64,000 nt of DNA from an uncultured delta proteobacterium. Lineage in GTDB: Bacteria; Desulfobacterota; Binatia; Binatales; Binataceae. The notes under the pieces were generated by a model. The model had not been told where the DNA came from and ran no database searches. It saw only the letters and a list, made by a program, of their open reading frames with translations. This document shows, piece by piece, positions 1-64,000 of this stretch; position 1 is the stretch's first letter; every line of letters begins with the position of its first letter. A program made the translations under genes and the position numbers. The DNA lies in contig CAVQEQ010000004.1 of assembly GCA_963711565.1 (NCBI GenBank), positions 320,001-384,000 on the forward strand, written 5' to 3'.

Positions 1-1
1 A

Positions 2-1408
2 TTGACCGCGGTGACGCCTATAGACGGCCGCTACCGCGCGCGCACCCGGAGCTTGGAGGCCTGGTTCAGCGAGTTCGCGCTGATTCGCTACCGCGTCCGC
101 GTCGAAATCGAATGGTACCTGTCGCTCGCCGGGCATCCTGAGATCGGCGCATTGAAAGCGATTCCCGCCGCGACCGCGAAAAAGCTCCGCGCAGTTTACG
201 AGGACTTCACGCTCGACGACGCGCGCCGTGTGAAGGATCTCGAAGCGACCACCAATCACAACGTCAAGGCGGTCGAGTATTTCGTCAAGGAGCGAGTCGC
301 CGCGATCGACCGCGCGCTGCCGATCGAGATGGTGCATTTCGCATGCACCTCCGAGGACATCAACAACCTCGCCTACGCGCTCATCCTGAAAGAGTTCGTC
401 GAGAACGATCTTACGCCGCGGCTCGAAGCGGCGAACGCGCCGATCGTCAAGCTCGCGCATCGCTACAAGGCGCATCCGATGATGGCGCGGACGCACGGCC
501 AGGAAGCGTCGCCGACGACGGTCGGCAAGGAGATGGCGATTTTCGCGACGCGCCTCGCGCGCCAACTCTCGCAGCTTCGCCGGCAGGAATTTCTCGGCAA
601 GCTCAACGGCGCCGTCGGCAATTTCAATGCGCACCATTTCGCCCATCCCGAGGTCGATTGGATTGCGCACTCGCGGAATTTCGTCGAGCGCCTCGGCCTG
701 ACCTGGAATCCGCTCACCACGCAGATCGAGAGCCACGATTTTATCGCCGAACTGTTCGGCGTCCTGATGCGCATCGACACGATCCTGCTCGGCTTCTGCC
801 GCGACATGTGGAGCTACATCTCGATCGGCTACTTCGCGCAGAAGGCCGTCGCCGGCGAGACTGGGTCGTCGGTGATGCCGCACAAGGTCAATCCGATCGA
901 CTTCGAGAACTGCGAGGGCAACCTCGGAATCGCGAGCGCACTGTTCGACCATCTCGCGCAGAAGCTGCCGGTCTCACGATGGCAGCGCGACCTGACGGAC
1001 AGCACCGCGATTCGGGCGATGGGCACCGCATTCGGTCATCTGGTCGTAGCGCTGGCGTCGTTGGAGCGCGGCCTTCAGCGCGTCGAGGTCAACGAGGTGC
1101 GCATCGTCGAGGATCTCGAGGCCGAACAGGCGTGGGAGGTCGTCGCCGAGGCGATTCAGACTCTGATGCGGCGCCACGGGCTGCCGAAACCGTACGAGAC
1201 GCTCAAAGAACTGACGCGCGGCCGTCGGATCGATAAACGCGTCATCGAGGAGTTCATCACGACGCTACCGCTGGATGCCGCCGCCAAGCGCGCTATGCGC
1301 GAGCTGAATCCGCGCAGTTACGTGGGACTCGCAGCGAAGCTCGTCGAGCAATTCGCGCCTAAGAACCTAACCCCTAACCCCTTCCTTCGAGGGAAGGGGA
1401 ACCGGTGA
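2..1408 (+). CDS. purB: Adenylosuccinate lyase (5' end probably just outside the window)
   Basis: TAVTPIDGRY, HFACTSEDINN, ARTHGQ and GSSVMPHKVNPIDFEN signatures. The last ~14 codons come from a repeat element. Confidence 0.96.
   Translation: MTAVTPIDGRYRARTRSLEAWFSEFALIRYRVRVEIEWYLSLAGHPEIGALKAIPAATAKKLRAVYEDFTLDDARRVKDLEATTNHNVKAVEYFVKERVAAIDRALPIEMVHFACTSEDINNLAYALILKEFVENDLTPRLEAANAPIVKLAHRYKAHPMMARTHGQEASPTTVGKEMAIFATRLARQLSQLRRQEFLGKLNGAVGNFNAHHFAHPEVDWIAHSRNFVERLGLTWNPLTTQIESHDFIAELFGVLMRIDTILLGFCRDMWSYISIGYFAQKAVAGETGSSVMPHKVNPIDFENCEGNLGIASALFDHLAQKLPVSRWQRDLTDSTAIRAMGTAFGHLVVALASLERGLQRVEVNEVRIVEDLEAEQAWEVVAEAIQTLMRRHGLPKPYETLKELTRGRRIDKRVIEEFITTLPLDAAAKRAMRELNPRSYVGLAAKLVEQFAPKNLTPNPFLRGKGNR
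1363..1403 (+). repeat. Palindromic repeat family B, copy 1 (inside purB 3' end)
   Basis: GAACCTAACCCCTAACCCCTTCCTTCGAGGGAAGGGGAACC; near-identical to 28303-28342 and to the reverse complement of 49214-49254. Confidence 0.9.
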
Positions 1409-1537
1409 CTTGCACTCTATCCACAACGCCCTCGGGAACGTTTGTGGACAACTGGCGCCGGCTTCGTTGTGATGATGCGACCGGTCGGTAAGATGATTAG
1501 ATTAACGTATTCCAATCGAACCGAAGGGAGAACCAAC

Positions 1538-2254
1538 GTGGAAACGACTCCGCAAAAACTCGAAATGTTTTACGAGGGCAAGGCGAAGAAACTTTACTCC
1601 ACGGCCGACCCCGACCTCGTAATCGCCTACTTCAAAGACGACGCCACCGCCTTCAACGGCAAGAAGAAGGACACCATCGAGGACAAGGGCGTGATGAACA
1701 ACCGCATGTCGGAGTTGTTTTTCACGCTGCTCGAAAAGAATGGCGTCAAGACGCACTTTGTCCGCCGCCTGAACGATCGCGAGATGCTCTGCAAGCGCCT
1801 CCAGATCATTCCGGTCGAGACTGTCGTGCGGAATATCGTCGCGGGCTCGATGGCGAAACGGCTCGGGCGCGAGGAGGGCGAGCCGCTGCCGCATCCGATT
1901 GTCGAGTACTACTACAAGTCCGACGCGCTCGACGATCCGCTGATCATCGGCGAGCATGCGATCGCGTTTGGATGGGCCACCGCCGCGGAACTCAAGCAGG
2001 TTGACGAGATGGCGCTGAAGGTGAATTCGATACTGAAAAGATTTCTCGACGAGCGCGGCGTGATCCTCGTCGATTTCAAGCTCGAATTCGGACGCTACCA
2101 AGGCGAGGTTATTCTCGGCGACGAAATCTGCCCCGACACTTGCCGCTTCTGGGACAAGGCGACGCGCCAGAAGCTCGACAAGGATCGCTTCCGCCGCGAT
2201 CTCGGCGGCGTCGAGGAGGCCTATCACGAGATGCTGCGCCGGGTGGAAATCTGA
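1538..2254 (+). CDS. purC: SAICAR synthetase
   Basis: [50 protein letters not shown]; GTG start after GAAGGGAG. Confidence 0.96.
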
Positions 2255-2285
2255 TGGCCGACGCCGACGCGCGCGAGGGAGTGAG

Positions 2286-2531
2286 TTGCAAGTAAGAGTG
2301 TTCGTGACGCCCCGCAAGGGGATCCTCGACCCGCAAGGGCGCGCGGTCGAAAGTTCGCTCCAGAGTCTCGGCTTCAAAAACGTCTCAGGCGTCAAAGTCG
2401 GCAAGTACATCACGCTCGAAGTCGAAGCGCGCACTCCGTCCGACGCGCGCGACGAAGCAAAAAAAATGTGCGAGGCGCTCCTCGCCAACCCGGTGATCGA
2501 GGACTACCGCTTCGAGGTGGACGGCGAATGA
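2286..2531 (+). CDS. purS: FGAM synthase subunit PurS
   Basis: ILDPQGRAV and LLANPVIEDY motifs; operon position. Confidence 0.95.
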   Translation: MQVRVFVTPRKGILDPQGRAVESSLQSLGFKNVSGVKVGKYITLEVEARTPSDARDEAKKMCEALLANPVIEDYRFEVDGE

Positions 2532-3217
2532 AGTGGGGTGTCGTGCGCTTCCCCGGCTCGCTGGACGACGGCGACGCGCTGCATGCGCTCGCGGACGTGA
2601 TGGGCCAGGACGCGCGCATCCTGTGGCACAAGGACGAATCGCTCGGCGGCGCCGAATGCATCCTGCTGCCGGGCGGCTTCAGCTACGGCGACTACCTGCG
2701 CACCGGCGCGATCGCGCGCTTCTCGCCGATCATGAAGAGCGTGGCGAAGTTCGCCGCCGACGGCGGCCTCGTCATCGGCACCTGCAACGGCTTTCAGATT
2801 CTGTGCGAGGCGCATCTGCTGCCCGGCGCGCTCACGCGCAACCGCTCGCTCTCCTTTATATGCGAGCGCGTGTGGCTCCGCGTCGAGAATGCGAGCACGC
2901 CGTTCACGCGCGCGACGAAGAATGGCGAAGTGCTGCAGTTGCCGATCAAGCACGGCGAAGGTTTGTACGTCGCGCCCGAAGATGAACTGCGCCAGATGGA
3001 AGAGCGCGGGCAGGTGATTCTGCGCTACGTCGATGCGGACGGGCGCGAGAGCGACGCGTCGAATCCCAACGGCTCGATGCGCTCGATCGCGGGCGTCGCC
3101 AACGAGCGCTTCAACGTTTTCGGTTTGATGCCGCATCCAGAGCATGCGGTAGAGCCGATGCTCGGCGGCGTCGACGGCCTCAAGATTTTTCAGTCGATTG
3201 CGGGGAGCGCGCGATGA
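2528..3217 (+). CDS. purQ: FGAM synthase glutaminase subunit PurQ
   Basis: [31 protein letters not shown]; ATGA overlap with purS. Confidence 0.96.
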
Positions 3218-5439
3218 GCGAGCGTCCCGTTTCGCTTGCGGGAGAGCCGAAAGCCGATGTCGAGCAGGCCCGCGCGTTCGGTCTTACGCCCGACGAGTTT
3301 CGCAAGATCGAAGAGATCATCGGCCGCACGCCGACCTACACCGAGCTCGGCGTTTTCTCCGTGATGTGGTCGGAGCATTGCTCGTACAAATCGTCGCGGC
3401 GTCATCTGCGGATGCTGCCGTCGAAGAGCGAACTGGTCGTGCAGGGGCCGGGCGAGAACGCCGGCGCAATCAACGTCGGCGACGGCTGGGCCGCCGTCTT
3501 CAAAATCGAAAGCCACAACCATCCGTCGTTCGTCGAGCCCTACCAGGGCGCGGCGACCGGCGTCGGCGGAATCCTGCGCGACATTTTCACGATGGGCGCG
3601 CGGCCGGTCGCGAGCATGAACTCGCTCAAGTTCGGCAGCTTCGACCATCCGCGCACGCGCTACCTGCTCGGCGGCGTGGTCGGCGGCATCGGCGGTTACG
3701 GCAACTGTGTGGGCGTGCCGACCGTCGCCGGCGAGGTGATGTTCGACGCCGCCTACAACGCAAACATCCTCGTCAACGCGTTTTGCCTCGGGCTGGTGCG
3801 CAAGGGCGAGATGATGAGCGCGAAGGCGCGCGGCGTCGGCAACCCCGTTCTTTACGTTGGCTCTGCGACGGGACGAGACGGGATTCACGGCGCGTCGATG
3901 GCGTCGGCGGAGTTCGACAAGGAGAGCGAAGCCAAGCGTCCGGCGGTGCAGGTCGGCGATCCGTTCACCGAGAAACTATTGATCGAGGCGTGCCTCGAAG
4001 CCGGCAAGACCGGCGCGATTGTCGCTATCCAGGACATGGGCGCGGCTGGCCTCACGTCGTCGTCGAGCGAGATGCCGTCGCATGGCGGGCTGGGGATCGA
4101 ACTCGATCTCGACAAGGTGCCGCTGCGCGAGGCGAATCTGACGCCCTACGAAATCCTGCTCTCCGAATCGCAGGAGCGGATGCTGATCGTCGCCGAGCGC
4201 GGGCGCGAGGCGGAGCTGCAGGCGGTCTTCGAGAAGTGGGACCTGCACGCGGTGGTTATCGGGCGCATTACCGACGACCAGCGATGGCGCGCCCGATGGC
4301 ACGGGCAGGTCGTCGCGGACATTCCAATCGGCGCGCTCGCCGATGACGCGCCGGTATATGATCGTCCAGCGGCGCCGCCGAAGATTCAGCCATCCGCCAA
4401 AACATCGACCGCTAAACATCCTGAGACCTCGAAAGCCCTGCGCGCGCTGCTCGACAGTCCCAACGTCGCGTCGAAGAAGTGGGTGTATCGGCAATACGAT
4501 TCGATCGTGCAGAGCAATACGGTGCTGGGCCCTGGCAGTGACGCGGCCGTGCTGCGAATCAAGAATTCGCGGCGCGCGATGGCGCTCAAAGTCGATTCGA
4601 ATCCGCGCGCGTGCGCGCTCGACCCTTATCTCGGCGCGATCGGCGTCGTCTGCGAAGCAGCGCGCAACGTCGCGTGCGCCGGGGCGCGTCCGGTGGGAAT
4701 CACCAATTGCCTCAACTACGGCAATCCCGAACGGCCCGAGGTGATGTGGCAGTTTATCCGCGGCGTCGAGGGCTTGCGCGACGCGTCGCTCGCGTTCGGC
4801 GCGCCGGTGGTCAGCGGCAACGTGAGCTTTTACAACGAAACCGAAGGCCACGCGATTCCGCCGACGCCAACGATTGCCGTGCTGGGCGTGATGATCGACG
4901 TGGCTAAACACGTCACGCAGTTTTTCAAGAACCCCGGCGACGTAATCGCATTGGTTCGCACCGCAATGCCTTCCTTGGCCGCGAGCGAGTATTCGGCCCT
5001 CTTCGGAATCGACGGCGGGAGCCTCAATCCGATTGACCTGGCGCTGGAATCCGCCCTTATCGAGGGGTTGGTTGAAGGCAGTGAACAGGGGCTGATAAGA
5101 TCGGCTCACGATATCGCCGAGGGCGGGCTTGCGGTGGCATTGGCCGAAGCCTGTTTCAATCCGCGGGCGATTCTGGGAGCCGAAGTTTTGCTTGGGCGAG
5201 CTGGAAACGCTGACGCGGTTTTTTTCGGTGAAGGTGCTTCAACCGTGATTTTGTCCGTCGCTCCAGGCGACGTGGCCCGCGTCGAGAAATTATTTGCGGG
5301 CCACGGGTTGGAGTTTGCGGTTGTCGGAAAAGTGATCGCCGATCCGCGGCTCAAGCTCGGGTCGCTCGACGAAAGCGTTTCCGAATTGCAGCGAATTTAC
5401 GAAGACGCGATTCCAGGGAGGCTCAGAAGCGATGACTGA
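3214..5439 (+). CDS. purL: FGAM synthase subunit PurL (small type)
   Basis: [51 protein letters not shown]. Confidence 0.97.
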
Positions 5440-6911
5440 AGAAGATTCGGTCCTTGCGGTCGAAGCAGTCGAAGAATCGCCACTCAACGTCTTCCACGAG
5501 GAGTGCGGCGTGTTCGGCGTTTACCGCCATCCCGAAGCCGCCAACCTCGCCTACCTCGGTCTCTACGCGCAGCAGCATCGCGGGCAGGAGTCGGCGGGTA
5601 TCGTCTCGTCCAACGGCAAGTCGCTCATCTCGCATCGCGGGATGGGCCTGGTCGCCGATGTTTTCAACAACACAATCATCGAGGCGCTCGAAGGCACCAG
5701 CGCAATTGGGCACAACCGCTACTCAACCACCGGCTCGACGACGATCGGCAACTGCCAGCCGCTGGTGGTCGAGTACGCGCGCGGCGGGCTGGCGCTCGCG
5801 CATAACGGCAACCTGGTAAATTTCACCGAACTGCGCGAACGGCTCGAGTTCGACGGGCTCGATTTTCCAGTCGTCGTCGGACAGCGAGGTGATGATTCAT
5901 CTGATCGCGGCGTCGCACGCGCCCACCCTGCCGGAGCGTGTCGCCGAAGCATTGGCGCAAGTGCGCGGCGCGTATTCGCTGGTGGTGCTGACCGAAGATT
6001 CGTTGATCGCGGTGCGCGATCCGCACGGCTTCCGGCCGCTGGTGCTAGGCAACCTCAACGGTGCGACCATCGTGGCGTCCGAGACCTGCGCGCTGGATTT
6101 GGTGCGCGCCGAATATGTTCGCGAGATCAATCCCGGCGAGATGATCGTCGTCGATGAAGGCGGGCTGCGCTCGATGAGTCCGTTCGCGCATGCGCCGACC
6201 AAGCGATGCATCTTCGAGTACGTCTATTTCTCGCGGCCCGACAGCCAGGTTTACAGCCGCAACGTGTATCAAGTTCGCAAGCAGCATGGCCGCGCGCTCG
6301 CGCGCGAGGCGCCGGCCGAGGCGGACATCGTCGTGCCCGTGCCAGATTCGGGCACGCCCGCCGCGCTCGGCTACGCCGAAGAATCGGGAATCCCGTTCGA
6401 GATGGGTCTCGTGCGCAGCCATTACGTCGGCCGCACGTTTATCGAGCCGCGCTCGTCGATTCGCCATTTTGGCGTGAAGATCAAATTCAACCCGGTGGCG
6501 GAATTGCTGCGCGGCAAGCGAATCGTGCTGATCGAAGACTCACTGGTGCGCGGCACCACGCTCAGCAAAGTGATCCCGATGCTGCGGCAGGCGGGCGCGC
6601 GCGAGGTTCACATGCGCATCGCGGCGCCTCCCACCACCAACTCATGTTTCTACGGAATCGACACGCCCACGCGCGAGGAACTGCTGGCGTCGTCGCATTC
6701 GATCGAAGAGATCCGCCGCTATATCACTGCCGACTCGCTCGCCTACCTGAGTTGGGATGGGCTGTACTCGTTCAACGGCGAGAGCCGCGAGGGATTTTGC
6801 GACGCGTGCTTCACCGGCAATTACCCGGTCGAGATTCCGCGCGACACCACGCCCGCGCAGTTGCATCTTTTTCTCGCCAATGAGGACGGGTTGAAAGCGG
6901 ATCGGCGCTAG
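5432..6911 (+). CDS. purF: Amidophosphoribosyltransferase, frameshifted at ~5855-5857 (sequence error or pseudogene)
   Basis: N-half has [28 protein letters not shown]; C-half has [30 protein letters not shown]. Removing one G from GACGGGCTCG restores [13 protein letters not shown]. Confidence 0.93.
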
Positions 6912-6947
6912 CCCATCCTGCGATTGCCTTCCCTTTAAACGTCAACG

Positions 6948-7787
6948 CTACGATTCGCAGGTGGCGATGTCCTCGATGAATTCTTTCATCGGCCGCTTCG
7001 ACACCAGGATGCAGATAAAGCCGCCCCGCGGCGGGTAGCTCAGGCAGATGCTGTATCCCTTGTACTCGTAGTAATGATGGATCCCAACTTCCTGCATCTC
7101 GCCGTCAGGCGGCTGCAGCCCGTGCGACTTCATGTAAGTGCACAGGATCGTCCCCATGTCGCCGCGATAGAAGGTGTAAGCGACCGAGGTCCCATCCGCC
7201 AGCCGATCGATCCGTCCGCCCATCAGCTTGTAGCCGACCGGCCGAAAGTTCCACAGGAATCCCGGCAGGTTGTGATCGATGTAGGCGTCCGAAAGGTCGG
7301 CGGGCAGCGTCGATTTGACGTTGGGCTCAAAGCGCTGGGCGAAGGTGTCGTAGTGCTGGATTGCTACGTCGAACGGAGGGATTGCCTGCGCCGGGGGCGG
7401 GCCGCCGACACCATGCAGTATCACGAACACGAAGACCGCGGCCGCGGCGATTGCCACCGGCGCCCACATTCGCGCGCGGCGAATCGAATACCACGGCGCG
7501 CGATCCGCGCCGGCCGAGCGATCGCTTCCGCGTGTCCCTGACTTTGAGGCGCCAGCCGCATCGACAGCGTCGAGCGCGGCGAGGATCGATCCCCGCACTA
7601 TCGCCGGCGTCTTGCGCATCGCGGCGCGCTCGCGCAGCAGCGCCTTGACCGCGCGCTCCTCGGCAAAGCGTGCGCGACAATTGACGCATCCCGCCAGATG
7701 CTCCTCGGCCTCGCGCAACTCTGCCGCGCTCAACTCGCCGTCAACATGAGCTGACAGGTACTTCTCGATGTAGGTGGCGCAATCCAC
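6948..7787 (-). CDS. Membrane-anchored zinc-binding anti-sigma factor (ZAS/zf-HC2, TM helix, extracytoplasmic domain)
   Basis: N-terminal LSAHVDGELS...EEHLAGCVNC (HxxxCxxC), central hydrophobic helix; directly downstream of the ECF sigma gene. Confidence 0.88.
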   Translation of the reverse strand: MDCATYIEKYLSAHVDGELSAAELREAEEHLAGCVNCRARFAEERAVKALLRERAAMRKTPAIVRGSILAALDAVDAAGASKSGTRGSDRSAGADRAPWYSIRRARMWAPVAIAAAAVFVFVILHGVGGPPPAQAIPPFDVAIQHYDTFAQRFEPNVKSTLPADLSDAYIDHNLPGFLWNFRPVGYKLMGGRIDRLADGTSVAYTFYRGDMGTILCTYMKSHGLQPPDGEMQEVGIHHYYEYKGYSICLSYPPRGGFICILVSKRPMKEFIEDIATCES

Positions 7788-7839
7788 TTTCTTTATCGTG
7801 CTCTTCTCGCTTCACTCCAACCGTCAGGCTTAGCCGGTG

Positions 7840-8418
7840 TCAAGACCGTATTATTCCATGCTCTTTGGCGAAGCTCGTTAGCGCCTCGCGCAGCATCGCG
7901 CGTCCCCGCGACACCCGCGATTTTACGGTACCGATTGGTATGTCGAGAACCCCCGAAACCTCCTGGTAGCTTAGTTCTTGTACATCGACGAGCAGAATCG
8001 CTTCGCGGAATTCCCCCGGCAGGCTCGCCAGCGCCGTCTCGACCTCACCCTCCATCCCTTGTCCCGAGAGCAAAGCCTCGGGATTCGATCCCGCCGGATC
8101 GACGCGCAGGCTTTCGCCCTCGACCTTGCGCTCGAACTCCTCGGCCGACGAGGCCGGCTGCTCGCGCGAGGACTTGCGATAGCCGTTGCGAAAGTTGTTG
8201 AACAGGATGGTGAGCATCCATGCGCGGCAATTCGTTCCGCTCTCGAACTGATGAAAGAAACGGTACGCACGCAGCACCGTCTCCTGCAGCAAATCGTTGG
8301 CGTCGTCGGGATTGCGCGCCAGCCGGATCGCCATCGTGTACAACGAGTCGAGATGAGGCAACGCCTCGTCTTCGAATCGCTTGCGCCGATCCGCGCCGGT
8401 GCCGCTTTTGTCCGCCAT
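7840..8418 (-). CDS. ECF RNA polymerase sigma factor (SigR/SigH-like)
   Basis: FEDEALPHLDSLY, DANDLLQET, FESGTNCRAW, SYQEVSGVLDIPIGTVKSRVSRGR. Confidence 0.93.
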   Translation of the reverse strand: MADKSGTGADRRKRFEDEALPHLDSLYTMAIRLARNPDDANDLLQETVLRAYRFFHQFESGTNCRAWMLTILFNNFRNGYRKSSREQPASSAEEFERKVEGESLRVDPAGSNPEALLSGQGMEGEVETALASLPGEFREAILLVDVQELSYQEVSGVLDIPIGTVKSRVSRGRAMLREALTSFAKEHGIIRS

Positions 8419-8470
8419 ATGCCGATTTCAGAACCATAGCATCCCGCGTTAGTGAAATCTTGCATAGCAA

Positions 8471-8496
8471 GGAAATGTTCCCACTAGCTCTTGTTG
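8471..8496 (+). promoter_or_regulatory. Putative ECF-type promoter for the precursor/DUF692 operon
   Basis: GGAAAT-N16-GTTG resembles the SigR/SigH GGAA...GTT consensus. The overlapping GGAAC on the minus strand faces the sigma gene. Confidence 0.5.
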
Positions 8497-8572
8497 GATT
8501 AGTACGTTTAGACTGTTAGAAGCAGCCGTAGTAGTTTCGGCGTGCGAAACAAACAGCCAGGGAGTTACGAAT

Positions 8573-8857
8573 ATGATCAAGACCAAACTCACGGGCGCGA
8601 TGCTGGCGACGGCCGTCGCACTGGTCTTCGCGGGCAATGCTGTTTATGCGGCTGATAGCAGCAACTCGACCGCGGCGCCGTCGCAGGTCAAATGCGTCGG
8701 CGGCAACGCGTGCAAGGGCCAGAGCTTGTGCCAGAGCGCACAGAGTAGCTGCAAGGGCGCAAACGCTTGCAAGGGCAAGGGCTACGTGATGACGCCGACG
8801 GCAAAGGAATGCGTCGCGGCAGGCGGCAAACCGGAGACCGTTACGAACAGCGACTAG
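8573..8857 (+). CDS. Secreted Cys-rich RiPP precursor (bufferin BufA2-like)
   Basis: Sec signal ending AVYA; core CVGGNACKGQSLCQSAQSSCKGANACKGKG...EC with 6 Cys; immediately upstream of DUF692. Confidence 0.85.
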   Translation: MIKTKLTGAMLATAVALVFAGNAVYAADSSNSTAAPSQVKCVGGNACKGQSLCQSAQSSCKGANACKGKGYVMTPTAKECVAAGGKPETVTNSD

Positions 8858-8870
8858 GCGCGGTCGCAAG

Positions 8871-9743
8871 ATGAAACGCTCCGATTTTCCAATGCTCGGT
8901 TACGGCGTCGGGCTAAGACGTCAGCACTACAGCCACGTCCTCGAGACTCGTCCCAGGGTCGATTGGTTCGAGGTCGTCTCAGAAAATTTCATGGTCGAGG
9001 GCGGGCGCGCGCTCGAAGTGCTCGAAGGGGTGCGTGCCAACTATCCTATCGCTGTGCATGGCGTGTCGATGTCGATTGGGTCCACCGACCCGCTGAATCG
9101 CGACTACCTGCGGCAACTGCGCGACCTCGCGCACCGCTTCGAGCCGGCCTGGATTTCGGATCACCTGTGCTGGACGGGAGTGGGCGGCCGCAATCTTCAC
9201 GACCTGCTCCCGCTGCCATACACCGAGGAGGCTATCCGCCACGTCACCGCGCGAATCCGCAATGTGCAGGAGATACTGGAACGGCCGATCCTCATCGAGA
9301 ATGTCTCCAGCTACATGGCGTTCGCCGATTCGACGATGACCGAATGGGAATTCATTTCGGCGATCGCGGACGAAGCCGACTGCGGAATCCTGCTCGACAT
9401 CAACAATATCTTCGTCAGCGCCTTCAATCATCGCTTCGACGCCAATGACTACATCGACGCGGTGCCGGCCGAGCGCGTCGTGCAGTACCATCTCGCCGGG
9501 CATAGCGATCACGGCACTTACCTCCTCGATACCCACGACCATCCCGTACGTGACGAAGTGTGGGCGCTCTATGAGCGCGCGGCGCGACGCTTCGGCGCGG
9601 TCTCGGCGCTCGTCGAATGGGACGACAACATCCCGGAGTTCGCGGAGCTCGCCGATACCGCGGATCGCGCGCGCGATATTTTCAATGCCGACGCATCTCA
9701 ACAAACTCGAAAGCCTGCTCTATCGGCTGATCACCGCGCCTAA
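8871..9743 (+). CDS. DUF692 multinuclear non-heme iron oxidative enzyme (MNIO, BufB-like)
   Basis: GVGLR, WFEVVSENF, HGVSMSIG, SDHLCW, LLPLP, ENVSSY, LLDINN, HLAGH, DTHD, EWD. Confidence 0.95.
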   Translation: MKRSDFPMLGYGVGLRRQHYSHVLETRPRVDWFEVVSENFMVEGGRALEVLEGVRANYPIAVHGVSMSIGSTDPLNRDYLRQLRDLAHRFEPAWISDHLCWTGVGGRNLHDLLPLPYTEEAIRHVTARIRNVQEILERPILIENVSSYMAFADSTMTEWEFISAIADEADCGILLDINNIFVSAFNHRFDANDYIDAVPAERVVQYHLAGHSDHGTYLLDTHDHPVRDEVWALYERAARRFGAVSALVEWDDNIPEFAELADTADRARDIFNADASQQTRKPALSADHRA

Positions 9744-10515
9744 CGGCGTCGCCGAAGGACTCGCCGCCGAGCGCACGCTCGGCGCCGCCGGTCTCGACGC
9801 GATCGTGCTCGGCGACGATCGGCTGTCGGCGGAAGCTCGCGTCAACATTTACGCGAACATGTATTTCTACCGCATCCTCGACGCGCTCAAGGAGGATTTC
9901 CCCGCGACGCTCGCGGTCCTCGGCAATGACAATTTTCACAACCTCGTCACCGGCTACATTCTCGAATACCCACCGACCGAACCGTCGATTTCCTTTTGCG
10001 GAAGTCATCTCGCCGACTATCTGCGCGATCACCCGCTGCCCGACGGCGCGCCGTTCATCGCGGATCTCGCGCGGCTCGAACGCGCGACCGTCGAGATATT
10101 TCAAGCTGCCGACGCACCCGCGCTTGAGTCTGACGCGGTACGTGCAATTGCACCTGCAGACTGGCCTGCCATGAAGCTGACGATTCATCCGTCGGCGCAG
10201 ATACTCGCGCTCGATTGGCGAGTCTCGGATGTGTTGCGCGCAGTCGAGGAGCAGCGCAAATGGAAGGCGGTGGAGCAGGGCGCCGTGAGAGTCCTCGTAT
10301 GGCGACGCGACGCGCGCGTTTTCTACCGCGATCTCGAACCGGCGGAAGCCGACGCACTCGAAGCAGCCTCGCACAACGCGACCTTCGCAGAAATCTGCGA
10401 AGTCATCGCAGCCGCCGACATCGACGATCCCGTCGCAGCGATGAATCAAATGCTCGCGCGCTGGCTCTCCGACCGCCTGCTTACCATCCAGCCCTCGCCC
10501 CTGAAAGCAAAGTAG
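9685..10515 (+). CDS. DUF2063 MNIO partner protein (BufC-like)
   Basis: RVNIYANMY...LKEDFPA...LG...F and DLARLE motifs; follows DUF692. Confidence 0.88.
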   Translation: MPTHLNKLESLLYRLITAPNGVAEGLAAERTLGAAGLDAIVLGDDRLSAEARVNIYANMYFYRILDALKEDFPATLAVLGNDNFHNLVTGYILEYPPTEPSISFCGSHLADYLRDHPLPDGAPFIADLARLERATVEIFQAADAPALESDAVRAIAPADWPAMKLTIHPSAQILALDWRVSDVLRAVEEQRKWKAVEQGAVRVLVWRRDARVFYRDLEPAEADALEAASHNATFAEICEVIAAADIDDPVAAMNQMLARWLSDRLLTIQPSPLKAK

Positions 10516-10543
10516 CGCGCCGCGCGCAACTTTGCGCTTCGCA

Positions 10544-10568
10544 CTGGGTGCAGGGGTCACCCCCTGCC
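10544..10568 (+). repeat. Repeat family A, partial copy (first hairpin only)
   Basis: CTGGGTGCAGGGGTCACCCCCTGCC. Confidence 0.8.
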
Positions 10569-10676
10569 GCCCGCCGCGCAGGCGATTATTCTCTGCTCCG
10601 GATTCCTCCGCTTTGAGATGATCTTTGCCGGCCCCGCGGCTATAAGAATTGTTGAGCGCACTACGCGCCTCAATTC

Positions 10677-11792
10677 ATGGCGGCAAATCCCAAGGTCACC
10701 GGTGATGCTATCAGCATCGAACGGCCTACCAGCCGAGAACAGTTGGATGAATTCGCGCGCCTGCCATTCCAGGTTTATGGCGGACGCGACGCATGGTGGC
10801 CGCCCGACGTGCAGAACGAGATCGATCTGCTGTCGCGCCGCAGCCTGCTCTCGACCCATCTCGAAGTGACTCCCTTCTGCGCGCGCCGTGTGGGGCGCCT
10901 CGTCGCCCGCGTCAGCGCGGTGATCAATCGCCGCTATATCGAACATTGGAACGAGCAGCTCGGCCAGCTGATTCAATTCGAGGCGCTCGAAGGCGAGGAC
11001 GTTGCTATCGCCGCGATGCTCGACGAAGCGCTGCAGCTGCTGCGCGAACGCGGGATGCGCGCCGTGCGCAGCGGCTTCGCGGCGTTTCTCGATTATCCGT
11101 ATGCGATCGACAACTACGACTCGTTGCCGTCGTTCCTGCTCCGTGGAAATCCCGCGTCGTACCATCGCTACTTCAAGGAGGCGGGCTTCGTCACCGAAAA
11201 AGGGCAGGTCGATTACACCGCGCCGTTCACGCCGGAAATCCTCGTGCGCTATCGCCGGATGACCGACGCTGCCGCCGCGGCCGGCGTCGCGATTCAAAGC
11301 TGGCGCGAGTACGGATTTCTGGCCGCGATCGACGCGTGGACCGACGTGACCAACGCGGCGTTCGATCGCCATTGGGGATGGAATCCCGTGACGCGCGCTG
11401 AGGTGCGCCCGATGCTCACGTCGCTGTGGGAAACTCCCGTCGCCGACCTCTCGATGCTCGCGACCATCGACGGCGAGTGCGTCGGCGCCGTCTTCTCCGT
11501 GCCGGATCTCAGCCCCGCGCTGGCCCGCGTGCGTCGAGGTGTTCGCCTCGATCCCGAACGCGGCGGCGGCACCCGCGGCGCGCTCATCAATATCGGAGTC
11601 GTCGATCGTGCGCGCGGACGCGGTGTGGCGCTCGCGATGGCGGCGCGATCGTTCCTCGCGATGGCGCGGCGCAAGATGCGCTTCGCCGGCTACACGCTCG
11701 TTCTCGACGACAACTGGCCCTCGCGCCGCACGGCGCTTAGCCTGGGCGCGCAGGTCACCGGCAACTTCGTCACCTACCGCCGCGATCTGTAG
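10677..11792 (+). CDS. GNAT-fold protein (YghO-like)
   Basis: FARLPFQVY..WWPP, ARVSAVIN, NPASYHRYF and a C-terminal RARGRGVA acetyl-CoA motif. Confidence 0.65.
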   Translation: MAANPKVTGDAISIERPTSREQLDEFARLPFQVYGGRDAWWPPDVQNEIDLLSRRSLLSTHLEVTPFCARRVGRLVARVSAVINRRYIEHWNEQLGQLIQFEALEGEDVAIAAMLDEALQLLRERGMRAVRSGFAAFLDYPYAIDNYDSLPSFLLRGNPASYHRYFKEAGFVTEKGQVDYTAPFTPEILVRYRRMTDAAAAAGVAIQSWREYGFLAAIDAWTDVTNAAFDRHWGWNPVTRAEVRPMLTSLWETPVADLSMLATIDGECVGAVFSVPDLSPALARVRRGVRLDPERGGGTRGALINIGVVDRARGRGVALAMAARSFLAMARRKMRFAGYTLVLDDNWPSRRTALSLGAQVTGNFVTYRRDL

Positions 11793-11805
11793 TATTCAAT
11801 CCTCG

Positions 11806-12288
11806 ATGCTTAGCCTCCGCCTCGTCGTGCTCTTCGTGCACATCGTCGCCGTGATCGTTGCGCTCGGCGGCTCGCTGTTCAGCACCTTCGCGCTCGCTCC
11901 CGTGCTGGCTGCGGAACTCGACGCGTCGGCGCGGTTGCGCGTCGGTCGCCGAATCGTTCGCCGCGTCGGCGCGATCGTGCTTACATCGCTGGCCGTGTTA
12001 GTGGTGACTGGAATCCTCAACGTCCTCTTCATCGGCGGCGTTTCGATTCTGCTCGCGATCAAATTGCTCCTCGTGGTCGTCGTCATCGGCCTGGCGCTCT
12101 ATCAGTATGGAAGTATCGGCGCGCAAATCTGGCGGCTGTCGGCCGCCGGTCCGAGTCCGGAAGTCGCAAATCTCCAGGCGCGCTTTCGCCGCATCGGGCT
12201 GACCGTCGGCTCGCTCGTGTTGCTGATAGTCTATCTCTCGCTCGGACTCACGCGCGGCACCGGCGCGATTGTCGCGTCGATTCGCTGA
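11806..12288 (+). CDS. Four-TM membrane protein, CopD/DUF4149-like
   Basis: LFVHIVAVIVALGG, VLVVTGILN and LAIKLLLV pattern typical of CopD-like helices. Confidence 0.6.
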   Translation: MLSLRLVVLFVHIVAVIVALGGSLFSTFALAPVLAAELDASARLRVGRRIVRRVGAIVLTSLAVLVVTGILNVLFIGGVSILLAIKLLLVVVVIGLALYQYGSIGAQIWRLSAAGPSPEVANLQARFRRIGLTVGSLVLLIVYLSLGLTRGTGAIVASIR

Positions 12289-12299
12289 AAGGTTCTCCG

Positions 12300-12854
12300 A
12301 TGCCACGAAAGAACAAACCGCGCCGAACCCCCGCCTGGATGGGACGTCTCACCGCGCTCGCAATTCTGCTCGCCGTCATCTTCACGCTCAGCTACGGCAC
12401 CGGCGCGCATATCGTTGTGCGATATCTGGATCCGCCCTTCGGCGCATGGTGGAACTCCAACGAGTTCGCAATCGCCGAGTGCGCGGCCGCCGCCGTCGGC
12501 ATGCTGATCGGAATTCGCATCGCGGCGCGATTGGTGTTGGCCGGCGCACTGAGGAATCGTTCGATGATCGCCGCTGTAATCGTTGGCGCACTCGTACTCC
12601 CGATAGTAGGTCGGCTCAGCGCAGAGGTCGCGCGCTTCAGCTTCACCAGCGGCGGATCGACCGACGCGTGGCTGATCGACCACTTTGGCTACGACACCGG
12701 AATCGTTCTTGACAAGCTTCTGACGGCGGGCGTTTACTCGATCAAGATCGCACTGTTTGCGCTTCCAGTCGGGATGATTCTCTTCGGCCTCGCGATTGCT
12801 ATCTTCATGACGGCAGAACCCGCTGGCGACACGGCTGCCGCAACTTCCAGATAA
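12300..12854 (+). CDS. Hypothetical multi-TM membrane protein
   Basis: About 4 hydrophobic helices; sits in an operon-like run. Confidence 0.7.
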   Translation: MPRKNKPRRTPAWMGRLTALAILLAVIFTLSYGTGAHIVVRYLDPPFGAWWNSNEFAIAECAAAAVGMLIGIRIAARLVLAGALRNRSMIAAVIVGALVLPIVGRLSAEVARFSFTSGGSTDAWLIDHFGYDTGIVLDKLLTAGVYSIKIALFALPVGMILFGLAIAIFMTAEPAGDTAAATSR

Positions 12855-12856
12855 AA

Positions 12857-15736
12857 ATGAATCGAGACGACCGCAAGCCTCGCAAGCCACCCGGTATCAG
12901 CCGTCGCTCATTCATCAAGGGCGCCGGTGCGGTCGCTGCCGCCGCCGGTCTGGTGCGGGTGCGGCCCGCGTCCGCCGACGAGAAGCTGCTTCCCGTTGGC
13001 GTCGTCGAGCAACTTGGCCCCAACGCTTCGACGATCGAACTGAATATCAACGGCAAGACGGCGACGCTCGAAATCGAGCCGCGCGTCACTCTACTGCGCG
13101 CGCTGCGCGAACATCTCGGACTGACAGGCACGAAGCTCGTATGCGATCGCGGCGCGTGCGGCGCATGCACCGTGCATCTCGACAGCAAACCCGTCACCTC
13201 GTGCATGGTGCTGGCGATCGACGCGCGCGGACACCAGGTCACGACGATTGAAGGGCTCGGCACGCCCTCCAATATGCATCCGGTGCAGGCTGCATTCGTC
13301 GAAGAGGATGCGCAGCAGTGCGGTTTCTGCACGCCTGGGATGGTGATGTCGGTCGCCGCCGCGCTCGAGCGCAATCCGTCCGCGACGACCGACGAAATCA
13401 AGCGCGCGACCGCCGGCAACACCTGCCGATGCGGTACTTACCCGCACGTCTTCGCGGCCGCGCTCAAAGCCGCCCGGCCCGAAACCGCCAAATCCGCGCG
13501 TGCCACCGCCGCGACGAAGGACGTTCTGATGTCGCGACGCGTCACCCTCAACCTCGGCTTCCAGGGCAACACTCAAGACGTAACCGTCGTCATCCCCGAC
13601 GACGAGCCGACTCCGTGGGATTGGGGCGACCGCCTGTCCGTCGTTGGCAAGCCCACCCCGCGCGTCGATGGACCCCTGAAGGCGACCGGTGCCGCGCACT
13701 ACACCTACGATATCGAATTGCCCGGCATGCTCTACGGCGCGATCCTGCGCAGCCCCTGGCCGCACGCGCGGATTCGCGACATCGATCTGTCCGCCGCGCA
13801 GCATCTTGCCGGCGTGCGCGCCGTGCTTGCGCTTGACGATCGTGAAGTCCGCTTCGCCGGACAGGAAGTCGCCGCCGTCGCCGCGCTCAGTTCCGACATC
13901 GCCGCCGACGCGCTCAAGTTGATCAAGGTTGATTACGAAACCCTGCCGTTCGTGGTCGATATGGACGCGGCGATGGCGGATTCCGCGCCGCGCGTCTTCG
14001 GAATCGGTTCCAACGTCGGCAAGACTTCGAAGTCGAGCATCGGCGACGTGCCGCGCGGCCTCGAGGTCGCTACGAACACGATCGAGGCCACCTACACGAC
14101 CGCTGTGCAGACCCATGTATGCCTCGAGACGCACGGCGCGGTCGCGAGCTTCAACGCGGCCGGCGACCAGCTAACCGTCTGGTGCTCGACCCAGGGCGTC
14201 TTTTCCGCGCGCGACGATCTGGCAGTGTACTTCAGCCTGCCGCCCGACAGCGTGCGCGTCGTCTGCGAGTACCTTGGCGGCGGCTTCGGCTCGAAATTCG
14301 GCGCGACTCCGGAAATGATCATCGCCGCGCGGCTGGCCAGGGCGGCCAGCGTGCCGGTCAAGGTAATGCTTCCGCGCGGTGACGAGAGTCGCTCGACAGG
14401 CAACCGTCCGAACTCGGAGCAAAAGGTCAAGCTCGGCGTCGATCGCGACGGCAAGCTGACCGCGATTGATCTCGTGACGCGCGGCAGCGGCGGGATTGGC
14501 GGCGGTGCGAGCAGCGGCGGCCCGTTCAAGTCAATTTACAAATGCGCGAATATCCGGATTCAGGAAACCAACATCTATACGAACGCGGGACCGTCGTCAC
14601 CGATGCGCGCGCCCGGATGGCCGCAGGGATGCTTCGTGCTGGAACTCGCGATGGACGAGATGGCGCGCAAGGCTGGAATCGATCGCCTCGAGTTCCGCCG
14701 CCGCAACAGCGACAATCCGGTGCGCGCAGCCGAATACGAAATCGGCGCGCGCGCGTTCGGATGGGCCGAAAAAAACGAGACGGCGAAATCGAGTGGACCG
14801 ATCAAGCGCGGCGTCGGCGTCGCGTCCGCCGAATGGCACGCGGTCGGAGTGTCGGGCCCCGAGGCGCAGGTGATCGCGCATCGCGACGGCAGCGTCGAGG
14901 TCCGCGTCGGCACGCAGGATATCGGCACCGGCACGCGCACGGTCCTCGCGATCATCGCGGCCGAGGAACTCGGCTTGCCGGTGAGCCGCGTGAAATCGGA
15001 AATCGGCGATACGCGATTTCTTTTTTCAGTGCCGAGCGGCGGCAGTCTCAGCGCGCCGTCCAATTCGCCCGCTGTGCGCCAGGCCGCGGCGCATCTCAAG
15101 GACAAGCTGTTTCGGATCGCCGCGCCGATGCTTGGCGCCGAACCCAGCGACCTCGAAGCTGCCAACGAAACGATCCGCGTGCGCACTAATCCTTCGCGCG
15201 CGATTGCATTCACCGACGTGTGCAGGCGAATTCCCGGCGATTCGATTTCCGCGCAGGGCGAGCGCGTCCCCAACTACGGCGGCTTTCGCACCGACCAGGC
15301 CGGATGCCAGTTCGCCGAAGTCGAAGTCGATACCGAGACCGGAATCGTGCGCGTTACACACGTCGTCGCCGTGCACGACGCTGGCCGCATCGTCGATCCG
15401 CTGACTGCGCGCAGCCAGGTCAATGGCGGCATCCTGATGGGAATCGGCTACGCGCTGTTCGAGGATCGCCGGATGGACCCGGAGCTCGGCATCATGGTGA
15501 ATCCGACGATGGACGACTACAAGCTGCTCGGCGCACTCGACGTGCCGCAAATCGACGTGACGTTCTTCGAGGTCGCCAACGGGATCACGAATACCGGCGT
15601 GATGGGCCTCGGCGAAGTGTCGCACGTCGCCAGCACGGCCGCGGTCGCATGCGCAGTGTACAACGCGATCGGCGTGCCTGTGCGTTCGCTGCCGATGACG
15701 CCGGATCGCGTGCTCGCGGCCCTGGGGCACGCGTGA
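12857..15736 (+). CDS. Xanthine dehydrogenase-family molybdoenzyme: TAT signal, 2x[2Fe-2S] domain and Mo-binding domain (PaoA+PaoC-like, apparently fused)
   Basis: SRRSFIK; CDRGACGACTV; QCGFCTPG; CRCGTY; GGGFGSK; MRAPG; DIGTG; QVNGG; GLGE. Confidence 0.9.
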   Translation: MNRDDRKPRKPPGISRRSFIKGAGAVAAAAGLVRVRPASADEKLLPVGVVEQLGPNASTIELNINGKTATLEIEPRVTLLRALREHLGLTGTKLVCDRGACGACTVHLDSKPVTSCMVLAIDARGHQVTTIEGLGTPSNMHPVQAAFVEEDAQQCGFCTPGMVMSVAAALERNPSATTDEIKRATAGNTCRCGTYPHVFAAALKAARPETAKSARATAATKDVLMSRRVTLNLGFQGNTQDVTVVIPDDEPTPWDWGDRLSVVGKPTPRVDGPLKATGAAHYTYDIELPGMLYGAILRSPWPHARIRDIDLSAAQHLAGVRAVLALDDREVRFAGQEVAAVAALSSDIAADALKLIKVDYETLPFVVDMDAAMADSAPRVFGIGSNVGKTSKSSIGDVPRGLEVATNTIEATYTTAVQTHVCLETHGAVASFNAAGDQLTVWCSTQGVFSARDDLAVYFSLPPDSVRVVCEYLGGGFGSKFGATPEMIIAARLARAASVPVKVMLPRGDESRSTGNRPNSEQKVKLGVDRDGKLTAIDLVTRGSGGIGGGASSGGPFKSIYKCANIRIQETNIYTNAGPSSPMRAPGWPQGCFVLELAMDEMARKAGIDRLEFRRRNSDNPVRAAEYEIGARAFGWAEKNETAKSSGPIKRGVGVASAEWHAVGVSGPEAQVIAHRDGSVEVRVGTQDIGTGTRTVLAIIAAEELGLPVSRVKSEIGDTRFLFSVPSGGSLSAPSNSPAVRQAAAHLKDKLFRIAAPMLGAEPSDLEAANETIRVRTNPSRAIAFTDVCRRIPGDSISAQGERVPNYGGFRTDQAGCQFAEVEVDTETGIVRVTHVVAVHDAGRIVDPLTARSQVNGGILMGIGYALFEDRRMDPELGIMVNPTMDDYKLLGALDVPQIDVTFFEVANGITNTGVMGLGEVSHVASTAAVACAVYNAIGVPVRSLPMTPDRVLAALGHA

Positions 15737-15752
15737 AGGATTCGGAACCGCG

Positions 15753-16745
15753 ATGAACCGATTCGAAGTGATTACGCCCGCCGACGTTGCAATCGCGTCG
15801 CGCTTACTTGCCGAGAACGGCAACGTCGCGTTCGCGGGCGGTGTCGACGTGATCGATCTGTCGAAGCAAAATATCGTATCGCCGGCCGCACTGGTGAATC
15901 TCAAGGGCCTGAAAGAACTCGACGGAATCGAGCTGCGCCCGTCGGGCGATCTTCGACTCGGCGCGACGGTCAAGCTAAGCGAAGTCAGTGAGCATCCCGC
16001 GATTCGCGCGCGCTTCACCGCGATTGCCGAGGCTGCCGGCGAAGCGGCGACGCCGCAGATTCGCAATCTCGGCACGGTCGGTGGGAATATCCTGCAGCGC
16101 CCGCGATGCTGGTACTTCCGCAATCCCGACGTGAATTGCCTGAAGAAGGGCGGCGACACCTGCTACTCGATCGGCGGCCTCAATCGCTATCACGCGATTC
16201 TCGGCGGCGGCCCGTCGTTCATCGTGCATCCGTCAAATCTCGCGCCCGCGCTGATCGCGATGCGTGCGAGCGCGACGATCGTCGGCCCAAGTGGACAGCG
16301 CAGCGTCGAGCTCGAAAAATTCTTCACACTGCCCGCCGTCGATCCGAAGCGCGAAAATTCTCTCAAGCCCGGCGAGATAATCACCGAAGTGATCGTGCCC
16401 GCGCCGTCTGCTGGCGCGCGCAGCCATTACCTCGAGGCGCGCGAGAAGCAGAGCTTCGACTGGCCGCTGGTCAGCGTCGCGATCGTCCTCGATCGCGCGC
16501 CCGGTGCGAACACTGTCCGCGATGCGCGCGTCGTCATGGGTGCGGTCGCTCCAATCCCGTGGCGATCGCCCGAGGCCGAAGCCGCGCTCAAGAGCGGGCC
16601 GCTCGACGAGTCGCGCGCGCGTGCCGCCGCCGAGGCCGCGCTAAAGGACGCACAGCCGATGTCCGACAACGCGTACAAGGTGGTGATTGCGAAGGTGATC
16701 GTGCGCCGCGCGATCATGAGTGCCGCCGGATTGGAGGCTGCCTGA
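15753..16745 (+). CDS. FAD-binding subunit of the molybdoenzyme (PaoB/YagS-like, with 4Fe-4S Cys motif)
   Basis: AGGVD, ATPQIRNLGTVGGNILQRPRCWYFR, CLKKGGDTC, HPS, GAVAPIPWR, NAYK. Confidence 0.92.
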   Translation: MNRFEVITPADVAIASRLLAENGNVAFAGGVDVIDLSKQNIVSPAALVNLKGLKELDGIELRPSGDLRLGATVKLSEVSEHPAIRARFTAIAEAAGEAATPQIRNLGTVGGNILQRPRCWYFRNPDVNCLKKGGDTCYSIGGLNRYHAILGGGPSFIVHPSNLAPALIAMRASATIVGPSGQRSVELEKFFTLPAVDPKRENSLKPGEIITEVIVPAPSAGARSHYLEAREKQSFDWPLVSVAIVLDRAPGANTVRDARVVMGAVAPIPWRSPEAEAALKSGPLDESRARAAAEAALKDAQPMSDNAYKVVIAKVIVRRAIMSAAGLEAA

Positions 16746-16746
16746 T

Positions 16747-16944
16747 ATGCCGTCGCCATTCTGCGCGCTGCTGCGCACCAAGACCGCGTACTGCCGCACG
16801 CCCGACGGCGATCGCATCTTCAAGCCCGACGATGCGGCCGCGTGTTACACGTGCCTCAAGACGCAGCGGCCGGTCGGACCCGACGGGCATCCCGTCGATG
16901 CGCAATTCTGCGGAACGGATCGGGGATGCTTCGAGCAGGAATAA
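16747..16944 (+). CDS. Small Cys-rich protein (65 aa)
   Basis: ATG 1 nt after the FAD subunit stop; FCALLRTK...CYTCLKTQRPVGPDG...C...RGCF; GC-typical codons. Confidence 0.7.
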   Translation: MPSPFCALLRTKTAYCRTPDGDRIFKPDDAAACYTCLKTQRPVGPDGHPVDAQFCGTDRGCFEQE

Positions 16945-16968
16945 TAATTCGCAGGAGGACCGACAGCG

Positions 16969-17628
16969 ATGAGCGAGAATGCGGACGAATACGGTCCGGT
17001 CGCGACGCGGATGATCTTCGACAACGACAACGTCCGCGTGTGGGAGATGGACCTCGCGCCCGGTGCGGTCTGCGGGCTGCATCATCACACGATGGACTAC
17101 GTGCTGTTCATCCTGTCGGGCGCGAACGTCGGCGCGCAGTCGCCGGGCGGCCGCAAGATGATGCCGTTTCCGGTGAAGGCCCGCGCTACCTATTTCGTGC
17201 CGGCCGGAGGAATCGAGAGCGCGCACAACATGGGCGACACGCGATTTTTCGAGGCGTTGTTCGAACTCAAGCGGCCGGCGAAACCGGGACGCGATAAGCT
17301 GGGCTTCGTCGGATGCGAGGCGGTCGCCGGCAAAGAGCCCGAGCCCGGCACGATCACGATTCTCGACAACGCGCGCGTCCGCGTTTCCGAAACCACGCTC
17401 GCGCCCGGCGGCCAAACCGGCGTGCGGCGATGGTCGCATGATACTGCGATGTACGTCGCCGAAGGCGGTCCGCTGAAGATCGTCGAGCGCGCCGACGACG
17501 GCGATGAGCGCTCGCGCGAGCAATCGCTTTCGGCGGGAAGCGTGCTATGGTGCCCGAAAGGTACGCATCGAGGCATCGTCAACCTCGGAACAGAACGCTA
17601 CCGCCAAATCGCTGTCGAGCTAAAATGA
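16969..17628 (+). CDS. Tandem cupin-domain protein
   Basis: Two DN.RVRV.E..LAPG...H.H/HD units; AGGAGG RBS. Confidence 0.8.
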   Translation: MSENADEYGPVATRMIFDNDNVRVWEMDLAPGAVCGLHHHTMDYVLFILSGANVGAQSPGGRKMMPFPVKARATYFVPAGGIESAHNMGDTRFFEALFELKRPAKPGRDKLGFVGCEAVAGKEPEPGTITILDNARVRVSETTLAPGGQTGVRRWSHDTAMYVAEGGPLKIVERADDGDERSREQSLSAGSVLWCPKGTHRGIVNLGTERYRQIAVELK

Positions 17629-17658
17629 GGCGGTCGAGTTAAAGTGATACTTTAGAAT

Positions 17659-18951
17659 ATGAAAAAACCGTACGGACTCCGCCTGCCGCTGTCCGTCATC
17701 GCAGCTTTTTTCGCGCTGACATTTCCACTCACCCCCGCTCATGCCCAGGTCAAGCCCGGCGATCACATCACGGCCAAGACCGCCGAGCAGGTCCGCGCGC
17801 TCGTCAGTCCGGGGACGTTTATCGCAGTCTCCAGGGGCATGGAGATGAACATCGTCGCGCCGGGCCGCGTCACCTGGCCGCCGCCGTTCCAGGATGCGAC
17901 CGAAAAATATTCGGGCCAGGTGCGCCTCGCCCCCGACCATCGCGATCTCCTCGGCTACGTCGCCGGGCAGCCGTTCCCGCTGCTCGATCCCAACGATCCC
18001 GACATCGCGACCAAGATCATGTGGAACCAGTACTTCAAGCCGATCTCGAGTGACGACTACGACTTGCGCTTTTTCGAATGCCAGGTGGCGAAGCAAAATC
18101 CCGGTGCGGAACAGTCGCTGATGACCTTGACCGAGGTCGGCCATCTGGCCGGCTACTCTGACATCGGACGCACCGAGGTCGAACCGATGCCCGAAGATCC
18201 CGATTTCAAGGCTACCGGTATTTGGTCGCGCGCCGGTGCCTATCCCACCCTCGCGCCTGCCGAAGATCGCGGCAGCGGTGCGATCCTCTATCGTTACTGG
18301 GACGCGATGAAGGCCGACGACACGTGGGCATTCCTGGCGGGAACGCGTCGCGTGCGCCGGGTCAACGAAGTGATGCTGAGTTCATCGCCAGGACTTTCAA
18401 CCTGGGACGCCGATCACGCCGGTGGATTTGGCGCCAAGCCGCAGGAGTACAATTTCAAATATCTCGGCGACAAGAACATGCTCGCATGCGTTCATGCCGA
18501 GAACTCGCCCGCGCAACCGTGCAAGACTGACGGCGGCGCAACGTCATGCCCTGACGATTGGGAGATGCGCCATCTCTACGTAGTCGAAGTGACTCCGCGC
18601 CCGGAAAGAATCTCGGGCGTGCTGCAGTCGAAGACGATCGTCTACGTTGACGGCGAGGGATGGTTCAATCCGTACGTCGATAGCTACGATCAGAAGGGCG
18701 AGTTGTGGAAGACGCAGATTTATCTGAACACCTATCGCGATCGCCCGGTGCCCGACGCCAAGATTGCGGTCTATCCGTTCAAGCGTGAGTTCATCGTCGC
18801 CGCCTCGAGCATCGACGTACAATCCGGCGTCTCGACAACCTGCTACCTCCCCGGCCCCGACACCCCCGAGCGCGAATGCTGGTACATAAACATGGGCGCC
18901 GTCGATAAGAGCTTCTTCACAACCGAGGCACTAACCAAAGCGGGCCACTGA
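17659..18951 (+). CDS. DUF1329-family secreted protein
   Basis: Signal peptide, ATEKYSGQV, GQPFP, IMWN, DDTWAF...RRVRR, DSYDQKGELWK. Confidence 0.8.
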   Translation: MKKPYGLRLPLSVIAAFFALTFPLTPAHAQVKPGDHITAKTAEQVRALVSPGTFIAVSRGMEMNIVAPGRVTWPPPFQDATEKYSGQVRLAPDHRDLLGYVAGQPFPLLDPNDPDIATKIMWNQYFKPISSDDYDLRFFECQVAKQNPGAEQSLMTLTEVGHLAGYSDIGRTEVEPMPEDPDFKATGIWSRAGAYPTLAPAEDRGSGAILYRYWDAMKADDTWAFLAGTRRVRRVNEVMLSSSPGLSTWDADHAGGFGAKPQEYNFKYLGDKNMLACVHAENSPAQPCKTDGGATSCPDDWEMRHLYVVEVTPRPERISGVLQSKTIVYVDGEGWFNPYVDSYDQKGELWKTQIYLNTYRDRPVPDAKIAVYPFKREFIVAASSIDVQSGVSTTCYLPGPDTPERECWYINMGAVDKSFFTTEALTKAGH

Positions 18952-18964
18952 TCCCTTGGCCTGA

Positions 18965-19035
18965 GTAGGACGAAATTTATTTCGTCGATTCCGTATTTCT
19001 TACGGCAGACACTGACGGAATAAATTCCGTCCTAC
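18965..19035. repeat. GTAG-type REP doublet (REPIN-like)
   Basis: GTAGGACGAAATTTATTTCGTC...GACGGAATAAATTCCGTCCTAC: two inverted palindromes, each with a GTAG foot, between convergent genes. Confidence 0.8.
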
Positions 19036-20297
19036 TTAATCGCCAGCGCGTTCGGCGGCGATCCCACTCCTCCCGGTATGTTGAGCGGCGCCAACGTCAG
19101 GAAGAAATCGTAGTCGCCGTCGGCGGCGCAATCGTCCGCCAGCCCTTCGAGATTCCACATCTCGCCGATCGGCATCCCGAAGAACGCGAGCATGTGGAAA
19201 TGTAGAAACTCCGCTTCTTCGCCCGCCGGTTTCGGCAAGGCCTCGAGCGCCGGCGAATCCGACGCGACCGCCGCCAGGTGATTGTTCCACAGCCATCGCG
19301 CCGTGCGCTCGCTGCCTTCGATTCCGGGGACTACGGTCTCCTTGGCCAGCTCCGCCTTAATCTCGTGGCTCGCCGACAGGTAAAACTTCGTCCATCCGAT
19401 GCGAATCAGCAGGATGTCGCCGGCCTGCAGCTCGACGCCTTCATCTTCGAGCGCGGCCTGCACGTCTTCGAGCGGAATCGACTCGGCCGTGGTGAAATTG
19501 ATCGATTTGCCGACGCGTTCATGATATCGCGCCACGTCCGCGAGCACTCCGCGCCCCGCGATTCCGCGCCGCGCCAGGTTGTCGATCCCCAGCCGCATCC
19601 CGCCGCGCCCGGTCATTTCTTTGTCGGGAATCCCGTTGTACGCCCCATGCACCGGATGCTTTACGTGCGCGAGCGCGTCCCATTGCGACGACGCTTGCGG
19701 ATAGAAGTTGTCCAGGAAGTCGTCGAGCACGAATTCCGCATTCGGGAAAATCTTGATGGTGTGCGTATGCTTGCCGCGGGTGAACAGCGGCGGGTCGGGG
19801 ATGTTGATCGGTAGATTGAGCGCGAACACTTTGCCGGTCCGAATCGACGAGGTCGCCGCGACCACGCGCTCCGGCGTCAGCAGGTTGATCGTGCCGACTT
19901 CGTCGTCGTCGCCGAACACTCCCCACGCCGCGCCCGCCGGCGCGCCTTTCCGCACCGGCAGCTCGTCGTAGCTGGGGAGCTTTGATGGGGGCGAGATGGC
20001 CTCGCGCACTGCGCGGGTGGCCCGCGCCGCGATTTCACCGACTTTTCGCACCGCCGCCCGCTCCATCCGTCCGATTGAGCTCTCGAGATCGACGGATGCG
20101 CGCGTGGATGCCGTCACAACCTCGGCAACCTTGCGTTCTATCTTCCTGGAAACCTTCTTCGGCGCCGGCTTCGCGGCCTTGACCGCGACCGCGCGCTTGA
20201 CGCCCTTGGATACGGCCTTTTTTCCCTTGACCGCTTTGGGAGCGACTTTGCGCGCCTTGGGCGCCGCTTTCCTGACTTTCTTTTTGGACTTGGCCAC
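19032..20297 (-). CDS. Cyclase/kynurenine formamidase-family metal hydrolase with Lys/Ala-rich N-terminal extension
   Basis: DEVGTINLL, SSQWDALAH, GRGVLAD, GDILLIRIGW, AVASD, GEMWNLE, GGVGSP. Confidence 0.88.
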   Translation of the reverse strand: MAKSKKKVRKAAPKARKVAPKAVKGKKAVSKGVKRAVAVKAAKPAPKKVSRKIERKVAEVVTASTRASVDLESSIGRMERAAVRKVGEIAARATRAVREAISPPSKLPSYDELPVRKGAPAGAAWGVFGDDDEVGTINLLTPERVVAATSSIRTGKVFALNLPINIPDPPLFTRGKHTHTIKIFPNAEFVLDDFLDNFYPQASSQWDALAHVKHPVHGAYNGIPDKEMTGRGGMRLGIDNLARRGIAGRGVLADVARYHERVGKSINFTTAESIPLEDVQAALEDEGVELQAGDILLIRIGWTKFYLSASHEIKAELAKETVVPGIEGSERTARWLWNNHLAAVASDSPALEALPKPAGEEAEFLHFHMLAFFGMPIGEMWNLEGLADDCAADGDYDFFLTLAPLNIPGGVGSPPNALAIK

Positions 20298-20454
20298 CGG
20301 CTAGTACCTCCTCACAATGGGCGGGAATAAAGTGGGGCGGGCCGCCGTGCCCGCCATCGCATCCTCTCATTAACAGACCGCCCGCCAATGGCAAGAGTGA
20401 TTTCAAGCCCATTAGCGGTCCGCTCCGCGACCCTCAATTAACGGCATTTCGGCC

Positions 20455-20483
20455 TTGAGGCCGGATACTCACGATGGTACTAT
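20455..20483 (+). promoter_or_regulatory. Sigma-70 promoter of the rpsF operon
   Basis: TTGAGG-N17-TACTAT with a TG extended -10. Confidence 0.6.
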
Positions 20484-20489
20484 GCGGGA

Positions 20490-20531
20490 TTGCTCCTTGC
20501 TCCAACCTGGGGCTGCAATCCGTAAGGAGGA
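20490..20531 (+). promoter_or_regulatory. rpsF leader (S6:S18-binding RNA motif)
   Basis: CTCCTT pairs with the SD AAGGAG; inner GCTCCA/TGGGGC stem; unpaired CCG just before the SD. Confidence 0.7.
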
Positions 20532-20543
20532 CTCAGCACGCGC

Positions 20544-21041
20544 ATGCGGCGCTACGAAACTATTTTTATTCTCCGCCCTGATTCGGGCGACCCCCAAATC
20601 AAGGAAGCGATCAAACGCTATGAAGGGATCATCGCCGCCGGCGCCGGCGAGATGATCGAAACCGAGGAGTGGGGCTCGCGCGAACTCGCCTACAAGATCA
20701 AGGGCGAGCGCCGCGGCTTCTACGTGCGTCTCGACTACGTTTCGCCCGGCCCCGTGATGAACGAGGTCGAGCGCAATCTGCGCATCTCCGACGCTGTCCT
20801 TCGTTACCTGTCGGTCCTCGTTGACGACAACGCCGACGTGGCGAAGGCCCGCGAGGAACTCGAAGCGCGCAACCGCCGTATCGCGGAGGCCAAGGCCGCG
20901 CAGGAAGCGCGTGCAGCCGCCCTGATGGCGTCGCGCGAGGAGCGCGTCGAGGCCGAGGAAGCGCCCGACGCTCCCGAAGAGATAATGGAAGCGGCGGTCA
21001 ACGAAATCGCCGGGCCCGAAGGTGACAGGGAACCGGATTGA
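20544..21041 (+). CDS. rpsF: 30S ribosomal protein S6 (acidic C-terminal tail)
   Basis: MRRYETIFILRP, WGSRELAYKI, VLRYL. Confidence 0.96.
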   Translation: MRRYETIFILRPDSGDPQIKEAIKRYEGIIAAGAGEMIETEEWGSRELAYKIKGERRGFYVRLDYVSPGPVMNEVERNLRISDAVLRYLSVLVDDNADVAKAREELEARNRRIAEAKAAQEARAAALMASREERVEAEEAPDAPEEIMEAAVNEIAGPEGDREPD

Positions 21042-21300
21042 GCTCGAAGGCCGGCTGCTCGCCCAGCCCGAAGTTCGCGTCACTCCCGCAGGCACGCCCG
21101 TCCTCCGCTTCACGGTCGAATGCGGCGCGCCGGGCGAGGAATTGAGGCTCGTGATCGTGATGACCGGAGAACCGGCAATCACGGCAAAACCGCTCCTGGA
21201 GCCGGGTCGGCAGGTTAAGGTGATCGGAAGGCTAAGAGCCCTCAAGGGCAACTTGAAGACCGCCGTGGGATTTGAAGTCGTAGCCGAGTTGATTGAGTGA
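21022..21300 (+). CDS. priB: PriB/SSB-like single OB-fold protein
   Basis: NRIELEGRL...VRVTPAGTPVLRF; 92 aa with no acidic DDIPF tail; between rpsF and rpsR. Confidence 0.65.
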   Translation: MTGNRIELEGRLLAQPEVRVTPAGTPVLRFTVECGAPGEELRLVIVMTGEPAITAKPLLEPGRQVKVIGRLRALKGNLKTAVGFEVVAELIE

Positions 21301-21354
21301 AGCGACGAGATAGTAAAACTTTAGACCAGGTAATGTACCCAGGGAATATAATCG

Positions 21355-21717
21355 ATGGCTGACGAGGAAAGATCAGAAAGAGGCGGCGACCGGCCGCGCG
21401 AGGGCGGCGGCGGACGCTACGGCGGCCCGCGCCCCGAGGGCGATCGCGGCGAGGGCCGCGGTGGCGAGGGTCGCGGCGGCGGGATGCGTCGTGGGCGGCC
21501 GGGCGGACGCCGCAAAGTATGCCGCTTCTGCGCCGACAAGACGCTCAAGGTCGACTACAAGGACGTGCGCACGCTCGGCAGCTTCATCACCGAGGGCGGC
21601 AAGATAGTGCCCAGCCGAACCTCGGGCAATTGCGCCAAGCACCAGCGCCAACTTGCCGTCGCGATCAAGCGCGCGCGCGTGCTGGCGCTGCTGCCGTTCT
21701 CGACGCTCGGAGTCTAG
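21355..21717 (+). CDS. rpsR: 30S ribosomal protein S18 (Zn-binding type, RG-rich N-extension)
   Basis: [43 protein letters not shown]. Confidence 0.96.
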
Positions 21718-21730
21718 CCGGCTAAATCCA

Positions 21731-22684
21731 ATGACGCGCAAGGCTGTTATCGGGATGGTTCGCGCGGCCGCGTTGGCGGGGGCGTTCTTCCTTGCCGGCG
21801 GCGCCATACCGCTACTCGGCGGCATCCTGATGATGCTCGCGCCCGCGCCAATCATCATCTACGCCGTCGGTCGTCCGAGCTCCAACGCGCGCGCGATTAT
21901 CGCCGTGCTGCTCGCAACCGCGTTCGTGACGCTACTGTGGGGATCCTTGGGCGGACTGGCCTACTTCGTGTCGTTCGGCCTCGCGACCGCAATCGCGTGC
22001 TACATGCTCGAGCGCCGTTCGTCCTTCGAGATGATCACTGCGGTCGGCGCCGGCGTGATGGTCGCGGTTTCGGTGGTGGCGATGCTCGTGATCGTGGGCG
22101 GGCCGGACGCGCTTATCAAGTCCGTCCACGGCGCTCTTACGCAGATGATGGCGCGGGGGCAGGACTTCAACAAACTTCTTGGGATGCCGGTGATTCCGGC
22201 TGACACGCAGGCCAGCGTCATCGCGCTCACGATGCAACTATCGCCGGCGTTCGCGCTGCTGCTCGCCGCGAGCGCGATGCTGCTCAACCTGCGCGTGTTC
22301 TGGCGATGGGCCGGGCCGCAGCGGCTGGCGTACAACCTGTTTGGCGATCTTTCGCGATGGTCGGCGCCGGAATGGATGGTGTGGCTGTTGCTCGCGGGCG
22401 GGTTCGGGCTGTTCATCCCGGTTTCGGCGATCAGCTCGATCGCGCTGAACGGCTTCATCTGTATCGCCGCAATCTATTTTTGCCAGGGACTCGCAATCAT
22501 CGGATTCTATTTTCAGTCGCTCGCGGTCCCGTCGATCGTGCGCGGCATAATCTATTTCGTCGTGTTCGCGCAGCCGTTTGTGGCTGCGCTCGTATGCACC
22601 GCGGGCGTCTTCGATATGTGGATCGACTTCCGGCGGCTCAAGCCCCCGAGCCCCGAAGCGAACAACCTTGGCGATTTCTTCTAG
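21731..22684 (+). CDS. DUF2232 (YybS-like) membrane protein
   Basis: Multi-TM; YFCQGLAI and GVFDMWIDFRR motifs; located between rpsR and rplI. Confidence 0.85.
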   Translation: MTRKAVIGMVRAAALAGAFFLAGGAIPLLGGILMMLAPAPIIIYAVGRPSSNARAIIAVLLATAFVTLLWGSLGGLAYFVSFGLATAIACYMLERRSSFEMITAVGAGVMVAVSVVAMLVIVGGPDALIKSVHGALTQMMARGQDFNKLLGMPVIPADTQASVIALTMQLSPAFALLLAASAMLLNLRVFWRWAGPQRLAYNLFGDLSRWSAPEWMVWLLLAGGFGLFIPVSAISSIALNGFICIAAIYFCQGLAIIGFYFQSLAVPSIVRGIIYFVVFAQPFVAALVCTAGVFDMWIDFRRLKPPSPEANNLGDFF

Positions 22685-22731
22685 GAGCGGGGCGGTAACA
22701 CTTCGGTCAAGACAACGAGGCGGCATAAAAA

Positions 22732-23187
22732 ATGAACGTGCAAGTCATACTCAACGAGGATCTTCCCAACCTGGGAAGGACCGGCGACGTGGTCAAGGTC
22801 CGCGCCGGTTACGCGCGCAACTACCTGTTGCCGCGCAAGCTCGCGGTCGAGGCGGATCAGAAAAATATCCGCGCCTTCGAGCATCAGAAGCGCACCGCCG
22901 CGCGCAGGCGCGAGATCAAGCGCACCGACGCGCTCTCCGTCAAGGCTAAAATCGAGGCGCTCGCGCTGACCCTCCATGCCCGCGCCGGCGAGGAGGGCAA
23001 GCTCTTCGGCTCCGTGACCAATATCGATCTCGAACGCGCGCTCCGCGAGAACGGTCTCGACATCGAGCGCCGCAAAATTCACCTGCCCGAGCCCATCAAG
23101 CAGCTCGGAGATTTCACGGTGCCGGTCAAGCTCGATTCCGAGGTTGAAGCCAGCTTGAAGATTACCGTCGCGGCGCAAGCCGAATGA
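22732..23187 (+). CDS. rplI: 50S ribosomal protein L9
   Basis: LGRTGDVVKVRAGYARNYLLP, GKLFGSVT, PIKQLG. Confidence 0.97.
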   Translation: MNVQVILNEDLPNLGRTGDVVKVRAGYARNYLLPRKLAVEADQKNIRAFEHQKRTAARRREIKRTDALSVKAKIEALALTLHARAGEEGKLFGSVTNIDLERALRENGLDIERRKIHLPEPIKQLGDFTVPVKLDSEVEASLKITVAAQAE

Positions 23188-23200
23188 GGACTTGCCCGAT

Positions 23201-23842
23201 ATGATCAAACTCTACGACTTCCTTTCCTGCCCCTACGGCCAGAAGGTCCGCATCGTGCTCGCCGAAAAGGCCCTGACCTACGACCTGGTCCCGGTCGATT
23301 TGACCCAGCACGAAAATCGCAAGCCCGACTTCGTGCGGCTCAACCCGTTCGGACGCGTGCCGGTGCTGGTCGACGACGACACGACGATTTACGACTCGAC
23401 CATCATCAACGAGTACCTCGACGACGAGTACCCCGAGCCGCCCGTGCTGCCGCCGGTGGGCTCCAGTGCGCTTCGCTCCCGCGCGCGCTCGTTCGAGGAT
23501 TTCGCCGATACGTCCTTCACCCCGCCGGTCGGCCAGCTAATCGCCGAAGTCTCCAAGCCCGAAGGCGACCGCGATCAGTCTCGCGTGCAGCGGCTCCATC
23601 AGTCGGTCGAGCGCGTGCTCGACTACCTGAACCATGAATTGCAGGGCAACAATTTTCTGGCCGGCGAGTTCTCGGTCGCCGACATCGGTTTTGCGCCGCG
23701 GATGCTGATCCTGAACGAGATCGGGATCGACGTGCTCGGCAACAACCGCAACAACATCGACGCATGGATCAAGCGGATGATGGAGCGCCCGAGCATCCGC
23801 AACCTGCAAGGCGTCGCCGCCGTCCCCGTAGCCGGCGGCTGA
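23201..23842 (+). CDS. Glutathione S-transferase family protein (SspA-like)
   Basis: SCPYGQKVRIVLAEK, NPFGRVPVL, DSTIINEYLDD, FSVADI. Confidence 0.88.
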   Translation: MIKLYDFLSCPYGQKVRIVLAEKALTYDLVPVDLTQHENRKPDFVRLNPFGRVPVLVDDDTTIYDSTIINEYLDDEYPEPPVLPPVGSSALRSRARSFEDFADTSFTPPVGQLIAEVSKPEGDRDQSRVQRLHQSVERVLDYLNHELQGNNFLAGEFSVADIGFAPRMLILNEIGIDVLGNNRNNIDAWIKRMMERPSIRNLQGVAAVPVAGG

Positions 23843-23871
23843 TAGCGAATCCCGACAATTCTTGTAGCTCA

Positions 23872-23912
23872 AAAACGCGCGCGCCGTCCGGTTTCCCGGA
23901 CGGCGCGCGTCG
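23872..23912. terminator. Hairpin between convergent genes, probable intrinsic terminator
   Basis: CGCGCGCCGTCCGG-TTTC-CCGGACGGCGCGCG with an A-run on the left (U-run on the minus strand). Confidence 0.7.
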
Positions 23913-23971
23913 TAATGATGAGGCTGCGAATCTGGTGACGGCCGACCTAGATTAAATGATCCGCGGACACG

Positions 23972-24271
23972 TTAATAGCGGGAATCCGCTCCCATTTCGT
24001 CGTCCTCGCTACGCGCCGGTCCAACCCCGGTCGGACGGAACAGCAGCTTGGCGGCGAAGAGTTTCTCGCTGATGCGTCCCTGGGATTTCAGTTGGCCGCC
24101 ATGACGCTTGCAGTGCGGACACGGCATCGTACCGCCGAGCAGGCTCGCGTTCTGTGGCGTTATCCTGAGGTCGAACTTGAACCCGCAGCCGGGATTCTGA
24201 CAAATCGTGCGGTAAACAATTCCCTGGCTACTGGTGGTTTTGGATTCGTTTCTGCTGACCGCTGTTTGCAT
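23972..24271 (-). CDS. Small zinc-ribbon protein (99 aa), function unknown
   Basis: CQNPGC...CPHC; GAGGAG RBS ahead of the ATG at 24271. Confidence 0.7.
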   Translation of the reverse strand: MQTAVSRNESKTTSSQGIVYRTICQNPGCGFKFDLRITPQNASLLGGTMPCPHCKRHGGQLKSQGRISEKLFAAKLLFRPTGVGPARSEDDEMGADSRY

Positions 24272-24370
24272 TTTCTTTCTCCTCACTCGCGCCGTGACGC
24301 GAGAGGCTCGCTTTCGGTTTAAGATAATCATTCCTAGCCACTTAGACGTAAGAACTTCGTTGAAGTTTCA

Positions 24371-24386
24371 AGCAAATCATGTGCCT
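24371..24386 (-). promoter_or_regulatory. Putative sigma-54 (-24/-12) promoter
   Basis: Minus strand AGGCAC-ATGAT-TTGCT versus consensus TGGCAC-N5-TTGCW. Confidence 0.6.
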
Positions 24387-24648
24387 CAGGCGACAATTGG
24401 CGGCAGGCTGTAAAATCGAGTAAAATCAAGCCAAATTCGGCGCGTCGCTGTCTCCTTGATATGACTGACTATTGCCACTACCCGGAAATTCCTGCGGCAT
24501 TTGCCACATTCCAAATGTTTTCACGAAAAAATGCTGCATCCCGGCACCCGACCGCTATGCTTTCGATGGTCGCGCGAGACACTTATACTTGCCGGGCTGA
24601 TTTTGCCGAGGCTGGCAGCGAAATGACGATCCGAGTCCGTTTGCCCAA

Positions 24649-25884
24649 ATGAGAACGCTGGCGCTAGTGATGGCCGGGGGACAGGGAACCCGGCTGCATC
24701 CGCTGACTAGGGATCGCGCCAAACCCGCGGTCCCGTTCGGCGGCAAATACCGCATCATCGACTTCGTTCTCTCCAACCTTGTCAATTCCGGCATCTACGC
24801 GATCTACGTGCTCGTGCAATGGCGCTCGCAATCGCTGATCGAGCATCTCAAGGACGGATGGCAATTCGGCGGGATGCTGCCCGATCATTTCGTCATCCCT
24901 GTGCCGGCGCAGATGCGGATGGGCGAGCTGTGGTACCAGGGCACGGCGGACGCGATTTTTCAGAATCTCAATCTTATAGACGACACCAAGCCGGACCTGG
25001 TCGCGGTCTTCGGTGCAGACCATATCTACCGGATGGACATCCAGCAGATGATCGAGTTTCACATGGAGCGCAAGGCGGCCGTCACAGTCGCGACCCTGCC
25101 GGTGTCGGTCGAAGAAGCGAATCAATTCGGGATAGTGCAAGTCGATTCGGGCCTGCGGGTCTCGAACTTCGTCGAGAAGCCCGACAATCCGCCGCAGATG
25201 CCCGGTGCGCCGGGACGTTCGCTGGCCTCGATGGGCAATTACCTGTTCAATCCCGAAGTCCTGCGCGAGGCGCTCATCGAAGACTCGATTCGCGAAAACA
25301 GCAATCACGATTTCGGCCGCGACCTGATTCCGGCGCTGATCAACCGCGTGCCGGTGTACGCGTACAACTTCATGACCAATCGGATTCGCGGCGACGCCGA
25401 GGTAAATCTCAGCTACTGGCGCGACGTCGGGACGCTCGACGCGTACTACGAGGCCAACATGGATCTGCGCGACGCGCGCCCGCATCTGAACCTGTACAAT
25501 GCGTACTGGCCGCTGCGCACCGCGTATTACGATCAGCCGCCGGCGAAATTCGTGTTCGACGAGAACGGGCGGCGCGGACTGGCGCTGCATTCGGTGATCG
25601 GCGAGGGATGCATCGTGTCGGGCGGCGCGATTCGCAACTCGGTGCTCGGGCGCTCGGTGACTGTGCATTCGTACAGCCTGGTCGAAGATTCGGTCATCAT
25701 GGACTACGCGGAAATCGGGCGGCACGCGAAAGTCCGCCGCGCGATTATCGACAAGAATGTCTATGTTCCCGAGGGCGAAGAGATAGGATATGACCTCGAA
25801 CGCGACCGTCAGCGATTTTTCGTCACCGACTCGGGCCTCGTGGTGATTCCCAAGGGCCCCAAGCGCGAACGCTCGGTAGTCTAG
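24649..25884 (+). CDS. glgC: Glucose-1-phosphate adenylyltransferase
   Basis: AGGQGTRLHPLTRDRAKPAVPFGGKYRIIDF, WYQGTADA, DHIYRMD, FVEKP, YWRDVGT. Confidence 0.96.
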   Translation: MRTLALVMAGGQGTRLHPLTRDRAKPAVPFGGKYRIIDFVLSNLVNSGIYAIYVLVQWRSQSLIEHLKDGWQFGGMLPDHFVIPVPAQMRMGELWYQGTADAIFQNLNLIDDTKPDLVAVFGADHIYRMDIQQMIEFHMERKAAVTVATLPVSVEEANQFGIVQVDSGLRVSNFVEKPDNPPQMPGAPGRSLASMGNYLFNPEVLREALIEDSIRENSNHDFGRDLIPALINRVPVYAYNFMTNRIRGDAEVNLSYWRDVGTLDAYYEANMDLRDARPHLNLYNAYWPLRTAYYDQPPAKFVFDENGRRGLALHSVIGEGCIVSGGAIRNSVLGRSVTVHSYSLVEDSVIMDYAEIGRHAKVRRAIIDKNVYVPEGEEIGYDLERDRQRFFVTDSGLVVIPKGPKRERSVV

Positions 25885-26973
25885 ATGGCACTGGCTTCTC
25901 CGTTGGCAACTCCCAAGCTCAATCCCGAGGCATCTGTTGGTTCGGCTGGCGATGTGTTGAGGCGCAGCGCCGCTCCCGCCGATTCGACGGACGGCAGACC
26001 GGATAAGTCGGACTTTCCGCTCGCGCTCGGCGCGCCGAAGAGCACGCGCATCCGGCTAGGCCCCAAAGATCGATTCGTTTTCTGGATGCTGGTCGCTGTA
26101 CTGCACGCTCTCAGCCTCCTGCCCGACTTCATTCTCTACCAATTGGGAATCGCCTGCGGTTTGATCTTCCATCGCTTCGACCATCGTCACCGGAAAATCG
26201 GAATCCGCAATCTCGAAATCGCGTTCCCCGAAAAGAGCGCCGCCGAGCGCGAGCGCATCCTGCGCGCGTCGTACATCAACCTTGGCCGCACCGGCGCCGA
26301 GTACGTTCGCCTCGGCGGGTTCTTCTACCGCCGGCTGGCGCGCCGCATCACCTACAATCGGCTCAACGTCTGGAACGAACTCACGCCAAGATACCCGGGG
26401 AAGGGCGCGCTGATACTCACAGCGCACTTCGGCGGCTTCGAGCTACTGCCCGCCGGCCACGCACTGCACGGTTTCCAGATCGGCCTCGTTCATCACACGC
26501 AGCGCTTCCTTGCGGGCGACGACCTGGTGTCGTTCATCCGCGAGCGCGCCGGCGTGCAGATAATTCGCAAGCATACGGCGGCGCGCGAGATGCTCCGCTC
26601 GCTCAAACGCGGCGAGATCATCGGCATCCCGCTCGATCAGAACGCGAAGCGGTCAGAAGCCATCTGGGTTCCATTCTTCGGCGAACTAGCCGCAACGCCC
26701 AGCGGCTTTGATCGCCTCGCGATGATGGCCGGCGCTCCAGTTGTCCCCGTCTTCATAGTCCGCCAGCCAGACGGCATCAGCCACGTAATCGAGATTTTCG
26801 AAGAGATTCCTCAACAACGAACCGGCGACCGCAATGCCGACGCGCTGGTAAATACCGCCCGCTATCAAAAAGCCATCGAAGAGATGGTCCGAAAATACCC
26901 CGAGCAATGGCTCTGGACCCATCGGAGATATCGCACCCGCCCAGTAAGAGGCACCCCCTCGCTGTACGACTAG
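25885..26973 (+). CDS. Lipid A late acyltransferase family (LpxL/HtrB-like); start uncertain
   Basis: NLEIAFPE, TAHFGGFE, DQN, VPFFG, PEQWLWTHRRY. Confidence 0.88.
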   Translation: MALASPLATPKLNPEASVGSAGDVLRRSAAPADSTDGRPDKSDFPLALGAPKSTRIRLGPKDRFVFWMLVAVLHALSLLPDFILYQLGIACGLIFHRFDHRHRKIGIRNLEIAFPEKSAAERERILRASYINLGRTGAEYVRLGGFFYRRLARRITYNRLNVWNELTPRYPGKGALILTAHFGGFELLPAGHALHGFQIGLVHHTQRFLAGDDLVSFIRERAGVQIIRKHTAAREMLRSLKRGEIIGIPLDQNAKRSEAIWVPFFGELAATPSGFDRLAMMAGAPVVPVFIVRQPDGISHVIEIFEEIPQQRTGDRNADALVNTARYQKAIEEMVRKYPEQWLWTHRRYRTRPVRGTPSLYD

Positions 26974-27003
26974 TTCAGGTCCCCGCCCGAAACGCCGATT
27001 TGG

Positions 27004-27399
27004 CTATTGCGGGAGCCAAGGCTTCTTAAAAATCGCCATCCAATCAAATCCCCAAGTCGGCAAAATGTCTCCGCTGACAGCGCGGAAGAGCATCACATAT
27101 TTGCGCAACGCTTTTTCAAAAAAATCGATGCACTCATCCAATTGCTCAAAAGTCGGAGGTCTTGGAGGGACGGCGCTAAGCCGTCGGATCACCATCGACG
27201 CCCAGGTGGGATAAAGAGCATCTATCCAGGACCAAAAAGTGCTCGGTGAATCGCGGATTTCTGGATTTGCGTCAACCATCGCGTGGACCTCGCGGAAAAC
27301 ATGACGGGCAATCATCAGGTCTTGTATCTCTCGGTACAGGCCCTTGTTGTGGTCGCCGAGCCAATCATTTAGGTCACCAAAACCTTTATCGTCGCTCAC
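27004..27399 (-). CDS. Low-GC hypothetical protein (131 aa), possibly an internally deleted HEPN/AbiU2-like remnant
   Basis: GTG start; EIQDLMIARHVF...STFWSW...VIRR then PTFEQLDECID...KY...DWMAIFKKPW. Family link is from recall only. Confidence 0.5.
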   Translation of the reverse strand: MSDDKGFGDLNDWLGDHNKGLYREIQDLMIARHVFREVHAMVDANPEIRDSPSTFWSWIDALYPTWASMVIRRLSAVPPRPPTFEQLDECIDFFEKALRKYVMLFRAVSGDILPTWGFDWMAIFKKPWLPQ

Positions 27400-27419
27400 A
27401 ATGAGTCCCAACCTAGTTG

Positions 27420-28301
27420 TCAGATGGCCGCTCGCGGCGCGTCCGCGATCGGCCGGAGCATCGCTAAGATAGCTATCGCGATTACCCACGCGGCGGCGCC
27501 GCCTATTAGCGGGATTGCTCCCCCACCTGCAATCCACCACGGGATCGCGGCGCGGTTCAGAATCATTTTCGGCCACATCTTTGCCCCCAGTACAAATCCG
27601 CAATGTAGGCCGATCGAGAAATACACACTGCCCGTAAGGATATACGCTTCGCCCAGCACTATGCCGAGCAGAAATAGTCCTATCAGTGTGGGGATCGCGA
27701 TCGCCGGATCGGTGAACTGGTCGATACTGTGCGCGAGAGTGACCAATCCCGCCGCAGGCTCGTAGCCGGTTACGTAGAAGCGCGCCGGCGATCGCACCAG
27801 ATGCGCGACGGCGTAGATTACGGCGCTCGCAATCAGGGCGATTCGTTCGCCGAAGTCGCCCCGCATGCCGCCGAGCAGGAACGCGCGGAAGAATGCTTCC
27901 TCGATGAATGCGATCGCTATCGCCGACAGAAAGTATTTCGGAATCAGCGCCGCGGCCGCTTCGTGATCGCCAACGCCGCCGCCTCCAAGGCTCAAAGCGA
28001 GCCCGAATAGAATCGCAATCGCGATGATGGCTACGACGAACCCGCGAATCGCGCGCGCGATACTCGGTGCCGGCGGATGACTGAAACCACGTCTCAACAG
28101 CGAGATCAGATTCAAGTCGCGCGCGCTGAACAGCATCGCAATCAGCAGCGTCGCCATCACGGTTCGATCGAAAATTCGCGGAAACGGGAAGCGCCATCCC
28201 GCGGCCGACACTGCGACTGCGGCGATCGGCCCGAGCATGATCGCGGCGACGATTCCCGCGATCAGCACCAGCACGAATCGCGCCGTGAATGATCGATGCA
28301 C
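27420..28301 (-). CDS. CPBP/CAAX intramembrane glutamic protease
   Basis: IEEAFFR, YAVAH, SIGLH motifs; multi-TM. Confidence 0.88.
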   Translation of the reverse strand: MHRSFTARFVLVLIAGIVAAIMLGPIAAVAVSAAGWRFPFPRIFDRTVMATLLIAMLFSARDLNLISLLRRGFSHPPAPSIARAIRGFVVAIIAIAILFGLALSLGGGGVGDHEAAAALIPKYFLSAIAIAFIEEAFFRAFLLGGMRGDFGERIALIASAVIYAVAHLVRSPARFYVTGYEPAAGLVTLAHSIDQFTDPAIAIPTLIGLFLLGIVLGEAYILTGSVYFSIGLHCGFVLGAKMWPKMILNRAAIPWWIAGGGAIPLIGGAAAWVIAIAILAMLRPIADAPRAAI

Positions 28302-28302
28302 G

Positions 28303-28342
28303 GAACCTAACCCCTAACCCCTTCCCTCGAGGGAAGGGGAAC
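28303..28342 (+). repeat. Repeat family B, copy 2
   Basis: GAACCTAACCCCTAACCCCTTCCCTCGAGGGAAGGGGAAC; abuts the GTG start of the CPBP gene. Confidence 0.9.
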
Positions 28343-28417
28343 AATCGCGAAAAAGCGCGGTCCGTCTAACCTTTCCAACAGGGACCCTACGAGTACTCAG
28401 GGCAAACTCCGTCCGCA

Positions 28418-28488
28418 TCTTTTCTTAACACTGAGTGCAGGGGTCACCCCTGCTGAAACCCACTGCCGGTTTCACGTTAAATCGAGTT
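28418..28488 (+). repeat. Repeat family A copy
   Basis: TCTTTTCTTAACACTGAGTGCAGGGGTCACCCCTGC-TGAAACC..GGTTTCA-CGTTAAATCGAGT. Confidence 0.8.
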
Positions 28489-28492
28489 TCGT

Positions 28493-29230
28493 TCAGTGCG
28501 GCCGCTCCGGATCCATCTGCGGTTCGAGCGTCACCTCGACCGGGCACGCGCCCGCCGGAGAATTGACGATTTGCATCACGGCGCGGGCGACGTCGACCGT
28601 TGAAAGCATCGCACCGCGATCGAGCCGCTTGTTGTTCGGGATCAGCGGGGTATCGACCAGTCCCGGAACGATCACCGAGAGCTTGAGCCCGCTCAGGCGC
28701 ATCTCGTTGAAGGCCGCGCGGGTGAATGCGATCAGCGCCGCCTTGGTCGCGGCATAAACGGCCTCGCCTGCGGGCGCCTTGATCGCGGCCGACGACGCGA
28801 CGTTGACAATTGTCCCGCTGCCTCGCGGAGTCATCGCGGCGGCGGCCAGGCGCGTGAGTGCGATCGGCGCGCGGAGGTTGACGGCGATCATGCGATCGAC
28901 ATCGGCCGGCCGCATCTTGAGGATCGGCGTGCGCGGCGGCGCCCAGCCGGCGTTGTTGACGAGCACGTCGATACGTCCGTAGCAATCGAGCGCGGCGCCG
29001 ACGAGCAGGTCGGGCGCCTCCTCGGTTGCCAGGTCAACGAGAACAATCAATGCGCGCTCGGGCGCAAGCCCGCTCTGGGAGCGGGTCTCCTCGAGTTCGT
29101 CGCGCGAGCGCGCAGCGAGGCATAGCGAGTAGCCGGCGCGCGCGAGTTCGAGCGCGACCGCGCGACCGATACCGCGGCCGGCGCCGGTGACGATCGCGAC
29201 GCGGCCCGGCGATTTAACCGCGGCGCTCAT
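28493..29230 (-). CDS. SDR-family oxidoreductase
   Basis: TGAGRGIG, NNAG, NVAS, YAATK. Confidence 0.93.
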   Translation of the reverse strand: MSAAVKSPGRVAIVTGAGRGIGRAVALELARAGYSLCLAARSRDELEETRSQSGLAPERALIVLVDLATEEAPDLLVGAALDCYGRIDVLVNNAGWAPPRTPILKMRPADVDRMIAVNLRAPIALTRLAAAAMTPRGSGTIVNVASSAAIKAPAGEAVYAATKAALIAFTRAAFNEMRLSGLKLSVIVPGLVDTPLIPNNKRLDRGAMLSTVDVARAVMQIVNSPAGACPVEVTLEPQMDPERPH

Positions 29231-29277
29231 TCGCGGCCATCTTGCACTGACGTAATCGCTCGCACAGACTGACGATA

Positions 29278-30633
29278 ATGAATTCGCAAGTGTTCCGCGA
29301 GTACGACATCCGCGGCATCGTCGCCGACGATTTCGACGACGCCTTCGTGGTCGACCTCGGACGCGGCTACGCCACGCTGCTGCATCAGGCTGGGAAAAAA
29401 ACGATCACGCTCGGCCGCGATTGCCGCCTGTCGTCGGACCGCTTGCGCGATCGGCTCGCCGAGGGCCTGCTGGCCGCCGGCATCGACGTGGTTGATATCG
29501 GCGTGGTGCCGACTCCGCTGCTTTATTTTTCGATGCTGAGCTGGAAGATGGACGGCGGCGCGATGATCACCGGCAGCCACAACGCGGCCGAGTACAACGG
29601 CTTCAAGCTCGGCGTCGGCCCGACCACGATTCACGGCGCCGAGATTCAGCGCCTGCGCGAAATAATCGAGCGCCGCGCGTTCGTCACCACCGGCGTGAAA
29701 GGCGTCTTCACCGAGCGCCCGGTGATTCCCGACTACAACGATTTCATCATGTCGCAGTTCAAGCTCACGCCGGGGATGAAGGTAGTCGTCGATGGAGGCA
29801 ACGGATGCGGCGGCGTGATCGCGGCGCCGCTGATGAAGCGGCTCGGGCTCGACACGATTGAGCTCTATACCGAGATGGACGGGCGCTTCCCGAACCATCA
29901 TCCCGACCCGACCGTCGAGGAGAACATGCGCGATCTGGTCGCGGCGGTGAAGAAAAACCGCGCGGCGATCGGTATCGCGTATGACGGCGACGCCGACCGC
30001 GTCGGTGCCGTGGACGAGAACGGAAAGATCGTGTGGGGCGACGAGTTGATGGTGGCGTTCTCGCGCGCGATTCTGCGCGAGCGTCCCGGCGCGACGATTA
30101 TCGGCGAAGTGAAATGCTCGAAGCGGATGTACGACGACATCGCGCGCCACGGCGGCCGCCCGATCATGTGGAAGACCGGGCATTCGCTCATCAAGAGCAA
30201 GTTGAAGGAGGAGCACGCGGCGCTGGCGGGCGAGATGAGCGGGCACATGTTTTTCGCCGACCGCTACTACGGCTTCGACGACGCCATCTACGCCTCGTTC
30301 CGCCTGCTGGAAATTCTGAGCAACGAGGGTCGCGGCCTTGGCGCGATCCTGGCCGATCTTCCCGCGAGTCATATCACGCCGGAGATCCGCGTCGATTGTC
30401 CCGACGATCGCAAATTCGATGTGGTGCGGCGCGCGGCCGAATTTTTCCGCAAGCACTACGAGGTTATCGACATCGACGGCGTGCGCGTGAACTTCGCCGA
30501 CGGATGGGGTCTTGTGCGCGCGTCCAACACGCAGCCAGCGCTGGTCACGCGTTTCGAGGCGACCAGCGAAAAGCGCCTGGCCGAAATCCGCGCGCTGTTC
30601 GAGGGCAAACTGCGCGAACTCGGCGCGATCTGA
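29278..30633 (+). CDS. Phosphomannomutase/phosphoglucomutase (AlgC-like)
   Basis: FREYDIRG, TGSHN, FPNHHPDP, DGDADR, GEMSGH, RASNT. Confidence 0.95.
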   Translation: MNSQVFREYDIRGIVADDFDDAFVVDLGRGYATLLHQAGKKTITLGRDCRLSSDRLRDRLAEGLLAAGIDVVDIGVVPTPLLYFSMLSWKMDGGAMITGSHNAAEYNGFKLGVGPTTIHGAEIQRLREIIERRAFVTTGVKGVFTERPVIPDYNDFIMSQFKLTPGMKVVVDGGNGCGGVIAAPLMKRLGLDTIELYTEMDGRFPNHHPDPTVEENMRDLVAAVKKNRAAIGIAYDGDADRVGAVDENGKIVWGDELMVAFSRAILRERPGATIIGEVKCSKRMYDDIARHGGRPIMWKTGHSLIKSKLKEEHAALAGEMSGHMFFADRYYGFDDAIYASFRLLEILSNEGRGLGAILADLPASHITPEIRVDCPDDRKFDVVRRAAEFFRKHYEVIDIDGVRVNFADGWGLVRASNTQPALVTRFEATSEKRLAEIRALFEGKLRELGAI

Positions 30634-30637
30634 CGCG

Positions 30638-31705
30638 ATGGCTCGACGTTCCGCGCCGGTTCTCGCCTCCGTCCTGATTATCGCCGGCGGCCGTGGCACC
30701 CGCTTCTGGCCGGCGAGCCGCGAAGCGAAGCCCAAGCCTCTCTTTTCGATCGACGGCAAGACCAGCCTGCTCGAGGGCACCATCGCTCGTCACCTGCCGC
30801 TCATCCCGCGCGAGCGAATTTTCGTGCTGGCCGCGGCGGCGCACCAGGCGCCATTTCGCCGCGCGCTACGCGGCCTGATCCCCGCGCGCAATCTGATCGT
30901 CGAGCCCGAGGGCCGCAACACCGCTGTCGCGATCGCATACGGTGCCGCCGTTATCCGGCGTCGCCTCGGCGAAGGAATTATTGCTGCGGTCGCGGCCGAT
31001 CACTACATCACGCCCGCGGCGGGATATCGCCGCACTCTCGCCGACGCGATCCGGCTCGCCAAAACGCGCGACGCGATTGTAGTGATTGGAGTGACGCCGA
31101 CCCGGGCCGAATCCGGTTACGGCTACGAGAAGATCGGCCCGAAGGCGGAAGTCGGATTCAAAGTTGAAAAATTCGTGGAGAAGCCCCCGCCCAAACTTGC
31201 CCGGGCGATGGTGCGATCGGGAAAGTACCTCTGGAACCCCTCGATGTTTATTATGTCCACGCGCACCCTGGCGCACGAATTCGCCGAGCATTGTCCCGCA
31301 CTGGGGATCGCAGCCGAGCGCCTTGCGCGGACGCCGCGCGTCAGGCTCGCGCGTGAATATCACCGCCTCAAGTTCGATTCGTTTGATCGCGTGATCATGG
31401 AAAAGAGCCAAAATGTGTTCGGCGTACCCGCGCGCTTCTCATGGTACGACGTTGGATCCTGGCACGGGCTCTGGGACGCGGTCGGCGGCGCCGATGGCAA
31501 CGTGCTGCGCGGCAAGGCGATCGCGCTCGAGTCCGAACGCGTGCTTGCGCATTCGGATTCGCGCCTGATGGTGCTGTTCGGCGTGCGCGATCTAATCGTC
31601 GTCGATACGGGTGACGCGATCCTGGTGGCGCATCGCGAGCGCTCGCCTCAGGTCGGGGATGTTACCAAAGAGCTCGAGCGCCGGGGATTGCAGCGCTACC
31701 TGTAG
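30638..31705 (+). CDS. manC: Mannose-1-phosphate guanylyltransferase
   Basis: AGGRGTRFWPASR..KPK, EPEGRNTA, ADH, FVEKP, WYDVGSW. Confidence 0.9.
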   Translation: MARRSAPVLASVLIIAGGRGTRFWPASREAKPKPLFSIDGKTSLLEGTIARHLPLIPRERIFVLAAAAHQAPFRRALRGLIPARNLIVEPEGRNTAVAIAYGAAVIRRRLGEGIIAAVAADHYITPAAGYRRTLADAIRLAKTRDAIVVIGVTPTRAESGYGYEKIGPKAEVGFKVEKFVEKPPPKLARAMVRSGKYLWNPSMFIMSTRTLAHEFAEHCPALGIAAERLARTPRVRLAREYHRLKFDSFDRVIMEKSQNVFGVPARFSWYDVGSWHGLWDAVGGADGNVLRGKAIALESERVLAHSDSRLMVLFGVRDLIVVDTGDAILVAHRERSPQVGDVTKELERRGLQRYL

Positions 31706-32176
31706 TCAGTCGAGCGCCAGCGCGTCGCACTTCATCGCGAGGTGACGCAGCTCGCTTTCGTGATCGTCATCTTCAATCGAAAGTTGACGCAGTTTGCCCA
31801 CGATGTCCTCGTCGATCGATTCCCACTTCATTGCATTGAGTCGCAGGTCGGACGCGAGCGCGGCCAGGACCGCCAGGTCGCCGCTGAGGCGCTCCCAGTT
31901 GTTCGAGCCGTCATGCAGCGCGGCTTCCGGCAATTTCGACCAGACGTTGTGCTCGGCGAGAATCGAGTGGAGCGCCTTGACGTGCACGGCTTCCTTTTCG
32001 GCGAGCGCCTCGACCCCCGGCTTGATACTCGCGCCCGTGAGCGCGGCGTGCCGCTTCAGGCGCTCGACCAGCCCCTGGTTGCGCCCGGCGATCACCGCCA
32101 ACTCCTCGAGCAATTCCGCTCGCGCCGAAACCGCCGGCGTAAATAATTTCTGAAAAAATCCCATACCTGTAGCCAT
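31706..32176 (-). CDS. Hypothetical helical protein, ferritin-like
   Basis: Helical; EAVH and EDDDH motifs spaced as in four-helix bundles. Confidence 0.55.
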   Translation of the reverse strand: MATGMGFFQKLFTPAVSARAELLEELAVIAGRNQGLVERLKRHAALTGASIKPGVEALAEKEAVHVKALHSILAEHNVWSKLPEAALHDGSNNWERLSGDLAVLAALASDLRLNAMKWESIDEDIVGKLRQLSIEDDDHESELRHLAMKCDALALD

Positions 32177-32268
32177 CTCTCCCACCCGACGCGCGTTGTT
32201 GTTATGCAAACGCGTGGCGCGTCGCGACAATAGCTATCGGCATCGAAGGCGCCGCTGTCAAGGGACTG

Positions 32269-32820
32269 CTAGGAGTTGAACAGCGCGCGTACCAGCGACG
32301 ATTCGCGCCGGAAGAATCCTTGCGTGTGGTATGAATCCTCGAGCCGCAGCAGCGCGTAATCAAGGTAGTGCCCGATTTCATGCATCAAGGTGCGCACGAA
32401 GGTCTTCGGCTTGACCACGTCGTGCCGCTGCGCCGTCCGCATCCAGAGCACGATATACGGCTGCCGGCGCATCCGCGGATCGTAAGGATAGAACAGCCCG
32501 TGCAGCTCGCCGCGCGTGTTGCGAGGGCGTACGCCGCGAACCTCGACGATAACCGGCGGAGTCGCGAGGCCCCGGCAAATATCGCCGGTCAGCGCACGTG
32601 CGCAAGTGGCCGTGGCAGCGAGGTTGCCGCTCTCGAGCACGCGCATCAGGGCGTCGAGCGAGTTGCGCGCGGCAACGTTGGGAACAAAATCGAAACGCTC
32701 GACGCTGTCGCTCTTCAGATAAGTTCGCTGAGCGCGCGAAGAGAGCCGATAAAAATATGCCGGCAGCCGCGTCTCGGAATTTGTGCGAAGTGTCAGGCCG
32801 GTAGCCACCACAGCCTCCAT
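32269..32820 (-). CDS. HExxH zinc metallopeptidase-like protein (SprT/WLM-like)
   Basis: TLMHEIGHYLD followed by SYHTQGF. Confidence 0.7.
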   Translation of the reverse strand: MEAVVATGLTLRTNSETRLPAYFYRLSSRAQRTYLKSDSVERFDFVPNVAARNSLDALMRVLESGNLAATATCARALTGDICRGLATPPVIVEVRGVRPRNTRGELHGLFYPYDPRMRRQPYIVLWMRTAQRHDVVKPKTFVRTLMHEIGHYLDYALLRLEDSYHTQGFFRRESSLVRALFNS

Positions 32821-32892
32821 TGCCGGATACTCACTTCCGGCGCCGCATCCACGAAAGTATCATCCGCGCAATAGTCACTAGGGGCAAGCACT

Positions 32893-33375
32893 ATGCAACT
32901 GAGTATTGTCGAAATCGCGAAACCCGCCGACACCAACATCATCGTCGGCCAGTCGCACTTCATCAAAACCGTCGAGGACGTTTACGAAGTGCTGGTGCAA
33001 GCGGTGCCTGGCATCAAGTTCGGGCTGGCCTTCTGCGAGGCGTCGGGCCCATGCCTGATTCGGCACACGGGCACCGACGCTGCGCTCGAACAGTCGGCGG
33101 TCGAGGCGGCATCGGCGATCGGGGCAGGGCACGTGTTCGTGGTGATTCTTGGCAACGCATTCCCGGTCAACGTGCTCAATCCGATCAAGTCGGTGAGCGA
33201 AGTGTGTACGATCTTTTGCGCGACGGCGAATCCGCTGCGCGTGATCGTCGCCGAGGACGGCGGCGGACGCGGCGTCGTCGGCGTAATCGACGGCAGTTCG
33301 CCCAAGGGCGTCGAGGGCGCGAGCGATCAGGCGGATCGGCACGCGATGCTGCGGCGATTCGGCTACAAAAAGTGA
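32893..33375 (+). CDS. Adenosine-specific kinase family (DUF355)
   Basis: GQSHFIKTVED, FCEASGPCL, CATANP, GVIDG, LRRFGYK. Confidence 0.9.
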   Translation: MQLSIVEIAKPADTNIIVGQSHFIKTVEDVYEVLVQAVPGIKFGLAFCEASGPCLIRHTGTDAALEQSAVEAASAIGAGHVFVVILGNAFPVNVLNPIKSVSEVCTIFCATANPLRVIVAEDGGGRGVVGVIDGSSPKGVEGASDQADRHAMLRRFGYKK

Positions 33376-33433
33376 CGCGGATAGATCAGGTATCGAGGTG
33401 AGGCTAACCTTGTAGAAGAGGTTAGCGACGCTG

Positions 33434-35899
33434 ATGGGCGGTGGACGGCAAGCGCCAACAAAAGCGAAAGCGAATCCGGCGAAGCAGAAGCGCCGCGAGT
33501 GGCGAATCCGCGGATGGCGCGTGCGCAATCTCGCCGCCGGCGGATTCCTGCTCGTATTCTTCGCGCTCGGCTTCTATCTCGCGCAACTCTACGGCGAGAT
33601 CTCCGCGCTGATCGAGCAGCGCCGCGCCGCGATGACCTCCGCGATCTTCTCCGCGCCCTTTCCGATTGTCGCCGGCGACGATCTCGATCGCAGTGGATTA
33701 CTGGATCGCCTAGCGCAGTTGAGTTATTCGCAAGTGCCGTCGGCCAATTCCGCCGGCGAGTACACTCGGGCGCCGCGCGCGCTCGCGATTTACCTGCGCT
33801 CATTTTACGTCGGCGCGAAAGAATATCCGTCCGAGATGGTGCGCGTGAGCCTCGACGGTACGCGAATCACGGGCGTCGCCGATTCGTTCGGCGTCGCCAA
33901 GTCCGACGCGATGCTCGAGCCTGAAGTGATCGGCCGTCTCCTGCCCGGCGCGCCCGCCGAACGCGTCGAGGTGCAACTGGGTGACCTGAAGCCGTTCCTG
34001 GTCAAGGGACTGCTTGCCAACGAGGATCGTTTTTTCTACTACCATCCGGGAATCGATCCGATCCGCATCGTCGAGGCTGCCATCGCCGACCTGCGCGCGC
34101 ATCGCCTCGTCGAGGGCGCCAGCACTCTCACCCAGCAACTCGCGCGGACCTTCATGGAGCGCCGCGAGCGCAGCTTCAGCCGCAAGCTCCGCGAGCTCGC
34201 CGTCGCCGTGGTGCTCGAGATTCGGCTGAAGAAGGACGAAATCCTCGAACGCTACATCAACGACGTCCCGATGGGCGAGTACGACGGCACGCCGATCGAC
34301 GGGATGCCGCAGGCGGCGCGATATTTTTTCAACAAGGACCTGTCCGAGGTGACGCCCGCGGAAGCGGCGACGCTGATCGGAATGATCCAGGCGCCGACGC
34401 TCTATGACCCGCGCCGCCATCCCGATACCTGCCGCAAGCGCCGCAACGTCGTGCTCGGCGTGATGAAGCATGCGGGCGTGATCGACGACGCAACTTACGC
34501 CACTGCGCTCGCGACGCCGATTCAAATCACCAAGCCGCCCGGACTCCGCCGCGCGCCGTATTTCACCGACTACGTGACCGCGTTCGTGAACCGGATTCCC
34601 GGCTTCGACGGCCATCTCGAGGGACTCAAGGTTTACACGACGCTCGACACCGAACTGCAGGCCGACGCCGTCGACGCGGTCACCGACAATATCGCGCAGC
34701 TCGAAAAGAACCATCGCCGCCTGCGCCGTACGAAGACTGACGAGAAGCTGCAGACCTCGATGGTCGCGCTCGACGCCAACACCGGGGCGATTCGCGCGAT
34801 GATCGGCGGGCGCGACTACTCTGAGAGCCAGTTCAATCGCGCCGCGAACGCCGAGCGCCAGCCCGGCTCCGCGTTCAAGCCAATCGTTTACCTCGCCGCA
34901 CTCGATCCCGATCGCGCGCCGTTCTCGCCGCCGCTCACGCTCGCGTCCATTCTCCCCGACGAGCCGATTACGTTCCCCGACGGATGGAGCCCCGCGAACT
35001 ACGAGCGCACCTATCAGCCGCAGGTGACCGTCGTGCAGGCGCTGTACGAATCGCTCAACGTGCCGACCGCGTACGTCGGCAGCAAGCTCGGTCCCGCGAC
35101 AATCGTGAAAACGGCGCACGAGATGGGCATCCACGAGGATCTCCAGGCGTACCTGCCGATTTCGATCGGCGCCGATGAGACCACGCTGCTCGAGCTCACT
35201 TCCGCGTACCAGGTTTTTGCGACCGAGGGTCTGCAATCGCCGCCGTACGCGGTCGAGGCGGTCGTCGATGCCAAGGGCCATCAGGTTTACCTTCACGAGG
35301 ACCAAGAGAACCGCGTGATCCGTCCCAGTGTCGCATATCTCATCACGGGCGCTCTCAAAGCCGTCCTGCGCTATGGAACCGGTGCGAGCGCGGGCCGCCT
35401 CGGCCTGGATTTTCCGGCGGCGGGCAAGACCGGTACGACCCAGGATTACAAGGACGCGTACTTCATCGGCTATACACCCGCGATCGTTTGCGGCGTCTGG
35501 GTCGGCTTCGACCAGCCCGAGAGCCTCGGCCTGACCGGCGCGCAGGCCGCGCTGCCGGCATGGGTTCAGTTCATGCAGGATGCGGCGCCGGCTGATCCTG
35601 AGGACTTCCCCGAGCCGTCGGGCATCACGATGGCGACGATCGATCCCGAGTCGGGCGGTCTCGCGACCCCGGCATGCCCGAAGCAAGTCTCTCTGCCGTT
35701 CCTGATCGGCACCGAGCCGACGCAGATGTGCCCGCTGCACGGCGGAATTTTCGCGAGCGCTCCTGCCGCCGCGCCAGTGTCCGCGACGATGCCGCCGCCA
35801 CCGTCTGCGCCGCCGCAACCGGTCGCCTCAGCGAGCCCGTCCTCATCTGATGTATTTGGCGCAGTAGGAAAATTCTTTACCAACCTCTTCCATCACTAG
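33434..35899 (+). CDS. Class A penicillin-binding protein (PBP1B-like)
   Basis: TM anchor, EDRFF, GASTLTQQ, RKLRE, QPGSAFKP, SLN, KTGT. Confidence 0.94.
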   Translation: MGGGRQAPTKAKANPAKQKRREWRIRGWRVRNLAAGGFLLVFFALGFYLAQLYGEISALIEQRRAAMTSAIFSAPFPIVAGDDLDRSGLLDRLAQLSYSQVPSANSAGEYTRAPRALAIYLRSFYVGAKEYPSEMVRVSLDGTRITGVADSFGVAKSDAMLEPEVIGRLLPGAPAERVEVQLGDLKPFLVKGLLANEDRFFYYHPGIDPIRIVEAAIADLRAHRLVEGASTLTQQLARTFMERRERSFSRKLRELAVAVVLEIRLKKDEILERYINDVPMGEYDGTPIDGMPQAARYFFNKDLSEVTPAEAATLIGMIQAPTLYDPRRHPDTCRKRRNVVLGVMKHAGVIDDATYATALATPIQITKPPGLRRAPYFTDYVTAFVNRIPGFDGHLEGLKVYTTLDTELQADAVDAVTDNIAQLEKNHRRLRRTKTDEKLQTSMVALDANTGAIRAMIGGRDYSESQFNRAANAERQPGSAFKPIVYLAALDPDRAPFSPPLTLASILPDEPITFPDGWSPANYERTYQPQVTVVQALYESLNVPTAYVGSKLGPATIVKTAHEMGIHEDLQAYLPISIGADETTLLELTSAYQVFATEGLQSPPYAVEAVVDAKGHQVYLHEDQENRVIRPSVAYLITGALKAVLRYGTGASAGRLGLDFPAAGKTGTTQDYKDAYFIGYTPAIVCGVWVGFDQPESLGLTGAQAALPAWVQFMQDAAPADPEDFPEPSGITMATIDPESGGLATPACPKQVSLPFLIGTEPTQMCPLHGGIFASAPAAAPVSATMPPPPSAPPQPVASASPSSSDVFGAVGKFFTNLFHH

Positions 35900-35909
35900 C
35901 CGCCTCTTA

Positions 35910-35952
35910 CCTCTCCCCCGGGAGAGGACGCGCCTCCAGCGCGGGTGAGGGC
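35910..35952 (+). repeat. Palindromic element related to family B
   Basis: CCTCTCCC-CC-GGGAGAGG...GGGTGAGGGC: pyrimidine/purine hairpin plus G-rich tail. Confidence 0.55.
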
Positions 35953-36067
35953 GCCTTCATCGTGCTCGATTTCGGACAAGTAACTCTGCCGTGAAACTAT
36001 TTCGCCCGAAATTCGTCTAATCCCCGCACCTCTAATCACGTATAATGAGCTTTGGAGCCGGGCTCGT

Positions 36068-37468
36068 TTGCAGAAGTATCCAGAAACCACCCCACGACGG
36101 GTGCGGACCGCTCTCGCAGCGCTGAGCGTCGCCGGATTGATCGGCCTGCTCGCGGCCAGCGGATGCATCAACGGCGTGAGTGTCGATTCGTCGCCTCAAG
36201 ATTCGGCCGCAAGCGCACCTCCGGCGCGCGCGCACAAGGTTGCAGTTCAAAATATCAAGCCCGCGATTCCCGTCGCCGGTGACGTGCTGATCGCGGGCGG
36301 CGCCGACGCTTCGAATCAAAGCATCGCGGCCGCCGAATTTTTCGATCCCTCCTCGGGCCAGTTCCTCCCGACCGGAACCGCGGCGTCGAGTCGCGCAGCC
36401 GCGGCGGCCGAGGCCCTTTCGCCCACCCAGGTTCTGCTCGCAGGCGGCTTCAGCGGCACCGCCACGATTAAGAATTTTTCGCTCGATCTCGAAGGTAGCG
36501 TGCTGGCCGGCGCGGAAACATTTGACGAGACCACCGGCGCATTCTCGCCCGTAGCCGAGATGACCACGCCGCGGATGGGTTTCACCGCGACTGAGCTGAA
36601 CAACGGCAAGGTCCTCGTCGCCGGCGGACTCGACAATCGCGACAACGTCCTCGACACCGCGGAGCTATACGATCCCGTCGCGCGCAAGTTCGTCGCGGTC
36701 GCCGGAGCGATGAGCGATCGGCGGATGTTTGACACAGCGACGCTCCTGCTAAGCGGCAAGGTGCTCATCACCGGCGGCGCGATTAATCTTTCCGGCGATA
36801 CCACCAACTCCGCCGACCTCTACGACCCCGCCTCGAACTCGTTCACGCCCGCGATCTTTCCGATGGACCATCAGCGCGCCGCGCATACCGCGACGCTGTT
36901 CACTACCGGCCCGATGGCTGGCAAGGTGCTGATTACCGGCGGCGTCGGCGGCTCGAGCTTTTTCTTCAAGGACAGCAGCGCCGAACTTTACGATCCCGCC
37001 TCGCAGGAATTCACCCTGCTCCCGAGCTTTATGAACGAGCCGCGCTCGATGCATACCGCGACGCTGCTCGACGACGGTGACGTGCTGATCGCGGGCGGCT
37101 TCAGCGGCACGGTGGCGGTCACGGGCGGGATGCTGTCGGGAGCATCGGGACTGATCAGCAATTCGGCTGAGACGTTCGACCCGAACACCGGCGATTTCAC
37201 CTGCGTCGGCGGGTTCAACAACGACACGCTGCGATGCAATCAGTCGATGACCATCGCGCGCGCGGCGCATACCGCAACTCTCCTCGCGACCGGCCCGACT
37301 CCCCATCGCGTTCTGATTGCCGGCGGAATCGGAGCTGCCGATCCCGCCGCTCACGGCGTCGAACTCAACAGCGCGGAGCTATTCAATCCCGCGGGTGGCG
37401 GCAGCTTCACCGCGACGGCCGCGATGTCCGCGGCGCACGCCCTCCACACCGCAACGCTACTGCACTAA
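36068..37468 (+). CDS. Kelch/galactose-oxidase beta-propeller protein, probable lipoprotein; start uncertain
   Basis: About 7 repeats of R..HTATLL..GKVLI.GG....AELYDP; LAASGC lipobox. Confidence 0.9.
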   Translation: MQKYPETTPRRVRTALAALSVAGLIGLLAASGCINGVSVDSSPQDSAASAPPARAHKVAVQNIKPAIPVAGDVLIAGGADASNQSIAAAEFFDPSSGQFLPTGTAASSRAAAAAEALSPTQVLLAGGFSGTATIKNFSLDLEGSVLAGAETFDETTGAFSPVAEMTTPRMGFTATELNNGKVLVAGGLDNRDNVLDTAELYDPVARKFVAVAGAMSDRRMFDTATLLLSGKVLITGGAINLSGDTTNSADLYDPASNSFTPAIFPMDHQRAAHTATLFTTGPMAGKVLITGGVGGSSFFFKDSSAELYDPASQEFTLLPSFMNEPRSMHTATLLDDGDVLIAGGFSGTVAVTGGMLSGASGLISNSAETFDPNTGDFTCVGGFNNDTLRCNQSMTIARAAHTATLLATGPTPHRVLIAGGIGAADPAAHGVELNSAELFNPAGGGSFTATAAMSAAHALHTATLLH

Positions 37469-38328
37469 TCGAGCGGTTCATCCGCATCTGGTTCGACGCC
37501 GTCCACTTCGACTGAGTCGGTGGCGACGAAAGTCTCTCGCGGATGCGACCCATCCGCCACCAGCTTGCGCGACACGATGATAAACGCCGAATGCGCGATC
37601 ATCCTGAAATGCGGCCGCACGCTCATTCCCTTGACCTGCCAATGGCGCAGCAGCGTCTCGAAACTTTCGATCTCGCCGAAATCACTCCGCGCCTGGATCG
37701 CCTCGACCGTATCCTTCAGCTGCACCGCCGTCGGCACGTAGCAAACCAGCACCGCGCCGGGCCGAAGCGCCGATGCGGCGACAGCGAGCGCGCGCCCCGG
37801 CTCCGCCAGATCGAGAAACATCCGATCGACGCCGGTCTCGTCGAAGCCCGCGTAAAGGTCGCGCACCTTGATCGTCCAGTTGGGCGCGTCGCCGAAAAAC
37901 GCCGCCACGTTCTTGCGCGCGGCGTCGGCAAAATCCTCGCGCAGCTCGTACGAGATCACGCACCCAGCCGGCCCGACCGCTCTCAGCAGCGCAATCGTCA
38001 GCGCACCCGCGCCCGTGCCGCCTTCAATCACCGTGGCGCCCGGAAACACGTCGCCCCAAATCAGCAGCGGCCCGGTGTCCTTGGGATAAATCACCTGCGA
38101 CGCGCGCGGCAGATGCGGGATCAAGTCCGCATACGTCGGCCGCAGCACCAGGAACGCCTCGCCGGTCGAGAACTTGACCCGCGATCCTTCCTCGACGCCG
38201 AACAAATCGTCGGCGCGCAGCTCGCCGCGGATGAGCAATTTCTTGCCCGCCCGCAGCATCTTCATATAGCGCCGCCCCTTCCGATCGATAAAAATTACGG
38301 CGTCATTTTCTTTAAGTCGCGAGTCCAA
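37465..38328 (-). CDS. trmI: tRNA (adenine-58-N1)-methyltransferase
   Basis: LRPT, QVIYPKD, EGGTGAGALT, SYELRED, FLDL, VRP..RMIAHSAF. Confidence 0.9.
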   Translation of the reverse strand: MDSRLKENDAVIFIDRKGRRYMKMLRAGKKLLIRGELRADDLFGVEEGSRVKFSTGEAFLVLRPTYADLIPHLPRASQVIYPKDTGPLLIWGDVFPGATVIEGGTGAGALTIALLRAVGPAGCVISYELREDFADAARKNVAAFFGDAPNWTIKVRDLYAGFDETGVDRMFLDLAEPGRALAVAASALRPGAVLVCYVPTAVQLKDTVEAIQARSDFGEIESFETLLRHWQVKGMSVRPHFRMIAHSAFIIVSRKLVADGSHPRETFVATDSVEVDGVEPDADEPLD

Positions 38329-38376
38329 GATCCTCCAACGCTTGCACGCATCGCGCGCGCGGGCAACACGGCGGGC

Positions 38377-38456
38377 GATTCACTCTATCTAACGTGGAAC
38401 CCACCGTGGGTTTCACGCTTCCCTGGGCAGCGTGACCGGGTGACCCCTGCACCCAA
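38377..38456 (-). repeat. Repeat family A copy (minus strand)
   Basis: Reverse complement: TGGGTGCAGGGGTCACCC...GGAAGCGTGAAACCCACGGTGGGTTCCACGTTAGATAGAGTGAATC. Confidence 0.85.
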
Positions 38457-38493
38457 TGAAAAAAAACTTCTAACAGGGGCGAAGCCCCGCATC

Positions 38494-38583
38494 TTCTCTT
38501 TTCTCTTAATGCTGGGTGCGGGGGTCACCCCTGCCGCGGAAGTTTGAAACCCGCGAAGGGTTTCAAATCAAAATAAAGTGATT
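38494..38583 (+). repeat. Repeat family A copy (plus strand, back-to-back with the previous copy)
   Basis: CTGGGTGCGGGGGTCACCCCTGCC..GGAAGTTTGAAACCCGCGAAGGGTTTCAAATCAAAATAAAGTGATT. Confidence 0.88.
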
Positions 38584-38608
38584 CCCCCTTCGCGCGCCTT
38601 ACAGCCTA

Positions 38609-38637
38609 TTGACTATCCAACTCTCCGACCTTACCTT
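38609..38637 (+). promoter_or_regulatory. Putative sigma-70 promoter of the Zn-ribbon/secF unit
   Basis: TTGACT-N17-TACCTT. Confidence 0.55.
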
Positions 38638-38753
38638 TGAGAATGCACCCGGCCAGATGGTAGCATCCAGTGGCCGGGTCGTTTTGCGTAATCGTTGATC
38701 CGATTCCAACTCGCTTCGCGAGCCGTTAATCCAAATCGAGAGCATTCCACGTC

Positions 38754-38924
38754 ATGGCAGAGAAAAAGGCAAAGACCGCTGAGAAAAACGCGGGCATCCA
38801 GCAGAAACACATCTGTCCCAGTTGCGGCGCCGAGAGCAAGGTGACCAAGTTCGCCGGCTTCGGCCGCAAGGGCTTCTACCTCGTCTGCGAGAAGGCCTGC
38901 GGCTTCGTCGGACGCACGCGCTAG
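38754..38924 (+). CDS. Small basic zinc-ribbon protein (56 aa; absent from the ORF track)
   Basis: MAEKKAKTAEKNAGIQQKHICPSCGAESKVTKFAGFGRKGFYLVCEKACGFVGRTR; GC-typical codons. Confidence 0.75.
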   Translation: MAEKKAKTAEKNAGIQQKHICPSCGAESKVTKFAGFGRKGFYLVCEKACGFVGRTR

Positions 38925-38944
38925 GCGCGCAGGGGGACCACGCG

Positions 38945-39367
38945 ATGGGTAGAGCCCGCAAGAGCAAGACCTCCAAGCGCGACAAGTACGCCTCGTTCGG
39001 CGATATGGCGGACGAGGCGGAAGAAGATGCGGACCTGCCCAAGGACGAAGCCGGCCGCCGAAAAATCAAGCGCCAGTACGGCGAGCTGCTCGGCATCCGA
39101 ATCGAAAAGCTGCGCGGCAGAATCCTCAACCGCGAACGGATCAACAAGACCATCGAGGGCATCTACTTCATCTGCGCTTCGTGCATGAAAGTATGCCACT
39201 CGCTCGACGACGGCTTCACCGAAGACCCCGCCAACCAGAACAATCTGTGCGGCCCGTGCGCCAAGGCCCAGGCCGCGGCCACCAATGCCGCCGCGGCAGC
39301 CAAGGAAAGCGGCGCCTCGTCGTCGCGCCGTTCAACCCGTCCGCGCAAGCGCGCCGCCGCGAGCTGA
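38945..39367 (+). CDS. Hypothetical protein with CxxC...CxxC zinc finger (140 aa)
   Basis: AGGGGG RBS; CASC...CGPC; basic termini. Confidence 0.75.
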   Translation: MGRARKSKTSKRDKYASFGDMADEAEEDADLPKDEAGRRKIKRQYGELLGIRIEKLRGRILNRERINKTIEGIYFICASCMKVCHSLDDGFTEDPANQNNLCGPCAKAQAAATNAAAAAKESGASSSRRSTRPRKRAAAS

Positions 39368-39408
39368 CCGTGCTTGTGCGCATGACAGCGAACAGCTAAA
39401 CAGGGCCG

Positions 39409-40350
39409 ATGTCTTTACAGCTAATTCGTCCCGACATCAATCTCGATTTCGTCGGGAAGCGCTATTTCTTCGTCGCGCTGTCAACTCTGATCAACGTCCT
39501 GGCGATCGTGCTGCTGTTCACCAAGGGCCTCAACTACGGCGTCGATTTCGTCGGCGGCAGCGTCGCGCAAATCGAGTTCTCCAGCCGCACCAATGGCGAC
39601 GCGATTCAAAAAGCGCTCGCTCCGCTCGATCTTGGTGAAATTACCGTTCAGGACTTCGGCAAGGCGGGACAGTCGTTCCTGGCCCGCTTCGAAACGGTCA
39701 AAAACATCGGCAGCATCGGGCCCAAGCTCGAGACCGCACTCGATAAATCCTACGGCCCCGGCGTCGCCAAGGTGGTGCGCGTCGAGAGCGTCGGCGCCAA
39801 GGTCGGCAGCGATCTGCGGCGCAAAGGCTTCGCCGCCGTCATCATCGCGACCATCTTTATGGGCGTGTATATCGCGATCCAGTTCCGCCACGTGAGCTGG
39901 AGTTTCGGCGCGGGCGCCGTCATCGCGTTGATTCACGACGTCCTCGTCGTGATGTGCGCGCTGGTTATCTCCCAGTATCAGTTCGATCTGACCACTCTCG
40001 CCGCGGTGCTGACAGTCATCGGCTACTCGGTGCATGACACCATCATCGTCTCCGACCGTATCCGCGAGGATTCGACCAAGCGCCGGCGCGAGCCGATCGC
40101 CTCGATCATGAACCGCGCGATCAACGAAACTCTCTCGCGCACGATTCTGACTTCGGGCACCGCCATCGTGGTGCTGCTCTCGCTGCTCGCCTTCGGCGGC
40201 CCGATCCTGCGCCCGTCGGCCTTCACGCTGCTGATCGGTTTCATCACCGGCACGTATTCGTCGATCTACATCGCCGGCCCGGTGGTGCTGTTCTGGGAAG
40301 GCGACTCCGGCCGCACCAAGACGCGCACCGGCTCCTCCCGCGCCGCCTGA
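39409..40350 (+). CDS. secF: Protein translocase subunit SecF
   Basis: GLNYGVDFVGG, ESVGAKVG, LIHD, IGYSVHDTIIVSDRIRE, TLSRTILTS, GTYSSIYIA. Confidence 0.95.
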   Translation: MSLQLIRPDINLDFVGKRYFFVALSTLINVLAIVLLFTKGLNYGVDFVGGSVAQIEFSSRTNGDAIQKALAPLDLGEITVQDFGKAGQSFLARFETVKNIGSIGPKLETALDKSYGPGVAKVVRVESVGAKVGSDLRRKGFAAVIIATIFMGVYIAIQFRHVSWSFGAGAVIALIHDVLVVMCALVISQYQFDLTTLAAVLTVIGYSVHDTIIVSDRIREDSTKRRREPIASIMNRAINETLSRTILTSGTAIVVLLSLLAFGGPILRPSAFTLLIGFITGTYSSIYIAGPVVLFWEGDSGRTKTRTGSSRAA

Positions 40351-40366
40351 TCTGTTCTTTTCTTTG

Positions 40367-40404
40367 TGTCATTCTGAACGAAGGTTGCCGTAGTGAAGAA
40401 TCTC
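40367..40404 (+). repeat. Repeat family C, left arm
   Basis: TGTCATTCTGAACGAAGG...AGTGAAGAATCTC; inverted partner at 40795-40827. Confidence 0.8.
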
Positions 40405-40448
40405 GGCGGCCGCTCTTGCGGCCGTCGTCAATCTGAACGGCATTCACC

Positions 40449-40766
40449 GTGCCAGCAACATTGAAAACCTCGCGCGGCATCTACACGATCGCGAGCGTCC
40501 GCCCGCTTGAGCGTACAGCGGACGCCGTGGTGCTGACGTTAAGCCTCGAGCGAGCAGACGGAATCGAAAAGGTCGCCCTCCGATTCCGCATCGCGACCGC
40601 ATTGATCGGCGCCACCGACACTCCCGAAAAACTGATCGATCGAATCACGCCATGGGTAGAGCGCGAATTCGAGCAAATTCGCGAAGCCGCGCTGAAATCA
40701 ATCCGCACCGACCGCAAGCTGCACGAAATTGCGTTCGACCCCGAGCACCCCGGCCCCTACACGTAG
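40449..40766 (+). CDS. Hypothetical protein (105 aa) enclosed by inverted repeats
   Basis: ORF with plausible codon use: LERADGIEKV...WVEREFEQIREAALKSIR. Confidence 0.7.
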   Translation: MPATLKTSRGIYTIASVRPLERTADAVVLTLSLERADGIEKVALRFRIATALIGATDTPEKLIDRITPWVEREFEQIREAALKSIRTDRKLHEIAFDPEHPGPYT

Positions 40767-40794
40767 CGCAGCGCCGGCCGCCGGAGTGTCCGTC

Positions 40795-40827
40795 GAGATT
40801 CTTCGCTGCAAGCAGCTCAGAATGACA
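40795..40827 (-). repeat. Repeat family C, right arm
   Basis: GAGATTCTTCGCT...CTCAGAATGACA. Confidence 0.8.
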
Positions 40828-40853
40828 CTGGACGGTTGGATGCTTTTTTCTCC

Positions 40854-40880
40854 GTCATCCTGAGCGAAGCGAAGGATCTC
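40854..40880 (+). repeat. Repeat family C copy
   Basis: GTCATCCTGAGCGAAGCGAAGGATCTC. Confidence 0.8.
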
Positions 40881-41015
40881 GCGCGCAGGAGCGCGCCAGC
40901 CACGCACCACTCACCAGGCGCGCATCGACCAAACTTTTCCGCGCGTTACCATTCGCGCTATACGATCAGATCGCGCTCCGCTCCTGCAACCGGGCGTGCG
41001 CGGGAGGAACTCGCG

Positions 41016-41360
41016 ATGCTCTACATGCTGCTGCTCTACGGCTCCGAAGCCGGCGAGGAAAAGCCGAGCGCCAAAGAACGGCGCAAGCTGTTCCAGGCGT
41101 ATGAGGATTTCACCCAATGGATCAAGGAGCGTGGCAAGTATCGCGACGGCAACGCGCTCGAGCCGTCGTCGGCCGCGACCGTTGTTCGGGTGCGTGACGG
41201 GAAGACGCTTACCAGCGCGGGAGCATTCGCGCAGACTGCAGAGCAGCTCGGCGGTTACTATCTAATCGACGCGGACAATCTCGACCAAGCAATCGAAATC
41301 GCGGCGCGAGTCCCGCGCGCGACCAGCGGCAGGGTCGAGGTCCATCCAATCCAAGTCTGA
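41016..41360 (+). CDS. YciI/DGPF-family protein
   Basis: YMLLLY, L.PSSAATVVRVRDG, EQLGGYYLI, VEVHPI; GGGAGG RBS. Confidence 0.85.
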   Translation: MLYMLLLYGSEAGEEKPSAKERRKLFQAYEDFTQWIKERGKYRDGNALEPSSAATVVRVRDGKTLTSAGAFAQTAEQLGGYYLIDADNLDQAIEIAARVPRATSGRVEVHPIQV

Positions 41361-41385
41361 TCCCGCGAAGCGCGGACGACACCAA

Positions 41386-41453
41386 GGTGCAGGGGTTACC
41401 CCTGCCGGGGAAGTTTGAAACCCGCGTTGGGTTTCAAATTTAGATAAAGTGAT
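41386..41453 (+). repeat. Repeat family A copy
   Basis: GGTGCAGGGGTTACCCCTGCC..GGAAGTTTGAAACCCGCGTTGGGTTTCAAATTTAGATAAAGTGAT. Confidence 0.88.
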
Positions 41454-41522
41454 TTCTCCCCGCACACTCGTTCGCGCTATAACTCTCGCGATGCTGACGG
41501 CATCACGACTGTGCGGTCGGAC

Positions 41523-42800
41523 TTAATGCTGTCCTGAACTCATATCAGCAGAAGCCTTCGCAGCCTTCTTCGCGGCATCGATCATCTTCTGATATGTCTT
41601 GGCGCGCTCGGTCCAATCACACATCGGAGTGGAGAGCGCGGTTACATCCGCAGGCACAAACGCGCCGGAGGCTTGATCCAGTACCATGTCCTGCTGCGGC
41701 GAAGACTTCTTATCGATGCCTGCGAGCGCGGCCTCGACCTCGGATCGATTCCGCCCCGAAAAGTAGGTTCCGCCGGCGCACGCCGCGTAGGTCGCTGGAC
41801 CGCCGAGCGGGTTGTACACCTTCCATAGCCTGGATTTGTTTATTGGCTGCCCGTCGAGCGACTGCTGAATAAGGGTCGTACCGTCTGTGGTTATGGCTAC
41901 TTCTCCGCAGTTGCTGAAATCCGGGCAATTGGAGGTGCCGTATCGCGGCGCGATCGAAACAGAGTGCCCAGTCGGCAGCTTGATCGTCATCCGGTCGAAC
42001 GGCGTGTCATCCGCGAACCAGTCGATCGTGACTGACTTATCATTTGTGACCTCGAGGTGTTGCGGAGTTTTCTCGCTCGCCGGAACCAGCTTTGCCTCCC
42101 TGGTCCATTTCGGCGCCGGGATCACCTTGTCGAGTCCGATCCGATGGCGCCAGTTGCAGACCGGCATCCGCGTACTAACGACCTCGCCGACGACGTAAAC
42201 CTCATGCTCGGATTTCGAGTCGCCGCCGGACGCCGGTGGCGTTCCCTCGTTCGCGGACTTCTCTCCTTCGAGCACGCTCATCAGCGACGGCAAACTCCTG
42301 CTGCTATAAATCTTGCCCTCTTTGCATCCCTGGAATGTGGCAACCGGGCTCGATCTGCTCATCCCGAGAAACGCCGGGCCGACCGGATGCGGTTCGTCTT
42401 TCGCTATCGCCCATAGTTCGGAATCCAACCACGGGCGGCCATCGCGGCTCACAATTATATCACCGGAGGGTCCATACCTAACCGCAATACAGGTGTTGAG
42501 ATCGGGGCAGCCCTTCACCCTCAATAAGACCGACGAGAGCTGCGTAACGGTGCCATCGTCATAGTGAACCTCGAGAGTGGATGGTTTCTGGAAGTCTTCG
42601 TAGGCTATGATCGTTCCGCCTTTGAAATCGAATTCGAGGTGCGGACCCAACCTGAACGCCTTGCCTTCAACGACGCGCAGTCCTTTCGCCGGCGGTGGAG
42701 GTTGCTCCGTCGCGCACGCCGCGAACAGCATCGCAGCAATCATGAGAACGATGAGCTTGATCGCCGTAATTCCCCCTCTATCGCAAGACCAACTACTCAA
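41523..42800 (-). CDS. Hypothetical lipoprotein with an internally duplicated Cys-containing domain; start uncertain
   Basis: LFAAC lipobox; CPDLNTC/CPDFSNC, ATFQGC/ATYAAC and PVCNW/PMCDW pairs. Confidence 0.75.
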   Translation of the reverse strand: MSSWSCDRGGITAIKLIVLMIAAMLFAACATEQPPPPAKGLRVVEGKAFRLGPHLEFDFKGGTIIAYEDFQKPSTLEVHYDDGTVTQLSSVLLRVKGCPDLNTCIAVRYGPSGDIIVSRDGRPWLDSELWAIAKDEPHPVGPAFLGMSRSSPVATFQGCKEGKIYSSRSLPSLMSVLEGEKSANEGTPPASGGDSKSEHEVYVVGEVVSTRMPVCNWRHRIGLDKVIPAPKWTREAKLVPASEKTPQHLEVTNDKSVTIDWFADDTPFDRMTIKLPTGHSVSIAPRYGTSNCPDFSNCGEVAITTDGTTLIQQSLDGQPINKSRLWKVYNPLGGPATYAACAGGTYFSGRNRSEVEAALAGIDKKSSPQQDMVLDQASGAFVPADVTALSTPMCDWTERAKTYQKMIDAAKKAAKASADMSSGQH

Positions 42801-42897
42801 TATCGCTTCGCTCGCGGTCGGGCAATTCTCTGCGGGCGGCTAGCCGACTAGAATGTCAGAATGCCGCCGTGCGTCGATTCCGTCACGGAGAAACGCG

Positions 42898-43383
42898 ATG
42901 CCCATCCAAATCCGCCGCGCCACCGAAGCCGACATCCCCGAACTCTCACGCCTCGTCGGCGCGCTCGCCGCATGGGAGCAGTCGCTCGACCCGCGCGTGC
43001 AATTCGATTGGGACGGCATCCGCGACGCCCCCAATTGGCTCAAGCTCGTCCTGAATCGCGCGCATCATGCGGTATGGGTCGCGGCTTCCGACGAGCGCCT
43101 CGTCGGCCACCTCTGGATTCGCCTCAAGCACCAGGCTGACGGCGCGATGCCTCAATCGATCGGCTACATCAGCCAGGCTTTTATGGACGAGGCGTTCCGC
43201 GGACGCGGTCTTATGAAGCCGATGCTTGAGGCGGCCTACGAATGGTTCCGCGACGCCGGGATAACCGTCGTCACGTTAAGCGTCCTCCATCGCAACTGGG
43301 TAGGCGCCACCGCGTGGCATCGCCTGGGCTTCAGCGATTGGCGCGAGGAGCGCCGCATGGACCTGAAACCGCGCCCAAAATAG
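42898..43383 (+). CDS. GNAT N-acetyltransferase
   Basis: IRRATEAD, FRGRGLMK, WHRLGF. Confidence 0.88.
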   Translation: MPIQIRRATEADIPELSRLVGALAAWEQSLDPRVQFDWDGIRDAPNWLKLVLNRAHHAVWVAASDERLVGHLWIRLKHQADGAMPQSIGYISQAFMDEAFRGRGLMKPMLEAAYEWFRDAGITVVTLSVLHRNWVGATAWHRLGFSDWREERRMDLKPRPK

Positions 43384-43452
43384 CCAGTTTGCGTCTCTTG
43401 TCTGACCGCTCGGTAAGGCTCATATTGTCCTTGACAATCGGGATCAATCCCC

Positions 43453-43545
43453 TTACTAGACTGATTGGGTCCAGTATTCCTGCGAGCCGAATTCCGTTTG
43501 ACTGTATCGCAAGAAGCCTTATACTATACCCAGTAGGTCCACTAT
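43453..43545 (+). promoter_or_regulatory. isc promoter with two IscR/Rrf2 type-1-like boxes
   Basis: 25-bp boxes TTACTAGACTGATTGGGTCCAGTAT (43453) and ATACTATACCCAGTAGGTCCACTAT (43521); TTGACT-N16-TATACT at 43498-43525. Confidence 0.7.
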
Positions 43546-43579
43546 TACGATTCGCGTGGAATAGATACCGAGAAGAGAG

Positions 43580-44797
43580 ATGCTGAAGAAGCCCGTTTAC
43601 ATGGATAATCACGCGACCACGCGCGTCGATTCGCGCGTGCTCGATGCGATGCTGCCGTATTTCACCGAGAAGTTCGGTAACGCCGCGAGCCGCAATCATA
43701 GCTTCGGCTGGGAAGCGGAAGAGGCCGTCAGCCGCTCGCGCGAGCAGATTGCGGCGCTGATCGGCGCCAAGTCCAAGGAAATCATTTTCACCAGCGGCGC
43801 CACCGAGTCCGACAACCTGGCAATCAAGGGCGTCGTCGAGTTTTACAAAGACAAGGGCAACCACATCATCACCTGCGTCACCGAGCACAAGGCCGTTCTC
43901 GACAGTTGCCGCGCACTCGAGCGTGCAGGCAAAGCGACCGTGACGTATCTCCCCGTTGACAAGTACGGGATGGTAGATCCCGACGCCGTGCGCCGCGCGA
44001 TCACCGACAAGACCGTGCTCATCACGATTATGTGGGCCAACAACGAGATCGGCACGATTCATCCGATCGCCGAGATCGGCAATATCGCCAAGGAAAAAGG
44101 GATCGTCTTTCACACCGACGCGGTGCAGGCGATCGGCAAGGTGCCGGTTGATTTCGAAAAGGCGGGCGTCGATCTCGCGTCGATCACCGCACACAAGATT
44201 TACGGCCCGAAGGGAATCGGCGCGCTCTACGTCCGCTCGAAGGGACCGCGCGTGCGAATCTCACCGCAGATGGACGGCGGTGGCCATGAACGCGGGATGC
44301 GCTCCGGGACGCTCAACGTTCCGGGCATCGTTGGCCTCGGCGCGGCGTGCGAAATCGCCGGCAAGGAAATGCCTGACGAAGCGCAGAGGCTGATCCAGTT
44401 GCGCAGTCAGCTGCAGGCCGGACTGTTCGAGCGCCTCGACGAGATTTACGTCAACGGTCATCCGACCGAGCGCCTGCCGGGCAATCTGAACGTGAGCTTC
44501 GCGTACGTCGAAGGCGAGTCGCTCCTGATGGGTATCAACGATATCGCCGTCAGCTCCGGCTCCGCATGCACCTCGGCGACGCTCGAGCCGTCGTACGTGA
44601 TTCGCGCGCTGGGTATCGACGACGAGCTTGCGCACAGCTCGATTCGTTTCGGCCTCGGCCGTTTCAACACGCTGGAAGAAGTCGATTACGTGACGGACCG
44701 CGTCAGCAAGGAAGTGAAGCGGCTGCGCGAAATGTCGCCGCTGTACGAGATGGCGAAAGAGGGAATCGATCTCAAGTCGGTCAATTGGAAATCGTAA
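43580..44797 (+). CDS. iscS: Cysteine desulfurase
   Basis: [48 protein letters not shown]. Confidence 0.97.
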
Positions 44798-44830
44798 CGC
44801 AACGTCGAATCGACGCGGGAAAAAATAAAC

Positions 44831-45256
44831 ATGGCTTACTCAGATAAGGTTATCGAGCACTACAACAATCCGCGCAACGTCGGCAGCTTTGCCAAGGACG
44901 AGCCGGGCGTCGGCACCGGCGTCGTCGGCGCGCCGGAATGCGGCGACGTGATGAAGCTGCAGCTCAAGATCAGCGACACCGGCGTGATCGAAGATGCGCG
45001 CTTCAAGACCTTCGGATGCGGCAGCGCGATCGCCAGTTCGAGCTACGTCACCGAACTCGTCAAGGGCAAGCATATCGACGAGGCGATGGCGATTAAGAAC
45101 ACCGTCATCGTCAAGGAACTCAATCTGCCGCCCGTCAAGATTCACTGCTCGGTCCTGGCCGAGGACGCGATCAAGGCCGCCATCACGGACTGGCGCAAGC
45201 GCAAGGGCGACGATGTCGCCGCCGAAGAGCATCCTGCGAAGTCGAAGGAGGCGTAA
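44831..45256 (+). CDS. iscU: Fe-S scaffold protein
   Basis: YSDKVIEHY.NPRNVG, APECGD, FGCGSA, LPPVKIHC. Confidence 0.97.
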   Translation: MAYSDKVIEHYNNPRNVGSFAKDEPGVGTGVVGAPECGDVMKLQLKISDTGVIEDARFKTFGCGSAIASSSYVTELVKGKHIDEAMAIKNTVIVKELNLPPVKIHCSVLAEDAIKAAITDWRKRKGDDVAAEEHPAKSKEA

Positions 45257-45262
45257 CGTTTC

Positions 45263-45586
45263 GTGGCTGTGATTTCACTTTCCGAGGGCGCTGCCCAGAA
45301 GATCAAGCAACTCGTCGCCGACAAGGGCGAAGGCGCTGGCTTGCGCGTAAAGGTCGTCGGCGGCGGATGCTCGGGACTTCAGTACCGGATGGAAATCGAT
45401 GCCGCCAAGGAACGCGACAAGGTCTTCGAGCGCGACGGCGCGCGTCTGATCGTCGATAAGAAGAGTTTTCTCTACCTCAACGGCTCCGAGCTCGACTACG
45501 GCGAAGAACTGATGTCGTCGGGCTTCAAGGTCGTCAATCCAAATGCCAAGCGCAGTTGCGGATGCGGAGAATCGTTCGTCGTATGA
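45263..45586 (+). CDS. iscA: A-type Fe-S carrier
   Basis: GGGCSG, NPNAKRSCGCGESF. Confidence 0.95.
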   Translation: MAVISLSEGAAQKIKQLVADKGEGAGLRVKVVGGGCSGLQYRMEIDAAKERDKVFERDGARLIVDKKSFLYLNGSELDYGEELMSSGFKVVNPNAKRSCGCGESFVV

Positions 45587-45616
45587 ACGAGCGGATGTGG
45601 GGACTGGCGTCTCAAG

Positions 45617-46252
45617 ATGATCGAATGCCTTTCATGTGGACGGCGGCAGGAGCCGTCGCTGACTTGCGCTGACTGCGGATCGCCGCTCGCGGCGCCGCTC
45701 GATTGTTTCGCCGCGCTCGGCATCCCGCGCAAGTTGACGATCGATCTCGGCGAACTCGAGCGCCGCTATCACGAATTGAGTCGCAAGATACATCCGGACC
45801 GTTTCGCCTCGAAGGGCCCCAAGGTCCGCGACGCGAGTCTCCGCGCGACCGCGACCCTCACTCGCAGCTACCGCACCCTGCGCGATCCTGTCGCACGCGG
45901 CCTCTACTGGCTCGAACTCCGCGGTGAAAAACTCGCCGATAACAACAAGCGCGTGCCGCCAGAGCTGGCCGAGCTGGTCTTTGACGTGCAGGAGCAGCTC
46001 GCCGAGATGCAGCTTGCGGACCCGGAGGAGGCGCACGAACGCGCAACTCAAATCGCCGCGCGGCGCATCGAGCTTCAATTCAAAATGGATGAGAACCTGG
46101 CCGAGCTCGAGCGGCATTTCGCGAAATGGGATCAGCCGGTGGACGAAAAGATGCTTACGTTGGAACTGAAGACGATCCTCTCGAATATCGCCTACCTGCG
46201 CACGCTGATTCGCGACGTCGATCGCGCGCTCGAGAACTCAAAGGCCGCTTGA
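45617..46252 (+). CDS. hscB: Co-chaperone HscB with N-terminal CxxC..CxxC module
   Basis: J-domain HPD motif; position in the isc operon. Confidence 0.92.
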
Positions 46253-46262
46253 TTTAGAAAAA

Positions 46263-48131
46263 ATGGCACGAATTTTTGGCATAGACCTCGGCACCACCAA
46301 CAGCCTCATCGCCGCTATGGAAGCCGGTGAGCCGCGCGTGATTGCCGTCGGCGAGAACGGCAGTGCACTCGTGCCGAGCGTAGTTGCGATCGCACCGGAC
46401 GGTGTCGTCACTGTCGGCGAGCGCGCAATCGAAATGGAACCGCATCTCACCGTCGAGCGCGACGGCCGCGTGAGCGCGGTCGGCTTTGCCGGCGGCGAAT
46501 ACGGCGCGGTCATTCGATCCGTCAAGCGCTACATGGGATTGGGCGGCGACGAGATCGCGCCCGAAGATCGCGCGCGCTATACCTTCGCCGATCTGAGCGG
46601 CCCGGTCGTGCGCTTTCAAATCGGCAAGCGCGTCTTCACACCTTCGCAAATCTCCGGCGAAGTTCTGCGCGCCCTCAAGGACGGCGCAGAACGCGCACTC
46701 GGCAACAGTGAAAAAGTCGAGCGCGTCGTAATCACCGTCCCCGCCTACTTCAACGATGGTCAGCGCCAAGCCACCAAGGACGCCGGCCGTCTCGCTGGTC
46801 TGGAAGTCGTGCGCCTGGTGAACGAGCCGACCGCCGCGTCCCTCGCCTACGGCCTAAACAAGATGGCGACCGGCAACGTCGCCGTGTTCGACTTCGGCGG
46901 CGGCACTTTCGACATTTCGATTCTCAGCATCAAGGAGGGAATCTTCGAGGTGCTCGCGACCAACGGCGACACTCACCTCGGCGGCGACGATATCGACCGC
47001 GCGCTCGTCGATTGGATCCTCACCGAACTTCCCGACACCCTCAAACTCGATCGCCACGTATGGAACAGCGCGCGCATGGCTGCCGAGGACGCCAAGAAGC
47101 GCCTCACCGACATCGCGGAGACCGACATCGCCGTCGAACTCCCCGGCCATTCGATTGGCAAGCACTTGACGCGCGACGCCCTCGATCAGATGGCCGCCCC
47201 GTTCGTCGCGCGGACGCTCAAGCGATGCGAGCTGGCAATCGCCGACGCCAAACTGACGCCCGCCGCTATCGACGCTGTCGTCCTGGTGGGCGGCGCGACG
47301 CGGATGCCCCTGGTCCGTCGACGCGTAGCGGAGATGTTCCATAGAGAACCCCTGTGCTCGATTAATCCTGACGAAGTGGTCGCTTTGGGCGCCGCCGTTC
47401 AGGCTTCTGTGCTAATGGGCACGCAGGGCGACATGCTCTTGCTCGACGTTGTTCCGCTGTCGCTCGGCATCGAAACGATGGGCGGCGTAATGGAGCGTCT
47501 AATACATCGCAATACCACTATCCCGACCAGCATAGCTGAAGGGTTTACCACCGCTGTGGATAATCAAACACATGTTGATATCCATGTTTTGCAAGGAGAG
47601 CGGGAACTTGCTAAGGATTGCCGTAGCTTGGCGCGCTTCAAGCTGGGCCCGATTCAGGCGCAGCCGGCGGGTGTCCCGCGTATCGAGGTCACTTTCCTCA
47701 TCGATGCAAACGGGATACTAAATGTCAATGCGCGCGATGAGCGCACGGGCCGCGAGCATTCGATTGACGTCAAGCCGAGCTACGGCCTGACGGACGATGA
47801 AATCGAGCGAATGCTCGAAGAGGCCATAGATCTTGGGGAACAGGATCTCGAAGAACGCCTGCTGATTTCGGCCCGTAATGACGCCGAGCAAATCCTGGGC
47901 GCGCTTCGAAAGCAGCTCGGCGAATACGGCCGGCTCGTCCCGGCTGGTGAGCGCGCGCGGATGGATGAGGTGGCGGAGCGGCTGGAGGCGGCCCGAACGG
48001 GAACCGATCGAGAACTAATTGCAAAACTCGTCGAAGAGCTGAACGAGGCAACCACTCCGTTCGCGGAGCGAATTATGGACGCGGCTATAAAACTGGCGCT
48101 CGAAAAGAAATCGGTCGAGGAACTTTCGTAG
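46263..48131 (+). CDS. hscA: Fe-S chaperone Hsp70
   Basis: [32 protein letters not shown]; follows hscB. Confidence 0.92.
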
Positions 48132-48176
48132 CGGGGCAACCGCAACCGGAAGTCAGATCAGGACGTATATTTGACG

Positions 48177-48392
48177 ATGGGACTCAAGTGGGACCAGGCC
48201 GAAGAAATCGCGGAAGTGCTGGCGGAAAATCATCCGGGACTGGATCCGCTCGACGCGCGGTTCACAGACCTGCGACAATGGGTTATCGACCTCGACGAAT
48301 TCGACGATAACCGCGAAGGTTCAACCGAGGCGAAGTTGGAAGCCATCCAGATGGCTTGGCACGAAATATATAAGGAACAGAACGAAGACTGA
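48177..48392 (+). CDS. iscX: Fe-S assembly protein IscX
   Basis: LKW...IA..L...HP..DP...RFTDL..W...LEAIQMAW. Confidence 0.92.
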   Translation: MGLKWDQAEEIAEVLAENHPGLDPLDARFTDLRQWVIDLDEFDDNREGSTEAKLEAIQMAWHEIYKEQNED

Positions 48393-48492
48393 CTCTGAAT
48401 AGGCGTAGAGGTGGCTACGTCCAAAACTACGGGGAGGTGGGGCGGTGGAAGAAGCACGCAGCACGACATTGAAGGTGGAGAACGGAGAGAAG

Positions 48493-49065
48493 ATGCAGGA
48501 AAAGGAAACACTGGACGAAAGATTGCCGGGGCTGTTCGAGCCTGACACCCTTTTGCCCATTCAATACTTCGAGGCGATGCGCAAGAAGCATCTGCTCGAG
48601 GGCGAAAAGCGGCTGATCCTGAGCGTGCTCGAGGACGCGATCGAATGCTTCATGAAATGCATCGACGCGTCCACCAGCAAGGGCCAGCGACTGTTCCGCG
48701 ATGCCGACGAATGGATCGCGCACGAGGACAAGCGTTGGGTCTTCTCGTTCGACAACGTCTGCGACATGCTCGATATCAATCCCGAGTACATGCGGATGGG
48801 GTTGCGCAAGTGGAAGGACAAGCGGCTCGACGCGATTGCGCGGCGACGCGCCGCGATGGTGCTCGAGGCCGAGCGGGCGGCAGCCGAGGCTGCGATGCAG
48901 CCTGCGGCGGCAGCGCCGGCGGTTGCGGCCGCGAGCGCGTCCGCAATGCAGAAGCCCGCGACCAAGGTCGCGGGCAAAGCGGCGGCGCGCGTCAAGCGCC
49001 GCCCCGAGCGCGTGCGCATCGCGAAACGCGCATCCGCGCGCAAGCTGCGCAAAGCGCGCGCATAA
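48493..49065 (+). CDS. Conserved-looking hypothetical protein with Ala/Lys/Arg-rich tail
   Basis: PDTLLPIQY, EKRLILSVLEDAI, FSFDNVCDMLDINPEY; GGAGAG RBS. Confidence 0.8.
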   Translation: MQEKETLDERLPGLFEPDTLLPIQYFEAMRKKHLLEGEKRLILSVLEDAIECFMKCIDASTSKGQRLFRDADEWIAHEDKRWVFSFDNVCDMLDINPEYMRMGLRKWKDKRLDAIARRRAAMVLEAERAAAEAAMQPAAAAPAVAAASASAMQKPATKVAGKAAARVKRRPERVRIAKRASARKLRKARA

Positions 49066-49213
49066 CACCAGACAGAAGAAGAGCCTGCGGCCGCGCATCG
49101 CGTCCGCCGGCTCTTTGCATTCCCAGCAGCGGCGCGCGGGTCTTCGACCCGCCCCCGCCGCGCCTACGCCTTACCGGGCCAATCCTTCGCGACCGCGCTA
49201 TACCCGCGATTTT

Positions 49214-49254
49214 GGTTCCCCTTCCCGCGCGGGAAGGGGTTAGGGGTTAGGTTC
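49214..49254 (-). repeat. Repeat family B, copy 3
   Basis: GGTTCCCCTTCCCGCGCGGGAAGGGGTTAGGGGTTAGGTTC. Confidence 0.9.
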
Positions 49255-49301
49255 ATCGGGCCACTTGCCAGCGAATTCCACACCTCGTAGCGTTCTCACC
49301 G

Positions 49302-49580
49302 ATGCCGCTGCGAACCAAAATTGAATGCCCCGAGTGCGACGCCGACCTCGTCGTCAAGCGCGGCGGCGTATGCCCCAATTGCGGCGCGCGCATCACCGAG
49401 CACGTCGCCCGCGTCCGCTCGCGCGAGCGGCGCATCGAGCAGGTCGTCGCGATCGTCGCAACCGTGCTGGTCGTCGGCGTGGCCGTTGTCACCAGCGGCG
49501 CGACGCTGCTCGAAGGGATTGCTGTCTATGCGATCGTCGGCGCCATCATGTACTACCTCGCGCGCCGCACCTTCGTCTGA
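49302..49580 (+). CDS. Small zinc-ribbon protein with 2 TM helices
   Basis: CPEC...CPNC followed by two hydrophobic segments. Confidence 0.75.
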   Translation: MPLRTKIECPECDADLVVKRGGVCPNCGARITEHVARVRSRERRIEQVVAIVATVLVVGVAVVTSGATLLEGIAVYAIVGAIMYYLARRTFV

Positions 49581-49810
49581 TTTCTCACTGGCCCCTTGTC
49601 TGAACATTTATTTATTTTTCGGTTCCTCAATGAGGTCTGAGGGCGCTTGTCTGAACGCCCGTTTATCTCCGCGCCGCCGAAACCTGAATATTCATTAACC
49701 TCTTCTCTCCGTTGATGTTTTTTATTTTTTATTTCGAATTTCGTGCAACCTGATTCGTCTGATTGCGTATCTAGATGTGCGATGACAACAGGCTTTGAAA
49801 AACGGCTCGA

Positions 49811-49826
49811 TGGCGTCCTAAATGCT
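49811..49826 (+). promoter_or_regulatory. Putative sigma-54 promoter
   Basis: TGGCGT-CCTAA-ATGCT (GG-N10-GC), 28 nt before the ATG, with AT-rich tracts upstream. Confidence 0.5.
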
Positions 49827-49853
49827 CTCTCACTCGGCAGAGGTAACCAAATA

Positions 49854-50582
49854 ATGAATTCCAAACGAGGTCTGATGTCGGCGCTGGTTGGTCTCGCGAT
49901 ACTCGCGACGCCGATGGCTGCGGCTGCCAAGGACTACAATCACTACGACAGTCACACGGCGCACGTATCGCGCAATGTCGCCCGCGCCGTCCGCAACGAC
50001 GCTGTTGCCAACCATGACTTCCGCGCAAACCGCGCATTTGCCGACGCGCACGCCTACCGGAATTACGGTTACGCTAACCGCGGCTACTACGGGGCCCCTG
50101 CATACGCAGCTCCTGCATACGCGGGCGGTTATGGCGGTTATGCGGGCGGAAACGGATGCGGCAACGCGGCGCGTGTCATTAACACCTACGATCGCGACCG
50201 GAACACCGGCCATCCCGCGGCCGCCTACGACTTGCTCGCGCAGAATCGATGGGCGTTCCGTAGTGGATGTGGCGGCGGCGCGCCGGTCGGCGGCGGGATG
50301 TTGGGTGGACTGGTACCTTCGTACAACAACTATGGCGGCGGCGGCGGATTGCTGAGTGGGCTCGCTGGATACCGTGGAACGCCGGCGTATGGCAACAATG
50401 GCGGATTGCTGGGTGGACTCGGCGGATACCGCGGAACGCCGGCATACAGCAACAATGGCGGATTGCTGGGCGGACTTGGTGGATACCGTGGCGCGACCAA
50501 TGGTGCCGGATACAACGGCGGTTACGGCCAGCCTGCCGGTGGAAATTCGATGCTAGGAAATATGCTTCAATACATCAGATAG
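49854..50582 (+). CDS. Secreted Gly/Tyr/Asn-rich low-complexity protein
   Basis: Signal peptide ending AAAA; GGLLGGLGGYRGTPAYxNN repeats; AGAGGT RBS. Confidence 0.8.
   Translation: MNSKRGLMSALVGLAILATPMAAAAKDYNHYDSHTAHVSRNVARAVRNDAVANHDFRANRAFADAHAYRNYGYANRGYYGAPAYAAPAYAGGYGGYAGGNGCGNAARVINTYDRDRNTGHPAAAYDLLAQNRWAFRSGCGGGAPVGGGMLGGLVPSYNNYGGGGGLLSGLAGYRGTPAYGNNGGLLGGLGGYRGTPAYSNNGGLLGGLGGYRGATNGAGYNGGYGQPAGGNSMLGNMLQYIR
50343..50490 (+). repeat. 57-bp in-frame tandem repeat (~2.6 units)
   Basis: Units start with GGCGGATTGCTG at 50343, 50400 and 50457. Confidence 0.9.
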
Positions 50583-50623
50583 CTCAGCGAACGCGCATCC
50601 CTCGCGCATTCTCTGACGACAAG

Positions 50624-50663
50624 CGCGCCCCGTCCCCTCCCGGCGGGGCGCGTTTCTTTTCTT
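50624..50663 (+). terminator. Intrinsic terminator
   Basis: CGCGCCCCGTC...GGCGGGGCGCG followed by TTTCTTTTCTT. Confidence 0.7.
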
Positions 50664-50755
50664 AACCCTGGGTGCAGGGGTCCCCCCCCGCGACGGTGTC
50701 GATGCCCAAGGAAGCGTGAAACCCACGGTGGGTTTCACATTAAATGAAGTGAATT
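50655..50755 (+). repeat. Repeat family A copy
   Basis: CTTAACCCTGGGTGCAGGGGTCCCCCC...GGAAGCGTGAAACCCACGGTGGGTTTCACATTAAATGAAGTGAATT. Confidence 0.85.
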
Positions 50756-50769
50756 GTCTTGCGTGAACT

Positions 50770-51768
50770 CTACACTGCCGCCAGCCGCTCGATCGCTTTG
50801 AGTATCTTCATCCGCCGCTCTTCCGGCGTCCGCGCGAACGACGAGAATTGCAGCGCCGTCGTCGTGATTCCCGCCCGCGCGTAATCGTCGAGCCGCCGCC
50901 GGCATTTCTCCGCCGTGCCGAACACGAAAATCTTCTCGACCATCTCGTCGGGAATCGTCTCGAGCGCTTTCTTGCGATCGCCGGCATTCCACAGCTCGAT
51001 CGCGGTTCCCGCTTCCTTGTCGTAGCCGATCTCGCGGAAGAACTTGTTGTACTGCGGCACTGTCACATAGGCCGTCAGTGCCCGGCGGAAAATCGAGCGC
51101 GCGACCTCTTCGTCCTCATCGACTGCGCAAATTATTCGGCACACCACGTCGAGATTGGCGGGATCCTTGCCTGCCGTACGCATCCCGTCGCGCGTGTTGT
51201 CGAGCATCGGCGCCACCGTCTCGGGCGTGATGAAGTTGACGATCACGCCGTCGCCCAGCTCGCCCGCAATCCGCAGCATCTTGGAGCCTTGCGCACCGAT
51301 ATAGATTTTCGGCGGATGCGTAATCGAAGTGTCGAGGCGGAAGCCGTTTATCTTGACCTTCGCGCCCGCCATCGTGACCTTCTCGCCGCGGAAAATCGCG
51401 CGCAGCGCTTCGACCGTCTCGCGCATCTGCGTCACCGGTTTCTGAAACGGCACGCCCATCCAGTTCTCGACGATATTAGGCGTCGAGATTCCCAGGCCCA
51501 GGACAAAACGACCGCCCGCCAGCTCGTTGACGGTGACGGCCGACATCGCAATCAGGGGCGCCGGCCGGGTGAACACCGGGATAATCGCGCAGCCGAAGCG
51601 CATCCTGTCCGTGAGCATCGCCGCCGCGGCAATCGGCGCGAACGCGTCGGTCGAAAACGACTCGTACGACCATGCGTCGGTGTAGCCGCATCGATCCGCG
51701 GTACGCACCAGCTCGGGAAAATGAACGCCGTTGAACGGGTCGAAGGGGATAGTGATTCCAAGTCGCAT
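50770..51768 (-). CDS. LLM-class flavin/F420-dependent oxidoreductase
   Basis: GYTDAWSYE, IIPVFTRPA, GRFVLGLG, IYIGAQG.KMLRIAGELGDG. Confidence 0.9.
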   Translation of the reverse strand: MRLGITIPFDPFNGVHFPELVRTADRCGYTDAWSYESFSTDAFAPIAAAAMLTDRMRFGCAIIPVFTRPAPLIAMSAVTVNELAGGRFVLGLGISTPNIVENWMGVPFQKPVTQMRETVEALRAIFRGEKVTMAGAKVKINGFRLDTSITHPPKIYIGAQGSKMLRIAGELGDGVIVNFITPETVAPMLDNTRDGMRTAGKDPANLDVVCRIICAVDEDEEVARSIFRRALTAYVTVPQYNKFFREIGYDKEAGTAIELWNAGDRKKALETIPDEMVEKIFVFGTAEKCRRRLDDYARAGITTTALQFSSFARTPEERRMKILKAIERLAAV

Positions 51769-51812
51769 TTTTTGGTTCCTCAGAGTCGCGAATGTAGCGC
51801 AGCCGGACGAGG

Positions 51813-54677
51813 TTAGCCTACCCGCAGGTTCAACACTTCCGCCAGATGCATCGGCGTGCGCGACGGGCAGAAACGGCGAATCTGCGACCGGCACGAGAAT
51901 CCGTCCGCGACGACAATCGCGTCGGGCGGCGCCTTGTCGATCGCGGGAAATAAAACTCTCGCGCCGATCGTTTTCGATATCTCGAAATGCTCACGGTCGT
52001 AGCCGAACGCGCCCGCCATCCCGCAGCATCCCGCGTCGAGCACCTCGAGTTCCGGTCCTGCCACGCGCGACAGGATCGCGGTCTCGCCGCCGATTCCCGC
52101 GAGCGCCTTCTGATGGCAGTGCCCCTGCACGATCGTCTTTCGGCGGATTTCAGGCGGCGCGAAGTCCGGCGCTTCGCGTGCGAGAAACTCGTCGAGCAGG
52201 AACGAATTCGACGCGAGTGCTGGGGCGCGAGCGTCGTCAGGGAACAGCGACGGCAGCTCGTCGCGAAACGTCAGGATACAACTCGGCTCCAGCCCGACGA
52301 TCGGAATCCCCACGGCGACGAATGGGTCAAGCGCGTCCATCACCTCTCGCAGTCGCGCCTTCGCGCGGTCGAGCATCCCCTGGTCGTAGAGCGGACGCCC
52401 GCAGCACAGCTCGTCGCGCGGGACGATCACGCGGAATCCAGCGCGCTCGAGGACTTCGACCGCGGCAATCGCGACCTGCGGCTCGAAGAAGTTGTTGAAG
52501 GTGTCGGGAAACAGTACGACTTCCCGCATGCTCGCTCCAGGAGCCGTCCTGCGCTCGAACAACGAACGAAAAGTGCGCCGCGCAAAACCCGGCAACGCGC
52601 GATCGGAATGAATCGCGAGCGCCTTTTTAACCAGGTCTGTAATCAGCGGCGCATGCGCAATTGCGTTCGCGAGCGACGGCGCGTACGACGCGAGGCGTGC
52701 GACCTCGTTCAGTCTGCCGAAGAACGCCGACGACAGCGGACGCCGGTGCATCCGATAGTAATTCGAGAAAAATTCCGCGCGGTACGCCGACATATCCACC
52801 GACGACGGGCACTCGCTCTTGCATCCCTTGCACGAGAGGCACAAGTCGAGCGCATCTTTCACGGCAACGTCGGCGAAACCTTCCGGCAAAAGGTCAGTGG
52901 TGAGAGCATCGAACAAAATTCGGGCGCGCCCGCGCGTCGAATGGACTTCCTCGCGCGTCGCCATGTACGACGGACACATCGTGCCCGCTTCGGTCTTGCG
53001 GCATTTGCCGATGCCGACGCATTTGAGCGCCGCGCCCGCGAGCCCGCCCTCGGCGCTGAAGTCGAAGTGTGTTGCGATTTCGCGCGCCCGGTAGTTCGCG
53101 CCCAGCTTCAGATGCGAGTCGAGCGGATGAGGATAGACAATCACGCCGGGATTCATCATCGAGTTGGGATCGAAGATTCGCTTGAACTCGCGGAACGCGT
53201 CGATCAGGTCGGGCCGGAACATCATCGGCAGCAGCTCCGAGCGCGCAAGCCCGTCGCCGTGCTCGCCGGAAAGCGAACCGCCGAGACTCGCGACCAGTTC
53301 GCCAAGCTCGACCATCGCCGCGCGGAACGTCGCGATTCCGGCCGCGCTCGCCAGATCGAAATTGACGCGCGCGTGAACGCATCCCTCGCCAAAATGACCG
53401 TAGTAGGTCGCGACCTTGAGGTTGCGGCTGCTGAGGATGCGATCGAAGCCGCGCAAAAACGTGCCGAGATTAACCGGCGGCACCGCTGAGTCTTCGGCTC
53501 CCGGCCAACTGCGCGGGCGCCCCGGGATGAACGCGCTCGAACCGAGTCCCGACTCGCGAATCTGCCAGACCGCGGCCTGCTCGCGCGCGTCTGCCAGGTA
53601 CGCGGTGCCCGTGCATTCTCGATGCCCGCGCGCCTCGGCAATCACGCGCTCCGCTCGCTCACGCGCCTCGTCGCGCGATGCGCCCCCCAGCTCGACTAGC
53701 AGAAACGCGCGCCCGGCGGGCAGAAACCGCACGCCCGGCATCTTCTTGATACGCGCGAACTCGGGCAGATTCTCATCGAAGCCTTCGAGCGCTTCCGGGC
53801 GATGTGCGAGCAGCCACGGCGTTTGATCTGCCGCGGTAAACACGTCGTCAAATCCGAGTACAGCCAGCGCAAGTTCCTTCGGCCGCGGCACCGCGCGAAT
53901 TGTCGCGCGCAGAATCGTTGCGAGCGTGCCCTCCGAGCCGACGAGCGCGCGCGCGAGGTTGAAGCCGCGCTCCGGCATCAGCTCGTCGAGGTTGTAGCCC
54001 GAGACGCGCCGCGGCAGCTTCGGGAAATGCGTGCGCACCGAATCTGCGCAATGGTCGCGAAGCTCACGCAGCCGCGAGTACAACTCGCCTTCGCGGCCGC
54101 CGCGCGCGATTGCCGCGTCAAGCTCCGCGTCCGCGATCGAGCCCGTCAGCGAAAGTTCAGTGCCGTCGTAGAGGACGACCTCGAGCGCCTCGACGTTATC
54201 GACCGTCTTGCCATACGCCGCCGAATGCGCGCCGCACGAGTTGTTGCCGATCATGCCGCCGATGGTGCATCGATCTTTGGTCGAAGGGTCCGGCGCGAAG
54301 AACAATCCGTGCGGCGCGAGCGCGCTGTTGAGGTGGCTCTGGACGACGCCGGGCTCGACCTGCGCGTTGCGCGCGTCGGCGTCAATCGCGATCACTCGAT
54401 TCATGTACTTCGAGAAGTCGAGCACGAGCGCCGCGTTACACGCCTGCCCCGCGAGGCTGGTGCCGCCGCCGCGCGCGAGAATCGGCATCGAAGTTTCGCG
54501 CGCGACCGAAAGCGCCGCAATCACGTCGCCCTCGTGCCGCGGAATCACCACGCCCACCGGCACCTGCCGATAGTTCGACGCGTCGGTGGCGTAGGCCGCG
54601 CGAGTGCCGGCGTCGAAGCGCACTTCGCCTTCGACTATGTTGCGCAGATGAGATTCGAGCGATGCGACTGAGGTCAT
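51813..54677 (-). CDS. FAD-linked oxidase with C-terminal Fe-S/CCG domains (GlcD/GlcF, YdiJ-like)
   Basis: RGGGTSLAGQ, GEHGDG, CVGIGKC, CLSCKGC..ECP, CCG motifs. Confidence 0.93.
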   Translation of the reverse strand: MTSVASLESHLRNIVEGEVRFDAGTRAAYATDASNYRQVPVGVVIPRHEGDVIAALSVARETSMPILARGGGTSLAGQACNAALVLDFSKYMNRVIAIDADARNAQVEPGVVQSHLNSALAPHGLFFAPDPSTKDRCTIGGMIGNNSCGAHSAAYGKTVDNVEALEVVLYDGTELSLTGSIADAELDAAIARGGREGELYSRLRELRDHCADSVRTHFPKLPRRVSGYNLDELMPERGFNLARALVGSEGTLATILRATIRAVPRPKELALAVLGFDDVFTAADQTPWLLAHRPEALEGFDENLPEFARIKKMPGVRFLPAGRAFLLVELGGASRDEARERAERVIAEARGHRECTGTAYLADAREQAAVWQIRESGLGSSAFIPGRPRSWPGAEDSAVPPVNLGTFLRGFDRILSSRNLKVATYYGHFGEGCVHARVNFDLASAAGIATFRAAMVELGELVASLGGSLSGEHGDGLARSELLPMMFRPDLIDAFREFKRIFDPNSMMNPGVIVYPHPLDSHLKLGANYRAREIATHFDFSAEGGLAGAALKCVGIGKCRKTEAGTMCPSYMATREEVHSTRGRARILFDALTTDLLPEGFADVAVKDALDLCLSCKGCKSECPSSVDMSAYRAEFFSNYYRMHRRPLSSAFFGRLNEVARLASYAPSLANAIAHAPLITDLVKKALAIHSDRALPGFARRTFRSLFERRTAPGASMREVVLFPDTFNNFFEPQVAIAAVEVLERAGFRVIVPRDELCCGRPLYDQGMLDRAKARLREVMDALDPFVAVGIPIVGLEPSCILTFRDELPSLFPDDARAPALASNSFLLDEFLAREAPDFAPPEIRRKTIVQGHCHQKALAGIGGETAILSRVAGPELEVLDAGCCGMAGAFGYDREHFEISKTIGARVLFPAIDKAPPDAIVVADGFSCRSQIRRFCPSRTPMHLAEVLNLRVG

Positions 54678-54733
54678 GATCGACGATGATTGTAGTTCAG
54701 CCCGACAATCCAGCGTGAACGGTGGAGGTCGAT

Positions 54734-55250
54734 ATGTCGAACGATCAAAGAAAGGTGTTGGCCGGGATGGCGGCCGCGGTCGTGTTCAGCGTGGCGTTCT
54801 TCGAAGTGGCCTTCCGGATGACGAACGTTGGCCCGACACCGCCCGGCATGATCGAGAACGTCGTGGCGCCTCGAGTATGCGCTCAAGTGCGAGGTCTTCG
54901 CGGCGCTATGCCTCGTCGCGGGCGTCGCGCGGCTCGCGAATCGCCGCTTCTTCATCCCCGACGCGATCGAGGGCGGCTCGTCGCCGTCAATCGACATCGA
55001 TAAGCGCTATCTGCAGAACACGCTGGAGCAGTTGGTGCTCGCGATCGTCGCCCATCTCGCGCTGGTCACGATCGTCGCCCCCGAATCGATCCGCGCCGTA
55101 GCAGTCCTGGTCATGCTGTTCGTGATCGGCCGCGTAACGTTCTGGATCGGGTATCATGTGTCGGGTCCCGCGCGCGCATTTGGCTTCGGCACCACGTTTT
55201 ACCCAACCGTCGCAGTCTATGCGTACGTCGTATCCCGGCTCGTCGCGTAA
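54734..55250 (+). pseudogene. MAPEG-family membrane protein, frameshifted near 54863
   Basis: GGAGG RBS and MSNDQRKV...; a second frame from 54864 reads WRLEYALK...ANRRFF...YLQNTLEQ...GRVTFWIGY...RAFGF. Confidence 0.75.
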
Positions 55251-55284
55251 GTCGCGCGCGAAAGATGCTCGACGCATCCGCCTG

Positions 55285-56049
55285 CTAGTGTGCCATCGTC
55301 CCGGTCGGAGCCGGCTTGCGCAGATTGGTCGCCAAAATGCAGACCGTCATGAATGCCGCGAGCGTTAGCGACGATTCGATGCGGTCGAGATTCAGCCCAC
55401 CCTGGACTTGAGGCTTGGTCAGGATGTCGCCCAATGTCGCCCCTAGCGGGCGCGTCAGAATAAAGGCAGCCCAGAACAAAATCGTGTGCGGGATTCTGGT
55501 GGCGAAGTAGGCCGCTGCGACCACCGCGATCAGTCCGCCAAATACCAGCGCGCCGCCCTCGAAGCCGAAACCTCTGGAATCCGCCAGGTAGTCGCCAAGC
55601 GCGGTGCCGAGCGTGTTCGAGGCCAGGATCGTCGTCCAATAAAATATTTCCGTTCTGTAATCCGCAACCCGCGCGACGGAGATGCTCCCTGTTGTCAGCC
55701 GCCACGCGCCCAGGCAGGCCAGCACCATGCCGAACAGAATCAGCGACGTGAGCGGATAGCCCAGCCCCGCAGTGCGATCGAGGTAGTCTGAGATGGTCGT
55801 TCCTACGGTGGTCGTCGCCACGATGACGAACCAGTAGTTGAACGGGCGGTAGCGTCGCTCCGCCACTTGCAGCGCCAGGGCGACGACGAAGATGACCGCG
55901 AAAATGCCCGTGGCGGCGAGATACCCGAAGTTCATCGACATCGAGACGGCGTCCCCGCCGGTCTCGCCCAGCGTGGTCGCCGCGATCTTCGCGATCCAGA
56001 ACGCCAGCGTCACCGCCGGGACCTTGTTCAATCGCCCATCGTCTATCAC
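55285..56049 (-). CDS. DUF347 (COG4705) membrane protein
   Basis: NKVPAVTLAFW..KIAATTLGETGGD, TLGTALGD, FILTRPLGA. Confidence 0.88.
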   Translation of the reverse strand: MIDDGRLNKVPAVTLAFWIAKIAATTLGETGGDAVSMSMNFGYLAATGIFAVIFVVALALQVAERRYRPFNYWFVIVATTTVGTTISDYLDRTAGLGYPLTSLILFGMVLACLGAWRLTTGSISVARVADYRTEIFYWTTILASNTLGTALGDYLADSRGFGFEGGALVFGGLIAVVAAAYFATRIPHTILFWAAFILTRPLGATLGDILTKPQVQGGLNLDRIESSLTLAAFMTVCILATNLRKPAPTGTMAH

Positions 56050-56103
56050 TCGTTGTATCGCTCCAGTCCTGTCGATTTTGGGTCTGGCGCTCGCGCGGCA
56101 CGA

Positions 56104-56874
56104 TTAGAAGGTCACCAGCAGGGCCCCATACCATGAGTAGCGATCGGTCTCGTTCGCGTTCTCGATGCCTGGCCCTGCCGAGGCGAGCAGATGTAAGTTA
56201 TCGGTGAGATCGTAGGTGAAGCCGCCATCAATTTCAGTAGTAGCGAGTCCTCCGCGGGTATTGGGCGACTGGTAATAGACTTCTGCACCAATTCGAAGAT
56301 GGGGCAACACTTCCCGCGTGACCGCCCATCCGAGCTGGTAGTAGTCCTGGTAGTTTCCACCGCGGTCGATCTGATATCCGCCGCCTCCGAATGTCGCCCA
56401 CGCGCCGAAATCCTTCTCCAGCCATAGCGGCAGAAACAGCGAAGGAAGTTCCCCGGATTCACCCGGGCCGGCCGGCAGGAAGACGCGCGGATAGAAGGCA
56501 ACGTTGACGCCGAAGTCACGCTGATGCAGGAAGCGATATTTCAATGCCAGCTGAACATTGCCGAGAGTGACCACGTTTTGGCCCTGTACGCCGTTGCCGA
56601 AACTGACCGGTAAGACCACGCCCGAATCACCGAATCCGGCCGGTACGACCACGTCCAACTGGAACTCGGGCGCTACGCCATAGTTGAAGTCTATTCCCGC
56701 CAGCTGGCCAGTCCCGGAGCGCGTGGCCGTTCCGCCATCGAAGAAATAGATTTCGAAATGCCTGTAGTCGGTCGGTTCCGGATCATCCGTTTGATAAGGA
56801 GGCCCGCCAAACGCCGGAACCGCCAGCGCTACGATCGCCGCAAAAACCGCAAGAGGTATCAGCCTATGGAGCAC
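56104..56874 (-). CDS. Outer-membrane beta-barrel protein (putative transporter)
   Basis: Signal peptide, GPPYQTDDPEP, amphipathic strands, C-terminal Phe. Confidence 0.75.
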   Translation of the reverse strand: MLHRLIPLAVFAAIVALAVPAFGGPPYQTDDPEPTDYRHFEIYFFDGGTATRSGTGQLAGIDFNYGVAPEFQLDVVVPAGFGDSGVVLPVSFGNGVQGQNVVTLGNVQLALKYRFLHQRDFGVNVAFYPRVFLPAGPGESGELPSLFLPLWLEKDFGAWATFGGGGYQIDRGGNYQDYYQLGWAVTREVLPHLRIGAEVYYQSPNTRGGLATTEIDGGFTYDLTDNLHLLASAGPGIENANETDRYSWYGALLVTF

Positions 56875-56882
56875 GTTTCTGT

Positions 56883-56909
56883 GACGCGGTCGCGTGGTGT
56901 CTGGTTACA
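56883..56909 (-). promoter_or_regulatory. Putative ECF-type promoter
   Basis: Minus strand TGTAACC-N16-CGTC, just upstream of the barrel gene. Confidence 0.45.
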
Positions 56910-57049
56910 TGACGATCGGCGGGGCCCCAACTTTCATGCTCTCCCTTGCAGAGGCCGTAGAACTCTACTACCGCATACAGGATTATTGTTTCCGACGAGG
57001 CTATCCGAGAGCAGCGCCATCGGCTATCGCAGGATTTGAGGACACCACA

Positions 57050-58486
57050 ATGAGAGGTCGGGCGTTCATCGGCCATTCAATCCCACGACGACCTCAATCG
57101 TTTCGCATGGGCGCGAGCGTACGCCTCGTCCTCGCCGTCGTGATCGCCGCCGGCATCTGCGCGTGCGGGCATTCCGAGTCTGATTCATCGGCGCCACCGA
57201 AGAATCCCGCCGCGGGCCAGTGGCAGGCGGAAATTTCCAACCCCAGCGGCCAGCGTCAGCAATGCGTGATGGAAATCGGCGATATGGGGCAGATCGCCTA
57301 CAGCGATTCGTGCCCGATGCCGCTGACGAGTCAGCAGGCCACTATCACCACCGTCCCCAACGGCACCTATGCGCCGAACCTTTACGTCACCGGCAAGGAC
57401 AGCGGCACCTTCATGATTATGGGAGGCGGCATCTCGGGGATGGTCGGAGCGTTTCGCGTCGAGGGCAAACATATGACGACCCGAACCGCCCCCGGCGCCG
57501 ATATCGAATGGACGCGCACCTCGTCCGAGACCCCAATGCGGAGCGCGGCCGCAAGCCGGGTGCTTCCGGGACAAATCCAATGGCCGATGAACGACGTGCC
57601 GGCTATCGCGGATCGTGCAACCGCGTACGTTCGGACCAAATGGCAACCTGACGCGTTCCTGACGTTGATCCAGATGGAACTGACTACCGGCATTACCAAT
57701 GCGCAATCCCCCGACGGGGGTGTGCTGGTCCAGTTCAACTTCTACTCTCCCGGACAGCAGCAGACGCTGACCTTTATGCCCAATTCGCCCACCAGCGAGT
57801 TGATTCCCGGCTCCAGTGCCGATCCCCGCGATGAGCGCGCGTTGCCTGCGAGCTTTATGGACCTGCCCGACGCGGTAGCAAAACTGCGCGCGAAAGGGCT
57901 GCGCGCCAAGCGGATCAAGACCGCACATCTCGAAAACTATGGCCGCGGCTCATATGTCGCCGGTGGCATCGGCGTCTTCGGCTCCGAATGGGTCATTGAC
58001 TCGGCTTTCGACGAGGAAGGCGCGGCACTGGCCGAGTTGCCGGATCAAAACGTCGCCAGCCTCGCCGACTCCAACGAGGATGTGGAAGGAGATCAATCGC
58101 AGAAGCAGAGCCTGATCCATGTCGAAATCGCGGGGCTGCGAAACAACCGCGGCAACGCGTATTGCTGGCTGTTTCAGTCGGCCGACGGTTTCCCCTCGAA
58201 CAGCGCCGGCAACGTGGAGAGCACTGCGTCAACGATCAGCAATCGACGCTCCTCGTGTGACTTCGAAAGCCCGCAGCCCGGCAATTACGCGATCGTGGTG
58301 TTCCACGACGAGGACGGCTCTCATGTGCTCGAGCTGAATCCGAACGGTACCCCGCGCGAGGGCGTTGGAGTGTCGAACAATCCCAACGTTGCTTCTGGAC
58401 TACCAAGCTACAGCGCGGCGAAGTTTCCCTACAGAACCGGCACTCTGAATTTGACGATAAACGTGAGGTATCCGTCCGGACCGTAG
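57050..58486 (+). CDS. Multidomain lipoprotein with C-terminal DUF2141 domain; start at 57050 or 57107
   Basis: GICAC lipobox; GLRNNRG...GNYAIVVFHDED...P.EGVGVSNN. Confidence 0.75.
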   Translation: MRGRAFIGHSIPRRPQSFRMGASVRLVLAVVIAAGICACGHSESDSSAPPKNPAAGQWQAEISNPSGQRQQCVMEIGDMGQIAYSDSCPMPLTSQQATITTVPNGTYAPNLYVTGKDSGTFMIMGGGISGMVGAFRVEGKHMTTRTAPGADIEWTRTSSETPMRSAAASRVLPGQIQWPMNDVPAIADRATAYVRTKWQPDAFLTLIQMELTTGITNAQSPDGGVLVQFNFYSPGQQQTLTFMPNSPTSELIPGSSADPRDERALPASFMDLPDAVAKLRAKGLRAKRIKTAHLENYGRGSYVAGGIGVFGSEWVIDSAFDEEGAALAELPDQNVASLADSNEDVEGDQSQKQSLIHVEIAGLRNNRGNAYCWLFQSADGFPSNSAGNVESTASTISNRRSSCDFESPQPGNYAIVVFHDEDGSHVLELNPNGTPREGVGVSNNPNVASGLPSYSAAKFPYRTGTLNLTINVRYPSGP

Positions 58487-58519
58487 AAGCGCGAAGACGC
58501 GGCCTTTACTCGTTTGTCC

Positions 58520-59773
58520 TTATAGCGGCAGGTCCTTCATCCCCGCCTTCGGCGCGCCGACCAGCGCGACCATTTTGCCCTCGGGCGCGCGGTTTTCATG
58601 CATCGCCTGATGGCATTCGGGAATCTCTTCGAACTTGAAGGTCTTCGCGAGGCACGGATCGATCTTGCCGTCGAGCACCAGCTGATTGAACGCGTAGGCC
58701 TGCTCGTCGTTGGCGAAATGCGATCCCTGCAAGCGCTTCTGCCGCATCCACAGGTAGCGCAAATCCGCCACCGCGTTGTAGCCGGTGGTACCCGCGCAGA
58801 TGACGACCATCCCGCCCGTGTCGCATACGAACACCGAAGTGGGAATCGTATCTTCGCCGGGATGCTCGAATACGATGCGCGGATTTTTCCGCTCGCCGAC
58901 GATGTCCCAAATTGCTTTGCCGAACGCGCGGCATTCCGCCGCCCACTTGTTGTACGCCGCGGTCTCCTTCCAGTGCGGCATCATGCCCCAGTGCAAATAT
59001 TTTTTCCGGTTGATACATCCCCGGGCGCCTAGCTTCATGCAGAAATCAATTTTGCGATCGTCGCCAACGATCCCCACCGGAATTCCGCCCTCGGCCTTGA
59101 CGATCTGGATCGCCATGCATCCAAGCCCGCCCGACGCGCCCCAAATCAACACCACGTCGTCGCGGCGGACGACGTGCGGCGCCCATCCCATCAGCATCCG
59201 GTACGCGGTCGCTCCCACCAGCGTCGGTCCCGCCGCTTCTTCCCACGTCAGATGCGACGCCTTGGGCATGCACTGATGCGCCTGTACCCGACAGAACTGC
59301 GCGAAGCTGCCCCAGTTGGTTTCGTAGCCCCAGATTTTGAAGGTCGGGTCGTACATCGGATCGTCGCCGTTGCGGACGGCGGCCGAATGGCGATCCCAGA
59401 CGCCGCAATGAATCACGACGCGGTCGCCGACCTTGACGTTGTGCACGTCATGCCCGGTCGCATAGACGATTCCCGACGCGTCGCTGCCGCCGATATGAAA
59501 ATCCGAATGATCGTACTTCGACTTCTGGCGCGCGCCGATCACGTCTACCGGCGAGCCGAGCGCCGCCCACACGTTGTTGAAATTGACGCCCGCCGCCATC
59601 ACGTAAACGAGCACTTCGTCGGGCCGGATTTCCGGCACCGCGATTTTCTCGACTTTGAACGCATGCATCGGGTCGCCGAACCGGTCCGCGCGGATCACCT
59701 GCGCATACATCTGCTTCGGCACCTGTCCGATCGGAGGCACCTGGCCTATTTCGTAAATTTCCTTTTGGCTCAT
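58520..59773 (-). CDS. ccr: Crotonyl-CoA carboxylase/reductase
   Basis: [61 protein letters not shown]. Confidence 0.95.
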
Positions 59774-60036
59774 TTATATGGTTACCACCGGCGCGATGCT
59801 CTCGGGCGAGCGACGGTCTCGGTTGGCTCCAGTCCTGGTTTGAAGCTGCGGCATTGCGCGCCGGAATTAGCTACCTGTTTGCCACCGGTTTGACAATACT
59901 AGCCTTTCGGGAGTTGGGGAACGGCCGAGGCGGCGCGCCGAGTTCACGCTTGATCCGCGGATCAAACGCACGGAATCGTTCCTCGCGTAACCCGCACTTT
60001 GTGGCGTCAATCGCGCGCAATTATTACATTCTGATT

Positions 60037-60118
60037 TGCAGCTCATCTCCTCCCCCGAGATAGCTGGGCACGCTTGGCCACATGCCCTCATGGTGAAGCC
60101 AACGCGTGCCTTTTTTTT
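60037..60118 (+). ncRNA. Candidate small RNA: C-rich-loop hairpin plus terminator
   Basis: CAGCT.ATCTC-CTCCCCC-GAGATAGCTG, then a GGCACGC...GCGTGCC stem and T8. No plus-strand gene upstream; TACATT at 60025. Confidence 0.5.
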
Positions 60119-60131
60119 CGAGGAAAGAGCC

Positions 60132-60160
60132 GGGATTCTTCGCTTCGCTCAAGAATGACA
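60132..60160 (-). repeat. Repeat family C copy
   Basis: GGGATTCTTCGCTTCGCTCAAGAATGACA, followed by degenerate AATGACAC reiterations to ~60212. Confidence 0.78.
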
Positions 60161-60260
60161 CAGGAAAGGAACGACACGGCGGAAAGGAATGACACGGCAA
60201 TGAATGACACAGGCAAAAACCTGAGAGCAAAATGGCGTCCTCGCCATTTTGCGATTATCA

Positions 60261-60331
60261 CTGGGTGCAGGGGTCAGCCCCTGCCCAAGGAAGCATGAAA
60301 CCCAGGCGGGTTTCATTAAAATCAAGTCGTT
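60261..60331 (+). repeat. Repeat family A copy
   Basis: CTGGGTGCAGGGGTCAGCCCCTGCCCAAGGAAGCATGAAACCCAGGCGGGTTTCATTAAAATCAAGTCGTT. Confidence 0.88.
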
Positions 60332-60446
60332 CCAGCTCCGCTCCTCCCCTCGGTTGACGCGCCACCTCTAATTCCATAAAAAACGGATTCGGCTTCAGGA
60401 CTTTTCGCAACTCTACGGACACAGGAAGCAAGGCAGCCTGACCAAT

Positions 60447-60917
60447 ATGGCGGTGCGCAAAATCGAGCGTGGCCACTACTTCGAGGACTTCGAGGTCGGC
60501 CATCTTTTCAAGCATCACTGGGGTCGCACCATCACCGAAGGCGACAACAGCTTTTTCTCCAGCGTCACGATGAATTTCAACCCGAGCTACTTTAATCGCG
60601 AGTATGCGCAGTCGCTCGGCTACAAGAACGTCGTCGTCAATCACATGCTCGTGATGAACGTGGTGTTCGGGCTGTCGGTCGAGGACCTGAGCGAGCGTGC
60701 GATCGCGCATCTTGGCTACGAAAAAATGAAATGGCACGAGACCGTCTATCCCGGCGACACGATCACGTCGGAGTCGCTCGTGCTGTCCAAGCGCGACACT
60801 TCGCGGCCCGATCGCGGCGTCGTCAAGTTCCGCACCACTGGCTACAACCAACGCAGCGAAAAGGTGCTCGAATACGAGCGCCCGGTCCTGATTCGCAAGC
60901 GCAACCCGTCTTCATAG
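60447..60917 (+). CDS. MaoC-family (hot-dog) dehydratase 1
   Basis: YFEDFEVG...GRTITEGDN, MNFNP, VYPGDT, DRGVV. Confidence 0.9.
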   Translation: MAVRKIERGHYFEDFEVGHLFKHHWGRTITEGDNSFFSSVTMNFNPSYFNREYAQSLGYKNVVVNHMLVMNVVFGLSVEDLSERAIAHLGYEKMKWHETVYPGDTITSESLVLSKRDTSRPDRGVVKFRTTGYNQRSEKVLEYERPVLIRKRNPSS

Positions 60918-60970
60918 CAGGCTGTAAATGAATCGAACTCGCAGATCTTTCTGGAAACGTCTCTTTTCTG

Positions 60971-61074
60971 TTCCCCCGTTCCATTTTGGAAAGGGGGCGA
61001 GGGGGATAGGACGGCACGATTCCTTTTTTACTATTTCCGCTTCCCATCTATGGGAAGGGGCCAGGGGTTAGGTT
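60971..61074 (-). repeat. Two family-B-like palindromic elements in tandem
   Basis: CCCCCGTTCCA..TGGAAAGGGGGCGAGGGGGATAGG and CTTCCCATCTATGGGAAGGGGCCAGGGGTTAGGTT; the second ends 6 nt before the ATG. Confidence 0.75.
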
Positions 61075-61080
61075 TTTCAG

Positions 61081-62247
61081 ATGCCGCTAGTTACGCCTGA
61101 GCATGAATTTATCCGGCGCTCGGTCCGCGAGTTCGTCGAGGCAGAGGTCAAGCCCATCGCCAACGACCTCGACCGCGCTAACAAGGAAATCCCTGAAAAA
61201 ATCCTGAAGCAGATGGCCGAGCTCGGCTACTTCGGCGTGATCTTTCCGGTCGAAGAGGGCGGGATGGGGCTCGACTACATATCGATGGCGATTGTCACCG
61301 AGGAACTGTCGCGCGGATGGCTCAGCGTCGGCTCCGTGATGACCCGCAACATCATTACCGGCACTCTGATCAGCGCCAACGGCACGCCCGAGCAGAAAAA
61401 GAAATTCCTGCCGCCGATCGCGCGCGGCGAGATTCTGACCGCCGCCGCATTCACCGAGCCCGACTCGGGCAGCGACACGGCGTCGTTCAAAACGCGCGCG
61501 GTCAAACACGGCGATGGCTATCACATCAAGGGCTCGAAGATGTGGTGTACGTTCGCCAATCGCGCGCACATGCTCACCGTCATGACGCGCACCGACCCAG
61601 ACATGTCGAAGAAGCACAAAGGGCTGTCGCTGATCCTGTTCGAGAAGAAGCCCGGCGACGACTTCATGCCGCCGCAGTTGACCGGCTCGCCGATTCCGAC
61701 GATCGGCTACCACGGGATGCGCAGTTACGCGCTGCAATTCGACGACGCGTTCGCACCTAAGGCGAACCTGATTGGCGGCGTCGAAGGGCGCGGATTTTAC
61801 CAGTTGATGGCGAGTTACGAGGCGGCGCGCATCCAGACCGCCGCGCGCGGCGTCGGCGTTGCGCAGGCGGCGTTCGAGTGCGCGGTCAAGTACGCGAAAG
61901 ATCGCAAGCAGTTCGGGCAACCGATCGGCGACTTCCAGGTGATTCGGCACAAGCTCGCGCACATGGCCGTCGAAATCGAAGCGGCGCGCCAGCTTTGCTA
62001 CTTCGCCGCCGCCGAAAAAGACACCGGCAAGCGATGCGACTACGAGGCCGGCCTCGCCAAGGCGTTCGCCGCCGAGATGGCCGAGCGGGTCACGCGCGAG
62101 GCGATGCAGGTGCATGGCGGATACGGCTACTCGATGGAGTTCGAGGCGCAGCGCTTCTGGCGCGACGCGCGCGTGCTGTCGATCTTCGAGGGCACCAGCG
62201 AGATTCAGTACGAAGTCATCGGCCGGCGCATCATGGAGCAGAACTGA
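61081..62247 (+). CDS. Acyl-CoA dehydrogenase, likely (2S)-methylsuccinyl-CoA dehydrogenase (short form)
   Basis: EELSRG..VGS..TR, FTEPDSGSD, IGYHGM, ARIQTAAR, SIFEGTSEIQ; clustered with ccr. Confidence 0.85.
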   Translation: MPLVTPEHEFIRRSVREFVEAEVKPIANDLDRANKEIPEKILKQMAELGYFGVIFPVEEGGMGLDYISMAIVTEELSRGWLSVGSVMTRNIITGTLISANGTPEQKKKFLPPIARGEILTAAAFTEPDSGSDTASFKTRAVKHGDGYHIKGSKMWCTFANRAHMLTVMTRTDPDMSKKHKGLSLILFEKKPGDDFMPPQLTGSPIPTIGYHGMRSYALQFDDAFAPKANLIGGVEGRGFYQLMASYEAARIQTAARGVGVAQAAFECAVKYAKDRKQFGQPIGDFQVIRHKLAHMAVEIEAARQLCYFAAAEKDTGKRCDYEAGLAKAFAAEMAERVTREAMQVHGGYGYSMEFEAQRFWRDARVLSIFEGTSEIQYEVIGRRIMEQN

Positions 62248-62249
62248 AC

Positions 62250-62732
62250 GTGAGCATCACCAGCGACGGCAGCTACTTCGAGGATTTCACGGTCGGCGAC
62301 ACGCTCGTCCATCAGCGCGGCCGCACGATCACCGAGGCCGACAATCACAACTTCACTTCGCTCGTGATGAACACCGCGGAACTGCACTTCAACCAGGACT
62401 TGATCGACAGGAATCCCGGCGCGTACGTCGGCGGCAAGCTGCTGGTATACGGCGGCGTCGTACTGGCGTTCACAGTCGGCCTCGCGTCGGAGGACACCAG
62501 CGAGAACGCGATCGCCGAAGTCGAGATGGACAACGGCAAGCATACCAACCCCGTCTTCCACGGCGACACGATCTACGCGGAGTCCACCGTGCTCGAGAAG
62601 CGCGACGCCGACCGGCCGGACGCGGGACTGGTGAAATTCAAATTGATTGGCAAAAAGCCGGACGGTACTGTCGTCGTTGAAATCGAGCGCACCGTTTTGA
62701 TCAAGCGCAAGAGTCACTATCTGCCGGCCTAA
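62250..62732 (+). CDS. MaoC-family (hot-dog) dehydratase 2
   Basis: YFEDFTVG...GRTITEADN, MNTAELH, PVFHGDTIYAES. Confidence 0.88.
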   Translation: MSITSDGSYFEDFTVGDTLVHQRGRTITEADNHNFTSLVMNTAELHFNQDLIDRNPGAYVGGKLLVYGGVVLAFTVGLASEDTSENAIAEVEMDNGKHTNPVFHGDTIYAESTVLEKRDADRPDAGLVKFKLIGKKPDGTVVVEIERTVLIKRKSHYLPA

Positions 62733-62787
62733 TCCGTACTCTAATAATCGATTAGTCAAATATTTTACTAGCAGGAGAAGTCCATCA

Positions 62788-63825
62788 ATGTACGTTTTGG
62801 ACAAAGGCACGCGCTTCGTAATCCCGCGCACCGAGATGACCTATCCCGGTCACAACATGAAGCTGCACGTCACTGCCGCCGACGCAGTGAAGGCGCCCGT
62901 CGATCACGTGATGGCGGACTTCGAGGACGCGTGCCCGTATGAGTTCAAGGGCGAGAAGAGCCGCAAGGTGATGGTCGAAGCGCTCAACACGCTTGACTTC
63001 GGCAAGAAGGTCGTGACGGTGCGGCCCAACAATATCCATTCGAAATTCTTCAAGGGCGACATGGAGGCGATCGTGCTCGGCGCGCCGAATCGTTTTCACG
63101 GCATCATGCTGCCGAAGACGCGCGGCCCTGAGGAGATTCGCGAGGTGTCGAAGCTGCTCGACGATCTCGAAAAGCGCGCGGGCTGGAAGTACCGCATTCA
63201 GATCGAGTCGCTGATCGAGACGCCGCACGCGCTCATACACGCGTACGAAATCGCCAAGGCGTCAGACAGAATGTGCGGGCTGGTGTTCGGCATCGCCGAC
63301 TACGCGGCGAACCTCGGCATCCGCGAGATCGTCGAGAATCAGAACCAGAATTTTCACTACTCGAAGCAGGCGGTGGTGGTCGCCGCGAAAGCCGCCGGCC
63401 TCCACGCGATCGACAACGTCTATCTGCGGTTGTGGCGCAACACCGATTCACCCGAGCGCGTCAAGGAACTGCAGGCGGGGCTGCGCGAGAAGAACGTCGG
63501 CGCCGCCAATCTCGGGATGGACGGCACGTGGGTGATACATCCGCAGCAGGCGGAGATCGCGAACTCGTGCTACACGCCGAGCGTCGATCAGGTCGAAGAA
63601 GCGCGCCGAGTGATCAAGCTCTACCACGAGAAGGGCGGCGGCTCGATGGCCGATCCGAAGTCAGGCGAGATGATCGACGAAGCGACGATCAAGATCGGCC
63701 TGATGGATCTGGCCAAGGGCGCGCAGGCCGGGATGGTATCCGACACGGAGCTGCGCGACTGGTCGGCAAAGAGCCGCGAGATCACTGGCTACGACATCCT
63801 CGAACTGATGCGCCGCGTCGCCTGA
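62788..63825 (+). CDS. CitE/malyl-CoA lyase family CoA-ester lyase
   Basis: PRTEMTYPG, DFEDA, VRPN, LPK, LIET, FGIADYAA, IHPQQ. Confidence 0.88.
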   Translation: MYVLDKGTRFVIPRTEMTYPGHNMKLHVTAADAVKAPVDHVMADFEDACPYEFKGEKSRKVMVEALNTLDFGKKVVTVRPNNIHSKFFKGDMEAIVLGAPNRFHGIMLPKTRGPEEIREVSKLLDDLEKRAGWKYRIQIESLIETPHALIHAYEIAKASDRMCGLVFGIADYAANLGIREIVENQNQNFHYSKQAVVVAAKAAGLHAIDNVYLRLWRNTDSPERVKELQAGLREKNVGAANLGMDGTWVIHPQQAEIANSCYTPSVDQVEEARRVIKLYHEKGGGSMADPKSGEMIDEATIKIGLMDLAKGAQAGMVSDTELRDWSAKSREITGYDILELMRRVA

Positions 63826-63940
63826 GTCCGTTCGCAATTTTCGTTAGAGGGCTCTCGATCCGAAAATTCTGACCAGACGATTTTCGCGAGGTGCGATGTC
63901 GGCATTTGCCAGCCCCCGTAGCAACAACGCATACAGTGCG

Positions 63941-64000
63941 TCACTGCGGGGGTGCGGGCGTCGGCGTGGCGGTCGGCAATGGAAACACGGGCTGACCGAT
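63941..64000 (-). CDS. 3' end of a gene running off the window (Pro/Thr-rich tail)
   Basis: Minus strand reads IGQPVFPLPTATPTPAPPQ-stop. Confidence 0.4.
   Translation of the reverse strand: MGQPVFPLPTATPTPAPPQ

Follow-up and report, generated by a model that had tools for sequence, protein, structure and literature searches.

Between positions 6948 and 10515 of the DNA analysed here, a bufferin operon lies back to back with genes for an ECF sigma factor and its apparent anti-sigma factor, which raises the question of whether this is an undescribed peptide system or a described one under a different kind of control. The window (a stretch of 64,000 nucleotides from contig CAVQEQ010000004.1, assembly GCA_963711565.1) comes from an uncultured soil bacterium of the Binataceae whose genome is 95% complete. 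Our answer is that the peptide class is known and that what is likely new is its envelope-redox wiring, probably weakened in the present genome. More fully, it seems to us rather probable that a standard Buf2 operon here diverges from an ECF/membrane zinc-finger pair that likely runs a small envelope oxidative-stress regulon, with bufABC included in many relatives but, in this genome, likely driven weakly at best. The value of the locus lies in its regulation; the peptide and its enzymes already form a described class.

The bufferin operon

The cluster consists of three plus-strand genes: bufA2 (8573..8857), encoding a bufferin 2 precursor of 94 aa that is predicted to carry a Sec signal peptide, bufB (8871..9743), encoding the MNIO (DUF692) maturase, and bufC (9685..10515), encoding a DUF2063 partner protein of 276 aa. 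We dropped an alternative start of the DUF2063 gene at 9445 in favor of ATG 9685 because the alignments of relatives begin there, at residue 1; with this start, bufC overlaps the MNIO gene by 59 nt. The precursor scored 72 bits against the BufA2 model NF050166 (cut-off 60) and the MNIO 388 bits against the BufB model NF050167 (cut-off 310) and, both lying above the curated cut-offs, they identify the cluster at the profile level as a standard bufferin operon of the described class Buf2 (bufA2-bufB-bufC). The original prediction of a bufferin-like MNIO cluster was thus right, and so was its description of the precursor (94 aa, six Cys, NACKG twice and SCKG once); its further claim, that this was the best candidate for an undescribed system variant, does not hold for the peptide part. 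The proposed DUF692 and DUF2063 unit is also borne out, by a PF05114 match of the MNIO (379 bits) and a PF09836 match of the partner (57 bits, cut-off 27.2). The MNIO aligns with 3BWW (E 4e-50), and bufB is the only MNIO gene found in the genome. The HvfC model (cut-off 142) covered the C-terminal part of the partner with only 63.5 bits, and the HvfB model match was also below cut-off.

The precursor Cys stand at positions 41, 47, 53, 60, 66 and 80, and all six core Cys are kept in 18/18 aligned precursors. Its N-terminus has a basic-hydrophobic pattern ending V-Y-A26, Sec-like by eye only, that is kept in relatives. The Neisseria cluster peptide is of the oxazolin type, and the EGKCG repeat, a trait of the oxazolin-type precursors of Neisseria and Haemophilus, is absent from the precursor. 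No Buf1 was found in the 95% complete genome. DoxX genes are missing from the cluster, as originally noted (two occur elsewhere in the genome), but this was ruled out as a distinguishing trait, since Caulobacter buf2 also lacks DoxX. By analogy with Caulobacter Buf2, BufB, acting with BufC, would convert the central Cys at 47, 53, 60 and 66 to thiooxazoles by oxidation, a Cys41-Cys80 disulfide would form, and Sec export would remove the signal peptide, giving a product that would bind copper in the periplasm. The published Buf2 chemistry comprises a change of -18 Da, a CysI-CysVI disulfide and a shift of -4.03 Da on each of the four central Cys (PMC11626156).

The sigma factor and its membrane anti-sigma factor

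The regulatory genes lie on the minus strand: the ECF sigma gene (7840..8418, 192 aa) and the anti-sigma gene (6948..7787, 279 aa, GTG start). The divergent ECF sigma and transmembrane anti-sigma with HxxxCxxC had been predicted and are found as such, the latter with a PF13490 (zf-HC2) match of 38.9 bits and one membrane helix at about 105-127 by hydropathy. The nearest solved structure to the sigma is M. tuberculosis SigH (E 8.8e-38), and it scores 156 bits against TIGR02947 (SigH_actino), below the cut-off of 251.55; we place it at the level of the SigH/SigR-ECF26 clade, from its SigH likeness and from group descriptions. We found no other sigma of this type in the genome, where the remaining ECF matches are at most 32% identical over long matches. 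No match to NrsF (PF06532) was obtained in the genome, while the Caulobacter control was positive. With a sigma nearest SigH and a membrane zinc-finger anti-sigma, the regulator is the less ordinary part of the locus. The sensor layout itself is no novelty, as a membrane zinc-finger anti-sigma beside a SigH-clade sigma is known in ECF12s19, ECF26, ECF206 and ECF207.

All four ligands of the zinc finger (ZAS) are present (C3, H30, C34 and C37; H30xxxC34xxC37). Among solved structures, the family profile best matches the N-domain of B. subtilis RsiW, and the RsrA model TIGR03988 gives 37 bits, below its cut-off of 62.5; the zinc region, HLAGCVNCRAR, has no acidic residues beside its Cys, and the RsrA counterpart reads HFEECSPC. 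Such an RsiW-like zinc domain would hold the sigma at the membrane. In the AlphaFold model of the protein (mean pLDDT 88), an outer alpha/beta domain (~137-278, about 150 aa) lies beyond the helix. The extra Cys and His residues that the original prediction saw in this domain are present, but only three are well kept among 87 homologues: C216 (in 75), C259 (71) and C248 (54). H237 is kept in 49/87 and M219 in 18/87, and H145, H172, H222, H238 and C277 are poorly kept; among 23 close homologues the three Cys, H237 and M219 are invariant. C216 and C259 sit on strands of the predicted sheet and co-vary, both being Cys in 69/87 homologues and both non-Cys in 10/87. A His/Cys metal site in the outer domain was rejected, the His residues being unconserved. 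Fold searches with the anti-sigma model returned nothing at Z of at least 8; the outer domain matched MucB/RseB and Mog1/PsbP-like chains at Z 5.5-7.0, which may reflect just a common arrangement, and an atlas search gave unnamed and “anti-sigma fragment” clusters, with DUF3379 at 0.92 as a lead only. An extracytoplasmic signal would free the sigma, probably via proteolysis; this signal is likely a redox change of C216/C259 or an unfolding of the outer domain, its nature being one that we infer from the predicted targets alone. The anti-sigma is also a compact candidate for a periplasmic thiol sensor, from a soil lineage that is uncultured.

Conservation of the locus

Synteny across relatives, proposed originally as a check, shows the divergent sigma/buf arrangement kept in the genus and the family: in 17/18 genus relatives with the anti-sigma (the contig of the 18th ends there) and in 12/15 Binataceae of other genera. 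The two parts also occur singly, bufABC without the pair in genomes G010 and G018, the pair without buf genes in G443, and in one family (f3) the anti-sigma is found in 12/14 genomes and BufA2 in 0/14. Phylum-wide, the anti-sigma profile matched 6/301 genomes at E 1e-25, five of them within the same class. The conserved divergent layout, with a promoter motif common to sigma and bufA, ties the different, non-NrsF regulator to the cluster, as had been suggested.

Literature searches, with most subscription journals beyond reach, returned no paper on this sigma/anti-sigma regulator in Binatia. The survey in PMC12452194, in its available parts, places sigma genes in Buf1 clusters and not in Buf2, and the available text of its two supplements gave no matches to “Binat” or “zf-HC2”; a table in PMC13097082 includes, in the part available, two Ca. 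Binatus MNIO-partner pairs and no zf-HC2 or anti-sigma matches. One RNA run was found, an uninformative metatranscriptome with a 0.06 share and scattered short pieces.

Promoter motif and predicted regulon

Footprinting points to GGAAC-N18-RTT as the likely promoter of the sigma. In the window, the predicted autoregulatory promoter (8456..8482, minus strand) consists of (G)GGAAC at 8482-8477, 18 nt, and ATT at 8458-8456. The motif precedes the sigma gene in 21/21 genus loci and 10/15 family loci of other genera and, at a spacing of 17-19 nt, in 5/6 distant sigma orthologues; the minus-strand GGGAAC is invariant in the 21 genus intergenic regions. A predicted extended -10 (TG-n-TATGGT; 8433..8441, minus strand), with its pattern in 19/21 of these regions, would give the sigma gene a basal transcript with almost no leader. 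The motif fits the SigH (GGAAYR-N17-18-GTT) and ECF26 (GGAATA / CGTTTT) promoters as given in the available descriptions, and footprinting, as the sole source of the prediction, yields the GGAAY-N17-18-GTT shape of SigR/SigH targets.

A matrix trained solely on sigma promoters first found the sites before a secreted peroxiredoxin and a cytochrome b gene. The exact 18-nt motif precedes the peroxiredoxin in 16/18 sigma-bearing genomes vs. 0/6 sigma-less ones (it is missing in two sigma-bearing genomes), and the cytochrome b/MsrP-like pair at 12/17 sigma-bearing loci (missing at five) vs. 0/5 without the sigma. The six sigma-less genomes have no close sigma (best 32-35%); the spacer of the peroxiredoxin site is 20 nt in 3/6, a fourth also having a changed -10, and in 4/6 purF joins the GNAT gene with the entire module absent. 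Four of the six look like a single lineage, and the Fisher P values (2e-4 to 5e-4) overstate the association because kin are not independent. Once freed, the sigma would read GGAAC-N18-RTT at its own operon, the peroxiredoxin and the cytochrome b/MsrP-like pair. A genome-wide matrix scan gave 297 matches that reach 11 bits, most of which are probably noise; the three best genome sites score 22-25. A second bufA2 in the genome has no ECF motif directly upstream, and it and a Met-rich DUF6799 gene adjoin one predicted target.

The bufA promoter region

The original prediction drew attention to overlapping back-to-back GGAA motifs at 8471-8482. They are present, and the minus-strand half is invariant in 21/21 genus loci, but the plus-strand half is in register in 1/21, the window itself (the GGAA of two relatives is shifted by one base); a back-to-back bidirectional GGAA promoter was dropped, its plus-strand half being unconserved. 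The plus-strand site (GGAAA-N17-GTT, 8471..8495) takes this off-consensus form in that one locus and has a matrix score of 6.0, which makes it at best a weak candidate ECF promoter for bufA; as it is off-consensus and unconserved, in a genome without the conserved bufA site, the claim that the sigma reads it as the bufA promoter is at least overstated.

What is conserved lies downstream, at 8506..8537 on the plus strand. Here GTTTAGAC (8506-8513), which in relatives with long spacers forms the -10 half of the ECF site (GTTTA[G/C]AC in 19/21 genus loci), overlaps a predicted housekeeping-type promoter, TAGACT (8509-8514)-N17-TAGTTT (8532-8537). The latter has 7/12 sigma-70 matches, under the threshold of the consensus scan and so unlisted there; its hexamer pair occurs at exactly 17 nt in 12/21 genus loci. 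The same GTTTAGAC was rejected as a minus-strand sigma-E-type -10, the nearest GAAC-like hexamer being 19-20 nt away, which is too long. A consensus site before bufA, at 18 nt, is found in 9/14 long-spacer genus loci vs. 0/7 short-spacer ones (the present genome and six relatives), and the long-spacer loci preserve its two halves around an 18-nt stretch that has diverged. Linked loci of other genera have the motif in 6/12 cases (spacing 17-19 nt) and, class-wide, it precedes unlinked or distant bufA operons in 8/16 sigma-bearing vs. 0/23 sigma-less genomes (five families), against a background rate of 3.6-5.4% per 300 nt. Half of the genomes that carry the sigma outside the genus show no such motif ahead of bufA. 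Sites before bufA are without the T-rich extension after GGAAC and have weak matrix scores (0.5-15 bits). In the long-spacer relatives the sigma would also read the bufA site overlapping the housekeeping-type promoter. Here, with the -35 half missing and the spacer ~100 nt shorter, bufABC therefore likely relies mainly on the housekeeping-type promoter at 8509-8537.

Alternative explanations

It is unlikely, in our judgment, that the sigma nonetheless drives bufABC directly in this genome, through the GGAAA-N17-GTT at 8471-8495 as a replacement for the lost ancestral site in an overlapping bidirectional promoter. This site is the best plus-strand match within the spacer, and its GGAA and GTT stand at N17, within the N17-18 range accepted by M. 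tuberculosis SigH; the distance from GTTCCC to GTTTAGAC, exactly 23 nt in 7/7 short-spacer loci, could reflect a selected geometry, but it may also stem from a single inherited deletion. Moreover, GG occurs in 1/7 short-spacer loci and GTT at that position in 3/7, the plus-strand site overlaps the -35 of the opposite promoter, and none of the 50 training sites departs from C at position 5 or from the 18-nt spacer. We give the least credence to the idea that regulator and operon are mere neighbours and that the bufA motif is read by another sigma or arises by chance. The motif tracks the presence of the sigma even when unlinked, its two halves outlast the 18 nt between them in long-spacer loci, and the genome yielded no further sigma of this clade; in favor of the mere-neighbour idea are the separate occurrences in G010, G018 and G443, the absence of the consensus bufA site here, and the Cupriavidus precedent, in which a divergent rpoQ-rsqA pair is, in the available text, not shown to control gig (PMC13492112).

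Two further alternatives, about equally doubtful and each somewhat less credible than direct control through the 8471 site, concern the sensor. Copper or mature bufferin might be sensed by the outer domain, the pair being a dedicated metal switch in place of SigF/NrsF: the genome has no NrsF that we found, the 23 close homologues all share the three Cys, H237 and M219, one target has a second bufA2 and a Met-rich DUF6799 gene as neighbours, and both buf1 and buf2 of Caulobacter are copper-induced through SigF (PMC11626156). Across the wider set of homologues, however, the His and Met residues are less well kept, and the predicted targets with the strongest conservation are a peroxiredoxin and an MsrP-like enzyme rather than copper exporters. 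We do not favor the metal or peptide sensing originally proposed because the His residues are unconserved, the anti-sigma is kept in f3 genomes without BufA2, and the other predicted targets are antioxidant enzymes. Alternatively, the cytoplasmic zinc finger could be the sensor, as in RsrA, with thiol oxidation expelling zinc to free the sigma and the outer Cys pair purely structural. The likeness of the sigma and its promoter to SigH, the complete set of zinc ligands and predicted targets in thiol and methionine repair agree with this, but the zinc region, without the acidic Cys-flanking residues of RsrA, resembles the redox-insensitive RsiW, the RsrA model falls below its cut-off, and the predicted targets are exported or membrane proteins.

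We return, then, to a Buf2 operon beside an envelope oxidative-stress regulator. A broader version, which we hold only tentatively, is that throughout the Binatia Buf2 belongs to an undescribed envelope-redox regulon of a SigH/ECF26-clade sigma, in which a Cys216-Cys259 switch of the membrane anti-sigma senses periplasmic oxidation and a secreted peroxiredoxin and an MsrP-like system are induced along with the bufferin, with single lineages tuning bufferin 2 in or out by gaining or deleting one promoter. Were this so, bufferin 2 would be made on envelope oxidative damage rather than on copper itself. The different sigma clade, the predicted promoter, the natural controls with and without the sigma, and the antioxidant co-targets together pose the question of whether bufferins are copper buffers or part of envelope oxidative repair.

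Comparison with known systems

Within the literature compared, SigF/NrsF is the sole worked-out control of a Buf2 operon. The Caulobacter vibrioides buf2 operon (bufA2B2C2, CCNA_03001-02999) likewise has a six-Cys precursor, an MNIO, a DUF2063 partner and no DoxX, and its precursor has a Sec signal, which for ours is predicted; but its regulator, ECF16 SigF with NrsF, is encoded beside buf1 (PMC11626156), whereas here a SigH/ECF26-clade sigma and a single-pass zinc-finger anti-sigma lie beside buf2. In the covered text of the ECF supplement of PMC7826278, DUF692 appears with ECF16 and ECF285 only. The ECF26, ECF206, ECF207 and ECF12s19 systems described there resemble ours in that the anti-sigma, at +1, has HxxxCxxC and a single membrane helix, and in a promoter of GGAA...GTT type. 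An ECF26 member, rpoL of C. metallidurans, is listed together with rslA and yedYZ. Streptomyces SigR/RsrA and Mycobacterium SigH/RshA (ECF12) share the closest solved sigma, the promoter shape and the oxidative-stress theme. They differ in that our sigma falls below the SigH model cut-off and our anti-sigma is membrane-bound, with an outer domain and no acidic flanks; the redox sensitivity of RsrA comes from the acidic Cys-flanking residues E39, E40 and E46 (PMC3177212).

The idea itself is not wholly without precedent, since in both Neisseria and Haemophilus zinc-finger anti-sigmas are already tied to methionine repair and to a cluster of MNIO type. In the regulons of Neisseria sigma-E/MseR (NMB2140-2145; NGO1943-1948) and Haemophilus RpoE2/HrsE, periplasmic methionine-sulfoxide repair and a DoxX cluster are under an autoregulated ECF sigma with a zinc-finger anti-sigma (shown for MseR) (PMC2893595, PMC7907618), and the gonococcal cluster includes NGO1945, the model MNIO partner protein. 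In those systems, as far as the available text describes them, the anti-sigmas are small and cytoplasmic and the peptide is not Buf2, in contrast to the divergent genes and the membrane-spanning anti-sigma of 279 aa found here.

Gene content and conservation of the locus

All five genes of the original prediction are present. On the plus strand, a bufA2 precursor gene (8573-8857; 72 bits against the BufA2 model, cut-off 60) is followed by bufB (8871-9743), an MNIO scoring 388 bits against the bufferin maturase model (cut-off 310), and by bufC (9685-10515), whose product is a partner protein with a DUF2063 domain. On the minus strand lie an ECF sigma factor gene (7840-8418) and the gene for its membrane anti-sigma (6948-7787), which combines a zf-HC2 domain with a single hydrophobic helix and an outer domain of 150 residues that matches nothing in Pfam. 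The sigma factor matches the SigH model best, at 156 bits, below the cut-off of 251.55; among solved structures it is closest to M. tuberculosis SigH. Homologues carry the name Candidatus Binatus in their source records, and on that basis the genome is assigned to Binataceae. The genome (95% complete) carries one MNIO gene and two BufA2 genes and gave no match to NrsF or Buf1. The idea of a variant peptide system thus holds for the regulation, a bufferin cluster with a non-NrsF regulator, but not for the peptide, which is ordinary Buf2 since both the BufA2 and the maturase cut-offs are passed. The absence of DoxX, remarked on at the outset, is shared with Caulobacter buf2, a set of three genes without DoxX; its product is shifted by -18 Da, a disulfide links CysI to CysVI, the four central Cys carry -4.03 Da each, and the two Caulobacter buf operons are induced by copper under SigF (PMC11626156). 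By analogy, the same peptide chemistry would hold here too.

The linkage of the sigma/anti-sigma pair to the buf genes is conserved. The anti-sigma occurs in 18 of 24 genus relatives, with the sigma gene divergent from the buf genes in 17; in the 18th (G001), a contig ends at the locus. Sixteen of these 17 loci carry bufA, and the remaining one, in G017, keeps bufBC; there bufB directly follows the promoter (L040 7209-7372), and the genome has two bufA2 genes at other sites. In the six genus genomes that lack the anti-sigma, a close sigma is missing as well (best 32-35%). In G002, G005, G008 and G014 the entire module, pair and buf genes together, is missing, and because purF runs directly into a GNAT gene the absence is not an assembly gap; G010 and G018 have bufABC without the pair. 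In a class-wide draw, the divergent layout was found in 12 of 15 family members from other genera that carry the anti-sigma, two of the 12 having bufA alone beside the pair (L257, L261; G202, G435) and three having bufAB without a bufC match (L260, L265, L266; G427, G477, G483). Outside the family the pair and the buf genes are mostly unlinked, but lie within 2-6 kb of each other in G029, G424 and G493.

Several neighboring features were also observed. The GNAT-like gene (10677-11792) follows bufC in most family members and remains where the module is missing, so it probably lies outside the module; a secreted DsbA-like thioredoxin gene (CxxC, by eye) fills the purF-GNAT gap in G014 and G002 (L175 2520-3480 and L177 540-1500). 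A palindromic, GC-rich, REP-like repeat lies 3' of bufC (10546-10570), its 18-nt core occurring six times in the genome. The window's purF (5432-6911) is in two frames with a break near 5860 and is one open frame in most relatives; similar breaks affect other genes in G012, G020, G006 and G004, and the split is probably due to assembly indels. Further downstream (12857-16745), as read from translation, is a fused 2Fe-2S/molybdopterin xanthine-dehydrogenase-like gene followed by an FAD subunit gene, syntenic in several relatives.

Promoters of the sigma gene and of bufA

Upstream of the sigma gene, minus-strand GGGAAC (8482-8477) is invariant, and the spacer alignment gives GGAAC, 18 variable bases and ATT in all 21 genus loci; an extended -10 nearer the sigma start is kept in 19 of them. 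The motif recurs in 10/15 other-genus family loci and in five of six distant orthologues (17-19 nt spacing, mostly GTT), and agrees with the published SigH consensus GGAAYR-N17-18-GTT (PMC7826278) and with the ECF26 motif GGAATA / CGTTTT (PMC13492112). Of the back-to-back GGAA motifs originally noted, only this minus-strand half is conserved; plus-strand GGAAA at 8471 occurs, in that register, in the window only. The predicted transcription starts of the sigma gene lie near 8448(-) and 8426(-), that of bufA near 8544(+).

On the bufA side, the genus spacers between sigma and bufA take two forms, 14 long (226-320 nt) and seven short (133-168 nt, including that of the window). Nine long spacers carry GGAAY-N18-GTT, with both halves kept and the intervening bases diverged; one each has 19, 20 and 9 nt, and two have nothing. 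None of the seven short spacers, the window among them, has the motif before bufA, and we infer that sigma control of bufA is weak or lost in this genome. The -10 half, GTTTAGAC, is kept in 19/21 genus loci; overlapping it is a TAGACW-N17-YAnnnT pair, conserved in 12/21 including the window (8509-8537), a weak sigma-70 match that is missing from the list of the consensus scan. In a midpoint-rooted tree of sigma plus anti-sigma DNA from 18 loci, the early branches hold long forms only and the short forms fall, mixed with long ones, in one supported clade and could have a single origin.

Beyond the genus, the motif precedes bufA at 17-19 nt in 6/12 linked loci. Among bufA loci with an adjacent MNIO gene elsewhere in the class, drawn from part of the 126 BufA2-bearing genomes, it was found at 8/18 loci (8/16 genomes from five families) with the anti-sigma and in 0/23 in which no anti-sigma was found, against a background of 3.6-5.4% per 300 nt; this count leaves out loci where bufA has no MNIO gene beside it, as well as G343, G354 and G400, whose anti-sigma matches are partial and in which one of three MNIO loci has the motif. 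The two-part motif thus tracks the presence of the sigma factor, with Fisher values of 2e-4 and 5e-4 that overstate the significance because related genomes are not independent, and this sigma would be the factor that reads it.

Several genus relatives have a second bufA2-bufB-bufC operon (L083-L088; G009, G013, G020, G003, G021, G007), preceded by a different motif, TGAAAC-N16-17-CATC/AATC, which suggests another ECF sigma; at two of these loci there seems, by eye, to be a DoxX-like gene in divergent orientation.

Other predicted targets

A genome scan with a matrix trained solely on sigma promoters placed two of its top 45 matches 38-51 nt upstream of redox genes: those for a secreted PrxQ-like peroxiredoxin (match at C1:925036, -) and for cytochrome b561, the latter with an MsrP-like molybdoenzyme gene behind it (C1:937938, +). 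We picked these two by function and position and compared relatives for them only. The motif, at exactly 18 nt, precedes the peroxiredoxin gene in 16/18 sigma-bearing genomes versus 0/6 without the sigma (G020, with no orthologue in the search, was excluded); of the six, three carry a 20-nt spacer, another combines 20 nt with an altered -10, and in the last two there is nothing. Before cytochrome b the figures are 12/17 loci versus 0/5 without the sigma. NCBIfam scores of the target genes near these sites are below cut-off and Pfam scores above.

The PrxQ/Bcp-like gene (L112 2893-3486, -; C1:924395-924985) lies behind the genome's best-scoring ECF site and has orthologues in 23/24 genus relatives. 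The cytochrome b561 gene lies directly downstream of the stand-alone second bufA2 and a gene for a Met-rich secreted DUF6799 protein, with the ECF motif between DUF6799 and cytochrome b and none before the second bufA2; the stretch from this bufA2 to the MsrP-like gene is L113 1740-3914 (C1:937239-939413). The single MNIO may modify both BufA2 precursors.

The anti-sigma as sensor

The anti-sigma had been proposed as a possible sensor of metal or the peptide. In f3, a family bearing it, the pair is present in 12/14 genomes and BufA2 in 0/14, which argues against a dedicated peptide sensor. Its AlphaFold model is confident (mean pLDDT 88; pTM 0.58) and runs from a zinc domain of three helices through a disordered linker and the membrane helix to an outer domain of alpha/beta type. 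In the latter, C216 and C259 go together across 87 homologues, 69 having the two and 10 having neither, which fits a disulfide pair that may be a switch or structural; C248 occurs in 54/87, H237 in 49/87 and other outer-domain His in at most 20/87. In about 12 proteins of 400-430 aa, possibly fusions, the helix and outer domain follow a longer N-terminal stretch (P0163, P0168, P0170, P0171, P0177, P0178, P0182, P0185, P0192, P0193, P0196, P0198).

The best solved match of the family profile is the RsiW zinc domain. In RsiW-type systems, proteolysis of the anti-sigma frees the sigma factor, and by analogy the sigma would be released in this way here. Proteolytic release is also described in PMC5358783. 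Acidic residues near the zinc Cys have been tied to the redox sensitivity of RsrA, with RsiW given as insensitive (PMC3177212); unlike RsrA, our anti-sigma lacks these residues around its zinc Cys.

Comparison with known systems

Both the Buf2 peptide class and a membrane zinc-finger anti-sigma beside this sigma clade are already known, the latter described for ECF12s19, ECF26, ECF206 and ECF207 (PMC7826278); among the matches listed in the supplement of that work, DUF692 appears with ECF16 and ECF285 only. Six-Cys DUF692 clusters from soil metagenomes are presented without sigma factors in PMC8692599, and PMC13097082 mentions transcriptional regulators near such MNIO clusters in general terms. 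Divergence itself calls for caution: in C. metallidurans, by the account in PMC13492112, the rpoQ-rsqA pair divergent from gig could not be shown to control it.

There are parallels in Neisseria and Haemophilus. In Neisseria, sigma-E and the cytoplasmic zinc-finger anti-sigma MseR control msrAB together with an operon (PMC2893595); the gonococcal version of that operon contains NGO1945, the model MNIO partner. In Haemophilus, RpoE2/HrsE controls msrAB, mtsZ and a homologous DoxX cluster (PMC7907618). Since both couple zinc-finger anti-sigma regulons to msrAB and an MNIO-type cluster, the system described here would, by analogy, work as theirs do, while differing in its sigma clade, in the membrane location of its sensor and in its peptide, which is Buf2.
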